A stretch of DNA of 62,683 nt, counting the filler, from Moniliella sp. 'wahieum' (taxonomy: Eukaryota): NCBI GenBank assembly GCA_003971905.1. It is 3 parts of 3 records of this genome, joined end to end, with 100 filler letters (N's around TTAATTAATTAA, not from the genome) between each part and the next. Parts side by side here need not be neighbours in the genome. Positions count along the whole stretch, not along the records: positions 52,023 to 62,683 come from RSEE01000218.1; 2 more parts are not named here. One strand, given 5' to 3'. Below, one piece after another: positions 1-62,683 of the stretch (the stretch's first letter is position 1; each line of letters opens with the position of its first letter). The position numbers and the translations under genes were made by a program. The notes below the pieces were generated by a model. It was not told the origin of the DNA. It saw nothing but the letters and a program-made list of their open reading frames with translations, and did not search any database.

Positions 1-270
1 GCTCTGCTTGGCTGTGCTCGGTGGCCGCTGCGTGCTCCGACACGAGACGGTCCTCCCTCTCTTCGTCCGGCCCGCATGGGCGCTGAGCGGCGTGTGTGTG
101 TGTCTGATAGAAGCGCCATGCGCCCCGTAGGCGCTACGCCATAGCCCCCCGCGCGCTCGTCGGACGCGAGGCGACACGCAGTTGGGAGGGAGCGCAGGTG
201 GGGTGACGTGCACAGCCCCTCCGCGACCGCCACGCGGGAGGGGCTGGTGCTGTGCTCTTGCCCCCCACCC

Positions 271-2185
271 ATGCTTCGCCGCCGCCACCGCCGCCGCTGG
301 GCCATGCGCTGCGGCTGCTCGTGCAGCTCCAGCTCGCCGCGCGGCTCAGCACGTTTGTGCTCAACCATCTCCTCGTCCGCCTCACCTCCCCCGCCGTGTT
401 TGGCGCCGCGTCGATCCAGCTCGAGCTGCTCCTCGGCGTCGTCCTGTCTGCCGCCCGCGAAGGCGTCCGCGCCGCCACCCTGCGCGCCGAGCGTCCTTCG
501 TCTGCCTCTGCCTCTGCCTCCTCCTCCTCCTCGGGCTCGTCTCCCGCGCTCCCGCCCGCACAGCAGCAGATCCACAACCTCTCCTTCCTCAGTGTCGGCG
601 CCGGCCTGCTCTTGGCCCCCGCGGCGGCATGGGTGTACCTCACCCGCCTCGCCCCGGCCTCGCTCGCCTCGTCGCCCTACCTAGCGCCCTCGGTCGGTCT
701 CTACCTTACCGGCGGCGTGCTGGAGCTGCTCGCCGAACCGCTCTTCAATCACGCCCAGGCGGGCGGCAACGTTTCCCTGCGTGTGCGCGCCGGGGGGCGT
801 CGTTGGTGGCCAACTGCGTCGTGGTGCTCGTGTCGATTGTGCGGCCGAGCTGGGTGGGCATCCCCCTCGGCGACACGAGGGACGGGTACGAGTACGCCTT
901 GGTCGCCTACGGCTTGGGCCGCGCGGCAATGGGGTTGACGGTGCTGGTGGTGTATGTAGCGGCGTATGCGCAGGCAAGCGGATGGCGGGGTCTGGGCGAT
1001 TGCCGTGCCTCGCTACGCGCAGCAGCCTGGCCAGCGCGCGCCGCGCCTGTTCAGTCCGTCGGGCTTGCGCTTGGTTGCCGCGCTGATCCAGCAGGCGCTG
1101 TTCAAGTACGTGGGCGAGCTGGATAAGTTGGCCGTCGCGCGGCTCGGGTCGCTGGAAGACCAGGGCGGGTACGCGCTCGCGTCCAACTACGGCTCCCTGG
1201 TCGCTCGTCTCCTCTTTTTCCTATTGAAGAGGCGGCCGGATCCAGTTTGCGCGCGAGCGGGTGGCTTGCTGCCCGATGCCGAACCGGCACTGGCGACGGC
1301 GACGGCGACGGACAAGGCTACGGTCACGGCCGTCCAGGCTCGCTCGATAGCGCCTCGAAGCAGCTCTCTGACATCCTCCGCTTGCTCCTCCTCCTCGGCG
1401 CCTTCTTTTGTACGTTTGGGTTCCCCTGGCGCCGTGGGCACTGTGGATGTTGGCTGGCCGGGGATGGGCGTGCAACCCAGCGAGCGTCGCAGGGTTCCAG
1501 CTGGGCGTCTATGCGCTCTACGTGCCCGTCATGGGCATCAATGGGTCCGCCGAGGGCTTCCTCACCGCGACCGCTTCGCCGCACCTGCTACGCTTTACTC
1601 GCTCCTGCTCGCCCTGAGCAGCGGCGCGTTCATCGCCACCCTCGCCGCCTCGCATGCGCTCGAACCTACTCTGCGCACCCACCTCTTTACTTCGGGCGAC
1701 GGCGACGCGTTGGCCCATGCACTACGCCTCGGCCGCGCTGACGCTAGCTGCGATCGCGGCGACTGTCACGCGGGCCACGGCGTGCTTGGCTTACATTCGT
1801 TGGTTCTTCCGCTCCACCGCGCCGGCTGACCAGCCCAGCTTTGCATACCGCTTTCGCTCCGCCCAGCTGTTGCCGCTCTCCCGGTCCTTGCGGCCTTGGC
1901 GCGTGCGCGGGCTTGTTGAACCTCGCTCTGCCCTGGCCCGCGGCGTATGGCCACCCCGCCACCCCCCGCCACGCACGCTGGTCTCGCTACATGGGCACCA
2001 CGTACCCAGGCGCTTCCCCTCCTAACGTTTGCCCCGCCACGCTTCGTGATATTGTTCCTCCCGTTGGACTGGGTGCGGTTCTGGCCGTGGCATGCCTGAC
2101 ATTTGGTACGTCTCCCCCCCTCTCTCTGTCTCTCTCTCTCTGTCCTCCACCTTTCAGCCCTTTCCCTACCATGTGGATCTTCTAA
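271..2185 (+). CDS. RFT1: RFT1 family oligosaccharide translocation protein (Man5GlcNAc2-PP-dolichol), split by several indels; ends approximate
   Basis: Segments across frames match RFT1 motifs: 'LQLAARLSTFVLNHLLVRLTSPAVFGAASIQLELL..AREGVRAATLR', 'ELLAEPLF', 'SLEDQGGYALASNYGSLVARLLF', 'YALYVPVMGINGSAEGFLTATAS'. Confidence 0.9.
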
Positions 2186-2431
2186 CGTTCTCTGTGTTGG
2201 GCCCGCATGCCAGCTTCGCAACCAACGCCATCCCCTCCCGCGTCTTTCCAAGCGGTAAATACGATGCAAGTTCATCCGCTCCAGCACTGGGCTCACTGGG
2301 ACAACCGTCACCCGTGGCCTGCGTACCAGACGAACGCCCTGGCGCTACTCTGGCGCTGCGCTGGTTCACATGAGGTTCGTAGACGTCGTAGTGTTCGTAC
2401 CATCGTACCAGAATCGCATCCCGCTCCTCCT

Positions 2432-3542
2432 TCACGCCCCCAGGCCCAATTTCCGCGCCGCCAACCCGCCCAGCGCATGACTCACCCGCGCCACGTCCCG
2501 GAACGTCAAGCTGTAGCGCGTTTCGCGCTGCAACGCCTCCCCTCGCGCTGGGGTCGGGGTCCGAACCGTCCGGCTCGGTGGACGCCGTGCCTGTGCCGGT
2601 GCCTGTGGGGCTGGACGCACACGCAGCGGAAGGGGGAGGGGGAGGGGACAGCGTTGCCGCACCCACGTGCGGGACGCACTCTGGATGGGCACGCTGCGCT
2701 TGCTGCACCCTACGTTGCAAGTCCGCGTCGTGGAGCAACGCGGTATTCGCCACGCGCGCTAGACACTCCCCCCGTCCTCGGCGCGATCGGCAATGCCATG
2801 CAGCCAGTCGTGGTACGCGCTGCCGCGCGTGACGAGCAGCGAACGCCGTTCTTGCAGTAGGCTGAACGTCGGGTCGGGCGCGCGGGCGCCGCGTGCGCGT
2901 CGAGTGACCGGAGCGGCTGTCTCCCCAGACGGCAGAAGCGGAAGTAGGTGTAGGTGTGGGCGTCGCCCCAGCTGCCTCGAGCGACGCATCGTCAATCCAT
3001 TCGTAAATGTCCAGCAGCGCGTGCGAGCCGAGGGAAATGGTTGCTGTGACCGGCTCGTACGCCGGGCCATCGTCGTGCGGCATGATGCCCTGTCCCGGGG
3101 TGTACTCATTGATCAGGCAATGGTTCGGTGCGGCATGTCGCGTGCCCTGGAACGCACCGCACGCGGCCAAGCGCCCGACCAGGTCCGGGTACGAAGCTAG
3201 AAACGACGGCAAGCCCTGTGGGTCGGGCAACAACACGTTCTTCCCCTTGCCTGTTAACGTCCCGCCCCAGTACTGCAGCCGACGCGCTTGCAGGACCTTC
3301 CACTTGGGCTGCGGCGCATGCAGGATGTGCTCAATCAGGTACGCCTCCTCGTCCTCGGTGATAAAGTTGGGCAGGTAGAAGAAGCCCGGATGGGCCAAGG
3401 CCACGGGCGCCGCATCCGACGCCGCCGCCGACGGCGTGGCAATGCGATACTTGGGCTGCGGCACGGGGATGCGATTCGCTTCGCCCACCTGGGCGTCGGG
3501 CGGCTGCTGGAGCAGCGTGGCAGATGGCGGTGGCGCGCTCAT
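2432..3542 (-). CDS. ALKBH6: AlkB-family 2OG-Fe(II) dioxygenase, ALKBH6-like (frameshifted)
   Basis: 'FYLPNFITEDEEAYLI..KWKVLQARRLQYWGG..PNHCLINEYTPGQGIMPHDDGPAY..TISLGSH' (HxD), 'SLLVTRGSAYHDWLHGI' (distal His) and 'RETRYSLTFRDV' (RxSLTFR) in successive frames. Confidence 0.88.
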
Positions 3543-3942
3543 GCACGCGCGCAAGGGGTAAGGCTGGTGGTGGTGGTGGCAAAGTGCCTCCCGTCGGCGT
3601 CTACGTCGTCTGCCAGGTCATGTGACCATGGGATCGTCGCTGCGGCTGCTGCGCTCGGACCAGAAGCTTCGCGAGCGGTCTAGCTGAACGTTCAAACCAA
3701 TCCACTGCTTCTTCTCTGGCGGGAACAAATGGCCTCCGGGAGGCGCTACACCTGTCTGTCTGCCTTCCTGTGTCCTCTTTCGTAAGACTACCTTCTCATC
3801 CCTCCTTCCCACCAGCATGTTGGACAGCTTTTGCTTCTGCCACGCTGGCGGCGCCGCGCGCGCAGGGGGAGGCCAAGAGCAGTGCAAGCCGGAGGTGCAA
3901 ATAGAAGGGGCAAACGTGGGTTGGGTTGGTGGGGTGCGGGAG

Positions 3943-4904
3943 TTACTGTTGGAGCCGGCCGGCTGGGCTAGGCCTAGGCGTAGACGTAGGCTTAGGCCTG
4001 GGCCTGGCCTCAGCCTTGGCCTTGGCCTCAGCTTCTGCCTCGGCTTCGGCCGCCCGAGCCGCCTCTTCGTCATCGGCAATCTCCTCGGCATACACATCCG
4101 GGTGCTGGCGGAAACACGTCTGCATGTGCTGGAACTTGTCCACGCAGTCGAACCCCTTGGGCTCGGCTTCGCTAAACACAAAGCAGCTGAACGCCAGCTT
4201 GAACTCTTCCCCACAGGGGCCGTGGGCCATGCCGCCGAGACAGGGACAGTCCCAGTTGATCTCCCCTGTGCGCGGGTCAATGGCCGCCGCCTGCGGGTCG
4301 TCCGACAAGGCCCCTCGGCCTCGGCGGCCAGTGCGGCCAGCTCAGCATCCACCACAGTCGCCGCCACCTCCTCCACCGCCTCGGCATCTCCACGTGGTCA
4401 TCGCAGTCGCAGTCGCAGTCGCAGTCGCAGTCGCATTCCGCGGTTAGTTTCGTCCGGCGCCGAGAGGCTAGGAGGGACAAAGAAGAAACGTACCTGTGCC
4501 CTCTACGGTGATTTCATCGACTACCTCGCCCGAGTCGCGGATGATGGCAATGCGCTCATTGTAACTCTGGCGACGGGGGGGCGCGCCAGAAGCGGAGGAC
4601 GACGGGGTGTAGGGAGGCTCCTGCTCCTTCGCGGGCTCGGCAGACGTGCTGGAGCGCGTGATGTGGGACAGACGCGGCGGCGTAGTTGGAGCGCCCTTCG
4701 AGGTGCAGCGCGGGCGCCGTGGCGCGTAGAGCGCGGTGCCAGCAAGCAGGGCGCCGGCAGCGGCCGCGGCGGACACGGCAGCGGAGCGGCGCGCGGGCGC
4801 AGGCGCAGTGGAGGCAAAGCGCACGCCAGCGGCCAGGGCGCTGGGGCTGGGGCTGGGGCGGCGCAGGAGGGGCGCGCAGCAGCGACGGCAGGGCGGAAGA
4901 GCAT
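3943..4904 (-). CDS. MIA40: Mitochondrial intermembrane space import oxidoreductase Mia40 (presequence and TM anchor; at least one intron ~4390-4495)
   Basis: '[63 protein letters not shown]' = CPC plus twin CX9C. N-terminus [31 protein letters not shown]. Intron GTACGT..CTAAC contains (GACTGC)n. Confidence 0.92.
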
Positions 4905-5530
4905 GGATGGCGTACACGCAGGCCGAGGTGGTCGGGACGCTTCTCGACATGCCCGTCCCCCGGACGCTTCTGACGGGAAAAAGCCCAGGCATCCACGCCC
5001 AATTCCGCCCGCGGAAGCTGCGCCATGGGGTGACGATCTTGTGATGCTGTGATGCTGTGATGTGGGGGTGATGGCGTGTATGGTTGGGTGGCCAGCATGA
5101 ACCAGATGGCTTAAGCGCTTGGTAAGCGCAACCGCACGGCCCAATTGCCAATTGCTGCGTCGCCCCAATGAGCAATTGCCAATGCGCTGGCTGCCACAGC
5201 CTCCCCACGCATCCTCCGACACGCCGGTGGATACTCGATACGCAGGCCATGGCTGCCAGCGTAGCCACCATGGGCACTAGGATGCTACTGCCCCCCCACC
5301 TGTCCCATGCGCACGCTGGCGACGTTGGCGGGTGGGGCCACCAGGCACTGAAGAGCTGCGTTGAGCTTTCGCACCGCAGCCTTCCTTTGGGTCCCCGTCC
5401 TGGTGGGCGCCCGCTTGGCGTACGGCCTACGGCCTGAGGCTGCGGCTCCGCTAGCCGAGGCACGCAAGTGTTGCCGACAAGAGGGCGCGTGGGCCCCGGG
5501 GGGTCGCGTATATAGCCCCTCTCTCGGCCG

Positions 5531-5865
5531 ATGTCTTCTTGCGTAGCACCATCCGCGTGCTGCCCCCCGCAGAGCGCTGAGGCTGAGAGTGAGAGTGGGA
5601 TTGGACGCCGGCATGCCCTGCGCCTCGCCACCGCGTGCGGAAGGGGAGCTGCCGCTGCCGCCTGTGCCCGCTGGCGACGGTACGTGTCCTGCCCGGCTCC
5701 GAGGGAGCCCACCAGAGCGGAGCAGACTGACTCATCCCGCGCAAAGAACAACAGTACTTTGTGTGCTACCGCTGCCACGCACGCTACCTCTACCTGGGCG
5801 ACTATGGGCGGCACGTGGAGCGCTCCCATTCGTTCTACGACGCCTTCCTCCCCGACTCGGGTTAG
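5531..5865 (+). CDS. Small spliced Cys-rich protein with one C2H2 zinc finger (not in the ORF track as such)
   Basis: Intron 5680-5754 (GTACGT..CTGAC..CAG) joins 'SCRCRLCPLAT' to 'YFVCYRCHARYLYLGDYGRHVERSHSFYDAFLPDSG*' (C-x2-C-x12-H-x4-H). Reaching ATG 5531 needs one indel correction. Confidence 0.6.
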
Positions 5866-6222
5866 CCGTCCCCACGCTGTCCCGGGCCGCCACCAGACCG
5901 CAGGCCACACCACATCCATCCATCCGGTCTTTCCTTTCCTTTCCTTCCCTACACAAACGGCTAGATCAATACCCCCCCCCCCAAACGGAGCTGCATCCTC
6001 CGTTCTACCTCTGCCAAGCAATCCCCACAACCAGACGCCCGCGCGCGGCGAGCAGAGTCCATGCGGTGCAACATTCATAGATCGATGCTAGTGCAAATCA
6101 GGCTGCTCAGGAAGGAACGTGGCCAGCAGTGCCGTGGCGCACGCAGGTACGTACGCAGGCCCTCTGGGGAAAAAAGGCGGGGTGGTGGCAAGAACGCGGA
6201 CATAATTCCGACAAGGGACCAA

Positions 6223-7671
6223 TTAGGCCTTCGGCACACGCGCGTAGAATCGCCTGTACATGTGGTCGACCTTGGTGAGGTAAAAGGAGCCCGGCCAGAG
6301 GTTGGAGAGGAGGCCCTGCGGGTCGTACTCGACGGCATTGTGGTTGTCCTCGCGCGTCTTGAGCGCATCCACGTACTGCTGCACCGGCACGACTGTCATC
6401 GCGTCCAGACGCGTTGCAAGTCAATCTTGCTCACGATCGGCGCCACGTCACCGACGACCTTGATGGAAAAGATGGATGCGGCCGAGCCCGAACCAAACGA
6501 GTACATCAGGATCCGCTTGCCCTGCACCTCCTTGGTCTGGTTCGACAGAGCGACAGCAGGCCAGCGTAGAGCGACGCGGTGTACATGTTGCCGCACCGAC
6601 GCACCGTGTCCATCCCGGGCTCCAGCATCGCATTGTGCGCCTTGGAGAAGCCCATAAACGTCTTCTCCACCGTCTTGTCCGCAATGGTCGACTGGCGCTC
6701 CTTGGTGGTCACCGACGCGTCCACGCCTTCAAACGCCGCATTCTTGGGGTCGGCCAAAAAGTCATTGTAAAACAGACGACCAAATCCCTTTTGCACCAGC
6801 TTGGCATACGGCGAGTGCATCACGACATAGTCAAAGTCGGTCGTCTTGACCTGCGCCTTGAGCGCCTCGGGGCTCGCATGGCCATTCGCAAGCGTCGTCC
6901 CGGCCGCCTTGGCCGCCGCCTTGGCCGCCTTGACGCGGTACGCGTCCCAGGCACGGTCCAGGCAGCCGAGGTACGTCTGCAGCGTCTCGGGCCCATCGAC
7001 AGTCGGGTACTCGGACGACAGGTTGGGCTTGTAAAAGTCCCACGTGTTGGTCATGTGGGTGCCGTGGATCGGGTCGACAACCAAGGGCGCATCGGGCCCA
7101 ATCAAAAACGCCACGCGCCGCGCCGCCGACCGGACGCGCCGAGCCTCGGCATAGATCGCAATGTCGCCCATGACCACAATCGCGTCCGGCCGTCCCAGGA
7201 GGAAGACTCGACCCAGTTGATCGCATTGAACAGCGCATTCGTACCGCCATAGCACGCGTTCTTGCTGTCCAGCCCCTCAATGTCCATGTTGCCACTCTCC
7301 TTGAACAGGTCCATCAGCACCGTCTTGACACTCTTCGACTTGTCAATGATCGTCTCCGTGCCCACGTCCAGACGGCCAATCGAGGGGGTCAATGCTGTAC
7401 TTGTCCATCAGGTTCTTGACGGCTGCGGCGGGGCGGGGCGTGGTGAGCAGAGGCAAGCACAGGCAGGGGAGGGGAGGGGGGACATACTGGTGAGGAGGAA
7501 CGAGTTGATGTCCTCGCGGTCGTCGGTGAAGGTCATGAACTTCTGGCCAAAGCCAATGGTGTACTTGCCCTTGGACGCCATCAAAGTCCTCGAGCGCATC
7601 CTGGGAGATGGCGCGGCGGGGGAAGTAGACTTCGGCAGCCTTGATGCCGACGTTGTGGGGCGGGTGGACAT
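6223..7671 (-). CDS. ERG13: Hydroxymethylglutaryl-CoA synthase (intron 7423-7487; frameshifted)
   Basis: '[12 protein letters not shown]', '[17 protein letters not shown]', '[20 protein letters not shown]', catalytic '[19 protein letters not shown]', '[12 protein letters not shown]', '[10 protein letters not shown]', 'GNMYTASLY', 'YSFGSG', C-terminal '[10 protein letters not shown]'. Confidence 0.96.
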
Positions 7672-8432
7672 GGGGGGGGGGGTAGTGAAGAAGGAGACAG
7701 GCGAGCACCGCAGCAAGAAGAAGGCGGAAGCGGCAGTTTAAAGCTGCCCGGAGTGTCCGGGGGGGGCGCAACCCTAGCGCTGGGATGCGCGTGCAAAAGC
7801 AGGCCATTGGGGGGCGGGGGGGGGCACACTGGCGCGGTGCCTCCCGTGCGGCTGGCGCACGAGCAGCGTGACACGTCGCGCTGGGACGCTGGCCGGTGCG
7901 TGGCTGGCGCCGTGCCGTGCCTGGCGCCGGGCGCCGACCCGCCCCACACGCACTGCCCCCGTGCGGCGGCGAACGCAGCGCCCAGCGCGCCCAACCAACC
8001 CAGCCGATCAAATCGAACGCACCCACGCGGCCGGGCGTCTTACGTACGCATCCGCTGCTGCACACGTGGCTTGCCAGCGTGGCTGTCCCATCTGATTAAT
8101 CATTAGTGCTGGCAACGCATCGCTCCCACACGGCCTGTGTGCAGATCCTCCTCTTCCGCAGCGTCCTCTCTTCTTGCTCTTATCTTGTCCGTCGCCATCG
8201 CCAGCGCCAGCGCCATCGCCATCGCCATCGCCATCTCCCTCCAGTCCCATCTTCGCAGGCACCAAGGTGGCTTACAGCCCCCTTTCGCAGGATTCATCTT
8301 GTGGAGTAGATTCCCATTGCGGACGGAATTCTCCGAGCATCCCAACGCCCTCCCTCAGTCATCGGAACAACACCATCAACAAACAGAAGCATAGCGCCCT
8401 CCCGCCCAATCCAACCCAAAAAGACAAAAATA

Positions 8433-8526
8433 TGACGAGAGTGGGATTCGAACCCACGCCCCGGAGGACTGCGGTCGAGGTAGGCGTACCTTAACACAGC
8501 GCGTTAGACCACTTCGCTATCTCGCC
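8433..8526 (-). tRNA. tRNA-Leu(AAG) with a ~14-nt intron after position 37
   Basis: Minus strand GGCGAGA TAGCGAAGTGGTCTAACGCG CTGTG TT-AAG-G [TACGCCTACCTCGA] C CGCAG, long variable arm, GTGGG TTCGAAT CCCAC, TCTCGTC-A, followed by a TTTTT Pol III terminator. Confidence 0.93.
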
Positions 8527-9158
8527 TGTTAGTGTCCTTTACCCCCATATCTGTCGCCCTCACTCATGTGTCCTTGCTTTGCTGGTGTGCCGTGCATTCC
8601 CCTGGGCAAGTAGAGCGGTAAGATCTAAGAACAAACAGGCGGATCGCGGACAGGGAAGGATGAAAAGCCATAGGAATCGACCCAGGCTCACTTTCGCCCA
8701 GAAAGACGGAGGAAAGAAATATATTCTCCCTCCAGCAGCCACATGCACTCAGGGCGAAATAGGCCCACAGTGCGCAGCTCGTCGCGTGGGAGAAACAAAG
8801 CGAGTAGGAGAGGGCCCAGGGAGAGAAGAGAATGCGAATGGAAACAAGCAGGAGAGGCACGGCCGTTGAAGTAGAAATCCGAGTTGTTGGTGGTTGGTTG
8901 CAAACAAGAACTTAAGCCAGACATACGACCCACTCAGGACCTGGGCAGAAGGATCTGTAGACAAGCTAACTGAAGCTGGCGTGCTATCCCGGTGTGCCTC
9001 CTTCTCTCGTTGGAGGTTCCGTACTTAGCCTCCCATTGGACACTCGTACTCAGTCTCCAGTCTATCCGCCCAAACATCGAATCCAACAGACAGCTATCCT
9101 CGGGCCACCACAAGCGTCGCTGCCACCGCTCCTGCCCTTACATGAGTCTACCTCTATA

Positions 9159-12100
9159 TCATCCCACTGCAGAACACCCGCACGTAGTCTCGGGAGACGA
9201 ATCCGAGGGATCAGATCCCGTCTGGGAGGGTCCTTTCGCTTGCTCTGTGCACACAGCCCGGCGATCGATGATCGACATGAAGATCATTTCCATCCGACAG
9301 CGACCCAAAGTCAAACTGCAAGCTCCAACAGGTTCGGACAAGCTTCCTAAGGGAAGATGGCGCCCCCCTGCGCTGCGAGGGAGACGGGGTACGGTACGTG
9401 GGGTGCGGTACGCCACGCTACGCCGCCTGTTCCCGCCCTCGCGCCGAGGCAGGCCGACGCCAGAACAAGAGCTGGAAGGTGTGCTACCCGTGCCTGCACC
9501 CGCGCCCGCGCTGCCCGGCACACGTTCGAACTAGTCCGTTTCGCTTCCTCGCTCCCGGCTACACTGGGCGGGACCGAGCCCAACTCCGTGCCCGAGCCAA
9601 ACGAGCCCGATGTGGGTTGCATGGGCATCAGATCGGTACTGGGCGCAGGATGCAAGCCCAGCCCCAACCCAGTCCCAGCCCCAGCCACATCCTCCCCACG
9701 CAACGGCGGTGCAAAGAAGACCCCCGTCGTGTCCGTGGGGGGCCGTCAGGGAGAGTAGGAGGCGCGGGAGGCGCAGGAGCAGGAGCAGGGGAAGGCCAGA
9801 TCTGAGAAGGTTGCCACCGCGCTTCGCCGGCGGTGCGACTGAAGCATGTGACGACGGCAGCGGCCCCGGCCAGGCGCCATCAAGCTGTGCGACGAGAGGC
9901 CAGCCCGGAATCGAGTGGCGGCGGCATGGATTCCGACGAAAAGCGGTGGGAGGTAAGCCGTAGCCGTCGGCTTCCATATCCAGCAGCACCGTCCGCGCCG
10001 AAGGGTGGGCAGACAGGTACCCCGTCCCCGTCCCGGCGCCCGTCGGGTCCGCGCCCAAGCTCGTCCGACCCGGTGCACTCCCGGCCTGGCCTAGGCCACT
10101 GCTCGTGCCCGGGCCAAAGCTGGGACGGGACGCTTGCCACTGATCAAACGCCGACCAGGAATGGCGACCGAGCTCGTCGTCGTCAAACGGGCGCTGGAAC
10201 GCGCGTCGCACCGCCTCGTAGTCTGTTACCACCCCGCCACTCGGTCCAGCGGCACAGGTGGCCCAATCGGACCACTGATCGTACGCCCGCCCATACGCCC
10301 GCGCGTGTCGGGCAACTTGGATGTCATCTGGCCCAGGGGAAAAGCAGCGAACGTCGCTTGCCTGCCTCGGCGGGCGGCTCGTCCCGTGCGTCAAGCGGGG
10401 ACAAGGAGGTGCCGCCTAGCGCACTGGGCTCCCGACCAAACATACTCTTGCCCCACCAGGTGCGCTTGGCACCTTTGCCGCCCCGGTCGGGGTCGACCTC
10501 GTGCGCAGCGTACGAAGCGTGCGCAAGCGGCGGCGAAAAGTCCAGCTCGGGATGCTGCAGTTCCGGATGGCCATCGAGCGAAGGGTTGGATTGGACAAAG
10601 TGGTGGGAACTGTACAGCCCACCACTGGTGTGACTCATGTCCGTCTGGCCAAGGAACGCGGCCGAAGGCGCAGGGCGGTCCAGGTCGAGCGCAGGCCGGT
10701 GCACATCCGGCTCGCCGCCAACCCACTCCTCCATCGAGTTGGTCACCGACGGAGGCTGGACACCAAACTGCGCCAGTGCATCTTTGACCCGCGAGGGAGA
10801 GACCAGATTGGCATGCGTATCATCGTCCAAGTTGCCGAGCAAGTTGCTGGGCAAAAGGCCCTTGGCAAAGGGGGACACCGACGACAAGGACAGCAGCCCT
10901 GGGTCGTCCGGGTACAGTGGACCCGAAGGCGTCGTCGGCGCCTGCCTAGGAAACAGGCTCGCGGGACCAACATGTTCGCCACTACCATGCGGGTCGGCAT
11001 CAAGCGGCAGACCCAGTTCCATGTCTAAATCGTCTTCCATGTCCACTCGAGGTGGGAAAATGGGTTGAAGCGGATGCGGAGCCACGATCCGCGGACGGTC
11101 GCCCACCCTGACCGCGTTCGTGGGAAGGTAAGATCGAGGTAGGGATAAGCGGCGACCCAAAGTAGGTCGAGGACGCAGGGCGGGGAACACCTCAACGTCG
11201 TATCCCTGGGGCGCGAGCAGGCCCGTGTCGTACTCGGGTGCGTCCACCACCTCTTCAGGCCTGCTGGGCTCGGGAACGCCATAGGAGGGATCTACAGCGG
11301 GAGGGGAAGGGTCAGCCGGTTCGTCAGGCACTTGGCTCGCCAATTCGGCAGCCAGGCGGTCTTGCTCGGCCATGGCAAGGTGGGCTTGGGCTTGCTCCAA
11401 CAGCTGCTTGGCTTCAAGCAGTTCCTTCTCCACCGATGTTTCGTCTTGCTCCAAAGCGCCTAACTCGGATTGGAGGCGTGCCAATGTGGCTTGGTGGGCT
11501 GCGTTGGATTCTTCGAGCGTGGCCAGCCTACTTTTTCGCCGTCGAGACATGCTTGCAAGCGATGCGAGGCCGCGTCGGCTTGGCGGGTGAGCTGGTCCAA
11601 CGCAAGTTGCTGGTTCGCAATGCGTTCCAGTCGATGCGCGCGGACCGACTGGGCGGCAAGCAAGGTCCGTTCCGCTTCCTTCTTCTCTAGATCCGCCGCA
11701 CGCTTCGCCTCGTCCAAACTTTTCATCTGGCCCTTCAAATCGCCCCTCATTGCATCCTCATCCTTCTTTTGCCGGCGCAATTCATCCAGCTCCGCCTGCA
11801 ACGGCTCGCGCATCTCGGCCTCGGAGGAACGCAGATGCGCCAGCTGGGCTTCAGCTTCGTCGACAGCGGTGCGTGCCTCCTCCACCGCTCGCGCTAGGCC
11901 AGCGAGATCGTGTCGTCGACCGGGCTTGGTCGAACTGCCATTGGGACCGGTGGGCGGGGACTGCGATTCCGAAGCGGACCGTAGGGGACTCGCTCCTTTG
12001 GCCGATGTGCTGCCCCGCCCAGCAGCGGACGTACCAGGAGCATCGACCTGGTGCGGGGACGACGTATCGTTCTCATCTGGACAGCAGGCGGGAATAGTCA

Positions 12101-13498
12101 GTCGTTGATTCACATATAGAATTCAAAACGGGTGGGAGCGCAACGTACCTTGTCCCAGCGAGTCGTTCTCCATCGCCATGACCCCCACGGATCTTCGGAA
12201 GCAAGGGGCTGGTGCCAAGCACGGCCAAAGGCAGCGGCACGCTTGACGTCGTGGAGGAAGGTGCGAGCCCAGGCGGGGGTGCCGATGTACCAGGTGCCAA
12301 GCAGGCCAAAGAACCAATACGATCGGTGGTCAATCGCCGACAGCAAACCCGTCACGGGGGGGGGGAGCTCACCGCGGGTGCGAGCCAAGTTGGGCCCGTT
12401 GGGCGACGGGCCAGAGGCAATGGAGCGGCGGGTGACAATAACGACGGAAAAAAGGCGGTAATCGTAACGAGTGTAGGGCGGTGTCTTGACCGAGATGGCG
12501 AGATGGTTGGCAAACGAAAGCATATGCGGCGGGGAGGGGGGAGCTTGGATGCATCGAGTCCGAGATGGTCCCCGGGTGAGTCGAGGGTGAGGGCACGGAG
12601 GTTATTCTGGGCGGCGCGCAGATGCTCGCGGAAAGTAAGGTCGGTCAAAAAGGACTGGAACGACACATCTCCTGGGTTGCTCAGGTAGGCGACGAGAGCG
12701 AGGAGGGCAATCAAGGCGAGGCAGACGCACGCGGTGGTGGTCGAGAGGGAGGAGGAGATTTTCACCAAGGCAGAGGGTACCGAAGCTGCCGACGTGGACG
12801 TGGCCGTGACAGTGACCGTGGCTGCGGCGCTCGCACTCGCAGAGGCCGTGGTGGCCAGCAACGTCGGAGGAGGGGGAAGCAGGCCCTGGGTGTCCGCCGC
12901 CAGCGCAGGGAGGCTGCTGGGGAGCGTCGGCAGCGTCTCTGTGGGTGGGGGGTGGGTGTCGGGCGGAGTGGAAGAGGCGGCCGAGGCTGAGGAGCAGCGG
13001 GCGGAAGGGGAGGGTGGCGGTCCAGTTGATGGGGCGCGGGCCCCAGCCGGCGGGGTCGCGGGGCGGAGGGTGGCCGCGACGGCGGGGCGGAGGAGGAGGC
13101 GGCGGGGTCGGGGCGTGCGAGGACGTAGAGGGAGGCGACGAGGCCGAGGGCGATGGAGAGGATGCTGACGAGGGTGTGGAGGGCGGCGGAGGAGGCGGAG
13201 GGGGTGGCGGGGGGGCGGGGGAGGCGGCGCGGGGCGGGGCGAGCAGGGTGGAGAAGACGGCGGCGAAGGCAGCCAACGCGCCGGCCACCGCCGCCCCGCG
13301 CACGATCACAAGAAGCAGTCCCAGCACCGCGGCAAGCGGGGGGTGGGGGGGGGGTGGGGGAGTGGTGGTGGTGGGGTGGTGCACGTGGCGGTGGTGCACG
13401 TGGCGGTGGCGATGGCGGTGGTGTTGGCGGTGGTGGGCGGAGAGGAAGCGGTGGTGGTGAGCGCTGAGACTCAGCCACCACGGCCTGCATGCAGGCAA
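9159..13498 (-). CDS. Hypothetical protein: N-terminal TM segments, conserved-looking globular region, long coiled coil and disordered tail (boundaries uncertain)
   Basis: Co-oriented fragments: hydrophobic 'CVCLALIALLALVAYLSNPGDVSFQSFLTDLTFREHL', 'LSFANHLAISVKTP..YWFFGLLGTWYIG', heptad-rich ORFs 11460-12113 and 10324-11550, Pro/Ser-rich 9531-10394. Confidence 0.55.
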
Positions 13499-13659
13499 CG
13501 GGCGGAACTGCGCATTCCGCGGGGGCGGGGCGTACGTAAGGGGGTGGGCGACCTGTCGGGCGTGGGCGGGCGGGGAGCTTCTTGGCTCTGCTCCACCACA
13601 GCCTTGCGCTGCGTTTTGCCCGTTTCATTTCTGCGCACCAACCCTAGTCTGCCCGCGCC

Positions 13660-15838
13660 ATGAGCGAGCCCGCCGCCCCACCACCAACACCACCGCCAGC
13701 ACCGTCCCCGCCACCTCCAACACCGCCACCGCCACCCCAGCGCCGTCCCCACCACCACCACCACCGCCTCCCCATCCCACCCCCCACCACCTAACCCACC
13801 CCCACCACCTCTCCAGTCCGCGCCGCCTCGCCCCCCGGCACCGCCCTCGCCCTCTCGCCCACCCCCACCCCACCTCCACCACCTCCCACCCCCCGCCCAA
13901 GGAGGTCCCCCAATGGGACCCCAGCCTCACCATCGGCGGCCTCGCCCCGGCCCCATCACCCTCACCACCGCCCAGGTCAAGTTCCTCCAGAACGTCATCA
14001 AGGCCCTCAAGGGCCGCATCGAGGCCCGCCCCTTCCTCGCCCCCGTTGACCCCGTCGCCCAGGGCGTGCCCCACTACCCCACCATCGTCACCACCCCATG
14101 GACCTCGGCACCGTCGACATCAAGCTCGCCCTCACCGCCGCCACCCTCAAGGGCGGCAACAAGCCCACCGAGAAGGTCAAGCTCGCGCCCAGTTGGGGCC
14201 TCGATGTGCGCTCCGACGTCTACCTCACGCCGCAGCAGGTCCAAGACGACGTGCGCCTCGTCTTAACAACACGCGCATCTTCAATGGCCCCGCCACCTCA
14301 TCTCGCTCAACGCCGAGTGCTCGAGTCGGTTTTGACAAGCACATCCGATCCCTTCCCTCTGCCACCACCGCACCCGCCCTGCCCCCCTCCGACGCGACCC
14401 GTTCCTTGTCCTCCTTTAGCCACGCCCCCAAACGCGAGATCCACCCGCCACCATCAAAAGACATCCTCTACGAGGAGCTCCCCAGCGGCCAGACCCGGCG
14501 CAAGTCCAAGCTCTTCAATGCTGCCCAGTCCGAGGCCGAGGCGGCTCACTGGGACAAAGTCGCCGCGGCCGAGCTCAAATTTTGCGCCAAGGTGGTGGAG
14601 GAATTGTTCAAGCCTTCCCACTCGGACGTGGCGTGGGTGTTTTATGACTTGCCCGATCGGTCGCTGGACTATGCACCGGCGTATTATGCCATGATCCACC
14701 ACCCCATTTCCCTTTCTGACCTGCAGCTGCGACTGCGTCAAGGCCAGTACGCCGACGCAGCCGAGTTTGACGCAGATGTGCAACTCTTGTTTCGCAACTG
14801 CTTTACCTTCAACCCGCCTGGGTCGGATGTGTACGTGATGGGCGAGCGGCTGAAGGCCGTGTACGAGCGGGTCTGGGCCAAGCGGCCCGAGCCCAAACCG
14901 TTTGTCGAGGACCCGATCGAACCCACGCCTGTGCCCGAATCCAATTTGTTGGCCCAAGCACTGCGCGACCAGGCTCACCTTCTTGTACTCCAAGCCGAGG
15001 AGATGGAGGCGGAGAAGCCGACACAGCGTGCGATCGCCCATGCTCGATCCACCTTGTCTCTCTTGGGCGCGCTACCGGACGGCGTACTGGCATCTTCTCC
15101 CAGTGGATACGGGGGCGGAGGCAGTGTGACCGGCGGCGCGAAACGACGCAAATCGGTTGCGACCAGCGAGAATGGCAGTAAACGCCCTCCCGCCAAGCGC
15201 CCCCAAGAAAGTTCCGGGCCTCGAGCAAGGCGTCGGCGGCCCGCGCCAGCACACCGGGCGACGTTGGGTCGTGCCAGTGGCTAGCTCGGCACCGGCAGCG
15301 GCAAAGCGCCCTGCCGCCAAAAACCTGCCCCCAAGCGCGCACGCAAGTCCAAGACGGCCGCCTCGGACGAGGAGGACGAGGAAGACATACGGTTGGTCAC
15401 GTACGAGCAAAAGGAGGAGTTGGCCAACAGATCACTACCTTGCCCGAAGACCGACTGGAGGGCGCACTGAAGATCATTGCGGAGGACAAACCAGACTCGG
15501 CGTGGAGGAGGAAGAGATTGAGTTGGACATTGATGATTTGAGTCCGCGCACGCTGTACAAGTTGTACCGCTACGTTGTGCGTCCCAAGGAAAAAGACGAC
15601 GCACAGCAAGCCAGTCAAGAATGCGAATGATGGGCGCAAGCGCGGCACGGGCGGCTTGAAGGGCAAGACGCTCAACGAGTCGGAGGAAACGGCTAGGATC
15701 GAACGGTTGCAGGCCCAGCTACAGCAGTTTGAAGGGTCGGCATTGGGCTTTGATGCGCCCCTGCCAGCCACGCATGATGATCTGGTCAACTCGGATAGCT
15801 CCGACTCGGAGAGCGACATGTCGGGCGAAGACTTTTGA
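13660..15838 (+). CDS. BDF1: BET-family double bromodomain + ET domain protein (frameshifted)
   Basis: BD1 'ARPFLAPVDPVAQGVPHYPTIV..MDLGTVDIKL'; linker 'PKREIHPPPSKD'; BD2 'PAYYAMIHHPISL..EFDADVQLLFRNCFTFNPPGSDVY'; ET 'VTYEQKEELA..EEIELDIDDLSPRTLYKLYRYV'. Confidence 0.9.
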
Positions 15839-16585
15839 AGAGTCGCAAGCGGCGGGTTGCCCTCTGCTCTGCTCTTCTGTGTTGCTCAAGGGTCTTGCCT
15901 GCAATGCCTCCCTGGCCATTCATCATCGATCCCGCCTCCTGTCTGCTTGCTTGTGACGTGCGTAGTAGGTATAGACCAGTCACTTCCAACGAGCACAGGT
16001 GTCGACTGTGACCACTGACCGGCGATCGCTCTGCGGAATGCTCTATTATAGGTGCGATCATGGTCAGCTGCCGAAGGGGCAGGAGCCAACCAGGACAAGG
16101 CAGTGTGCCACCATGTCACAGACGACGTGCCAAAGAGAAAGGGAGGTGGTGCTATTATAGCCTCCCACATTCACTTGCCCATATATATATTCCAGTGCCT
16201 TTTGCAACCTCAAGGCCGCTGAGCTGACTCTTGCGTTGGGCCCACACACCTGCCCAGACTCCCTCACTGGAAGGCTGGATCAGACTATCTCTGGCGCACT
16301 GTTGCAGCCCAAAACAGACTGCAGATGATGTACCAGCAATTAAATGAAAAGGCAGTCGATTGTGTTGATGGGGGCGTCTTGATATGTCATTGCGTATCTC
16401 GTTTGCTCGTTTGCTGGCCGGCAGAGACGGCTGTCCCTCCAGACGGGGTAACATACATGGCCACGTGCACGGTCGTTAAGTCGGAATCTTCAGCGGGCGT
16501 CCGGAAGGGTATGGCGCTGTCCTCGTTGGTGCGCCGAGCACTTCAAACGAGCGCCGGCGAGGCTGTGGGAGAGGTGCTCTGGGTA

Positions 16586-18675
16586 CTAGGCAACGTGGCC
16601 GGAACCAGCGGGGGGGACAGGACGTGGACCGCGGCAAGCCCTCAATCTCTCTGCCTCAAGAGTAGGATGATGCTCCAGCTGTTGGGCCAAGCGGTGGACT
16701 TGGGCCCGGTGCTGGTCCAGCACGCGTCGCGCGTGGCTCAACGCCTTGGCCAGGGCTTTTTCTACCGCCTCGTCCACGAGGGCTTGGGTGGCGCGGGAAT
16801 CGACTGGGGTTTGGTCCGTGGCAGAGGAGAGGCCAAGGGACCTAGGCTGCTCATCCCAAATCGGACCACCATCGCTCGTGCCAACCGGTCGCTTCCGCCA
16901 GCTCGTCCTGGCTCCGAGGTGAGTGACGGCAAGAAAAGCATCTCCCCAGCCCGGCCGGCTAAGAGGCAGGCGAGGCGCTGCTCCAGCTCGGCTTGTGAGG
17001 CCAACTCGGACGTAGGCCGAGCCACAATCCATCCTGGCGCCGAGCTGGTCCCGATGCCCACCCCCGCACGCGCCACGCCCGCGACAGGGCAGGTACCATC
17101 GCGCAGCAATGCGAGCGGCAGTATGCACGCGGGCCGTCTGCTCTTCCTTCAACAGAGCCGGCCGAGGACCAAGAGGCCCCTTTTGTACCCGTGCCACCGC
17201 AAGGTCCAAATGCGTTGGCTCACCCACTCGGCGCCCTGTCGTGCGGCAAGCAGCGCCGCATCGTTGCACAGGACGCGATCGCTGCCCCTGACCAATCTGG
17301 CGTGGCGGCAGCAAGCAGCGGGCCAGCTTGGTGCGGTCCAGGGCTGGGTCCAATTGCAACGGAGCGAGGTGGACCGAGAAGATGGCTCGTCGGCCTCTTC
17401 ATCTGGCGCGGGCAGCGCAATGTGACGGTCAAACCGACCGGCCCGCTTCACCGCCTCGTCCAGCACATCGGGACGGTTGGTCGCAGCCAAGACCAAGACA
17501 TTTTCCTGGGTGGAAAACCCATCGAGTTGAACCACAGCAACTCGTTCAGCGTCGCTTCCCGCTCGTCGCACCCACCGCCCATACCCTCGGCCCCGGCGCC
17601 GCGTGCGCGCGCCAACGCATCAATCTCATCCACAAAGATCAGCTGGGTGCATTGGAACGCGCCTGCTCAAACAGTTCCCGCACCCGCGCCGCCCCAACCC
17701 CCACATACGTGTCACTAAACTCGGACCCCGAACATGCATAGCGGAACGCGCGCTTCGCCCGCAATCGCGCGCGCTAAAAACGTTTTGCCCATCCCGGCGG
17801 ACCGGTCAGCAGAGCTCCCCGCGGGCGGGCGCCCAGTTGGCGCGCCCGATGCGCATGGGGCGCCGACAGAAACGAAACCAGTTCTTCCACCTCGGCCTTG
17901 GCGGGGCCCAAGCCCGCGACAGAGGCGAGGGTGATGCTGGACCGTGGGGCGGACGGAGCGGCAGCTCGAGCGCCGGAACCGAGAAGCGACTTGGTTTGGC
18001 CCCAGAGGGATTGACCCGCATTACGCCACGAAAGTCCCCCCGGGGATGTGAGGCTGTGCCGCGCCATCGAGAAAGAGAAGGAACGCACAGAAGCCCAGGG
18101 TGGGAGCCAAGGCCCAGGCCATGTCCCATCCGTACGAATCGGAAAACCGGACGGGAGGAAATACGTCCCTCTGCTCCGATGGGAGGGCCGCAAGCGCCGT
18201 GTCCAGATGCGCCTCGACCCATTCGGCCGACGGAACATTGACGAGGAAATGCTTGGTGTGAGCGGCCGGGCCCGAGAGGGAGATGCCCTTGGACAGCAGG
18301 TCGGCATAGGGGTTGAGGTGGATGTGGGCGCGGGTGCCACCGACAACCTCGATGCGGTGCACCAGGCCCGACGGAAGCAACACGCGGCTCACCTCGTCCC
18401 AGGATAGTTCCATGGCTGCCTCTTCGGGCGGGGAGGATGTGGAGGCGAGGTAGGCGGCGGCGGCGAGGATGATGCCGGCCTGCGTATGGGTGAGGCGGAA
18501 GGAGGATGGATGGTGGTGGTTGCTGGTGTTGGTGGTGGTGGGAGGCGGTGCTGCGGTGGAGACGCTGGTGAGCAGGCGCGAGGGGGTGGGAGGGTATTTG
18601 CGCCAGCGGCGGCCGACGCGACGGCAGGCTGCGCAGCGTCCGAGGCAACGACGGCAGCAGCACTGGGGGGCGCAT
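16586..18675 (-). CDS. FtsH/AFG3-like mitochondrial AAA protein with a degenerate M41 peptidase site (frameshifted; 3' end approximate)
   Basis: Arg-rich presequence and two TM segments; '[19 protein letters not shown]', Walker A GPPGxGKT (across an indel), '[20 protein letters not shown]', Walker B 'FVDEIDA', '[33 protein letters not shown]', 'LAGRAGE', 'MVVRFGMS'. HEXXH is replaced by HTAAR. Confidence 0.88.
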
Positions 18676-19930
18676 GGTGGGATGGGGGGGCGAAGGAGGC
18701 GACGGAAGGAGGGAAGAAAAGAAGGTGGACAAGACGCCGTCTGTAGGAGCGCCCACAGCCACGCCTCTGACAGCACGCATAACCTCCCCAGGGACTGAGT
18801 ACTGAAGACACAGCGGGGCGGCAGACTGAGAGCAGGTGTATTATAATTTGCCAAGTGGGGTCATAATGCGTTGGACGCACCAGACGGCCAGTCGGGCAGA
18901 GCCGGGAGCATCGCCCGGGGCGCCACACTGGGGCACCGACGGTCAATATCAATAGCCTCCTCCTTGAGGCGAACCCACCAAGCACATCGCTCCACTTCTT
19001 GCCCAGACGACACCCATCACCCACCCATCACCCGAGCTGCCTTCCTGCCCGCCCCTGGGCGCCCAAAATGGGCTGAGATGCTCAGCCAGCCCGCCGCGCG
19101 GGGTAAATAGCAAATCCCAATCCCCACTCAACATTTCCATCCCCGTGGGGCTGCGCGCCACCCCCACACAACGCCCCCACAATAACAGCTGCTGCTGACC
19201 ACACCCGTTCCAAGTCCACCCTTGGGCCCCTCGGAGAGGTGGCCGAGTACTTGGCCCCACCGACGCCGACAAGCAAATGGGGCACGATCTGGGAACCTTG
19301 CCGTTCTTCCCTGTGGTGGGATGGGTGAACAACGATTTTGCCCATTACATCCCACAGAACGGTTTTGCCAGTTATGCCTACAGAGGCGGCGCGGATACGC
19401 AAGGACATTATGCTCATGATCGTAAGCGCGGAATACGCAAGGACATTATGCTCATGATCGTACTGTTTGGCGGGGAGCCACATTTGCTCTGTGTACGAAT
19501 CCCCTGGGATACGGTGGTGGACTGTGCGAGCCGTTGACCAGCTTCTTCTTGGACGGAGAGCTGGGGCAGAAGGGAGCGGATGAATGGGCGCTTGGGTACA
19601 TCCTTGTTGGGATCAGACCCACTGCTGTGGTCACACTTCTAGTCACCAGATTGACTGGCCCCTGATTTGTTCTAGACCCTGACTTCCCTCTTTGGCTATG
19701 CTCCCCGTTCCTTCTTCATGTGACTTAGCTTGCATGTTCTCTTCTCTCCGAGGCATATATACCTCACCCTCTTTTTCCACTCGATGAATATGATTCTCAT
19801 CCTTTCCCCCATTCTCCATCTCTCTTGTTAAGTTTGATCATCCCACTCAGCCTTCCTGGCTTTTAGCCCAACTACTCACCCCATCTTGTTCGACATCTCC
19901 CTCCGCCCTACCTCACTCCCCTCCCACCCC

Positions 19931-21326
19931 ATGTCCAATCGCCGCGCCTTTGAACGCAACGCGGCCAGCCCCAAGATGGACGATCAATCTCCGACGGCAA
20001 CGACTCTTCCACTACACGGCCATCCCACCATGGTACCTCAAGGATGGCCCCCTCCCCCGTGATCGCGTGATCACTTCCCCCACCGCCGCCCCTGTCCCGA
20101 CATGCAATCCAATGCCGCCGACCCTATACAGGCCCTACTTCCCCCGGCTGCACACCTTGGTGGCCGAAGCCTGCACGCCCGCCTCCCCGCCCGAACAGGC
20201 GAACAGGCGAACACGTGCCCGAACCCGCACTCGAGCCTAAACCTACTTCTCCATCTCTCTCCTCGGACGTTCGCTCTGCCATACGCACTGTCTGCCGCGA
20301 CCGCGGAACTCAGCAATTGTCACACGCAGCCGACAAGTGGGTGTCCGCGCCTGATTCCATCGTACGCGGTCGCTACCATCACTCCCAACGCCCATGTGAC
20401 ATCTTTCTCAATGGCCCTGCTTCCGCGAAAAGTATGACGCTCAACTCGACCTCGCTCTTTGGGCCGTTGTGGATACTGACATCCCCTCCGACTGTCCTGC
20501 CCAAGCACTCTGGGAAACCCCCAACATCGCCTCAACTGCAAACAAGGTGCTGACCGCCGATTTTGCCGCAGCGACTGCCGTCGATGGCTTCAAATCCCTG
20601 TTCGACGTACAGAACACCTAATGCGTTACGCAGGCTCCGTCACCACTCGTATTGTGGATCTACGCGGCCAGTTCAATGCCATTTTCCCAAGTCTGACGAG
20701 ATGTGGTGGCATATCCTCATTCGAGCAATCCGAAACGACTCTTTTGCGGCCGACTGCCGTGGCCTGCCTTGGGACCAAACGGTGGCAATGGCATACGCCA
20801 CTGAGCTGCCCATCAAGCCCCAAAGCTTCCCTGGGTCCCTGACACCTGCACAGGCCTCTGTTAATCATACGTCCCCGACATGCTTCCACTTACCGTGCGA
20901 TGTGGTGCCGCGCTCTACAAGCGTTGGCTCGCTTGACCCAACCGGACCAGATTTGCACGGTGTTGCGGCGGCGTGTGGCACCAAGGGTTGCTGGCGTGGT
21001 ACTCGCAATCAACTCAGCCAACTGTCTGCCGGTCGTCATGGCCAAGTTCCAAGTTCTGCTTCGAGTCGAGAGTCCAAAATGGCACAGTAGAATACGTGGC
21101 GCTGCGGGGGTTCAACCATGTTCCTTGTCGCTGTTGGCCACGGGTACACACAGTTTTCTCACAGAACCCCCTTATTGCAGTGCTCGATCATGAATGTGCT
21201 CTTTTGCCACAATCTTACTCCTGGGTGACGCAAAAATGGAGGAAGATGAGGAGGAAGATGCGGATACGTTTCCTTTCCCGAGCACAGCGGCTCACGCCCA
21301 GACCAAGGGGCGCCGCTGGCGGATGA
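19931..21326 (+). CDS. Hypothetical protein (fragmented by indels)
   Basis: ATG after a CT-rich leader, then overlapping protein-like plus-strand fragments (e.g. 'DEMWWHILIRAIRNDSF', 'VEYVALRGFNHVPC'). No family recognised. Confidence 0.35.
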
Positions 21327-22159
21327 AGACAGTAAGATCATGGCAACAGCGTGCTCCGCCTCTTCTCCTCGTGCCAGGCCTCGGAGCCACGGTGATTGGG
21401 ATGGCTGTCAGTCCCTGATGCGAGCAGCCTGGCAACGGGACGGATGGCGTATGGAGGCGCAGGCTCGGCTGGCATCTTCTCTGCTAGCGGGCTGGTGTCG
21501 TTGCACAGGAAGCTATGGCTTGGCTTGATATGAGAGTTGATGGGTTGGCGTACGTTGGTGGAGTAAATTACTTGTCAGAACTGGCGGGCGGTAGGGTTGC
21601 GCGAGAGTTTAATGTTTCACGTGTCCACCGTCGCGCACCAGGCACCAGGCGTCAGGCGTGCGATGTCACATGCACGTCACACCCCTGCTTCCAACCATCG
21701 ACCATCACGCGTCACGCACCACGCCTGCTGCATCATCCTTCGGGATGCACACGTGGAGTGGCCGAGGCCCGACAGGCGCTGTGCTGGGCCGAACCGGCGC
21801 GTGGCGGCAGTGTGGGCCCCGTGCTGACTAGACTCGCTCCCCGGCGGTCGCGCAAGCACTGCAGCGCGGCGGCGAGCACCCCGTCGGTACTCCAGCCGGC
21901 GAGCCCGAGCGGAGTGGATTTGCCACCACCATCTCCTCCCCTCACGCCCCGCCTCCTCCCTCCCTCCCTCCCCGTCCTCCCCTCCCTCCTCCGCCTCCGC
22001 CTCGCGCCCCCCCTTCTGCCCGCCCCGTCCCGCTCGCTCCGTTCGTTTCCTGCGCTGGACGCCCTCTGCCCTTCGCCCGGCCAGTCCTTTCCTCCATCCT
22101 CGATACCACCCCCATCCCCGTGCCCCTCACCTCCTTCGCTCCCGTCCATCGCTGTTCCC

Positions 22160-22980
22160 ATGACTCTCGCCACCACCGCCACCGTCCGTCCTCATCCACC
22201 GGCTCCGTCGCCTTTGCCAGCTCGCCTCTCCTCACACGCATCCTCGAGCTGCGCGACTTTCATGCCGACCTCAAGACCCGCGACATTCAGGCCATCTTCC
22301 GTCCCTGGGAGGACGACCGCGGCGGGTTCAAGATCAAATGGGTCGATGACAACTGCGTCTATGTCGTATTTGCCGACCCTGCTACGGGTACGTATGTCTG
22401 TCGTGTCTACATAGAGCTCTCCCATGCTGACCCTGCTCTCACAGCCAAGCGCGCCTATCTGACGCGTCTTCTCCACCCGCACCCGGGTCTGAAGAACGCA
22501 CCGGGAAAGAAGGCCCAGGTGCGCCCGTACGACGGAGCCAATGCCGGCTCCATCCTCGCCTCGGTGCAGAACCGGCCGCGGAGCCGGATCGCGGGCTCGC
22601 ACGCTCGCGGCGCCAGCTCCGTGAGCTCCTTGGCCTCGATCCCTGAGCCCAACGTGCCTGCAGCCCCGATGCGACGGACGTGCATGGGCACTCGACCTCC
22701 ATTTCGTCAGTCACCTCGTCCGGAGGCTACGAGCGCGGCCACAAGCCCACAGTATCCCTCGGAAGCTTGGGTGGCCTGGCCGGCTGCCTGCCAAACCCGC
22801 CCACTCGTCCATGGCGGGCGGTCCGGCGATCCCCAACCGGTTCGGCCACCGCACCGAGCTCAGCGGATCGTCCACGGCGAGTGGAAGTGGGTCGGTGTCG
22901 CGCTGGGCCCAGACGTCGGCGGGGATGCAGGATCCGGATGAGACGGTGACCGGCTTGCCGGCGCTGTCGGCGTCGTGATG
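22160..22980 (+). CDS. Atypical RRM protein of the R3HCC1/Thc1-like type (intron 22388-22444)
   Basis: 'RILELRDFHADLKTRDIQAIFRPWEDDRGGFKIKWVDDNCVYVVFADPAT|AKRAYL' carries the KWVDD signature. The intron has GTACGT..CTGAC..CAG. Confidence 0.7.
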
Positions 22981-24045
22981 ACTGCTGCTTTCCTATCTGG
23001 CCCTGTACTATCCTCTGTATATGCTCATCCAGTCTCGTTTACTACGAGCTCGAGCCGGGCCGGGCATGGCGTGGGTCGCATGCGCCTTGACGTAGGCAAT
23101 CGGACAGTCCCAAAGGTAGTGGCGAGAAGCCCAAGACTGTGGTTGGTTTATTAGCACCTCAGCTTTGTGGGGAGCTAAACGGACTGGCCTGCCACGAATG
23201 GGTTCATTTGACACTCCCCCTCCCCCTCCCCCCCTCCCTTTCCTACCGCCAGTTTCTCCACGACGTTATCGGCATTGTCTCTCCACTGTTCCTTCCCTCA
23301 CATCCCCCTGGTTTCCCGGCTTGCCTCTTTCTCACCCTTGGGTCTGACCGACTTGAAGCTTGCAGCCAGAAGTTCAATGCTAACATAAGTTCAAGCACAG
23401 TGTTCTGCAGCCCATGTGCTCATCGAGCTCATCCGATCTCTCTCGTGACGCTCTACTGCATCTGCTGAACAATAAATGCTCTGCCTTCTCGTCCCTAGCA
23501 GGCCCCCGCCCCATGAACACCGGCACTGGCCATGTGGCTGGGTGCGATGCGTGCCGAACGGAGGATGGGACGGATGGGATGGATTGAGCCGCCGCTGGTG
23601 GTGCGTTTGGCGGCGGCCAGCGCGGCAGCTGCTCTTTTCGCCAGATGTGCCCACTGCACCACCGTTTGCGCCTGCCCTGCCGAAACGACAGGCTTGCGGC
23701 GCAACTTTCAGGCGGCCGCATCCGCTCCACGGCACGCGCACAGCAATGCTGTGATGTGCCGCGCACTGGCCCCGTGCCCCGGTTGGCTGCGGTCCACCCG
23801 GCAGATTGAACGTTGAACATTGAACTTGCATCTGCAATGTTCAACTGGCGCCCGCACGCGGCGTAGTGCCTCGGCCGCCGTGCCGTCTGCAGCCCACCTG
23901 GCCCATCTGTCCCACGCCCACCTACTCCGCCTATAACCCTTCCTCCCCATGGCGCCCCCCCCCGCCCCCCCCCCCGCGGCGGCGCCCCTCCGCACCCGCC
24001 CGCCACGCATCCACCCCGCCGCCATCATAGCGTCGCTGCCGCCAC

Positions 24046-24076
<31 letters not shown>

Positions 24077-24103
24077 CTCGCCCTCCTCCACACCCGCCCA
24101 GCC

Positions 24104-24932
24104 ATGTCGAGCGCAGCCGCCTGCGCGTACGCCGCCCACGCAGGCAGATGGCCTGGGGCCTTCTTCCACCCGCCCCTCCCGCCCCTGCTCGCCTTCGTCG
24201 CCACCCTCTGCCGCATCGCCTCCATCCTCATCCTCACCCCGCTTGTCGGCCTCATCCTCGTCGACGTGGCCAGCTATGCCGTTTTCCCGCACCCTGGGTA
24301 CGTTCCCCCCCTCGCCCTCCTGCCGCCTCCCCGCGCTCTCCTTCCTGACTCCTTCTCCCCCGCCCAGGCCTGCGCAAAGTCCGCGTGCACGTCCGTCCCC
24401 GCCGTTCTCGTCCCAAGATGGCCCCCACGCTGGCCAAGGAGGGCGACTTTGTCGCCTGGCCTGGCCCCCACGCGCATGTGTACCAGCACCCGTCCTCTGC
24501 ACCCCCGCTTCGCATCCACCTGGCGAAAAGGCTCCGCTGCTGACCCCAGGCACGTACGATGCATCGACGCTTCTGGCCAACCACCGGGCCCGCAAGGCCA
24601 GTGCAACCAGTGCCACCGACTCCCTCCCTGCGCTGCGGCCACTCGCCCTGTCCACGCCTCCCAACGAAAGCGAGCCGGAGACCGAGCAGGATGAGATGAT
24701 GCATGTCGAAGAGCTGGCCGAGGTGGATCCACCCATTGGACGAGCAAGAGCCAGGCTCGATGGATGTGGGTGTTCATGGCCCGCTGGGTTTTGATGATTT
24801 GACATGGACGAATCGGATGTCTCGGTGCCGTCAACGCCGAGGCTGGGAGCGCAGATGAGCCTCACCCCCATCCACCCGTTGGAGCCGAGCCCACTGCGAC
24901 ACCGTACCGCGGCCACACCGACTGCACACTGA
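24104..24932 (+). CDS. Hypothetical small membrane protein with disordered tail
   Basis: TATA-like TATAA at ~23932. 'LLAFVATLCRIASILILTPLVGLILVDVASYAVF' hydrophobic segment, a GTACGT donor near 24298, then an acidic/Pro-rich tail. Confidence 0.45.
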
Positions 24933-25547
24933 TTAGCACCATCTCCTTCTCCCCACCATTCTTCGCTTTCCTTTGCTTTCCTTTGACGATTACCCTGCCC
25001 CCCCCCCTCCATCTCCTCCCATTCTTCTGCCGCCCCCTTTAACTCCTCCCCTTTCTGCTCTGCACTACTTATGTACTTTCGTCCTTACTTTCCCCGCCTG
25101 CCCCCTCCCTCCCTGTCCTCCTCCTGTCCTCCTCCCTGTCTTTGTCCCTGGCCCTTCCATGCTTGTCTTTGTCGCTGCGATGTACGCGCGATCGGATGTG
25201 ATGGTGGGCGCGGCGCGTTCATACAACACACAACGGCCACTACGCTCATGCAGTCCTGTCCCGTCCTGTCTGACCCAATGCTGTGGGTGGAAGGAAGAAT
25301 GCGATGCAGTGCACGTGCAATGCAATCAGGTGCGAATAGGACGGCAAGCGAAAGCTACCCGCAGACCCAGCCGTCTCTTACTAGTCATCTAGTACTCACT
25401 GCCGGCCGAGGGGCCACAAAGCTAAAATGCACCCCACCGGCGCCAAAGCGCTGGCTGGCCACTCGCTATAACGAACTGCTCCTACGTGCGCCCAGCGCCT
25501 CTCACGTCGACCACTCCCACCGCCACCCCATCCCCACCACCGCTGCC

Positions 25548-28500
25548 ATGGCCACCCACCCCGCGGGGCCACACCCGACCACCCCGCCCCCACGGCGACA
25601 CAAGCGGCCCGTCATCTGGTCGCTGGCCTCGCCAGCCCGCCTACCGAGAGCGCCCTCGCCGCTGCACTCGCCCCCTGGGCCCCCGTCCGCGCCATCCGCA
25701 TCTTGCCTCTGCCAAGTCGGCCAGCCACGACAACCCGTCGGGCGCCAGGCCGACGTAGAAGTAGATGTGCGTACCTTCTTTCCCTGCCAGCTCCAAGAGA
25801 AACGCGGGGCTGCATTGAACGCTTAACCCCGCCCCCCACCCTAACCCGTGCGCACAGACCATAGCCCAGGCCCAGGCACTGCTCCAACTTCACACAAAAT
25901 CGTCCTCAATCGCAGCCAGCCTCACATCCCTCAACCCACTTGATCGCACCATGCGCTTCGAATTCACTCAAATGTGAATCAACTTGATGCCATCCTCTGG
26001 CTCGGTGGCCGTCAAAAGGCCCTCGCTTGGACAGCCCCGGGGCCGGAGGAGGAGAGCCTTGGGAGCAGAGTGTACGCATCCTTCTCTGCAATCCGCAAAC
26101 CGAACAGGTGACTGACCTTGCCCCAGCTGGTCCGAGCCATTCTCTCCTTGTTTACCACCCACCTCCTTTGCCTTTCGCTCGGCGGGGCAGCCTCCAGTTC
26201 ATGGTCTGAAAGCCCTGGCTGCTGCCATCGACGTTACGTTCGACTCGCTTGAGGACGTAAGTAGCGTACAGTGTGCGTTTTCTGCTCCTGGCCAGACCTT
26301 TCGGACGAGGCGGAGAAGCTAACCACATTATTTTCTTTCTGTGATCTATGGGGGGTCAAAAGAGTCTTAATGATCTAGACACCTCATTAGGCATTCGTCT
26401 CGTTTGGCCCAAGCGAAATGCGTTTGCGCCATCTGCGCTGGAGGGACTAAGCCTCCCTTATGCACTGGGAACCGACGCTTCAGAAGGGGGAGAAGCAGCA
26501 ACCACAGCTAACATGATGGACGCTCAGAATCCAACCAATCCGTCAAGCCGGACGAGGGAGTAAGTTCCACCACCACCAGAAATACCACCACACTTTCTGT
26601 CTTTCCGCACGACCCTCTCAACATCATCTCTCAGCCGGATGGTTCCAGTCCCGCCCTTTACAACACAACGCTATCCTTCCGCCTTCTCAGTCCCTTGACA
26701 CAGCGGTGCCCCTCCCGGGACCCCTCCCTTCATCCGCTATTATTTCCTCACCTGCGGATCATCCATTGGGCTTGGGTGGCACTGTTTCTTTTGCGGAGGA
26801 TTTGAGAGAAAATGCAAAGCAGATGGGGGAAGCGGAAGAGTGGTTTGTTGGTACCTCAGCTTCTGCCGTCGTTCCCTCACAACAGCCGCATTCTGCCGCA
26901 TCCGAGAGACGCACATCCCATCTTCAATTCTGGCAGGCGCGTCGCACTCAACCCATTGGGCCATGCGTTCTTTGGTCAGTCAACCCCCCATCGCAGGCCT
27001 CACATCAGTTGCTGCAGCCCCGAGTATACTGCAGCCAATGGACGCGCATCGGGCGGGCTAGGGCTGGAGTTGAATCTCACGGGGATGTACGAGCGTTCGG
27101 TGCGCACCATCTGGGTGGGGTACATGGCGCGCTCCCTGGCTATTGCTCTGCCGAATTGGAGATGCTCTTCCTGCCATGTGGGGAAATGGAGGAGGTGTAC
27201 CTGCCGTCTCCTCTGCGGACAACAAAGATGTACGCGTTCATTACCTTTGTGGAGTACCGTTCCGCCGTTGCCGCCTTGGTTGGAATGGAACCCTCTTCCG
27301 AGGTGCTTACATCAAAGTTCGACCCAAACGATTGGCCAACAGATTCCTGCCCCCAGACCCGTCTCACCCATCCCTGCCCCGCTGCCACTCGTTCCGACGC
27401 CCACACCGACTCCACCGATATATATTGGTGCAGCTACTGTCCCTCCGAGCCCAACCCGAGTTTGCTAAACCACACGGTACACCGCGGAGAGGCACGGATT
27501 GCTGCGTAATCGCTCCGACTCGGACCCGGGCCTGCGAGAGGTGCCAGAGAAGATGGATCAAGGCGTCCATTCCTTCAGGGACATCCTCCCGGGAGCCCTA
27601 TACGTTTCTACCAAACCCGAAGAAATCCAAGCCATTCATTCCCCCCCGCATGTGTCCACCCCGAAGGCCACGACATCGGAGGCAACGCCCAGGGGGATAG
27701 GGAATGGCATTGCCGGCCACCGTGCAGACGAGGCAGCCTGCTCCACCGCTGAATATTCTGACTCATTCTCAGTGAACCCGTATTCGTCCGAAGCGTGCAT
27801 TGGCCTTCTTGGTCAACAACCTCGGCTGCCCTTGAAAAGGTACCGACCTCAGGCGATGACTGTCCCTTCTCTCGGGCCTGACCTTACACAGTCAGCAACC
27901 AGTCACTCTCATGGGAAGAGCAAGCCGCTCCCGTCTCCCCGCCCCGCTATGCATCCGCACAGCCTGAAACTCTTTCTGCAACATCGACCCCGGAGGTACA
28001 TCCCCACGAATGTCCGCCTTCGCTCCCCGTCTGAGAGTTCCAACCAAAAAACAGCACCAATTCTGGGACCAAGACGGGTTCGACTGGCGGATGGTCAGGG
28101 CCAGGTACCACTCTCTCCTCTCTCCGGTGGCGGTACTGGGTTAGATATACGCGGGGGCAAACTTGATAATTCCTCAAACTCTACTCTCTTACCCACCCCC
28201 CATCCCCTCAAGAATCTGTCCAAAAAGCGCGAATGCGGGTGACGACGAGCGCATCCATTCGTCGACAGACCTTTCCCCCCCACCCCCTCAACGAAAGATC
28301 ACGGCACTAAAGCTTTTACCAAGTGGATGGGCCCCTCCGACTCCTACCGTGCAGGAAGCGTGCCGTTCCACCCCGGCGGTTCGCTGCCCGCCCCACCTTT
28401 ATTTTGTCCTCCACCTTCCGGCATCGCCCCTACCCCCTTTTCGCCCAGCATATACTCCCCTGGCCCTCTATTTTTGGTCGCAGGGCCGGCTGGCCTGGTT

Positions 28501-28572
28501 ATCAGCTGGGGCCGTATGTGTACCTCCGCCTCCAGGGGTCATGGGAAGCCATGTGATGGTGGGAGCGCACCG
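25548..28572 (+). CDS. RRM-containing RNA-binding protein, multi-exon, probably cut by the contig end
   Basis: RRM at ~27087-27340: RNP2 'RTIWVG', 'ELEMLFLPCGEMEEVYLP', RNP1 'KMYAFITF', 'NGTLFRGAYIKVRP'. Intron signals at 25767, 26257 (GTAAGT..CTAAC) and 26560. Confidence 0.55.
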
Positions 28573-28672
28573 NNNNNNNNNNNNNNNNNNNNNNNNNNNN
28601 NNNNNNNNNNNNNNNNTTAATTAATTAANNNNNNNNNNNNNNNNNNNNNNNNNNNNNNNNNNNNNNNNNNNN
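28573..28672. other. Artificial contig linker
   Basis: Runs of N flank TTAATTAATTAA, which has stops in all six frames. Confidence 0.98.
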
Positions 28673-30850
28673 CCAACAGCATAGAGGAGACAGGCAGAGA
28701 GGCCTGTTCGCGTGAACCGGCCGAGTGCCTCGAAGCCATGGCGCCAGTCTAGTCAACGAGCTATCTTACATCACCCCCACGTCACAGCAGTTGGCATGTG
28801 CGGGGTAGTACCAACTGACGACTGACGCGACGCGTTTCACGGCCTAAAGTAGCTCATGCCACCTCAATCCGCGCCATTTTGTGGCCTCCCCCAGGCCTGA
28901 GCCTCAGCATCAGGGCCTCAGGCCTCAAGGGACGGCGATGAAGCAAGATGGATCTCGATGATCTCGACGATCGAAAACCGCTTGAAACGGCACACAGCTT
29001 GAAATGGCGAAGCACCCGACCATCACGAAAAACTTGGTAAGCAGCCGTGGATTACACGTAGCTAGTAAACGGCGTTAAGCGGGTATATGCGACACGGACT
29101 TCGTTCATTGTATACGGCTACCTCCTAGGGCCTAGAGGAGTAGGGCTGTGTGACACATGTGACGTTTGTGTACATCCCCCCATTTGAAGAGCAGCAAAAT
29201 ATGTGCAAACCTCTGTTTGTTCAGACATTTTCTGAACGCTAACTGCACTAAGATTTGAGCCTAAGTGCTAAGTGCTCTTAAAACCCTCCGAGACGCTCTC
29301 CTTCCAGCTTCCAGTAGAGTGGTTCGGGTGTGACTTGTGATGCACATACGGGCGATATACAAGCTGAGATCGCGCGATGCACTGATGTCGTTTCTTCCAA
29401 TCGGCCTCATTAGTTGGAAAAGCGACCCAGGAAGACGGGATTGTGACATGTGACGTGTGACTTATAACATGTGACATGTGACAGTTCCTGTAATAGTGCC
29501 ATTATATATTGAAGTGGAGGCCTGAGCCTGAGGCCTGGCCTGAGGTGACGCAAAAGTGACTAGAGTGACTTCAAGCTGCACTGCAGGGATATGAGATCTG
29601 AGATCGACTAGCAGACAACAGTGAACTTTTGTGAATACTATAGTGCTAGTGACGCGAAAGTGAAGGGCTGGATGTACCGAGTATCTGATGCACTGATGTT
29701 TGCTTCCTACTGTTGTTTATCATTGCGATTACACTGCCTTTCATCGACATCGATCATCTTCGATCTTATACATGTCCCTGATGGCGGTTTTTAGCAGAAT
29801 GACCGTCAGTACTCAGCGAGTACTCAGTACAATCAGTCGTGGTATCACTTTTGCCCTACCTTCGAATTCGGGCCCAGGGCTCAGCAGGCTCAGGCCCAGT
29901 ATGCAGTACACACCTGAGCGGCCTGAGAGGTTTTTGTCCCGGCCGCACAAGCTGTCCCTATGCACATCTATGGATGCAATACAAAGCGTCTCTATTATCA
30001 CTATAGCCTGCGAGTACTGAGTACTCAACTGAGTACACTGAGTACTGAGTGGTTTTGGACCTCAATATTCAATCGCTTATCAAGCTTCAAGAGTGTTTCT
30101 GTTGAGTGTACCGGTTGTAGCATGCAATGCCTGAGACGCAGTGGAGGGGTGTGTGCCTGCGAACAAAAAAGATGTCACGCGTAGTTCGGCCTAAGCCTCT
30201 GGCCTCACGTGACCTGTGAGTTAACTGAGTCCTGAGGGCCTGAGTACTGAGTACCGGTGAGACGTCCCAGGGTGGCATCAGGCCATCATGAATCACAAGT
30301 GCAATATATTTGCATCCATTGGCCTTAGGGCCTAGGGCCGTAGGCGCGTAGGGCGTAGGCCTCATAATACGGCCATACATGTGATACCCGTGACGACGAC
30401 GCCTGCAGCTTGGGCCGACGCGCAGTCGGTGGGGGGTATATGATTCGCTGCGCGCTCATCCACACGAGGAGGCCCCGTCAATTTCATTCCTCTGTAGTAT
30501 AGCTGGCCAATCGGGTCTGTATCGTCAACTGACTCAGTCAAGGGGGCACTACGGTCTGTCCCTCTGAAGGGGGAAAATCGCTTGCCCCATCCTTCCCCCC
30601 ACCACCACGCTCCTCTCCCCGTTCCAGTGGTCCGCCATAAAAGTCTTGTGCAGGGCTCTTGCATCTCCTTTGCACACACTCGGAGGCATCCTGCCGACGA
30701 AGGGGGTTGCTTGAAAAGTATCATTGAGGGTGTGCACGGGCATTGACACACATACATTACTTCCCAAAAGCTCTTGGGTTGATACAGTAAGCTGCCCAAA
30801 TATGCATTCCGTTCATGGCTAACATCTTTTCGTCCACTGTGGTTCCAGAA

Positions 30851-32695
30851 ATGATGGATGCAGCCGCATTCCGGCCAAGCAAAAGATGATGGGGTCCAAA
30901 TGGGATCAATCCCTTCAAGAAAGCCAACAATGTTATTACCTGGCTCCTCAATGAGACGGAAAAAGTCAGGTCAACAGACTTCAGGCGGTTCGAACAGTAC
31001 ATCATCTCGGCGGAAGCCACCTCCGGTTGCACTTGCAGCGACTTGGTTGCATCTCCGAGACCATCCCCGACCCTCGTTCGAGCGAACCAGGCTCGTTTAG
31101 CCCTTCGAGTGACTCATATGCTACACACTCCCAAACAACCACCCCTTCCCCCTCCCACTCCCAGTAGGGTGGGTCAATGAGATCCGGTTGGGGATGTCTC
31201 GAAAAAGTCGGGATGTTCCTCGTACCTTGCCCGACTCTCCGTTGGAGGATACTTCCTTTGATGATGCTTCTGATACACCCAAAGGGGGCAAGCACCGTTC
31301 TTACCGACGATGGTGGAAAGCACCTGCCGCCATTTCATTGTCGACATTTTCATCTCCGACTTCCGCACCTGCTTCCCGAACAAATTTGACCAGCCCTCCA
31401 CTGTCGTCGCCACTGACACAAGACTCTGGCCTTCCCTTGAATCGTCATCGGTCTGTGGATGAGGTCATGGAGGTGACCAATGAATCAAAGCACAGGAGAA
31501 ATGGAGGCAAGATTAAAACACTGTCGTCCTGGGCTCCTCAATTCTTGTCTAACTCAATTGCTGGACCAGGCGATCTCTGTCCCATGCGCGATCAGAGCTA
31601 ACCACAACCCCTCCTCCAGTGACACTCATATCACAACGTTGGGCTGGTCTGTCCCAGGGGCCTAGCAGAGTTTCGCCTGTGTTCAGGAACAATTTCTCCT
31701 TCCGTGCCAACAGCTTGAGCTTATCGGGTGACCAACGACCTACACCTTTGTCGCCTTTGGCTTTGTCAAAGGATGTTACTCTTCCTGGTTACCAAAGATG
31801 TCCCGAGCACTTCACTTCGACAGCTTCAGTAGCACAACGCTCTTGCCAGCCTCAACTAACGGGAGGAGGACCCATATTTGGGTTCTGCGTCTCCCACACT
31901 AGGGAGGAGCACACCCGTGAGTCATATTCCCAAAGGAATGTGTCACAAGTCCCGCCTACCAATGGAAAAAGGGGCGGCACCACCCTTCCCCCCCACTCCA
32001 TCATCCATCTGGACATTGACACCGTTCTTCCTCCCCATGATCTCGAAGACTCTGAACTCTCGACACCATGGGCGTCGAGTGATGGGCACTCTTCTCCCGT
32101 GACGGACATGTTTGGATTCGCGCCCGATGATGGAAATTCTTCCATGGGCGCTTCCGTCGAAGGGGTCGAACACAGGATGGGGGTTCTTTGGCCCGACAAG
32201 ACCCCGCCGAGTAAGGAGACCGCTTTGCCCCACGATCCAGAACGGAAGGACACCCCTTGGGAACAAGCGACTGAAGCGGATGCGTCTTCTCCTGAACTCC
32301 TGCCTCAGCAACAATCCCATGAAATCAACAAGCTACTCCTTCCGTTGCGGCGAATGGCCGGCGCCGAGTATTGCCCGTGTCCCGCACGGCACAGAGCATC
32401 GCATCCCCATGACTCGTCCAGTTCCCTGCTTGATTTCGATCTGCAAAAGTTTCCTCAACCTAGTATCGCTTGGCCTTCCGTCTCGGGGCCTGACCGCATC
32501 CCAGCCCGTCCTACTCCTCCTGCTCCAAGTCGGGCGTCTTCCACTTGCTCTCAGCACCGTCCCATTCCCATGCATCGTTCCCAAACAAGCAGCAAGCAAT
32601 CCTTTATTTCGGCTAGACGCGTGATTCCTAGCCGCCCAGGGCCACCGCCGGTGGGCCCGCTGCCCCCCATTCCTGAACCGAAATCTTCGAAGTGA
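30851..32695 (+). CDS. Hypothetical Ser/Pro-rich disordered protein (frameshifted)
   Basis: Successive plus-strand ORFs (30858, 31188, 31619-32695) ending 'RRVIPSRPGPPPVGPLPPIPEPKSSK*'. No domain recognised. Confidence 0.45.
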
Positions 32696-33077
32696 AGATG
32701 ACCTGACACACTAGCGTACGCACAGGTCAGGGGACAGGGTCAGCTTCTCCCAGGCTCCTCTTCACCCCCCCCCCACACCCCCTACGTCGCATGTTTGCGA
32801 AACGCCCTCACATGACTGTACCCTCACGAGATGCCAGATGTTTGATGTTTGATCATGATTGATGGTTGATGATTGATGATTGATGACAACAGACTCATTT
32901 CTGTCGCGTTTTCATAGAGTACTAGCACGCGCACCCGAACTATAAAAGCCAGTCGTGTCAAGACTCATCGCGCCCAGTGGAAATCCCTTCATTTGGGGGG
33001 ACATACATGATGGGAAGATGAAAATGATTGCTCGTCTTCCGATACATCTGACCCGTCCCACGTAGACAGGAGCCCAA

Positions 33078-35429
33078 TCAGGCCTTCTGCTTTTGTCTTT
33101 GCTTGGCCGCTGACCGGCGGTAGCCCTTTGTTTGAGACGCTGCACCAACGCAGCCGAATCGTCCTTCCCACCTGACTCTTGGGGATGTCCTCGGATTCGG
33201 TTTGGCGACGTTTCTTGGCTGCCGTGTCGACGAGGGTTTGCATCGCCTCGGTTTTGCGGAAAGAAGAATGAGATGGGTCGAGGGCGAACTGGTGGTCTGT
33301 GTAGAGTGCACCAAACCGCTCGTCTTCGGGATTGACGTGGAAATCCGGCTGAATTTTTCCCTCCGCTTGATCGGCAGCTTCAGCGCGGGCGGCCGCCTTC
33401 TTCTTGGCCTTGCCGCGCAATTTGCCTGCCCGCATCTTATCCTTCTCCGCACGAACAATATCTTGCATCGAGAAGTGACCCAAGCCCACCCGCCATCTTC
33501 GCCAGCCAAAGGCGGGCAACTCCTCGTCTGATTCCGGCTTTTGAGCCTCCTTGGCCGTGCGAGCCTCGACAAGCTTGGCCATCCGCGCCTCGCGCTTCTC
33601 CTTTTGCTTGCGCAGATACTTTTCTCGTGTGGTCTCCTCCTTCTCCTCTCCATCGGCCCGCCTTCTCTGTGGCGCCCGTAGCAGATGTGGTGACCGGTAC
33701 AGGTTCCGAGGAGAGCTTGGAGGTAAGAGCAGGAGTAAACGTGATTTCCATATCCATGTCCCCACCGTGGCCAGAGAGGTCCTTGCGTCCCTTTTTGGAC
33801 TTGTTCATGTCAAGTCCTGAAAGGAGAAGGTTGCGCATCCGGCTCGCCTTCTTGTCCTTGGCTCCCTCCTCGGCATCTGCCTGAGTCTCCTCCTCCTCTT
33901 CTACCTCTGAGCCGTGTCCGAGGCCAAATACGCCTTGTAGTCTTCCTCGGCCAGCTCTTGCTCCCCAACCCGCCGACGAGTGATCTTGGTCCGCTGGCTG
34001 TCATCTTGATCCCAAGTGAGTGTGACGCGGGAATGCCGCAGTGCCTGTACAAAAGACAGTTAGTGCCCATGCCTACACAGATGAGGTGAAAATACGCACG
34101 TCTGTCTTAAAGTCAACGCCAGTGTACTTGGTCATCAAGTCGGCCTCGGTAGCTTGGTCGCGGTACCCATCGCTCTTATCTTGGGCATCGGCAGCGTCAG
34201 CCGGGGCCTGGGGGTAAGAAGGGAACTCCATGTCATCGGGAACAAAGCGGAGATCAAACACGTTGGCCGACGCCTCCATCTCGGTACCATCAATCGTGTC
34301 ATAAACCATGGAGGCCGAGGCTTCCGAGTCAAATTCGGCAATAGCGTAATAATAGCGCAACCGCTCCAGTTGGTATTTGCGCAACTTGTTTTCATCAAAC
34401 TCAGCGCCTTCATCTTCTTGGAACCCGGCCGGACCAGTCTCATCATCCGAGTCCTCCGCTCGGCTCTTCCCAGTCTTGGAACGACTCGCTTCCGTCTTGT
34501 CACCCTTGAAGATATCGGTAGGAGGGCCGTACCTGTCCTCCTGGGCCATCCGTTGCCGGCCAAACTCAGAAGGATAGATCCGAACCCGGATACACTGGCC
34601 ACGGTTCTGACGAAGTGCTGCACCGCCTTTACCCTTACCCTTGATCTCCTCCTTCGAAGTCAAGGAAGCCGCCGAGGCCAATGGGTGTACTACAGAGGCA
34701 AAGACGGCATACAAGTCAACCGCACGAAGGTTTCCCAGTCCATGTTGACCACCGCTAGCCGACGAGTGCGATCGCCCATTGGCACAGCGTCCTTGCGCTT
34801 CTTCTCGCGTGAAAGTTGCTTTTTAGCCTGCTTATCCAGAGCAGAGTAGGCGCGGGCATCCAGCCCCTCGCCATCATCAGCCGGGACAGGACCTTCCTCT
34901 TCATCAGACTCGATTCGGAATCCTCATCCGACGCAGCACCGGCAGCACGCTTTTTAGCATCCCGCAAGGCCTGGCGAGTGCCCAGCACCACTGATCCCGT
35001 GGCCGAATCATCGCTCTCGCTGCCGGACTCGTCCGAGGACTCTTCCTCTGACGAAGAAGATTCGAGCATCGCCTCACCACGTGCGTAGTCGGGCCTGGCC
35101 GGCTCCGAATCGTCACTCTCCTCGTCGCTCTCCTCATCGCTCTCCTCATCGCTCGAGCCAGAAGCGACCTTATCGTCCTCCACGCGGTAAATGCGGCGCA
35201 GATGGGCAGTCTCAGCAGCCGAGGAGCCGGCCTTGACCTTCCGCCCAAAGCGGTCGACCTTGGGCCCAGCCTGCTTCTTGCCCTTCTGGCCCTTCTGCCC
35301 CGGTTTGAGGAGATGCGCAAAACGTTCGTCGAGCTTGACCTGGCCCTCTTCCCGTTGCGGACGGATGAACCGCGGGTCAGAGTGGACACGGGCAAAGCGG
35401 TCGTCACCAGCGCCTTTCTTGCCTGCCAT
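33078..35429 (-). CDS. ESF1: Pre-rRNA processing protein Esf1 (NUC153 domain; intron ~34044-34100)
   Basis: 'DDRFARVHSDPRF..VKLDERF', 'DYARGE..LESSSSEEE', 'RLAVVNMDW', 'VRIYPSEFGRQRM', 'KLRKYQLERLRYYYAI', 'DGTEMEASANVFDLRFVPDD', 'MEITFTPAL', 'DERFGALYTDHQFALDPS'. Confidence 0.92.
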
Positions 35430-35677
35430 CGCTCGTGGTTGCGTGGTTGGTGGGGACAGATGGGCACTGCATCCGCCTTGGCGGCGGCGCGCTCAACTTT
35501 TTGGAGAGTGAAACAGCGTGCCCGGGCGGAATCGAGCCCGACCCTGCACGGCGCTAGTGGCTCGACCGCCATCATTGCACCGAGCCGGCGCGGAATGGTC
35601 CCATCAAATTAATTTGTCCTGCTCGCCTCCCCACTAGCTTTTCGGCTTGGTTGCGCCCACCCTTCCCACCAACAGCC

Positions 35678-36882
35678 ATGGCGTCCCCATTACCCCCGCG
35701 ACGCGCGATGCGCTGTCCAAAGTCCTTGCCAACGCACTCAACGATGCCCAGGGCATCATCACTTCGACCCTGCGCAAATTTGTCGAAAAGTGCGTCTCCT
35801 CCCCTCGCGCTCCCCTGAAGTTGTGTGGACAATCACTGACTCCGCCCCCTCCCTTCTCGTCTATCTAGACAAAAACAAGGCGAGCTGGACTACGCCGATG
35901 GCCCATCGCTCCTGTCGATGAAGGTGGATGTGCTGTTGGAGTATGTGCAGAACCTGGTACTTCTCTCTGCTTCGCGGTTGCTGTCGGAGGGCGCGGGGGC
36001 TGCTAGTGAGCAGCAGCCGCTCCTGGACACCCTCATTCGCGACCGACTCGTCCTGGAGAAGACGCGTCCGCTGGAAAAAGGGATGAAGTACCAACTTGAG
36101 CGCATGCTGCGTGCAGCCCTCGATTCCGATTCCAAGACAGAGGATACGAACGTGCCTGACCTACTCGCATATGGACCTGGCATGTCCTCTGCGTTCCAAG
36201 CGACCGCGCCGGCCGCCAAGAAGGATACCAACAAGAGTGCCGCCAGCCAGGAAGAGCCCTGAACCCGAAGTCTATCGTCCACCCAAGTTGGCTGCTGTCG
36301 CGTACGATCCCGACGCCAAGCGTCGCCGTCGTGGTCCGAACGATGGCTCGGACGAGGAACCGATGCGGACACACAAGTCCGGGTCCTGTTGTCGGAGCTG
36401 ACGGCGTCCATGTCGGGTGTGCCACTTGAGGAAGGGGCAACGGGAACTGGCGTCTCCCGCCGCACACAGTAGGCGCAGGTGGGATTGGGGTTCGAAGCGC
36501 GCTCGTGAGCTTGCCCGGATGCAAGAGTACGAAGAGGAGAACTTTACCCGCCTCGCCTTGTCCAAAACCGAACAGCGCCGCGCGAGCGGGACGAGGCCGA
36601 CTTGGCCTGGGCGGCGCACGTGGCGGGAGGGGCAAGTCGGGACAACCGGGCTGGGTTCGAATCGGAACTGGCAGGTCTTTTGGGCGATGACCATGATCGC
36701 TCGTCCCGCTCTACCAAGCGAGGAAAGAAGAACAAAAGAACGATCGGCCCAACATTGATGTGTACGACCAGCTGCGCGGGTCTGCGGGGACTGCGCCTCG
36801 CAGGCAAGGTGGGAAGCGTAAAGTTGCCGACCTGGGGGGTGACTCGTTCCAGCGCCATGTGCGGGACAAGAGGCGCAAGTAA
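35678..36882 (+). CDS. LCP5: Sas10/Utp3/C1D-family U3 snoRNP protein Lcp5/neuroguidin (intron ~35790-35868)
   Basis: 'SLLSMKVDVLLEYVQNL..DRLVLEKTRPLEKGMKYQLERMLR', 'VYRPPKLAAV', 'RMQEYEEENFTRL'. Confidence 0.85.
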
Positions 36883-37162
36883 ACTAATGCCATCGCTTCT
36901 CCAGTAGACCTTCCTATTGCCAGACTGCTCAGATGGTGTGGTTGCGGAGCAAGATGCAGTAGGGTGCAGCATAGGTTTTTCAGTAGAGGCTCTATGGAAT
37001 AAGGGGCGATTCCGGCACAGATAACAACAGGGGGGGACACCAGGTGGGGCGGGGCGGGATCTGGACAGCACAAAAACAAAAGAGGCAGGTAGAGGGAAGC
37101 ATGCATGGCTGCTCCAAGTCTGTCTCTGCAGTGGTAAGTGATCATGGATCCTCGGTTGCTGG

Positions 37163-38326
37163 CTAATCCAAATCAGTGGGGAGACCCGAGATAGCCCAGG
37201 CGTACGGCATGAGTGGCCCCGGGAGTCTAATGTCGTAGTAGCTAGGCTCCCGCATGGCCAATGCAATGGCCGTGACGAGCAGAAAAGATTCGCCCGGAGG
37301 GACTACCTAGCGAGATCAGTTCATGTTGGTGCTAGCCTCCAGGGGTGGAGGGGACGTACCAGTAATTCGCAAATTGCGCCGAAATCCTACATTCTTTTCC
37401 ACCTTGCCCACGATACGCCCAGAAGGGTGAGTCTGGATGGACCAGCTGCCCTGGGTGGTCCGCTTGACGTCGAGATGGGTATAGCGCTGGTGCGGTGTGA
37501 AGCGAACGTGGGCGCCCGGGTTGAAGAGATTGTCAGAACCAATCGGAATATGAGATCTTGGTTAAGCGGCGAACGAGCTGTGAAATCCATGACTCTTGGA
37601 CCTTGGATCAGACAGAGGGCGGGTACCCCAGCTTCATCTTTGATCCACGTCGTGATGGGCACCCGTGTAATGCCCATCGGCGAGTACTTTGCGATGGACC
37701 ATGATCTACCTCCGTTTTAAAAACCAGATTGCCATCATTGTCCTGTGAGATGTGTCAGAACGGTCTACGATTGAAGACGATAAAGCGTACCAAAACCACC
37801 AATTCTGGCCGAAGACGGCCCTGGTGGCAATATGCAACTTGACCGTAGCATTCTGCACAACCGGTCCTGATTGTAAGACGGCAGCTCTTCGTCGGGACCA
37901 GCCTCATCAACAATGGTAGCCAAGTCGGACAGAGGTTGGGAGGGGCAAAGGAGGCGGGGCCGGGTTCGGAAGCGCGGCGCGGCAGCGAGGAGGCACTGGT
38001 CCTTCCCCTAGGGCCTCTGCATGGGAGGGAGGCACACAGTCGAGGTCGTGATACAAGGGCGGACTGTCATCCGTCGAAGCAGGGTGGATTCGTATGGGGG
38101 CTGGGCCCGCAGAGAGCCCCATACGGTCCTCGGTTGTAGAGTGGCGGCGGCGCACGCGACCTGAGATCCGTCGTCCAAACGCCACTCCACCGTTGGCGGG
38201 TGGAGAGAGGCGCACATCATCGGACAGCGCGTCTGAAGGCGCAGAGGCGGCCGAGGTGGAGAGGCGGCGGAAGATGCTCCAGCTCGAGCGGCGTCGGCTG
38301 GATGTTGGGGATGGGGGGCTGGCCAT
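37163..38326 (-). CDS. Hypothetical protein (Ser-rich N-terminus with PPxY, beta-rich C-terminal region; one probable intron)
   Basis: ORF fragments 37907-38326 ('MASPPSPTSSRRRSSWSIFRRLS..SPPLY') and 37387-37677. GTACGC..CTGAC..CAG intron at ~37744-37790. Confidence 0.4.
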
Positions 38327-38722
38327 GGCGCGGAGGAGGCGGTGGTGGGGGGAAGCAGCTGCCAGTGGCAGTATCAGTGCTGGCAGTACAAGCGTGGCAT
38401 CATCGGTGATACCGGTGATAGATACGGAGATTATCGATCGTGAATTGTAGGGCCGGGTGGCACCTGCGCGCACGCCGACCTCTACGGCCATGGCGCACGG
38501 TGGTGGCGAGGCTACTTTAATGCCTCGTCCCAGCGGCCTCGTGTGGGGTGGGGACGTGGCTGTAACTTAGGGCCGTCGGAGGTAGTTTTTCCGGCAGGCT
38601 GAAGCGTACGTCCCAGCGCTGGTTGTTAACGCAACGTTCAACGTTCAACGCTGCCCGCGTTGGCCTGTGCACGCAAGGGGGGGCAGAAAGGGCGACGGTG
38701 CGTCCACACGCATCCGCACGCA

Positions 38723-39876
38723 TCATTGATGGTCGAAGCAGAGAAAAGACCGGCTAGGCGCCGTGGTTACGCGTGATGTCTGGACCATGGGACCAGTGGC
38801 ACTGATGGGCGGGTGGATGAGACCGGTGAGGTCGATGAGCAAGGGTAGCTGGACAGCGTGATAAGGCACCAATGCCCAGCAGCCGCAAGAAAGCTCGAGG
38901 ACAGTGTTTTCATGGGGTACAAAGGCGGGTGCCTCACGCCCAGCCATTGCAGCCTCGGAGCTCAGGTGGAGCTGATCCATTCAATATTCACCATCTTGAA
39001 CGGACCCAGCGAGTCTTGTAGCAAAGTATACGTCTTGCAACAACTGGGAAGCGCCGGGGCTAATAATGGCAAAAGGGTTGTATGATAGTACTACCTCCGC
39101 CGTGAATGTCCCCTCCATTTTGTAGACACGGGGAAGGGAATGGAAGCAGTGACCCGCGCAGTGGCGAGCCTGGGGGGTGCAATAAGGCTCTCGTGCAACC
39201 CCACAGTGACGTTGACAGCAAGTTGGTGAGAGGCTTGGGAAGGGCGAAGCGAAGTGCGGCCTGCGCCGGAATCGGAACGAGGTTCGCGGCGAGTACGTTA
39301 AGAAAGCGTGTGGGTTTTCATTGAAGGTCGAGCGGACCAAGTCTTGGTAGGGGTGTTCCCGCAGCCTCTAGGGGAATATAAGCGCTGGCCGATGTGGGCG
39401 GCTGGCGGAAGTCAGAACTGGCTCCGTTCGTGGGCTTATACTGGTGATGTTAGAGGAAATGGAAAGTTGTGTTAGTACTTTCCCAAAATAGGGAGACAGA
39501 AAGGCGTGTCTTCCCCGTGTCCTGTTACCGTGCGCCTATTCTGGCTGTTGGGACACAAGAACCCCTCTACAGGGTTAAACGTGTCCTCGTTCTTCCATAC
39601 CTCTGCAGTGCAAGGGACTGGTCTGTGGGTATCGGCAGGATTAACCACTACTGCATTACTCGCCCTCATCGGCCCCGTAAAGCGTAACCCTCCATTTGCC
39701 GTGACTGTGTGAACAGCGACGCGGGGGCAGAGGCAAAAGTCCCATCGAAGTCATCGGCGCCAGCCATGGCGAGACCTGCCGTTTGCGCCCTGGCCTACAT
39801 GGGCGCTGTCGGAGCGGTCAGCAAAACCACGGTGACCATCGCAAGGACAGAAGCAACAATGGCGACGATACGCGAT
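38723..39876 (-). CDS. Possible secreted Cys-containing protein (heavily frameshifted)
   Basis: Signal-peptide-like 'RIVAIVASVLAMVTVVLLTAP' (its ATG needs an indel correction), followed by co-oriented Cys-containing fragments. Confidence 0.3.
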
Positions 39877-40807
39877 GCCGTCCGTCGGTGTCGGCAGGCT
39901 CGGCGTAGCCAAGCTCAGTACTCAGTAGGCTCCGTTGGTGCTTGCTGCTAGCGATGGTCAGTGCCACATGGTGTCAGCCTGGCGAGAGCCAGCTGGATGT
40001 TAGCGCGAGTGCAGGCTGAGTGGTAGGTAATATTACATTTGAGTGTTGGGCACGTGTGCTTTCGACCAGGCAAGGGCGGGTACAGGCTCCCTGAGGTGAC
40101 GGCACACCGGTCAGCATCAGCCGAGAGATGCACAGTGAATGGGGCGGTGGAGCAGGGGCAGGCAGTGGCCCAGTGCTCAGTGGCGCAGGCGGCAGGTACG
40201 CAATGGGACGACGTGCGCAACGCACTGGTCATCGCAACCGAGTCGGCGTGTTGGCCTGGTTGGGGCCGGGTGGTCGCAATCTGCCGCAGGCATGGCATGT
40301 GACATGCATGTGATACGCCTCCTACCTGCCTCGATTCCTCGGCCGCGCTCGAGTGTGCTGCAGCCTGCTGCTTCTCCCGAGCGCCTCGCTGCTGCTACGC
40401 GCTAATGCACTTAGCGCTGACACGTGACCACAAAAGCGCTGGGCAGCCACAGTTCTATCTTATCGACATGCCACACCCACTCACCCGCCATCAGCCGTCG
40501 ACACCCACACCGCTGACGCTCGCCTTCTGCGTCCTGGTCTCACTGGTGGCGTGCTAGCGCGTAGGCATTATATTGGCTACGTATGCTTGCGAAGACGCCT
40601 AAGATCTAACCATTGATCGGCTCGCGTCCTGTATCCCCCCAAGTCCACCCGCCTGCCTTCCTCGCCGCCAGCCCACCCCACTCGTTTTGCCGCCCCATTC
40701 CTTGTCCCTCGCCCGCGTTCCCGCCCCTTTCCCTTCCAACTCCCTCTCCCTCTTCTCCCCCTCCCCCCCCCCCCCCCCCCCCTCCCACCCCCCCTCCCAC
40801 CCTCGCT

Positions 40808-42190
40808 ATGTCCCTGCTGTCCTTCGCCCCCTCCTCGTGGCCCTCGCTTCCATCGCAGCGGTGGTAGCGCTTCCTCCTCCCCGCGTGCCGGCTTGGTCGC
40901 GCGCGACGCGTCCACGGTCATGTCTGGTGGCAAGAGCAACGAGGGGAGAGGACCACAATCCCGTCTCTGTCCCCGCCGGCTCCCTCCGTCCTGACCACCC
41001 TTCCCATTGGCACGGCCGGCGACCAAATCAATGTCTTTTGGTCCACCCGCTCTTCTTCCAACCTTCTCGCCGAGCAGGCTTTGTCATGGTCCACGGCCGT
41101 CTGCGCAATGGCAACGGTACTGGCAAACCATGGAGAATGCGCTGGTGACCGCCATCAATGCCAGCATCCCCGGGGCCAACGTCAACTCGATCGTCACGGG
41201 CGCCACAGTACTATTCACCATCTTCAATTCGGGAGAGTATGCAGACAATGTGCTTGCCTGGGGCGACGTCAATGCGTGGCAGGCGGGTGAGATTGCGACC
41301 CACCCCAGTGTGGACCAAGTCATCCGCGTTCGATGTGCTGGATGCGTTTGTCACGAGTTTAGCAACAGGACCAAGTACCCCGCCATGAAGAACGTGACGC
41401 TGGTCGGGCACGGGGGCGGGGGGGCAGCTGATGCAACGCTATGCCGTCTTGGCAACGATCCTCCCTCAAACATCCATGTTCGTTACATTTACGGCGACCC
41501 TTCATCCAGTCTGTACTTTACCCAAGACCGACCCGCTGTCGACCCCTCGATCGCAAACAAGACGACTGCCGTGGTTTGATTACTTCCGGTACGGGTTTTT
41601 CGAACTTTACCGACATCGTGCCCACTGGAGGCAAGGCGCCGATTGAGTATTCGCCAAGTACACCCAACGCGATGTCGTGTCCATGATCGGGCTGCAAGAC
41701 GTGGATGCGTCCGGGACCAGTACTGCATGGCCAAGCTGCAAGGCGGGAACAAGCGACGCGACCGCAACTTGGCATACTGGAAGTACATCAACACCCTCGC
41801 CGGCACCGACTTTGACATGACTGGCTTCAATGCCACCTATACCAACTTGCCTGACTGGAGCAACGTTACCCAGCACTCCATTGCCCACCGGTTGATTGTG
41901 ATTGAACAGGCCGACCACGACCCAACTTGGTCTTTGGCTCGGCCGAAGGCCGCGCTGCCCTGTTTTTCGTCGAGTCATTACCTACTGGATGGAGCCGGCG
42001 GGATGGAGTGCCAACGCCACGGTTTCTGCGCAGGGCCACACTACCACCACCTCTTCATTCCCCTCCTCAAGTAATTCACCTACGCCCTCTGGCACAACAA
42101 ACCTTCCATGCCGCTGCTTTCTCGCCCCCCCCATTCTTGACCGCGCTCCTCTTCACAGGTTCAGCCGCTGGGGCGGTGGCCTTGTTCTAA
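40808..42190 (+). CDS. Secreted, probably GPI-anchored alpha/beta-hydrolase-fold protein lacking the nucleophile Ser
   Basis: Signal 'MSLLSFAPLLVALASIAAVVA'; 'FVMVHGRLRNG..YW', 'AWGDVNAWQAG', 'SSAFDVLDAF', 'YPAMKNVTLVGHGGGGQLMQRYA', 'VRYIYGDPSSSLYF', 'GDQYCMAKLQGG..RRDRN', 'IEQADHD'; S/T-rich linker and hydrophobic C-terminus. Confidence 0.8.
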
Positions 42191-43585
42191 GCTCCTAAAG
42201 AAAACTATCTCAACTTGATGGCACATCCTCTTTGCCACTTCTTTTTCCTGCTTGTTTCTATGCCACGCTCGTTTGCTACAACTTTCTTCCTCTATCCACG
42301 TTCACAGTGTAAACCTGACGTCTCTTTGATTTGGTTTGTTTTGTTACGTTCTTTTTTGCTTTGCTGATCTCGCCGTGTCTGCAATAGAGGCTGCGCCTCT
42401 CTGCAGTTTCTTACACGGAGGGTCGTTTTTTTGCTGGTTGTTTCGGTTCCACTATTACTACCCTTGCCACGGACTACAATTTCCCTTTTTCTCTTCTATT
42501 GCCCCTCCCATCTCTTGTTGCCTCTGCTGGGCCCTTGTTGTTCTCACACCATGAACTTTTGTCCAGGGGCGTAGCTCCTGGTGTGTGCTATGGATGTTTT
42601 CTATCGTGTCCGTTCAAACTCATCCAAGTGTGCGACAGATACAAAGAGTAAGGGTGCGACGGAGGTGGGGGGGTGAACGGTGATGGACACGCTTTTTGTA
42701 TCTGCGGTCATTCCCTTCCGGAGGAAGACAAGGAGGATGGGATTTTGAGGAGAGGTTGATATATATGGCGAAGTCGTCTGGCGGTGTCGCTGACCTGATT
42801 AGTGGTTGTGAAAGCTAGACCGTAGAGTTGCCGCGCGCAGGCCTGCAGGCCACTTGCGCACCCTCGTCCCATTAGTTGTACTGTCCCCTCTTCGCCACCA
42901 CCTCTCCTTCCTCTTCCCTTACCTCTCGCTCACCTGGTTACTTTTGATTCATCATGACCCGCCGCTGATTGTTCTGTGCTTTAGAGACTAATAGTAGGTA
43001 TCTCCCAGATCAGAGTCTTTCCATGTGACTATACAGCCGTACAGTATGCTATGAGAGGTATAGGTTCGTATATAATAGCCAACAACCGTGGAACAGAAGA
43101 GGTAGTGTCCAAGCGGATAACTATCAACAAGATGCCTACCATACATGATTATTACGCAGGCTGCCCATTGGGGTGTCGCCTCAACACACTGTTTGCGCTC
43201 ACCTCGTTTCCCGAGCTCCTGTTTCATGCGCGCCCCTATGTTTTTCGTTTAGCCCCGCGGGGAGATGCAGGGGGATGTGTGGAGTCCGTACGCGATCGAC
43301 GCGGTGGACCACCAAAGGGGGGTTGTTCGATGAGCATGAAAACAGTCGTGATGGCCACGGCTGCAGAGGGGGGGCGGGAGGTGCGAAGCACTTTGATTTA
43401 TGACGCGGTGCGCCTTCATTCGATGATGATTCTGTCATCAAGCTGTACTGGGCGGAAACAATGTCTATGTGGCATCCGTACTGCCATCACACCGACATAC
43501 CTCAGTCCACACTCTCCCCGACAGATTGTGGTATTCATTCCCCGCATCCACATCCACACCTTCCCCCACCCACAGCAACCGACAG

Positions 43586-46500
43586 CTAGAATCCCAGTCC
43601 GCCTTTGGTTACCTTGACTGTGGCCGAGATGGGCTCGGTGATACCCTGCTGCCTGCCCAGGCCCGCCCCTCCTGCCAGCCCATCAAGGCCAACATGCGAT
43701 AGCCTGTATTCTCCGACCCAATCTGGTCCGCCCCCGACCCCACCTGCGTTCCTTCACGGTTGCGCGGTGCCGACGCTAGGCCCTTGAGACCAGTGATCCC
43801 AGTCCCATTCGTATCAAGGATGCGTTGGATGCCCGCTGCGCCCTTGCGATCGGCGCTTAGCGCATTGGCAAGTACCCGCGCCACAGCTTTCCCGTCCACC
43901 CGCGGTGCTTGCGGAGTAGGTCCCAGCGCAGAGGAAGGTAGACTCACCACGCTGTACCGTAAATCGCCTTTGCCATGCGACTTGCTCGTCAGACCATACG
44001 CGCGCGCAAGTTGATGCAAAGCGCACGCGCGGCCTTGTGCATAGGTGGGAAAGTCAGGGGAGCATGGTTCGGTTGCTCATCCAAGTTCTTGTTCTTCCAC
44101 TGGATGGGGCCCTTCTTGGTTCGGATACTGGCATGCAGCCTAGCCAGATCTTCGTTCGCCTTGAGCAGTTGCGCATGGAGCGTCACCGTTTCCGGGAGCG
44201 ACTCGGCAGACGAAGATAGTCCCTCAGCATCGGCCGCTTCGATTCCATTGGCGTTCAGAGCAGAAGGACGTTGCTGGGTAGTCAGTGGTTGGCGTTGAGT
44301 TTTGTTCAATCTCTGGATCCCCTGTGCTTCCCCTGCAGCCTTGACGGGCGCTTGGACCAATGCGGTGCGAGGCGTCCTTGTGGCAGCCTTCGATTCCCGG
44401 TTCGCAGCCGATTGCACCAGCAGGCCCTGCAGCCATTCATCTGCATCTGTAACGTCCGAGCTTCGGAAGGCATCTTGGTTCTCCAGCGCCGCGGTACCCA
44501 CGGCCGCTGTTCGAGCGAATGGCGGAGCCGATGGTTTGGCCACTTCATTCGGGCCGGCTAACATGACAGAATTAGTCAGGCGCACCAAAGAAGTCAACGC
44601 GGGGAACAACGTACCTTGTCGAGCTTTCGCGTTGGCCTTGCCACCAGGACCCAGATCACCACCATTTCCAATGTTGCGCGTCTTTTTCTGATCGGACCGA
44701 CGAGCCAACTGGGACGGATCCATGGCGGTCCCATTGACCCAGGCATTATGACCTTGAATTGGACCTCGAGTGCGCGAACGATCATCCACCTCCTCAAGTT
44801 CGCTCTCCTCTTCGGTTTGGAGCCCAGAAAAGGCTTGTCAGAGTCATCCCGATCATTCGACTCATCCATCTCATCCGTCTCATCCGACTCATCTAGGCCC
44901 CCGATTCATCTGAATCCTCCGACGCAGGGAACCCGTCCTTGTCCTGCTCGGCCCCTGAGAAGCCGTTCCCATTGGATTGGGAACATGGGACGACATGCTC
45001 TATTCCCAATGACCCCTCACGACCCAAAGGCCGTTGAGGACCCATGCCATGTAAGAATCCCGGCATGAGATTTCTACCCCCCGTGGTTTGGACCGAGTCG
45101 AGGCCATGCCTCGTCGTCCGTATCATCTCCTCCTCCTCCGTCGATCCATCCCCAACGTTGCCATCGCTCGCTGCCCCAGCATCGCCCAGTGCCATGGACT
45201 GGACGAGGGCCAACAAGACAGCCCCTTGGTCCTGCTGCACCGAACGCACAGTGTCCTGATTCAACTTGGACCCATTCGCCTCCCCGGAGAAGGTGGAACC
45301 GGGTACATCCCGATCACAGGCTCTATCCATCTCTTCTTGGGCCATCCCGAGTTTCACGTCCGGCTCGCGCTCGCGATCTGGGGTTCGAGATGGCGGGGCC
45401 TGGTGTGGGTTGCTTGGTTCCGAGCTCGATTGCTGCGTAGCAGCGGGGGCAGACCCTACAACAGCCTCTGACACAATAGAACCGGGTCGGACCGAGGCCG
45501 AGTCCGCCGGCTCATCAAGCATATGCTGGCTTGCTGTTGTTGAATCGGGCCCAGAACCTGCTGGTCCCGCCAGTGGAGGGGCAAGAACAGCACATTGGGA
45601 TCCATGAGGACCCTGCGCACCCAGGATGAAGTCCATTCCCTTACCAGGAGAAGACGGTGCGTCGCGTGGCTTCCCACCTTTTGTACTTGGGTTGTTCCCA
45701 ACTCGCATTTCGTCGGTTCGTGGATCCAATAAGGAAGGGAGCTTCGTACCACCCCTTGTTGTAGTGGGCATAATTGGTTCGGGTACGACGGCCTCGGGTA
45801 CGGACGGGATGGGAAGGCCCCTTACAGACTCAGGGACGGCGTGGCTCGCAGGTGCCGGGGAAGCACCCAACGTCGGAAACGGGGTGGGAGGGGAGGGATG
45901 AGCGAAGCGGAGGCACTAATAGGAGGGGGAGCAAGAGGAAGCGGCATCGAAACGGACGCGAACAGCTCTTCCAGAGAGATGGTTGTTGGCTCGACCGAGG
46001 GGGGTTCAAGCATCGGTTCCCCTTTCTGGCCAGGAGGGCTGTCCAGAAAGGGAAGAGGCGCCATGGGACGGCCAATGTACTGTTCCGTTCCGGGCACAGG
46101 CTCCTGCCCGGGGAAAAGACAATAGGCCCCGTTCTTCCATTCGCCACGTGCTTTGACAAAGACGGGTGGAGGGCCGCGATCTTGGACCGGGCCGGTGGTC
46201 CATCCAGCGCCAAGGCCCGTGTGGAGAGTGGTTCGCACGTCGTTGGACCGCTGCGTCGCACGCTCCCCACGAGCTGCAGGGGGTCGACGGGCGGCGAGGG
46301 GATCGGTGGGCACACGCGGGACGGCGGCAGGTCCGGCGTCCTCGGCAGCGGTAGTGGCGCCCGAGTCAGTAGCGTTAAGGTTGATGTTGCGACGCCGACG
46401 GGCATGTTGGTTGAGGGACGTGTAGTCGAGGCTGTATGCCCATGCGCCGTTTACATACGCTCGGCCCCCGACGGGTTTCCTGCTGCTGGTGGTTGCCGAC

Positions 46501-46610
46501 GGGCGCGAGGACGTGCTGGCACCGCGTGCCTTGCTCGCACCGCCACGCCCGCTGCGCCCGCCGCGCCCGCCTCGTCCGCGGAATGCGCCGCGTGTGTTGG
46601 GAGTTGCCAT
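43586..46610 (-). CDS. SQS1: R3H + G-patch domain protein, Sqs1/Pfa1-like (frameshifted)
   Basis: RGG-rich N-terminus; R3H 'LTFPPMHKAAR..HQLARAYGLTSKSHGKGDLRY'; G-patch 'GTQVGSGADQIGSENTGYRMLALMGWQEG..GITEPI..KGGLG'. Confidence 0.85.
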
Positions 46611-47198
46611 TGTGGTGGGAAGCGAGGCGGCGCAGGTTGCCGTGGAGAGCGGTGGTGGTCAGTCGGAGAGACGGCTGAGTGGCTGCGGCCGGCGGAGGCT
46701 AGGCTGGGAAGGCGGCCGCCGGGGCGTGCGAGCCGCGGGTTGCTTCTTTCATTTTGGGGGCTGGGCTGGCGCTGAGGCGTGCCAGTTAAGGGAATGACAA
46801 ATGACGTCAGTATCAGTGTCGCACGTGGAATAGCGGTCGCGTCACCCATCACACGCCACCCATCAGCACATCAGCGGAAGCAGCTGCCAGCGCAGCATGC
46901 ATCCACCTGAGCCCCTCCTCTCAGACCTCAGCTGAGCCTCCCATCTCAGACGCCTCCGACTCACACCCGCAGCATGAAACTCACGACCACCTACGACGCC
47001 CAGCCCGCGGCCCACCTCTCCCAGGGCGCGCGCTGCTGCCGGAGTGGGTCTGGTCTGATCTAGCAGCTGGCTCCATTCTACTTTTCCTGTGGCGGCCCAC
47101 ATTGGCGATGACAAGCGTCCCAGCGCCCAATCGTTAGCGGTGCCTAGATGCCCAGGACAGGCCACCATGCGCGCCATCGCATCCTTGGGCCTTGCCGG

Positions 47199-47847
47199 TT
47201 ACCGTCCATCTTGCGCCAAGTCCACATCAACGTCCATGTGCCCCGGTCCTTCCAGGTCCCAGCCTGCCTGCGCTGGTGTCAGAAAGTCCTCCTTGTCAGG
47301 CAGGAATCCGCGCTCAGTGTTCAAGACTAGCCAACGAGGTTAGGTTAATGGCAACCAGATCCGGTTAGTATTGGGTCCGACCTGTTTCTCTGCCTTCCAG
47401 TCAAAGGGACCACGTACACTCCTTCTTCGTTTTCCTCAGCCTTCGCGAGCATGGATTTTTTCATCATGTCCTGGGAATTCATCACGGCAAATGTGTCGGG
47501 GGAGAGATCGCCATCCACCAAGAGCGCAGCCAAGCGGGGATTGTTGGAGGTGAGGGTGACAATATGGGCACGGACCGCTTGCCGGTAGGCTTCAAGCGGT
47601 TAAGGCGCCGTGTTCCTTGACCAGTTCCTCTGCTTCCGTCTCGCCTTTTTCTTCAGCGGCAGGGCGGGCATGTTCGAGAGATAGGTCCCGCCCGTACCGC
47701 TCAAACTGGCTGCTTCAATGCGACTGGCAAGAACTGAGGTGGAACAATCATCGACTCGGGTAATACACCTTCCTTTGCCGCACCCGCTTCAATAGCCTTG
47801 AGGAGTGCATCACGCGACTTGGCACGTACGGTGTTTGTGTCGGCCAT
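47199..47847 (-). CDS. Small protein with only a TFIIS central-domain-like region
   Basis: 'NTVRAKSRDALLKAI', 'AYRQAVRAHIVTLTSNNPRLAALLVDGDLSPDTFAVMNSQDM' resemble the TFIIS domain II pattern (Y..R....NL....NP.L...VL.G.I.P.....M...EM). No zinc ribbon or RSADE motif seen. Confidence 0.5.
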
Positions 47848-50653
47848 GGCGTCCTAATGCAACTCTTGGAAGGTGATGTTTGTGGACGTGGAAACAGAGA
47901 GGTGGTGGTGGTGGTGGTGTGGTGGTGGTGGTGGTGGTGGTAATGACCTGAATAGTTCGATCCCTCAGCAGAAGGACCATGGTTGAAGACAGGACGGGCT
48001 AGGCCGTCATGACGTCATGCATGTGACGCCTTCGTACTCGACTGCTGAGTGGCTGAGCGCTGAGTCTCAGCGCTGAGCCCATGTAAGCTCTTGATTATTT
48101 TGCGATGTCAGTAATCACGGCCAACCTGATCGACCTTCGGTCTGATCCCACTCCGGCAGTTGATCGACGCGGGTCCTGAGATGTATTGATGCGTCCGCGA
48201 AAGGGGATGGCTAGCTGGCCCGACTGGAAACTCTCCCTGCCCACGTGAGTGACTACTACTCACAGCACGGATGATTTGGAGCCAACAGCTGTGTTTTTAA
48301 GTCAAGCAACGGCTGGTCCGTGAGCCATTTCGAGCGGTTGCTGCCCGGGCACCTACCTCTCGGGTTGCAGCCGTGGGCCGTCGCTCCGCAACAGTACCAC
48401 ACCCCTCCTGATCCGACGCTCCCCGGCCGCTGTGGGGGGTGGATTTGGTCTGGGGATGAGCATCTCCCCCGGACCGCGCGCGCCAATGATGAATACCACC
48501 CTCAATGTCCACCGATCCAGTTCCCACTTGCTAGGCCACTGCACCGTCCCAACCCAGAACAGCTCGCCTCTTCTAGGATAGCCGCGGCGTACGTAACGCA
48601 AGCGGCCTCCATCGCCCAGACTAACTCTTCGCGACGCACGATGGCCAGAGCACAGTCACAACGGCCAAGTAGAACCACTCGGATTGCGTCTTTGCTACCA
48701 CCAGCTGCCTCCCTCCTGTTCAACATCCCATCCCGCCCTCATGTCGTTCAGGCACTTGGATAGGCATCCCATATTCCACGATCAACTCGTCTCCCTGGCT
48801 CTTAGGCATGGATCAGGGGTAAAGCCGTGTTGTAAGGTGCCGTTGCTATGCATTACGCGTGGACTGATCACTTGGGAGGATGAACGTACGAACGAAGAAA
48901 AACCGGGCAACCTATGAGTGCGGTAATGTCAGTCGCAAACCAGAGTCAATATCCAGACAAGCACGCCCCACACGACGACGCCATCAGAACAACGGGACGA
49001 TGAGCATACGCTGCACCAGTCCAGCCCACGAGGCCTTGGCACCCGCACATCTCACTATGTTGTCTGGCTCCTCTGCCCTCGGCCCCAACAATCGGCGGCG
49101 TGATGAGGATGACGATCTCCGATCAACCTCACCATTTGAGGGCCATGACATGCTCTCAATGGAGTCCTGATGGCAAGGTTGATGCCAGCTGACCCGCATC
49201 CGTTTTGGGAATGTAAATCGTCTGTGCCAGTGGTGCAGCTTATGGCCAAACAGCACAGTACCCGCAGTGCTGGCACTCCCTCCATCGGCGCTTTGAACGA
49301 CTCACTGGGGCAGGCGCTGACGCGACGACTTGATGCACTGCATGAGTGCGTGACCTCCCGTTCCTGCGTCTGACAAAAGCCACATGGTCAGCACTTGGGC
49401 CCAGCACAGAATATGAACCGCATACAGGCATTTCCACCAACAACGTTAGCGCGCTGGCTTCATCCTGGATTGGTAGTCCAGTCAGAGAGGTGTGCCCTCA
49501 ACCAATCGTGCCATCAGGGGCGATCAGCAGCAGCACCGTTTCTTATCCTGCTGGTCCACACACCACCATGGCTAACCCACATTCCCCGGCTTGAAAGTGA
49601 CGATCTGCAGATGCGTGGCCCCTTGTTCATCGGCACCAGATCGTGCCAGAAGCTGTGATGACTCCACCCACGTCTTGATATTGGACCTCAAATTCTTGCG
49701 ACGCTTGTGTGTTCTGAGGACAGCAAATACCAGCAAAGAAATCATCCGCAAGCGGTGGTACTTTGTTTGGGGTGCTGCTAGCCTTGGAGGTGCGCACTAC
49801 GCATATTGCTGGCAATCGAAAGGGAGCGCCCAATCGCTGCTACTGCCATCGCTGAATCCAGTTCTCGGCACCCATGGGTGGGCCGCCTTCAGCTTGTTTT
49901 GCCTTCCGCTGCACGGCGATGATGTTGCTAAATGGCCATGCCACCTCCCTCTTTCTAGACGTTCCGAGTAGACACAGTTGTAGCACGGTCCCTTGTCTTC
50001 CGAGTTCGGTGGGGGCGAGGACTTGCTGCAAGAACTCCATGTATGCAGCCGATGAGTAAGCTGACTTTCGGCATGTCCTTTTTGGGACGTGTGTCGGTGG
50101 GTGAAAGGAATGCGAATGGTCTCGATGCTTCGCGCCGGGTTGGTACAAATAACGCTCACAGTTGAACCAAGCGGAGATAAGGATGAAATGCTCAGCAGCC
50201 CCTCTGGAAACGAACATGCTCGTGGGCACTCATCCATCCTGTTTGTTTTGAGAGGATTGTTTTGAGAGGAGAGGATTGAGCGCCTGCTTCGGCGAATGGA
50301 GCCCTGGCTTTGCACCCACGATACCTCGAAGGCCTCACATTGGCCACGCCGCCGAGGTCAGCAGGGCCAACGCGCATGCTGAAGTGCTGACCGGAACAAT
50401 GCCTTGGCATAGGCGGTGGTGGTGGTGGTGGGGCAAAGGGAGCAGGCGGACAGCCCAGACCAACAGCGACGCCAACCCTGTCGATGCACGTGCACGGGCT
50501 TATGCGGCAGTAGGGTTAGGATTAGAGTAAGCTCCACTGGGTTGGTGCAGAGCAGGCGGGCCTTAGCTAGGATCAGACCATCTTGGATCCGACGCGGCCC
50601 GTAACAGCTGCAGTACATTCACAAGTGACACGGAGCCTGTTCTCACGTTACAG

Positions 50654-51303
50654 TTGGAAGATTTGCTCAAAAAGGCCAATAACCGCACCGAAGAACGCCA
50701 TGTCCCACTGACCAGAAGAGCGCTACATTCACACTCGCCCCCCAACTCTGAGCTGTCGTTGGCATTCTCCTCTCTCATGGTCTCACCCCAGCGCATGGGC
50801 CAGACCCGAGACGCGTCGATGCACGTGGGCCAAGAGGAGGCCTTTGCGAAATTGGAGGTGGACGAGGCCGAGGCGGCCAAGGAATTGTTGGACGAGGAGG
50901 AGGCTGCGACAGGATTGGACAATAAGGGCCAGGAGAGAAATCAATCGTCCTCGTCGTTCGCCCCCTACGCCCCCTTTGCCTCCTTTTCCCTTTCGCCCCC
51001 ATCGGGATCAGAGTCGTACTATTGGACTTATTGAACTCATCCGAAAAGATGGTTGCATCTCCCTCTTCTTTCCCGGTCCCGTCCCCGACCATCAGTGCTC
51101 AGGCCCGTGCCTCGTCGATGGAAGTGGGCAGAGAAGAGGCGCCCCTGCGATTGGACGAGGAGGCGTCTACCGAATTGGATGAGGAGGCGTCTACCGAATT
51201 GAACGAAGAGGCCGCCACGGAACTAGACGAGGACCAGGGAAAGGCAGACACAATGATTCCTAGTGTTTGCTCTACTTCATCCTCCTGCATGTCAGGACCC
51301 TAG
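50654..51303 (+). CDS. Subtelomeric hypothetical acidic protein with 24-bp internal repeats
   Basis: Two overlapping ORFs with 'LDEEASTE-LDEEASTE-LNEEAATE-LDE' repeats (~51151-51235). May be degenerate. Confidence 0.3.
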
Positions 51304-51432
51304 ACATATGTTATTGAAATCAATTGCAGGCTGGCAATTATTGATCGGCTCCGCCTGACGTCCAAAATCAATATTGATTTTGAGATGACCCGGGTTGAGC
51401 CTGAGCGATGACCTATGACGTAGTCATCACCC

Positions 51433-51860
51433 GTCGAGGCCATCGGAGGGCGGTTGGGTTGGGTTGGGTTGGGTAGGGTTAGGGATGGGTGGGTGTAACT
51501 TGTCAACGGTGCGTCCAATCGAGAAACGGAGGCCATATGCTGCATAGAGCGGACGATTTCCTAGCGAGCTATCGTCGTCGAGGCCATCGGAGGGTGGGTG
51601 TTTGTGGGTCGGGTTGGGTAGGGTTAGGGATGGGTGGGTGTAACTTGTCAACGGTGCGTCCAATCGAGAAACGAGGCCATATGCTGCATAGAGCGGACGA
51701 TTTCGTAGCGAGCTATCGTCGAGGCCATCGGAGGGTGGGTGGGGGGGTGGGGTGTGGGTAGGGTTAGGGATGGGTGGGTGTAACTTGTCAACGGTGCGTC
51801 CAATCGAGAACGGAGGCATATGCTGCATAGCGGACGATTTTATAGCGAGCTAATCGCCTC
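51433..51860 (+). repeat. Telomere-associated tandem repeat, ~3 copies of a 141-144-bp unit
   Basis: Units start GTCGAGGCCATCGGAGGG at 51433, 51577 and 51718. Each contains GGGTAGGGTTAGGGATGGGTGGGTG followed by a conserved TAACTTGTCAACGGTGCGTCCAATCGAGAA core. Confidence 0.92.
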
Positions 51861-51912
51861 GGCATAACTCTCTCCCCTTCGGGTAGCTCGCTATCTACCC
51901 TCGGCCCTCCCC

Positions 51913-51922
51913 TAGGGTTAGG
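51913..51922 (+). repeat. Probable start of a (TTAGGG)n telomere at the contig end
   Basis: The contig ends in TAGGGTTAGG with the G-rich strand pointing outward, right after the subtelomeric repeats. Only ~1.7 units are present. Confidence 0.55.
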
Positions 51923-52022
51923 NNNNNNNNNNNNNNNNNNNNNNNNNNNNNNNNNNNNNNNNNNNNTTAATTAATTAANNNNNNNNNNNNNNNNNNNNNN
52001 NNNNNNNNNNNNNNNNNNNNNN
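51923..52022. other. Artificial contig linker
   Basis: Runs of N flank TTAATTAATTAA. Confidence 0.98.
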
Positions 52023-52054
52023 GAGTGGGGGGCAGAGCCGGGGCCGGGGCCACG

Positions 52055-52100
52055 TGGAGGTGGAGGTGGAGGTGGAGGTGGAGGTGGAGGTGGAGGTGGA
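52055..52100 (+). repeat. (TGGAGG)n microsatellite
   Basis: About 7-8 perfect hexamer copies. Confidence 0.9.
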
Positions 52101-52498
52101 AGAGGAAGAGAAACAAAAGGGAGGATGGGTGGCGGGGGTCGTTTACCGCCTGGCCGCTAATCAGCGGTGCTTGGTGCGGTGCTTTTGCTGGGGTAACCGC
52201 TAAGCTTAGCGGTACCGCTTAAGCCTGCACGTCTCGCCCCCCCCCCAGGCCGCACGCGGCGTTCCGCGGTGCCGGGCGGAAGGATGGCGAATGGCGAATG
52301 GTAAATCAGCGCGGGGGGTCGGTGCAACACGAGGGGCTGGGGCATGGAGGAGCGGGACGGAATACCGGAATAACCCAATAACCACCCACGTACGATGTGC
52401 ATCTCGAGCTACTGCCGTCGTTGCGGTCGTATACCGTGCTGGAAAGCAATGTGGGTGGGGAGTGCCATTTGCGCTACGGACAGAACCATGTACTGCGC

Positions 52499-52658
52499 TG
52501 TTGACATCCGTCCTAGGACCGCGCGGACCCTGAGTCACGTGAGTCAGCTTTCATTCCTTCCGAGCTCGCACCAGTCTTCTGGACGAGTCAGTCGCAGAAG
52601 CTTCTTAGTCCAATACGACGTTCAGTGCTCACATTCTGTGGTAGTAGCGAGGCCGACA
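52499..52658 (+). repeat. 5' LTR
   Basis: TGTTGACATCC...GAGGCCGACA, identical by eye to 57397-57556. Confidence 0.97.
52531..52546 (+). promoter_or_regulatory. Tandem AP-1/Gcn4-type sites (TGAGTCA x2) overlapping an E-box (CACGTG) in the LTR
   Basis: Sequence TGAGTCACGTGAGTCA. Function is inferred from the consensus only. Confidence 0.5.
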
Positions 52659-52884
52659 GAGTTACATCCTTATCTGCTCATCCCTGAGCTGGCCAAAACT
52701 ACACCCACAACCATGGGCGCCAACGCTAACACCGATCTCTCGGTCAGCGACACCACAATGGTGAACAAGCGCGATTACTGGACACCAACCGGTCGCGATC
52801 CGCCACCGATTGGCACCGACAACGAGGAACTCATGATGCTTTGCGCCGAAGCGCACCTGTGGTTCAAGAAGACGAACGACATCG

Positions 52885-53958
52885 ATGTCGTTAAAGAGAA
52901 TCAACAGAGCTATACACGACAGAGCCGAGTGGCTTGGATGGAAGGACGAACCTACGTCTATCACGACAAACTGGGTTCGACGGGCTACGAATTTTGTGGT
53001 GCAAAACATCCACCAAATGGAAACTCAACCCAACGCAACTTTGGGGGCACCTACAGGCGCAGCCTCGCGACCCGAGTACGACCTTTACAGATCACTACGC
53101 GAGTCTCCCACCAAGAATATCAAGTGGCCTGATCTGAACAAAGACCCGTCCGCCTACAGCGCTTGGGAAGACGAATTTCTCTTCGCGATAACAGATGCCC
53201 ACCCCCACGCAAGCGACGTCGTCCAGAATGGTCGCAGCTCCCGCTACTTCACCGAGGACCTCGACAGACGCTTGCACAACCTTCTTAGGGAAGCCATGCC
53301 GTCAACCCTCTTCCGGACGATCCGCACCCACCACGAAATATCATGCACCCAGGACACGCTGAACATGCTGCGTCAGCGGTATGGATATACGCCTACCGCA
53401 AACAGAGGGCCTCTACTCATTCGCTACTTTTCGGCCGACCAAGGAAACCGATCGGGTCGAGACTACCTCGACTACATGGAAGAGATCAGTGCAAGCCTGA
53501 CGCGAGCGGGCATCCCACTTACGGAAGAGCAGGAACGCACTGGGATCCTACTCGGCTTACGCGACATGAGCATTCGCCAGCGTGAAGAGCGCTCGAGTCT
53601 AGACAAGTTACGGCAGGCCGTGATGGACATACCAGCCGCCACGTATCCCGGTGGAGAAAGGAAGAGAAACGGAGGCAAGCCGGTCAACGGAGGAACGCCT
53701 TGGACTCGACCCGACAGCGGGGGACGACCCACCAGCGGGGGAAAAAACTCCAGCGGGGGCAAAGCCGGCGACGACAACCTCGCGGACACAAAGACCAAGG
53801 GGCAAGACCGCACCAACCAACCCTGGCGCAGCGCGACGTCTAATAAACCTGTTGTCCCTCCGCGCAACCCAGGCCGAGCCAACGCTCACGTCGCTCAGAG
53901 AGCGAGCTCTCCCGAGTCTGAAGTGATTGACGTTGATGCGGGCACAGCTGACTACTAG
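52885..53958 (+). CDS. gag: Copia Gag (capsid-like, no CCHC knuckle); true start may be ATG 52713 via a frame change
   Basis: 'AYSAWEDEF..LDRRLHNLLREAM..TLNMLRQRYG..QGNRSGRDYLDYMEEISASLTRAGIPLTEEQERTGILLGL' is typical of copia Gag. Ends at TAG 53956-53958. Confidence 0.85.
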   Translation: MSLKRINRAIHDRAEWLGWKDEPTSITTNWVRRATNFVVQNIHQMETQPNATLGAPTGAASRPEYDLYRSLRESPTKNIKWPDLNKDPSAYSAWEDEFLFAITDAHPHASDVVQNGRSSRYFTEDLDRRLHNLLREAMPSTLFRTIRTHHEISCTQDTLNMLRQRYGYTPTANRGPLLIRYFSADQGNRSGRDYLDYMEEISASLTRAGIPLTEEQERTGILLGLRDMSIRQREERSSLDKLRQAVMDIPAATYPGGERKRNGGKPVNGGTPWTRPDSGGRPTSGGKNSSGGKAGDDNLADTKTKGQDRTNQPWRSATSNKPVVPPRNPGRANAHVAQRASSPESEVIDVDAGTADY

Positions 53959-53973
53959 GAACTCGGGGGCGAA

Positions 53974-56900
53974 ATGCGAATCATCCGGGCATTATATGAC
54001 AGTGGGGCATTCCCATCCATTTGGAAAGACAAATCCGTCTTCACATCCATGACCCCTTGCGACGACGAGATAGAGGTTGCTAACGGGACACATGTAAAGG
54101 CGGAAGGACGAGGCACGGCCACAATCCGTATCCGATGCTTAGGAGGACACCAAATGGAGATAAAACTCCCCAACAGCCTATACATGCCCCGTTTCAGCCG
54201 AAATCTCGTCAGTGTAGCACACCTGTCGAACACCGGAATCGCATCATACTTCGCCCCACACCAGAAGGGTATCTGGCTTGGTAACCCAGGATCCACCCTA
54301 CGAAAAGTAACCGGCAGTGACTATCAATTCACGATCTTACACAACCCGCGAACGCCACCCACACCCCTGCGGGCCATGGCGACCAAACCGATCAAACCGG
54401 CCGACCCACCCTCAACCCCAAACTCCCTCGCAGCATCCCTGGCCCTGGACCACGTCTCTAAAGCCCACAAACGCTGGAACCACGCAGCCATCGACCTCCT
54501 CCCCTGGCTTACACGATCGGAAACCGCAGGCCTCCGCGTCACAGCCAAGCATATCTCCCTCTGTCGTTCAGAGTGGGATTGCCCAACATGCGCGGTGGCA
54601 CTAGCGACAGCATCGCCCCATCCGAGCCGGGACCGCCTCCGATCCAAAAGACCTTTCGAGGTCCTCCACGTCGACGTAGTAGACCTCCCCCGGGTAACCG
54701 GCATGGGGCACGGATACGCCCTCGTCGCCGTTGATGACTTCACGCGGTACGTCTTCACCACAGCGATCCCGACAAAGGGCGCTGCAACGAAGGAACTGCG
54801 GAACCTCATATTGCGGGAGCAACGCTACGGCCCGGACAGACTGCTGCGGACTTTGCGCACGGACAACGCCCCCGAATTGACAAGCGCACTGCAACCTTTT
54901 CTGGACGAGCAAGGCATCACGTCAGAACGGACAATCCCGGGGCAGAGTGCTAGCAACGGTGTGGCTGAGCGTGCCATCCGAACCATAACGACTCGTGCAA
55001 GGCAGTTGCTCTTGGGTACAGGTCTTCCGACGTCGGACTGGTGGGAACACAGCCTCCACGCTGCGTGCTTCACCCAAAACCAAATGCCACTCAAAACATC
55101 CGGGGAAGACAACAAATCGCGATTTGAGCGATACAAAGGCCACGCATACTCGTTACCGATGCAACCCTTTGGCCGCGTTGCATACCTCCATCTGCCCGAG
55201 TCACGCCGCGAGCACAAGCTCAGCGCGCGGGCAGAGGAAGGTATGCTGGTAGGATACCACCATCAGCGCGGATCAAAGGGATGGCTCTTCGCCACATACC
55301 AACCATCCCTGGGTACCTTCACCTACCGCTGGTCGAAACCGTACAAATGGGGCAACGCCATCTACCCCCATCTCCACCCCGACCACTTCCCACCCGACAT
55401 CTCCAAATCACCTCAAATTAAAATCGACAGTGAAAAAGACGCTAACCCTACTCCGCCAGCCGCGGCAGCACCCATGCCCCGAACCGCCGCCACACCCCAG
55501 ACACCCGCTCCCACCACCACCCCCCCTCCGCGCCGCTACCCCCTCCGCCAGCGCACCACCCGCACCTCCCTCGACCTGCACACACTCCCAATCGCTGACG
55601 ACCCCACCGACACGACCTACCATGCTCGTGCTGCAGCCGCCACGCCCCACTGCGCCGCACCAGAGATCGGCATCGCCCGCCCCCTACCTGACACATCCGC
55701 CCCCCCGTTTGCCGACACAGTTCAACCTCCCGAATACGCCGCCATGACTGCTCTCAGCGCACCCATCCACCCGGACACGGTTCAGCTCACCAAGGATGGC
55801 GTACCCCTCGCTCCCAAGACGCTCAAGGGTCTCGAGACTCACCCCTCCTTTGCCATGGTCAAGCAGGCTATGGCCGACGAGGTGGCCACACTCGCGCGAT
55901 ACGGCACCTACGAGGCTACGTACCCACCACCGGGTGCACAAATCCTCATAGGACTATGGCGCATCACCACAAAGACGGACGCCGAGGGCCGGTTCCTGCG
56001 CCACCGCGCGCGCTTTGTCGCGGGCGGACACCAACAATCGGCCGAGACTTGGGGCCAGACGTTCGCACCATCGGTGCGCACACCTGCCATCCTGACCCTC
56101 GTCGTGCTGGCCGAGAAGTATAAGTTTGGCCTCTTCTCGGCGGACGTCAATGCAGCGTACCTGAACGCCCCCCTCGAAGAAGCAGTCTACATCCGCCCAC
56201 CCCCCTACTTCCCCGAAGCGGGTGGTCGCGTGTGGCGTCTCAAGAAGAGTCTATACGGGCTACATCAGAGCGGAGCAAACTGGGCACGATACATCCGGAA
56301 CCTGCTGCGTGACAAGCTCGGCTTCACGCAAAGCTTGACCGAGCCCTGCTTGTTCGTGCGCGCTGCACCACCGGGTGAGCAGATCCTCCTGGCGGTCCAC
56401 ACCGACGATCTGCTCCTCGCATGCAAGTCACACCAAAAGTACGAGGAGTTTATGGCCGAGATAAACACACACATTGATGTTCGTGGTAACGGTCCCCTTC
56501 ACTACCACCTGGGATGCCAATACGATCGGATCGGTGGGGAGCTGTACCTGAGCCAACCAAAGTTCATCGAGGAAGTGGTGGCAAAGCACCACATCAAAGC
56601 CCCGTGGATCCGGACTCTCCCACATCCCGTACGGATGATACCGCCCCGTGCCGACCCTGAACCCCCATCCCTCCCAGCCTTGCGCAAGGCATATCAGGGG
56701 AAGATCGGATCGGGACTGTGGGCTGCACGAATGGGCCGGCCTGACTCCCTCTTCGCTATCACGGCCCTCAGCAGAGCCGCTGCCGACCCATCGCAGCAGC
56801 ATCATCAAGCAGTCGATGACTTCCTTCGCTACCTGTACCATACTCGAGGAAAGGGCCTGAGGTTGACCCCAACATCAGATGCACCGGCCATTGCGCTGTA

Positions 56901-57402
56901 TACAGATTCCGACTTGGCGGGAGATCCCATCCAGGCACGCTCCACATCTGGATGCCTACTGATGGTGTACGGTGTGCCGGTGTCGTGGCGATCCATTCTT
57001 CAGCCGAAGAGCGTTACCAGTACCGCCGCCGCCGAATATACGGCAGGATATGATGGACTGGTTGACGCCAACTATGTCAAGAACATCATGATCGAGCTTG
57101 GGGCCATCGGCGAGGGTACACCCATTCATTGGTATTGCGACAATAAGTCTGTCGTCGATCTCGCCCACAAATTTGGCAGCACCGGCAAGCTCCGAGAGCT
57201 GAAGATCCGGTACCACAATGTACGGCAACACGTGGACTCGGGCGAGGCCATACTTGTACACATCCCCGGCGAAAGGAACCCAGCGGACGTCCTCACCAAG
57301 CCTCTCGGCCGTCCCGCCCTGACAAGCCATCTTGCTCAACTCCGCGTCGAGGAGATGGATCCAGTCCACATGACTGGGCCCTCCGGTCAGCGGGGGTGTT
57401 GA
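53974..57402 (+). CDS. pol: Copia Pol polyprotein (protease, integrase, reverse transcriptase, RNase H), uninterrupted, 1142 aa
   Basis: PR 'LYDSGA'; IN HHCC 'HKRWNH..CPTC' and 'LHVDV..RTDNAPEL..SNGVAERAIRT'; RT 'RARFVAGG..DVNAAYLNA..LKKSLYGLHQSG..HTDDLL'; RH 'YTDSDLAG..STAAAEY..CDNKS..NPADVLTKPL'. Confidence 0.97.
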   Translation: MRIIRALYDSGAFPSIWKDKSVFTSMTPCDDEIEVANGTHVKAEGRGTATIRIRCLGGHQMEIKLPNSLYMPRFSRNLVSVAHLSNTGIASYFAPHQKGIWLGNPGSTLRKVTGSDYQFTILHNPRTPPTPLRAMATKPIKPADPPSTPNSLAASLALDHVSKAHKRWNHAAIDLLPWLTRSETAGLRVTAKHISLCRSEWDCPTCAVALATASPHPSRDRLRSKRPFEVLHVDVVDLPRVTGMGHGYALVAVDDFTRYVFTTAIPTKGAATKELRNLILREQRYGPDRLLRTLRTDNAPELTSALQPFLDEQGITSERTIPGQSASNGVAERAIRTITTRARQLLLGTGLPTSDWWEHSLHAACFTQNQMPLKTSGEDNKSRFERYKGHAYSLPMQPFGRVAYLHLPESRREHKLSARAEEGMLVGYHHQRGSKGWLFATYQPSLGTFTYRWSKPYKWGNAIYPHLHPDHFPPDISKSPQIKIDSEKDANPTPPAAAAPMPRTAATPQTPAPTTTPPPRRYPLRQRTTRTSLDLHTLPIADDPTDTTYHARAAAATPHCAAPEIGIARPLPDTSAPPFADTVQPPEYAAMTALSAPIHPDTVQLTKDGVPLAPKTLKGLETHPSFAMVKQAMADEVATLARYGTYEATYPPPGAQILIGLWRITTKTDAEGRFLRHRARFVAGGHQQSAETWGQTFAPSVRTPAILTLVVLAEKYKFGLFSADVNAAYLNAPLEEAVYIRPPPYFPEAGGRVWRLKKSLYGLHQSGANWARYIRNLLRDKLGFTQSLTEPCLFVRAAPPGEQILLAVHTDDLLLACKSHQKYEEFMAEINTHIDVRGNGPLHYHLGCQYDRIGGELYLSQPKFIEEVVAKHHIKAPWIRTLPHPVRMIPPRADPEPPSLPALRKAYQGKIGSGLWAARMGRPDSLFAITALSRAAADPSQQHHQAVDDFLRYLYHTRGKGLRLTPTSDAPAIALYTDSDLAGDPIQARSTSGCLLMVYGVPVSWRSILQPKSVTSTAAAEYTAGYDGLVDANYVKNIMIELGAIGEGTPIHWYCDNKSVVDLAHKFGSTGKLRELKIRYHNVRQHVDSGEAILVHIPGERNPADVLTKPLGRPALTSHLAQLRVEEMDPVHMTGPSGQRGC

Positions 57403-57556
57403 CATCCGTCCTAGGACCGCGCGGACCCTGAGTCACGTGAGTCAGCTTTCATTCCTTCCGAGCTCGCACCAGTCTTCTGGACGAGTCAGTCGCAGAAGCT
57501 TCTTAGTCCAATACGACGTTCAGTGCTCACATTCTGTGGTAGTAGCGAGGCCGACA
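57397..57556 (+). repeat. 3' LTR
   Basis: Identical to the 5' LTR. The pol stop codon TGA lies inside it (57400-57402). Confidence 0.97.
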
Positions 57557-57990
57557 TGCGCTCTAGTGCGCAACAGAGGGCACACGGCACTTATTAATCA
57601 CGTCGATTGGGTGGTCTTTGGGCTGCTAGGTAGGGTGTGGTGCGGGGAGAGGGGAGGTACATCGTCTGTGGCACCCACGTGCAACGGAGGGAAGAAGGAA
57701 GCCTGGACTAGCTTGGACGCAGCTCAGCTCAGCTCAGCTCAAGGGAAGGGTCAGGATTAGGGTTAGGGTCCTGAGGTCCACACGCTCCGTTCTCAGGCAG
57801 ATCCAACAGAAAGACGCAGAGCAGAAGGTTGACCGAGCGACACCACGCTACCACGATATGACGATAGGACGATTGCATGGTAAGATCCAAGACCCAAGTC
57901 CAGGGATGATTGACGAGGCCTGAGGGTAGGGTGGCAGTCTCTCCCGGACCCTCTGCTGACGACAGCACACGGCACGGCCCACGAGCACGG

Positions 57991-60050
57991 TTAAGAAGAC
58001 TTTGTAGGATCGGCCTCGGCCTCGGCCTCGACGATAGGTGGCTGATCACCTTCGTGCGGGTACTCAAAAGGGTACAAAGGAGTACTTGGTGGTGTACGGG
58101 TACCTGCATCGTAAGCGGAAGCTTTGACGCCTAAGACTTTGTACTCTTTGCCCATGGAGGTCATGTCGATCACGCGGTACGCTGCCTGGGTGATCACGTC
58201 CCGTCGTTCTGCTGGCGCAGAGGCAAGTAGCTTGTTCACGCGTAGTTCCAGTCCATCGCCGCGAGGAACGGGCCCTGCTCGGCTGGGCCGAGGGATTGGG
58301 CTGCGTGTGCGTCAGTGTGTCAGTGGGTCAGTGTGTGGCCAAGAGGTAGGGTGAGAAGGAGAGGGGGAGAGGGGAGCAACGGTGCAAGACATGTGGGGGG
58401 GGGGGGGGGAGAATAAAGGGAGAAAACAAGAAAAACAAGGAAGGGAAGCGAGGCGAGTTTTTTTTTGAGGCACACGTACCGTCAGTCGAGTCAATCGCAT
58501 GTTTGACATGGACAAAGTCCACGTTGGCAGTCAAGTCGGCCGTTCCCGGGTTAGCCAGGGGATCAACAATATGGTGATGTTTGAAAGCGCGGAACGAGTT
58601 GGGGAAAGAAGTTTCGTCACCGTAATCGACGATGGCCGCGACGCCACCGTAGGAGGAATGAGTGCGAGCTGCAGTACGTCGTTCCGAATCGGAAACAAGC
58701 ATGGCTTTTAGTTGCTTTCCAATTTCGTCCTTAGGTTCTTCCGAAGGTAATGTGGGTAACGGTGCTTCTCGTCCAGCTACCAGTTCACCTACTTTGCGCG
58801 CTGCAGCCCATGCGTCCGGTGAAATCTCCACTTGCTGCCCAGGCTGCATGCTTTGGAACCGCGGGTTGCGCGACGCAAGCAGTTCCGACCACGCTGTTGA
58901 GCCGGGACTCAGCACGTACTCAAACTCGGGTTTCGGAGCGGATGCAGGCGCCTCCGATTCGGATTCGGATTCGGATTCGTGGGCCTTGCTGTTACTCGTA
59001 CGTTTGGCGTCGAGGTGGGCCTGGATAAAGTCGGAGGCCTTGTGAGTGGACACACCGGCAGCTTGGGCCGAAGCAGGTTTATCCGGGTTCTTGAGGTTAA
59101 TCAATACCTCTCGAAACCCATCTTGGGTTTTCTGAAACACATGAATCGTAGCGCATCAAAGAACTCATGAGCGATCAACATGGTGTACCTCTCGCCCTGA
59201 ATCGGGACCGAATGAATCGAGTCGAACCATTGGACTTGCAGTGTACCTTGCTCGTATGGCGGTGGTTCTTCCCCCGGCTGAATAGGAACGAGAGTACGAC
59301 GTGCACCCGCCGGTGTCGAGGAAGAGCTGGCATTGAGCACATCTTGAATCGCGGCCAGTTGAAGTCGACGTAGTCCCTCGGACGTCTCGACCAGATGGAT
59401 GGCTTGCAAGTTATCTGCCACAGCGGGGAACCGCGCAAACGTGCGCAACACGTCCTGCAGTAACGTCCCGCGTCCAGGTCCAAACTCGACGAGACGAATA
59501 GGCGGCGGTGGGGAGCCGAACCCGAACCCGAACCCGAAGCAGACGCAGACGCAGACGCAGGAGGAGCACGGAGCACATCACCATAATGCGCCACAAAGTA
59601 AATCCCAAACAACTCTCCAAACACCTGGGTAATCTCAGGGGAAGTAACAAGTCACCTTTGGCACCAATTACATGACGTTCCTTATCGTGGGGAGCGGGGG
59701 GCGCATGAGCCGCAGCGTAGTACCCCAACGCCGGGTCCAACAGTGCCGCACGCATAAAACTCGCCACACTCATTGGTCCATCCACTTTGATTGACTTGGC
59801 TAGGATGTCCGCCATGGTCGCTGTGATCCGTGCCGAGGTCGCCAAACGCCTCGTTTCGTCTTCCTCGGCTTGCTGCGCCGCGGCGTGGCCTTGCTCCTCC
59901 GGCCCGGCGGTGGTGGCCAAGGCGCGCCGGCCGCGCGGCGCCCAGTGCGCGAGAGGCGCAAAGGGCGCGAGGGAGTGAAGGGGGTGAGGCGGGCAGGAGA
60001 GAGCCGCGGGAGGTGGAGGCGAGGCGGATGAGCTTGGGCATGGTCGACAT
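57991..60050 (-). CDS. NDUFAF7: Mitochondrial protein arginine methyltransferase NDUFAF7/MidA (complex I assembly; frameshifted, intron near 58480)
   Basis: 'GPMSVASFMRAALLDPALGYY', 'GAKGD..TSPEITQVFGEL', 'VEFGPGRGTL', 'HLVETS', 'IAHEFFDAL', 'DYG..SFRAFKHH..PGTADLTANVDF', 'MGKEYKVL'. Confidence 0.92.
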
Positions 60051-60378
60051 GCTGGTGGTGGTGGTTGTTGCGGGGCCGCAGAAAAGAAGCGGGGGTTGGC
60101 TTGGAAGGCTGGCTTAGTTTCAACATGCAATCAATCCATCAATCCCTCATCCATCATCCACCGATCGATCGCCGACGAGCCGAGCACGCAAAAGACGCGC
60201 AACAAATATGCAGCCGCAGCGGATCGAACCAAGGGTAGATTGGGTGTGGCTGCATTCGATGCAGATGTGTGATCCAGCGGCCCTATTTTTTTAACAGTGA
60301 GGTAGCGTCCCCACCCCAAAAGTCCCCCAAACCATCCCCACCGCCACCCCCATCCCCACCACCGGTAGCGCCATCGCC

Positions 60379-62683
60379 ATGGCCAAGCCTCCCGCCAGCA
60401 CTTCCACTTCCACTTCCACCACGGACGACGACGACTACCTCAGAGGGAGGTTCGACCCGTCCAGCGCGACCGCCGCGCGTCTACGTGCCATTCTGCGGCA
60501 CCATGGCGTGCGCGTCCCAGCCACTGCGCGCAAGGCTCACCTCCTCGCCCTGTTCCACACTGTCATCATGCAGGAGCAAGAGCAGGGGCGGGAGCACGAG
60601 CACGAACACAGGCGGGAGCAGGTGCAAGGGCAAGAGCACGGACGGCAGCACGAGCGGGAGAAGGAGCAAGACGAAGAAGATACGACCCCCTCAGTACGAT
60701 CAGTAACTTTTCCTCTGACAATCCGTTCCAGCTTCGTCCGTCCGCACCTCCGGTCCCGCACACCACCGCGCCCGACGCACTTACCGCCCCTACCGCCCGT
60801 ACCGCCCGTAAGGCCAGTGAAGCCAGTGATGTCAGTGAAGCCAGTGAAGCCAGTGAGGGAAGTGAGGCGGGTGACGCGGAGCGGGACGAACGAGGCCATG
60901 GCCTCCTTTGGAAGGTACGTTGTTCCGGTGGGTGGGGTAAGGGGTCCACCTCCCTCCAGTCCCCGGGTTGAGGGGGGTAGGTGTCCACCCTTCCCCCCCT
61001 CCCTTCCCCCCACATACACTCCCGCGGGCCCTTGCCCCTACTCAGGGCTAGTTGCTAGATGGAGGCTAAGTAACCCGTACCCCCGTACTGACCCTTGTGC
61101 GGTGTGCTGGCGTGCGGGACCGGGTGCAGACGTCCACGCCGCGACCTAGTTGGGCAACAAGTACCCTACCCACCGGGCCTGCTGTGCCGTCTGGGTTTAC
61201 GTCTACGTCTGGGTTTACGTCTGGGTTTACGTCTGGGGTTGGAGTTGGGGTTGGAACTGGGTCTGGTACGAAGGTGAAGGTGAAGGCGAGGGTCGCAAGA
61301 TGCGCCTGGGCTGGCCGCGGCGTACGGGAGAACGGCAAGGACAGGGAGAACGTCAGGGACATGAAGAGGGAGGTGCGGTCCCGCAGTTAGGTATGCGTCT
61401 CCGCCGTCTTCCCCCCCGCGTGGACGAGGTAAGCGGGGTTGCAGCGAGCAGTTCGCGGCCGAGAGGATGACGAGGAGGATGACGATGAGGACGGTGACGG
61501 CGATGAGGACGACGACGCTGGGCTGGAGACGATGACGAGGAGAGGACGGGTACGTGTACGACTACGGAGAGGGGTACGGAAAGTTGTGCGAAGCGGAAGG
61601 GCAGGCGGGTGCTCTGGCGGGCGCCCAGGCCCAAGCCCAGGCCGGGAAACGGTCCTGCTGTGGTCGGTGGCGACTGCTGCTGTGGGGCACGAGTTTGGTC
61701 GTGGGACTGGTGCTGTATGCGCGGGCACAGCAGTCCCGCGCACTGGGGTTTTGTGATTCCAGGTCCAGCTCTCACCCTGCGCTGCTGCAACCCTCGCGCC
61801 CACACACAACCACACCCACACCCCTGACCACGACTACGACCACGAGGGGGAGACGACGGGTCCTCTCCCCGCTCGAGGTGGTACCTATCTCGTGGCTACC
61901 TTCAGAGTGCACGCCCTGTCCCGAGAAGAGCGTGTGCCGCGACGGGGTGTGGGACGGGTGCGAGTCGGTACGTTTGCGCGCCTCAGCGTCGCGCTGACAA
62001 GTTTGCCCAGTGCAGTACAGGCTTTAGTCCCACTGGGAGCACTGGCACCCCCTGTTCTTCTCTCCGACACGAACGCTCAGCTCCGCGCTACGCAAGTCGG
62101 TCAAATCCTCCTCCACATCTTAGCTACGTGGCATGGACAAGTCCGTGTCACCGCGTGCCCCCCGTGTCCCACCGCCGCTAGCTTCCACACCACGACCTCG
62201 ACCTCGACCTCGACCTCGACCTCGGCTTCGGAGTGGGCCTCGGAGTGGGCCTCGGACCGCGCCGCGCCGCCGCGCTGTCCGTGCCCGAGGCGCAGGAACA
62301 AGTGTGGGCGCAACTGCGCCGCGCAGGCACAGCAGTGGACGCAGACGAGTTTGCGCAGGTGGCAGTTGGCTCTGACGGACCTCGAGGCCCAAGGTACACT
62401 TACTGTTCTGCGCTTTGGGGGCCGGGGCCGGTCCGGGTCCGGGGCGGAAGCAGGCCTGGGGGACGGGGAAACGCAAACGCTCCTATTTACTGCGCGTGCG
62501 ATTCGACCTATGGGATGTCGTGTGCGTGGGGCGGTGCGCGCGTTCGTACGCGCCACTTTGTGTTGGGCACTAGTGTGATCCTGCTCCTCCTGGGTGTGGC
62601 GTGGGTGCGCGCGCGGGTACGCTCCACGGCACAGACGAAGCGCCAGTACGTGATTTGGTCCAGATCGCCTTGGCTCGCTTGCA
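60379..62683 (+). CDS. SRC1: Inner nuclear membrane HeH/LEM + Man1-Src1 C-terminal domain protein, truncated at the window end
   Basis: HeH 'DYLRGRFDPSSATAARLRAILRHHGVRVPATARKAHLLALF'; TM followed by 'ALGFCD..LPSECTPCPEKSVCRDG'; second TM near 62560. Confidence 0.8.

Follow-up and report, generated by a model that had tools for sequence, protein, structure and literature searches.

Structure of the element

The analysed stretch of DNA (62,683 nt, hereafter the window) carries a Ty1/copia LTR retrotransposon of 5058 bp at positions 52499-57556 on the plus strand, which is also the orientation of all features described here. It is bounded by two direct LTRs of 160 bp (5′ LTR 52499-52658, 3′ LTR 57397-57556), which begin with TG, end with CA and agree in 160/160 bases (100% identity), and both are flanked by the 5-bp target-site duplication TGCGC (left copy 52494-52498, right copy 57557-57561). 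The identical LTRs, the short duplication and the copia order of the pol domains, i.e., protease-integrase-RVT_2 with the integrase upstream of the reverse transcriptase, identify the element as a recently inserted, young Ty1/copia copy, and they bear out both the LTR identity and the copia assignment put forward in a preliminary description of this DNA. No second copy of the element was found within the window. Among sequencing runs, no RNA run matching the element was listed, and fragments of pol that are 99% identical occur in one food-metagenome study, none of them spanning the gag/pol junction. The nearest named Pol homologues are Ustilago proteins with 24-33% identity, and they alone make the basidiomycete label of the preliminary description plausible.

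The pol ORF (53959-57402) comprises 1147 codons, ends with a TGA inside the 3′ LTR and encodes the protease, the integrase core, RVT_2 and a C-terminal part. Pfam matches along its residues were obtained for Pol_BBD (13-93), rve (230-329), SH3_retrovirus (401-443) and RVT_2 (656-880), with the integrase core at about 54646-54945 and RVT_2 at about 55924-56598. The protease domain (53977-54342), with its DSG at 53998-54006, was delimited by the Pol_BBD match and by an AF2 model of retropepsin-like fold (mean pLDDT 81), the best PDB matches of which are the XMRV and HIV proteases. Residues just upstream of the gag stop are modelled with low confidence, the protease fold begins 7 residues past the stop, and its first strand is modelled directly after the Met encoded by AUG 53974. 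Given the low confidence ahead of the stop, the model speaks neither for nor against a protease fold that spans the stop and would make a fusion obligatory.

The gag frame (52837-53955) spans 373 codons from stop to stop, matches no Pfam family, and is homologous over residues 44/45 to 371/372 to P0040, a stand-alone gag ORF discussed below. According to GC3 and codon-usage scans, its first ~90-100 codons appear to be in another frame, and the probable true 5′ part of gag lies at 52713-52990 in the frame with coordinate mod 3 = 0. Position 52713 is the first ATG after the 5′ LTR, and the ORF opened by it continues to the TGA at 53130-53132 and has no similarity to P0040. The same scans locate the frame change somewhere in ~52900-53040. 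The change reflects an assembly error or else a lesion, and because of it the copy itself may be defective. The intactness claimed earlier for pol holds, pol being open throughout, but intactness is not demonstrable for gag.

The gag/pol junction

In the frame with coordinate mod 3 = 1, stop-to-stop reading gives two successive open stretches, 52837-53958 and 53959-57402, and the TAG at 53956 is the sole stop in the gag-pol frame before the TGA at 57400. The junction has a gag-stop-pol layout with a single in-frame stop, no other stop and no change of frame. The preliminary description had quoted the junction sequence and placed gag and pol in the same frame, separated by a single UAG at 53956-53958 with the catalytic DSG 14 codons downstream, and all of this was recovered at the expected positions. 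The UAG is followed by G (context UAC-UAG-GA). The first AUG of the pol frame (53974-53976) lies 5 codons past the stop, being the 6th codon after it, and precedes the first modelled strand of the protease by one codon; the D of DSG occupies codon 14 after the stop.

A genome-wide reassignment of UAG was rejected, since TAG terminates 12 of the 43 long ORFs in the window, with no hint that it is read as sense. We likewise discarded a +1 shift at the stop, because the +1 frame beyond the stop closes within ~35 codons.

Conservation of the gag stop

An exhaustive HMMER search with gag + X + protease as the query gave 89 matches at E ≤ 0.001, and the one match at E ≤ 1e-10 was P0040. This stand-alone gag ORF of 410 aa, which itself has a sub-threshold Retrotrans_gag match (E 0.084), is ~29% identical to the gag of the element and is its only detectable relative. 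The last 25-26 residues of the two proteins align gap-free in both BLASTP and MAFFT, and both end one residue after a common D, in the same alignment column. Because a gag with so little overall identity terminates at the same column, the stop appears to have been inherited in the lineage and not to be a fresh nonsense mutation, as had been argued earlier on other grounds. The comparison supports the view that stopping at the Gag/protease boundary is built into the design of these elements.

P0040 is carried by a contig of 5089 nt, P0002 (pol 63% identical) by a contig also of 5089 nt, and a diverged contig matching the element is likewise 5089 nt long; P0040 and the pol of P0002 very probably share one contig. 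The ORF call of P0002 starts only in the integrase, and its protease region may thus be broken. For P0003 (pol 45% identical, on a contig of 5549 nt), the ORF call starts 9 codons before DSG, which would fit a gag/pol boundary at the same place. Junction-region residues 60-520 and gag alone gave no match as homologous-protein queries, and pol alone found no related loci among metagenome and viral contigs. With a three-sequence alignment as the query, nothing was found in viral contigs, and the 80 metagenome loci obtained, all of 22-35% identity, provide a base rate only.

RNA signals around the stop

The UAG followed by G is shared with the MuLV-type (type III) readthrough signal, but the ~8-nt purine-rich spacer and the stable pseudoknot or hairpin of that type were not found at the junction. 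The preliminary description had proposed a pseudoknot-like fold at 53962-54011, formed by CUCGGG/UCCGGG (53962-53967/53984-53989) and AAUGC/GCAUU (53973-53977/54007-54011). These pairings exist and were the best H-type candidate in a crude scan, but as a signal they are no better than chance: a pseudoknot at least as good was obtained in 85 of 300 shuffles and at 28 of 94 other positions of the element. Stem 1 of the candidate would begin 3 nt past the stop and not after a ~8-nt spacer, and only 5 of the first 8 nt past the stop are purines. The long hairpin suggested at 53965-54018 is absent from every minimum-energy fold. Folds 3′ of the stop are less stable than the shuffle mean (z +0.49 to +1.28), and with the pseudoknot at chance level the postulated downstream RNA readthrough signal does not stand. 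The hexamer 3′ of the stop, GAACUC, corresponds neither to the TMV-type (type I) CARYYA nor to the yeast CARNBA, and a search of Rfam with 53700-54300 gave no match.

Possible routes to Pol

We hypothesize that the lineage ends gag with a stop placed exactly at the Gag/protease boundary and keeps pol in the same frame. The majority of ribosomes would terminate at the UAG and produce Gag, and the few that pass it would produce Gag-Pol and thereby set the Gag:Pol ratio. The route would be decoding of the UAG by a near-cognate tRNA, i.e., translational readthrough, and would operate without a recognisable local signal, having neither the TMV-type hexamer nor the MuLV-type spacer with a stable pseudoknot. 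This young copy has the layout and the conserved stop position on which the scheme builds, and we infer that the bypass would occur on the full-length RNA and as readthrough. Low-level readthrough yielding Gag-Pol is the most likely reading and the one that we favour. The scheme as a whole, in which a conserved boundary stop is passed by a small share of ribosomes, most likely by readthrough, has in our judgement about an even chance of being correct.

It is unlikely, in our view, that Pol is made apart from Gag, either through reinitiation at AUG 53974 or from an RNA that is subgenomic or transcribed from an internal promoter, although no fusion protein would then be needed. The AUG lies only 5 codons past the stop and has A at -3, and its product would contain the whole protease domain as modelled by AF2. 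Reinitiation after a long ORF is, however, normally very inefficient. The TURBS motif 1 (UGGGA) is absent from the 120 nt upstream of the stop, the AUG being 15 nt downstream, and the 17 ATG triplets between the LTR and AUG 53974 rule out leaky scanning. The Met at which P0003 begins is one position off this AUG and merely reflects how the ORF was called, and a free Pol would require another way into particles. The junction of Tca2 shows weak promoter activity, but its pol expression is described as tracking the promoter in the LTR rather than the one at the junction (PMC2194720).

Splicing at the stop codon has a very small probability in our estimate. A candidate in-phase mini-intron of 36 nt (53923-53958, GTGATT...CTGAC...TAG), in which the 3′ splice site is the stop codon itself, would be removed in a minority of cases to give Gag-Pol and retained to give Gag. 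The candidate has a GT, a length divisible by 3, a YAG coinciding with the stop and, 7 nt ahead of its AG, a branch-point consensus (CTGAC), and it is the only stop-spanning GT-AG candidate that retains the protease. A CTRAY is present 2-20 nt upstream in 44 of the 765 TAG sites in the window, accompanied by an in-phase GT in 31 of these 44 and by a loose 5′ site in 12; such features would thus arise by chance in ~1.6-4% of sites. The idea was, however, conceived only after inspection of the sequence, the 5′ site lacks a G at +5 and departs from GTRNGT, and a length of 36 nt falls at or under the minimum usual for fungal introns. Moreover, the protein sequence of the 12 mini-intron codons is conserved in P0040, with Ile in place of the Val that supplies the GT in the element. 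Stop-codon splicing was raised as an idea by Forbes et al. for Tca2 too (PMC2194720); if true, it would place the switch exactly on the stop and would offer an answer to how the stop is bypassed in Tca2-like copia elements.

We also consider it highly improbable that the copy is dead, with the UAG as a nonsense mutation or sequencing error in an element whose gag and pol would normally form a single ORF or be joined by a frameshift. The gag of P0040 terminates in the same column, which a random stop among ~1500 codons would rarely do, the LTRs are identical, pol is open over 1147 codons, and its frame opens at the codon immediately past the UAG. These observations stand against the facts that the majority of copia elements consist of just one ORF, that the gag of this element already has a frame change, and that a run of five G (53965-53969) lies between the stop and the protease, where one extra G would shift pol into the +1 frame, leaving an overlap of 32 nt. 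The distant metagenome loci also speak for a dead copy: 14 of the 80 reach the protease, 1 of these lacks the motif, and in none of the remaining 13 does a stop occur within 150 codons upstream of it, in a junction scan with a rough choice of motif that placed some protease motifs >1000 codons into the ORF.

Comparison with known systems

Among copia elements that have a gag stop in frame with pol, Tca2 is the best-studied case of how Pol is made. The in-frame gag-stop-pol layout is rare and already known from Tca2 and VdLTRE5; new is the distant gag relative P0040, which by alignment stops at the same column as the gag of the element. The element represents a second lineage, one in which the UAG is conserved and no local signal can be recognised, in a GC-rich fungus akin to smuts by its nearest named matches. 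It is therefore an independent system for asking whether the bypass proceeds by readthrough, by splicing or by separate initiation.

The elements Tj1, Tosmo and Tcry1 of fission yeasts are likewise LTR retrotransposons of fungi in which an in-frame stop is conserved at the Gag-Pol junction, and that of Tj1 is reported to be essential for transposition (PMC10085805). They differ in belonging to Ty3/gypsy and in having a UGA in a strictly conserved GAA-TGA-CT, compared with the UAC-UAG-GA of the element. Moloney MuLV, as described in PMC2194720, shares the UAG followed by G, gag and pol in one frame and a stop adjoining the start of the protease. It is, however, a retrovirus and not a copia element, and its stop is followed by an 8-nt spacer and then a pseudoknot, whereas in the element the candidate stem starts 3 nt past the stop, the corresponding spacer has purines at 5/8 positions and the folds are no more stable than shuffles.

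The Ty1/copia elements Tca2 and VdLTRE5 are likened to the element here by layout and features, not by sequence relatedness. VdLTRE5 of Verticillium dahliae has one in-frame stop between gag and pol, LTRs as short as those of the element (159 bp vs. 160 bp) and, in the published account, no CARYYA after the stop (PMC3441728); it differs in its UGA, its ascomycete host and its number of only two copies. Tca2 (pCal) of Candida albicans resembles the element in being active or young, in having gag and pol in one frame and in the single stop at the gag/pol boundary, and in published accounts the sequence at its junction is no proven local signal for readthrough (PMC2194720, PMC7175516). Its pol is produced from an LTR-driven gag-UGA-pol RNA, and a 300-nt junction failed to drive readthrough in S. 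cerevisiae, according to PMC2194720. Unlike the element, Tca2 has UGA in place of UAG, 280-bp LTRs and a length of 6.4 kb (160 bp and 5.06 kb in the element), an ascomycete yeast as host, and an 8-nt purine-rich spacer with a predicted pseudoknot, the counterparts of which are no better than chance in the element. By analogy, a bypass without a local signal would resemble Tca2 and VdLTRE5 more closely than the gammaretroviruses.

A young copia element with a stop between gag and pol

The junction sequence quoted in the preliminary description lies where it had been placed, and the claim of a single in-frame stop between gag and pol holds. In the plus-strand frame with coordinate mod 3 = 1, the sequence is open, from stop to stop in the standard code, over 52837-53958 (373 codons) and then over 53959-57402 (1147 codons), TAG 53956-58 being the sole stop there until the closing TGA at 57400. 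The catalytic DSG is as close as had been noted, its D being the 14th codon past the UAG, while AUG 53974 is the sixth. Four Pfam domains, i.e., Pol_BBD (protease, pol residues 13-93), rve (230-329), SH3_retrovirus (401-443), and RVT_2 (656-880), follow one another in the pol ORF in Ty1/copia order; no Pfam family matched the gag ORF. The LTRs, 160-bp direct repeats at 52499-52658 and 57397-57556, are 100% identical, as described; they start with TG, finish with CA and are abutted on both sides by TGCGC. The element is a 5058-bp copia and a recent insertion, and no further copy occurs within the window. The stretch directly 3' of the 5' LTR (52659-52680) is the expected place of the primer-binding site.

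Other features of the window were noted in passing. Four 44-N runs form the filler joints (28573-28616 with 28629-28672, and 51923-51966 with 51979-52022), each pair enclosing 12 bases and one pair lying ~480 bp upstream of the element. Upstream of the element in the window, RSEE01000184.1 carries three tandem units of ~107 nt at 51419-51810, spaced by 145 and 140 nt and 74-86% identical. ARAGORN called a 94-nt tRNA without assigned identity, possibly intron-containing, at 8433-8526 on the minus strand. On the same strand, 2166-4397 holds open stretches of 259 and 483 codons in one frame separated by a single TGA; chance, an intron or an in-frame stop could account for this arrangement.

The stop at the protease boundary and in relatives

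An AF2 model of the junction (40 residues before the stop, X for the stop and 130 residues after it, with a 79-row alignment) reached a mean pLDDT of 81. Its closest PDB matches are retropepsins, the XMRV and HIV proteases, at a weak best E of 9.7e-4 and a TM-score, by target length, of ~0.55. Since model residues 26-37, directly before the stop, have pLDDT < 50 and the first strand (residues 48-55) opens after it, one residue past the Met of AUG 53974, the stop is predicted to sit in a linker at the domain boundary. A product started at this AUG would contain the entire modelled protease domain; the model itself favours neither a need for a Gag-Pol fusion nor its absence.

Gag, X for the stop, and the protease were joined into a 494-residue query and compared with 1.84 billion representative proteins. 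Among 89 matches at E <= 0.001, all except one align weakly with the protease region of diverse copia proteins; the sole match at E <= 1e-10 was P0040, a stand-alone 410-residue ORF on a 5089-nt Logan contig, and residues 90-408 of P0040 match query residues 44-371. P0040 resembles gag at 28% identity in BLASTP (7e-25) and 29% in a global MAFFT alignment, and in both the final 25-26 residues are gap-free. The two proteins finish one residue past a common Asp, so that the alignment puts both stops in one column. With ~1500 codons to strike, a random nonsense mutation would only very seldom land where a 29%-identical gag also stops, and on this comparison of Gag proteins we therefore take the UAG to be inherited and probably a conserved feature of the lineage.

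P0002, a pol relative with 63% identity to the element, also comes from a 5089-nt contig, and the lengths and offsets fit one related element that could hold gag, a protease region of ~500 nt and then P0002. Because the P0002 ORF call does not begin until the integrase, near pol residue 167, the protease region of its element may be broken or just uncalled. The ORF call of P0003 (pol 45% identical, 5549-nt contig) begins 9 codons before the DSG, which agrees with a boundary at the same place and is silent on frame. A food-metagenome run (X1-X3) contains low-depth contigs over 54314-57491 that are 99% identical to portions of pol and the 3' LTR. At ~10x greater depth, the same run includes a diverged sister element on a 5089-nt contig that covers the element in patches.

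The layout was further compared with 80 metagenome loci obtained via a three-sequence pol alignment, all distant (22-35% identity). The match extends into the protease in 14 of them, one of which has no D[ST]G motif at the expected spot. The nearest in-frame stop upstream is 376-1400 codons off in 8 of the 14, and 5 are open up to the contig end (158-1104 codons). A stop within 150 codons upstream of the protease motif was found in 0/13 loci by a rough script, for which some motif placements are doubtful. The named homologues of pol from Ustilago (24-33% identity) join gag and pol in one protein, with a CCHC knuckle. The in-frame stop is thus unusual among copia elements, matching the literature.

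The 5' part of gag

By third-position GC and by a pol-trained codon-usage score, frame 0 (coordinate mod 3 = 0) is preferred between 52713 and ~52990, and the gag frame not before ~53025; this switch points to a +1 frame change in gag somewhere within ~52900-53040. The first ATG past the 5' LTR, at 52713, starts a 139-codon ORF (52713-53132) off the gag frame; the gag frame opens at 52837 and frame 0 closes at 53132. With the frame change allowed for, the length of Gag would come close to that of P0040. An indel of the assembly, a genuine lesion of this copy or an overlapping ORF could each account for the change, which leaves the junction untouched. A five-G run (53965-69) lies between the UAG and the protease, and a length off by one would put pol in another frame; with pol otherwise open across 1147 codons, we judge such an error unlikely.

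Possible routes past the stop

We infer the mechanism of bypass and give readthrough of the UAG about an even chance. Its proposed RNA-structure part is unsupported by the folds and the pseudoknot scan. For stretches of 70, 102 and 146 nt at and past the stop, minimum-energy folding gave z-scores of +1.28, +0.49 and +0.90, with 183, 128 and 165 of 200 dinucleotide shuffles, respectively, folding equally well or better; the 81 nt 5' of the stop gave z = +1.06. The long hairpin suggested for 53965-54018 is absent from every minimum-energy fold computed. The suggested pseudoknot (CUCGGG/UCCGGG, -6.2 kcal/mol; AAUGC/GCAUU, -2.9 kcal/mol) did emerge as the best H-type candidate in a simple two-stem scan, but it is no better than chance, being equalled or bettered by 85/300 shuffles and by 28/94 other 70-nt stretches of the element. 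Its stem 1 would begin only 3 nt past the stop, whereas a spacer of ~8 nt precedes the structure in MuLV and Tca2 (PMC2194720). Purines make up 5 of the first 8 nt past the stop, the 3' hexamer GAACUC matches neither CARYYA nor CARNBA, and Rfam gave no match over 53700-54300.

Separate initiation of Pol at AUG 53974 is improbable in our view, even though this AUG is well placed, with A at -3 and right where the protease starts. Leaky scanning is ruled out by 17 ATG triplets upstream, the 120 nt 5' of the stop contain no UGGGA (TURBS motif) that would serve reinitiation, and in Tca2 pol is reported to track the LTR promoter rather than a weak junction promoter (PMC2194720).

Splicing out of the stop codon, easily testable with RNA data, we consider very unlikely. 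The 36-nt candidate mini-intron 53923-53958 (GTGATT ... CTGAC ... TAG) is in phase and is the only GT-AG candidate over the stop that leaves the protease intact; however, it was conceived post hoc, after inspection of the sequence. Of the 765 TAG triplets in the window, CTRAY precedes 44 at a distance of 2-20 nt, and 31 of those also have an in-phase GT 30-90 nt upstream; a loose 5' site was present in 12 and GTRNGT in 6, and the candidate 5' site at 53923 lacks GTRNGT. Moreover, P0040 keeps the 12 codons as protein, with Ile at the position of the Val whose codon provides the GT in the element. A dead copy or assembly error is just as improbable, given that P0040 stops at the same column and that the identical LTRs and open pol agree, which also upholds the earlier argument against a random nonsense mutation.

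Comparison with known systems

Several elements are already known to have gag and pol split by an in-frame stop. Among papers listed by full-text searches, no title or abstract opening describes a basidiomycete copia with this layout, which does not prove that none exists. In Tca2 of Candida albicans, a UGA divides gag from pol, and the junction has a spacer rich in purines and a predicted pseudoknot (PMC2194720, PMC7175516). Its 300-nt junction reportedly gave only background-level readthrough in S. cerevisiae, Pol was still produced from LTR-driven RNA, and its authors leave the bypass open, mentioning stop-codon splicing (PMC2194720). The copia element VdLTRE5 of Verticillium dahliae is described with 159-bp LTRs and an in-frame UGA that is not followed by CARYYA (PMC3441728). 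Fission-yeast gypsy elements conserve GAA-TGA-CT around their stop, which is reported to be essential for Tj1 (PMC10085805).
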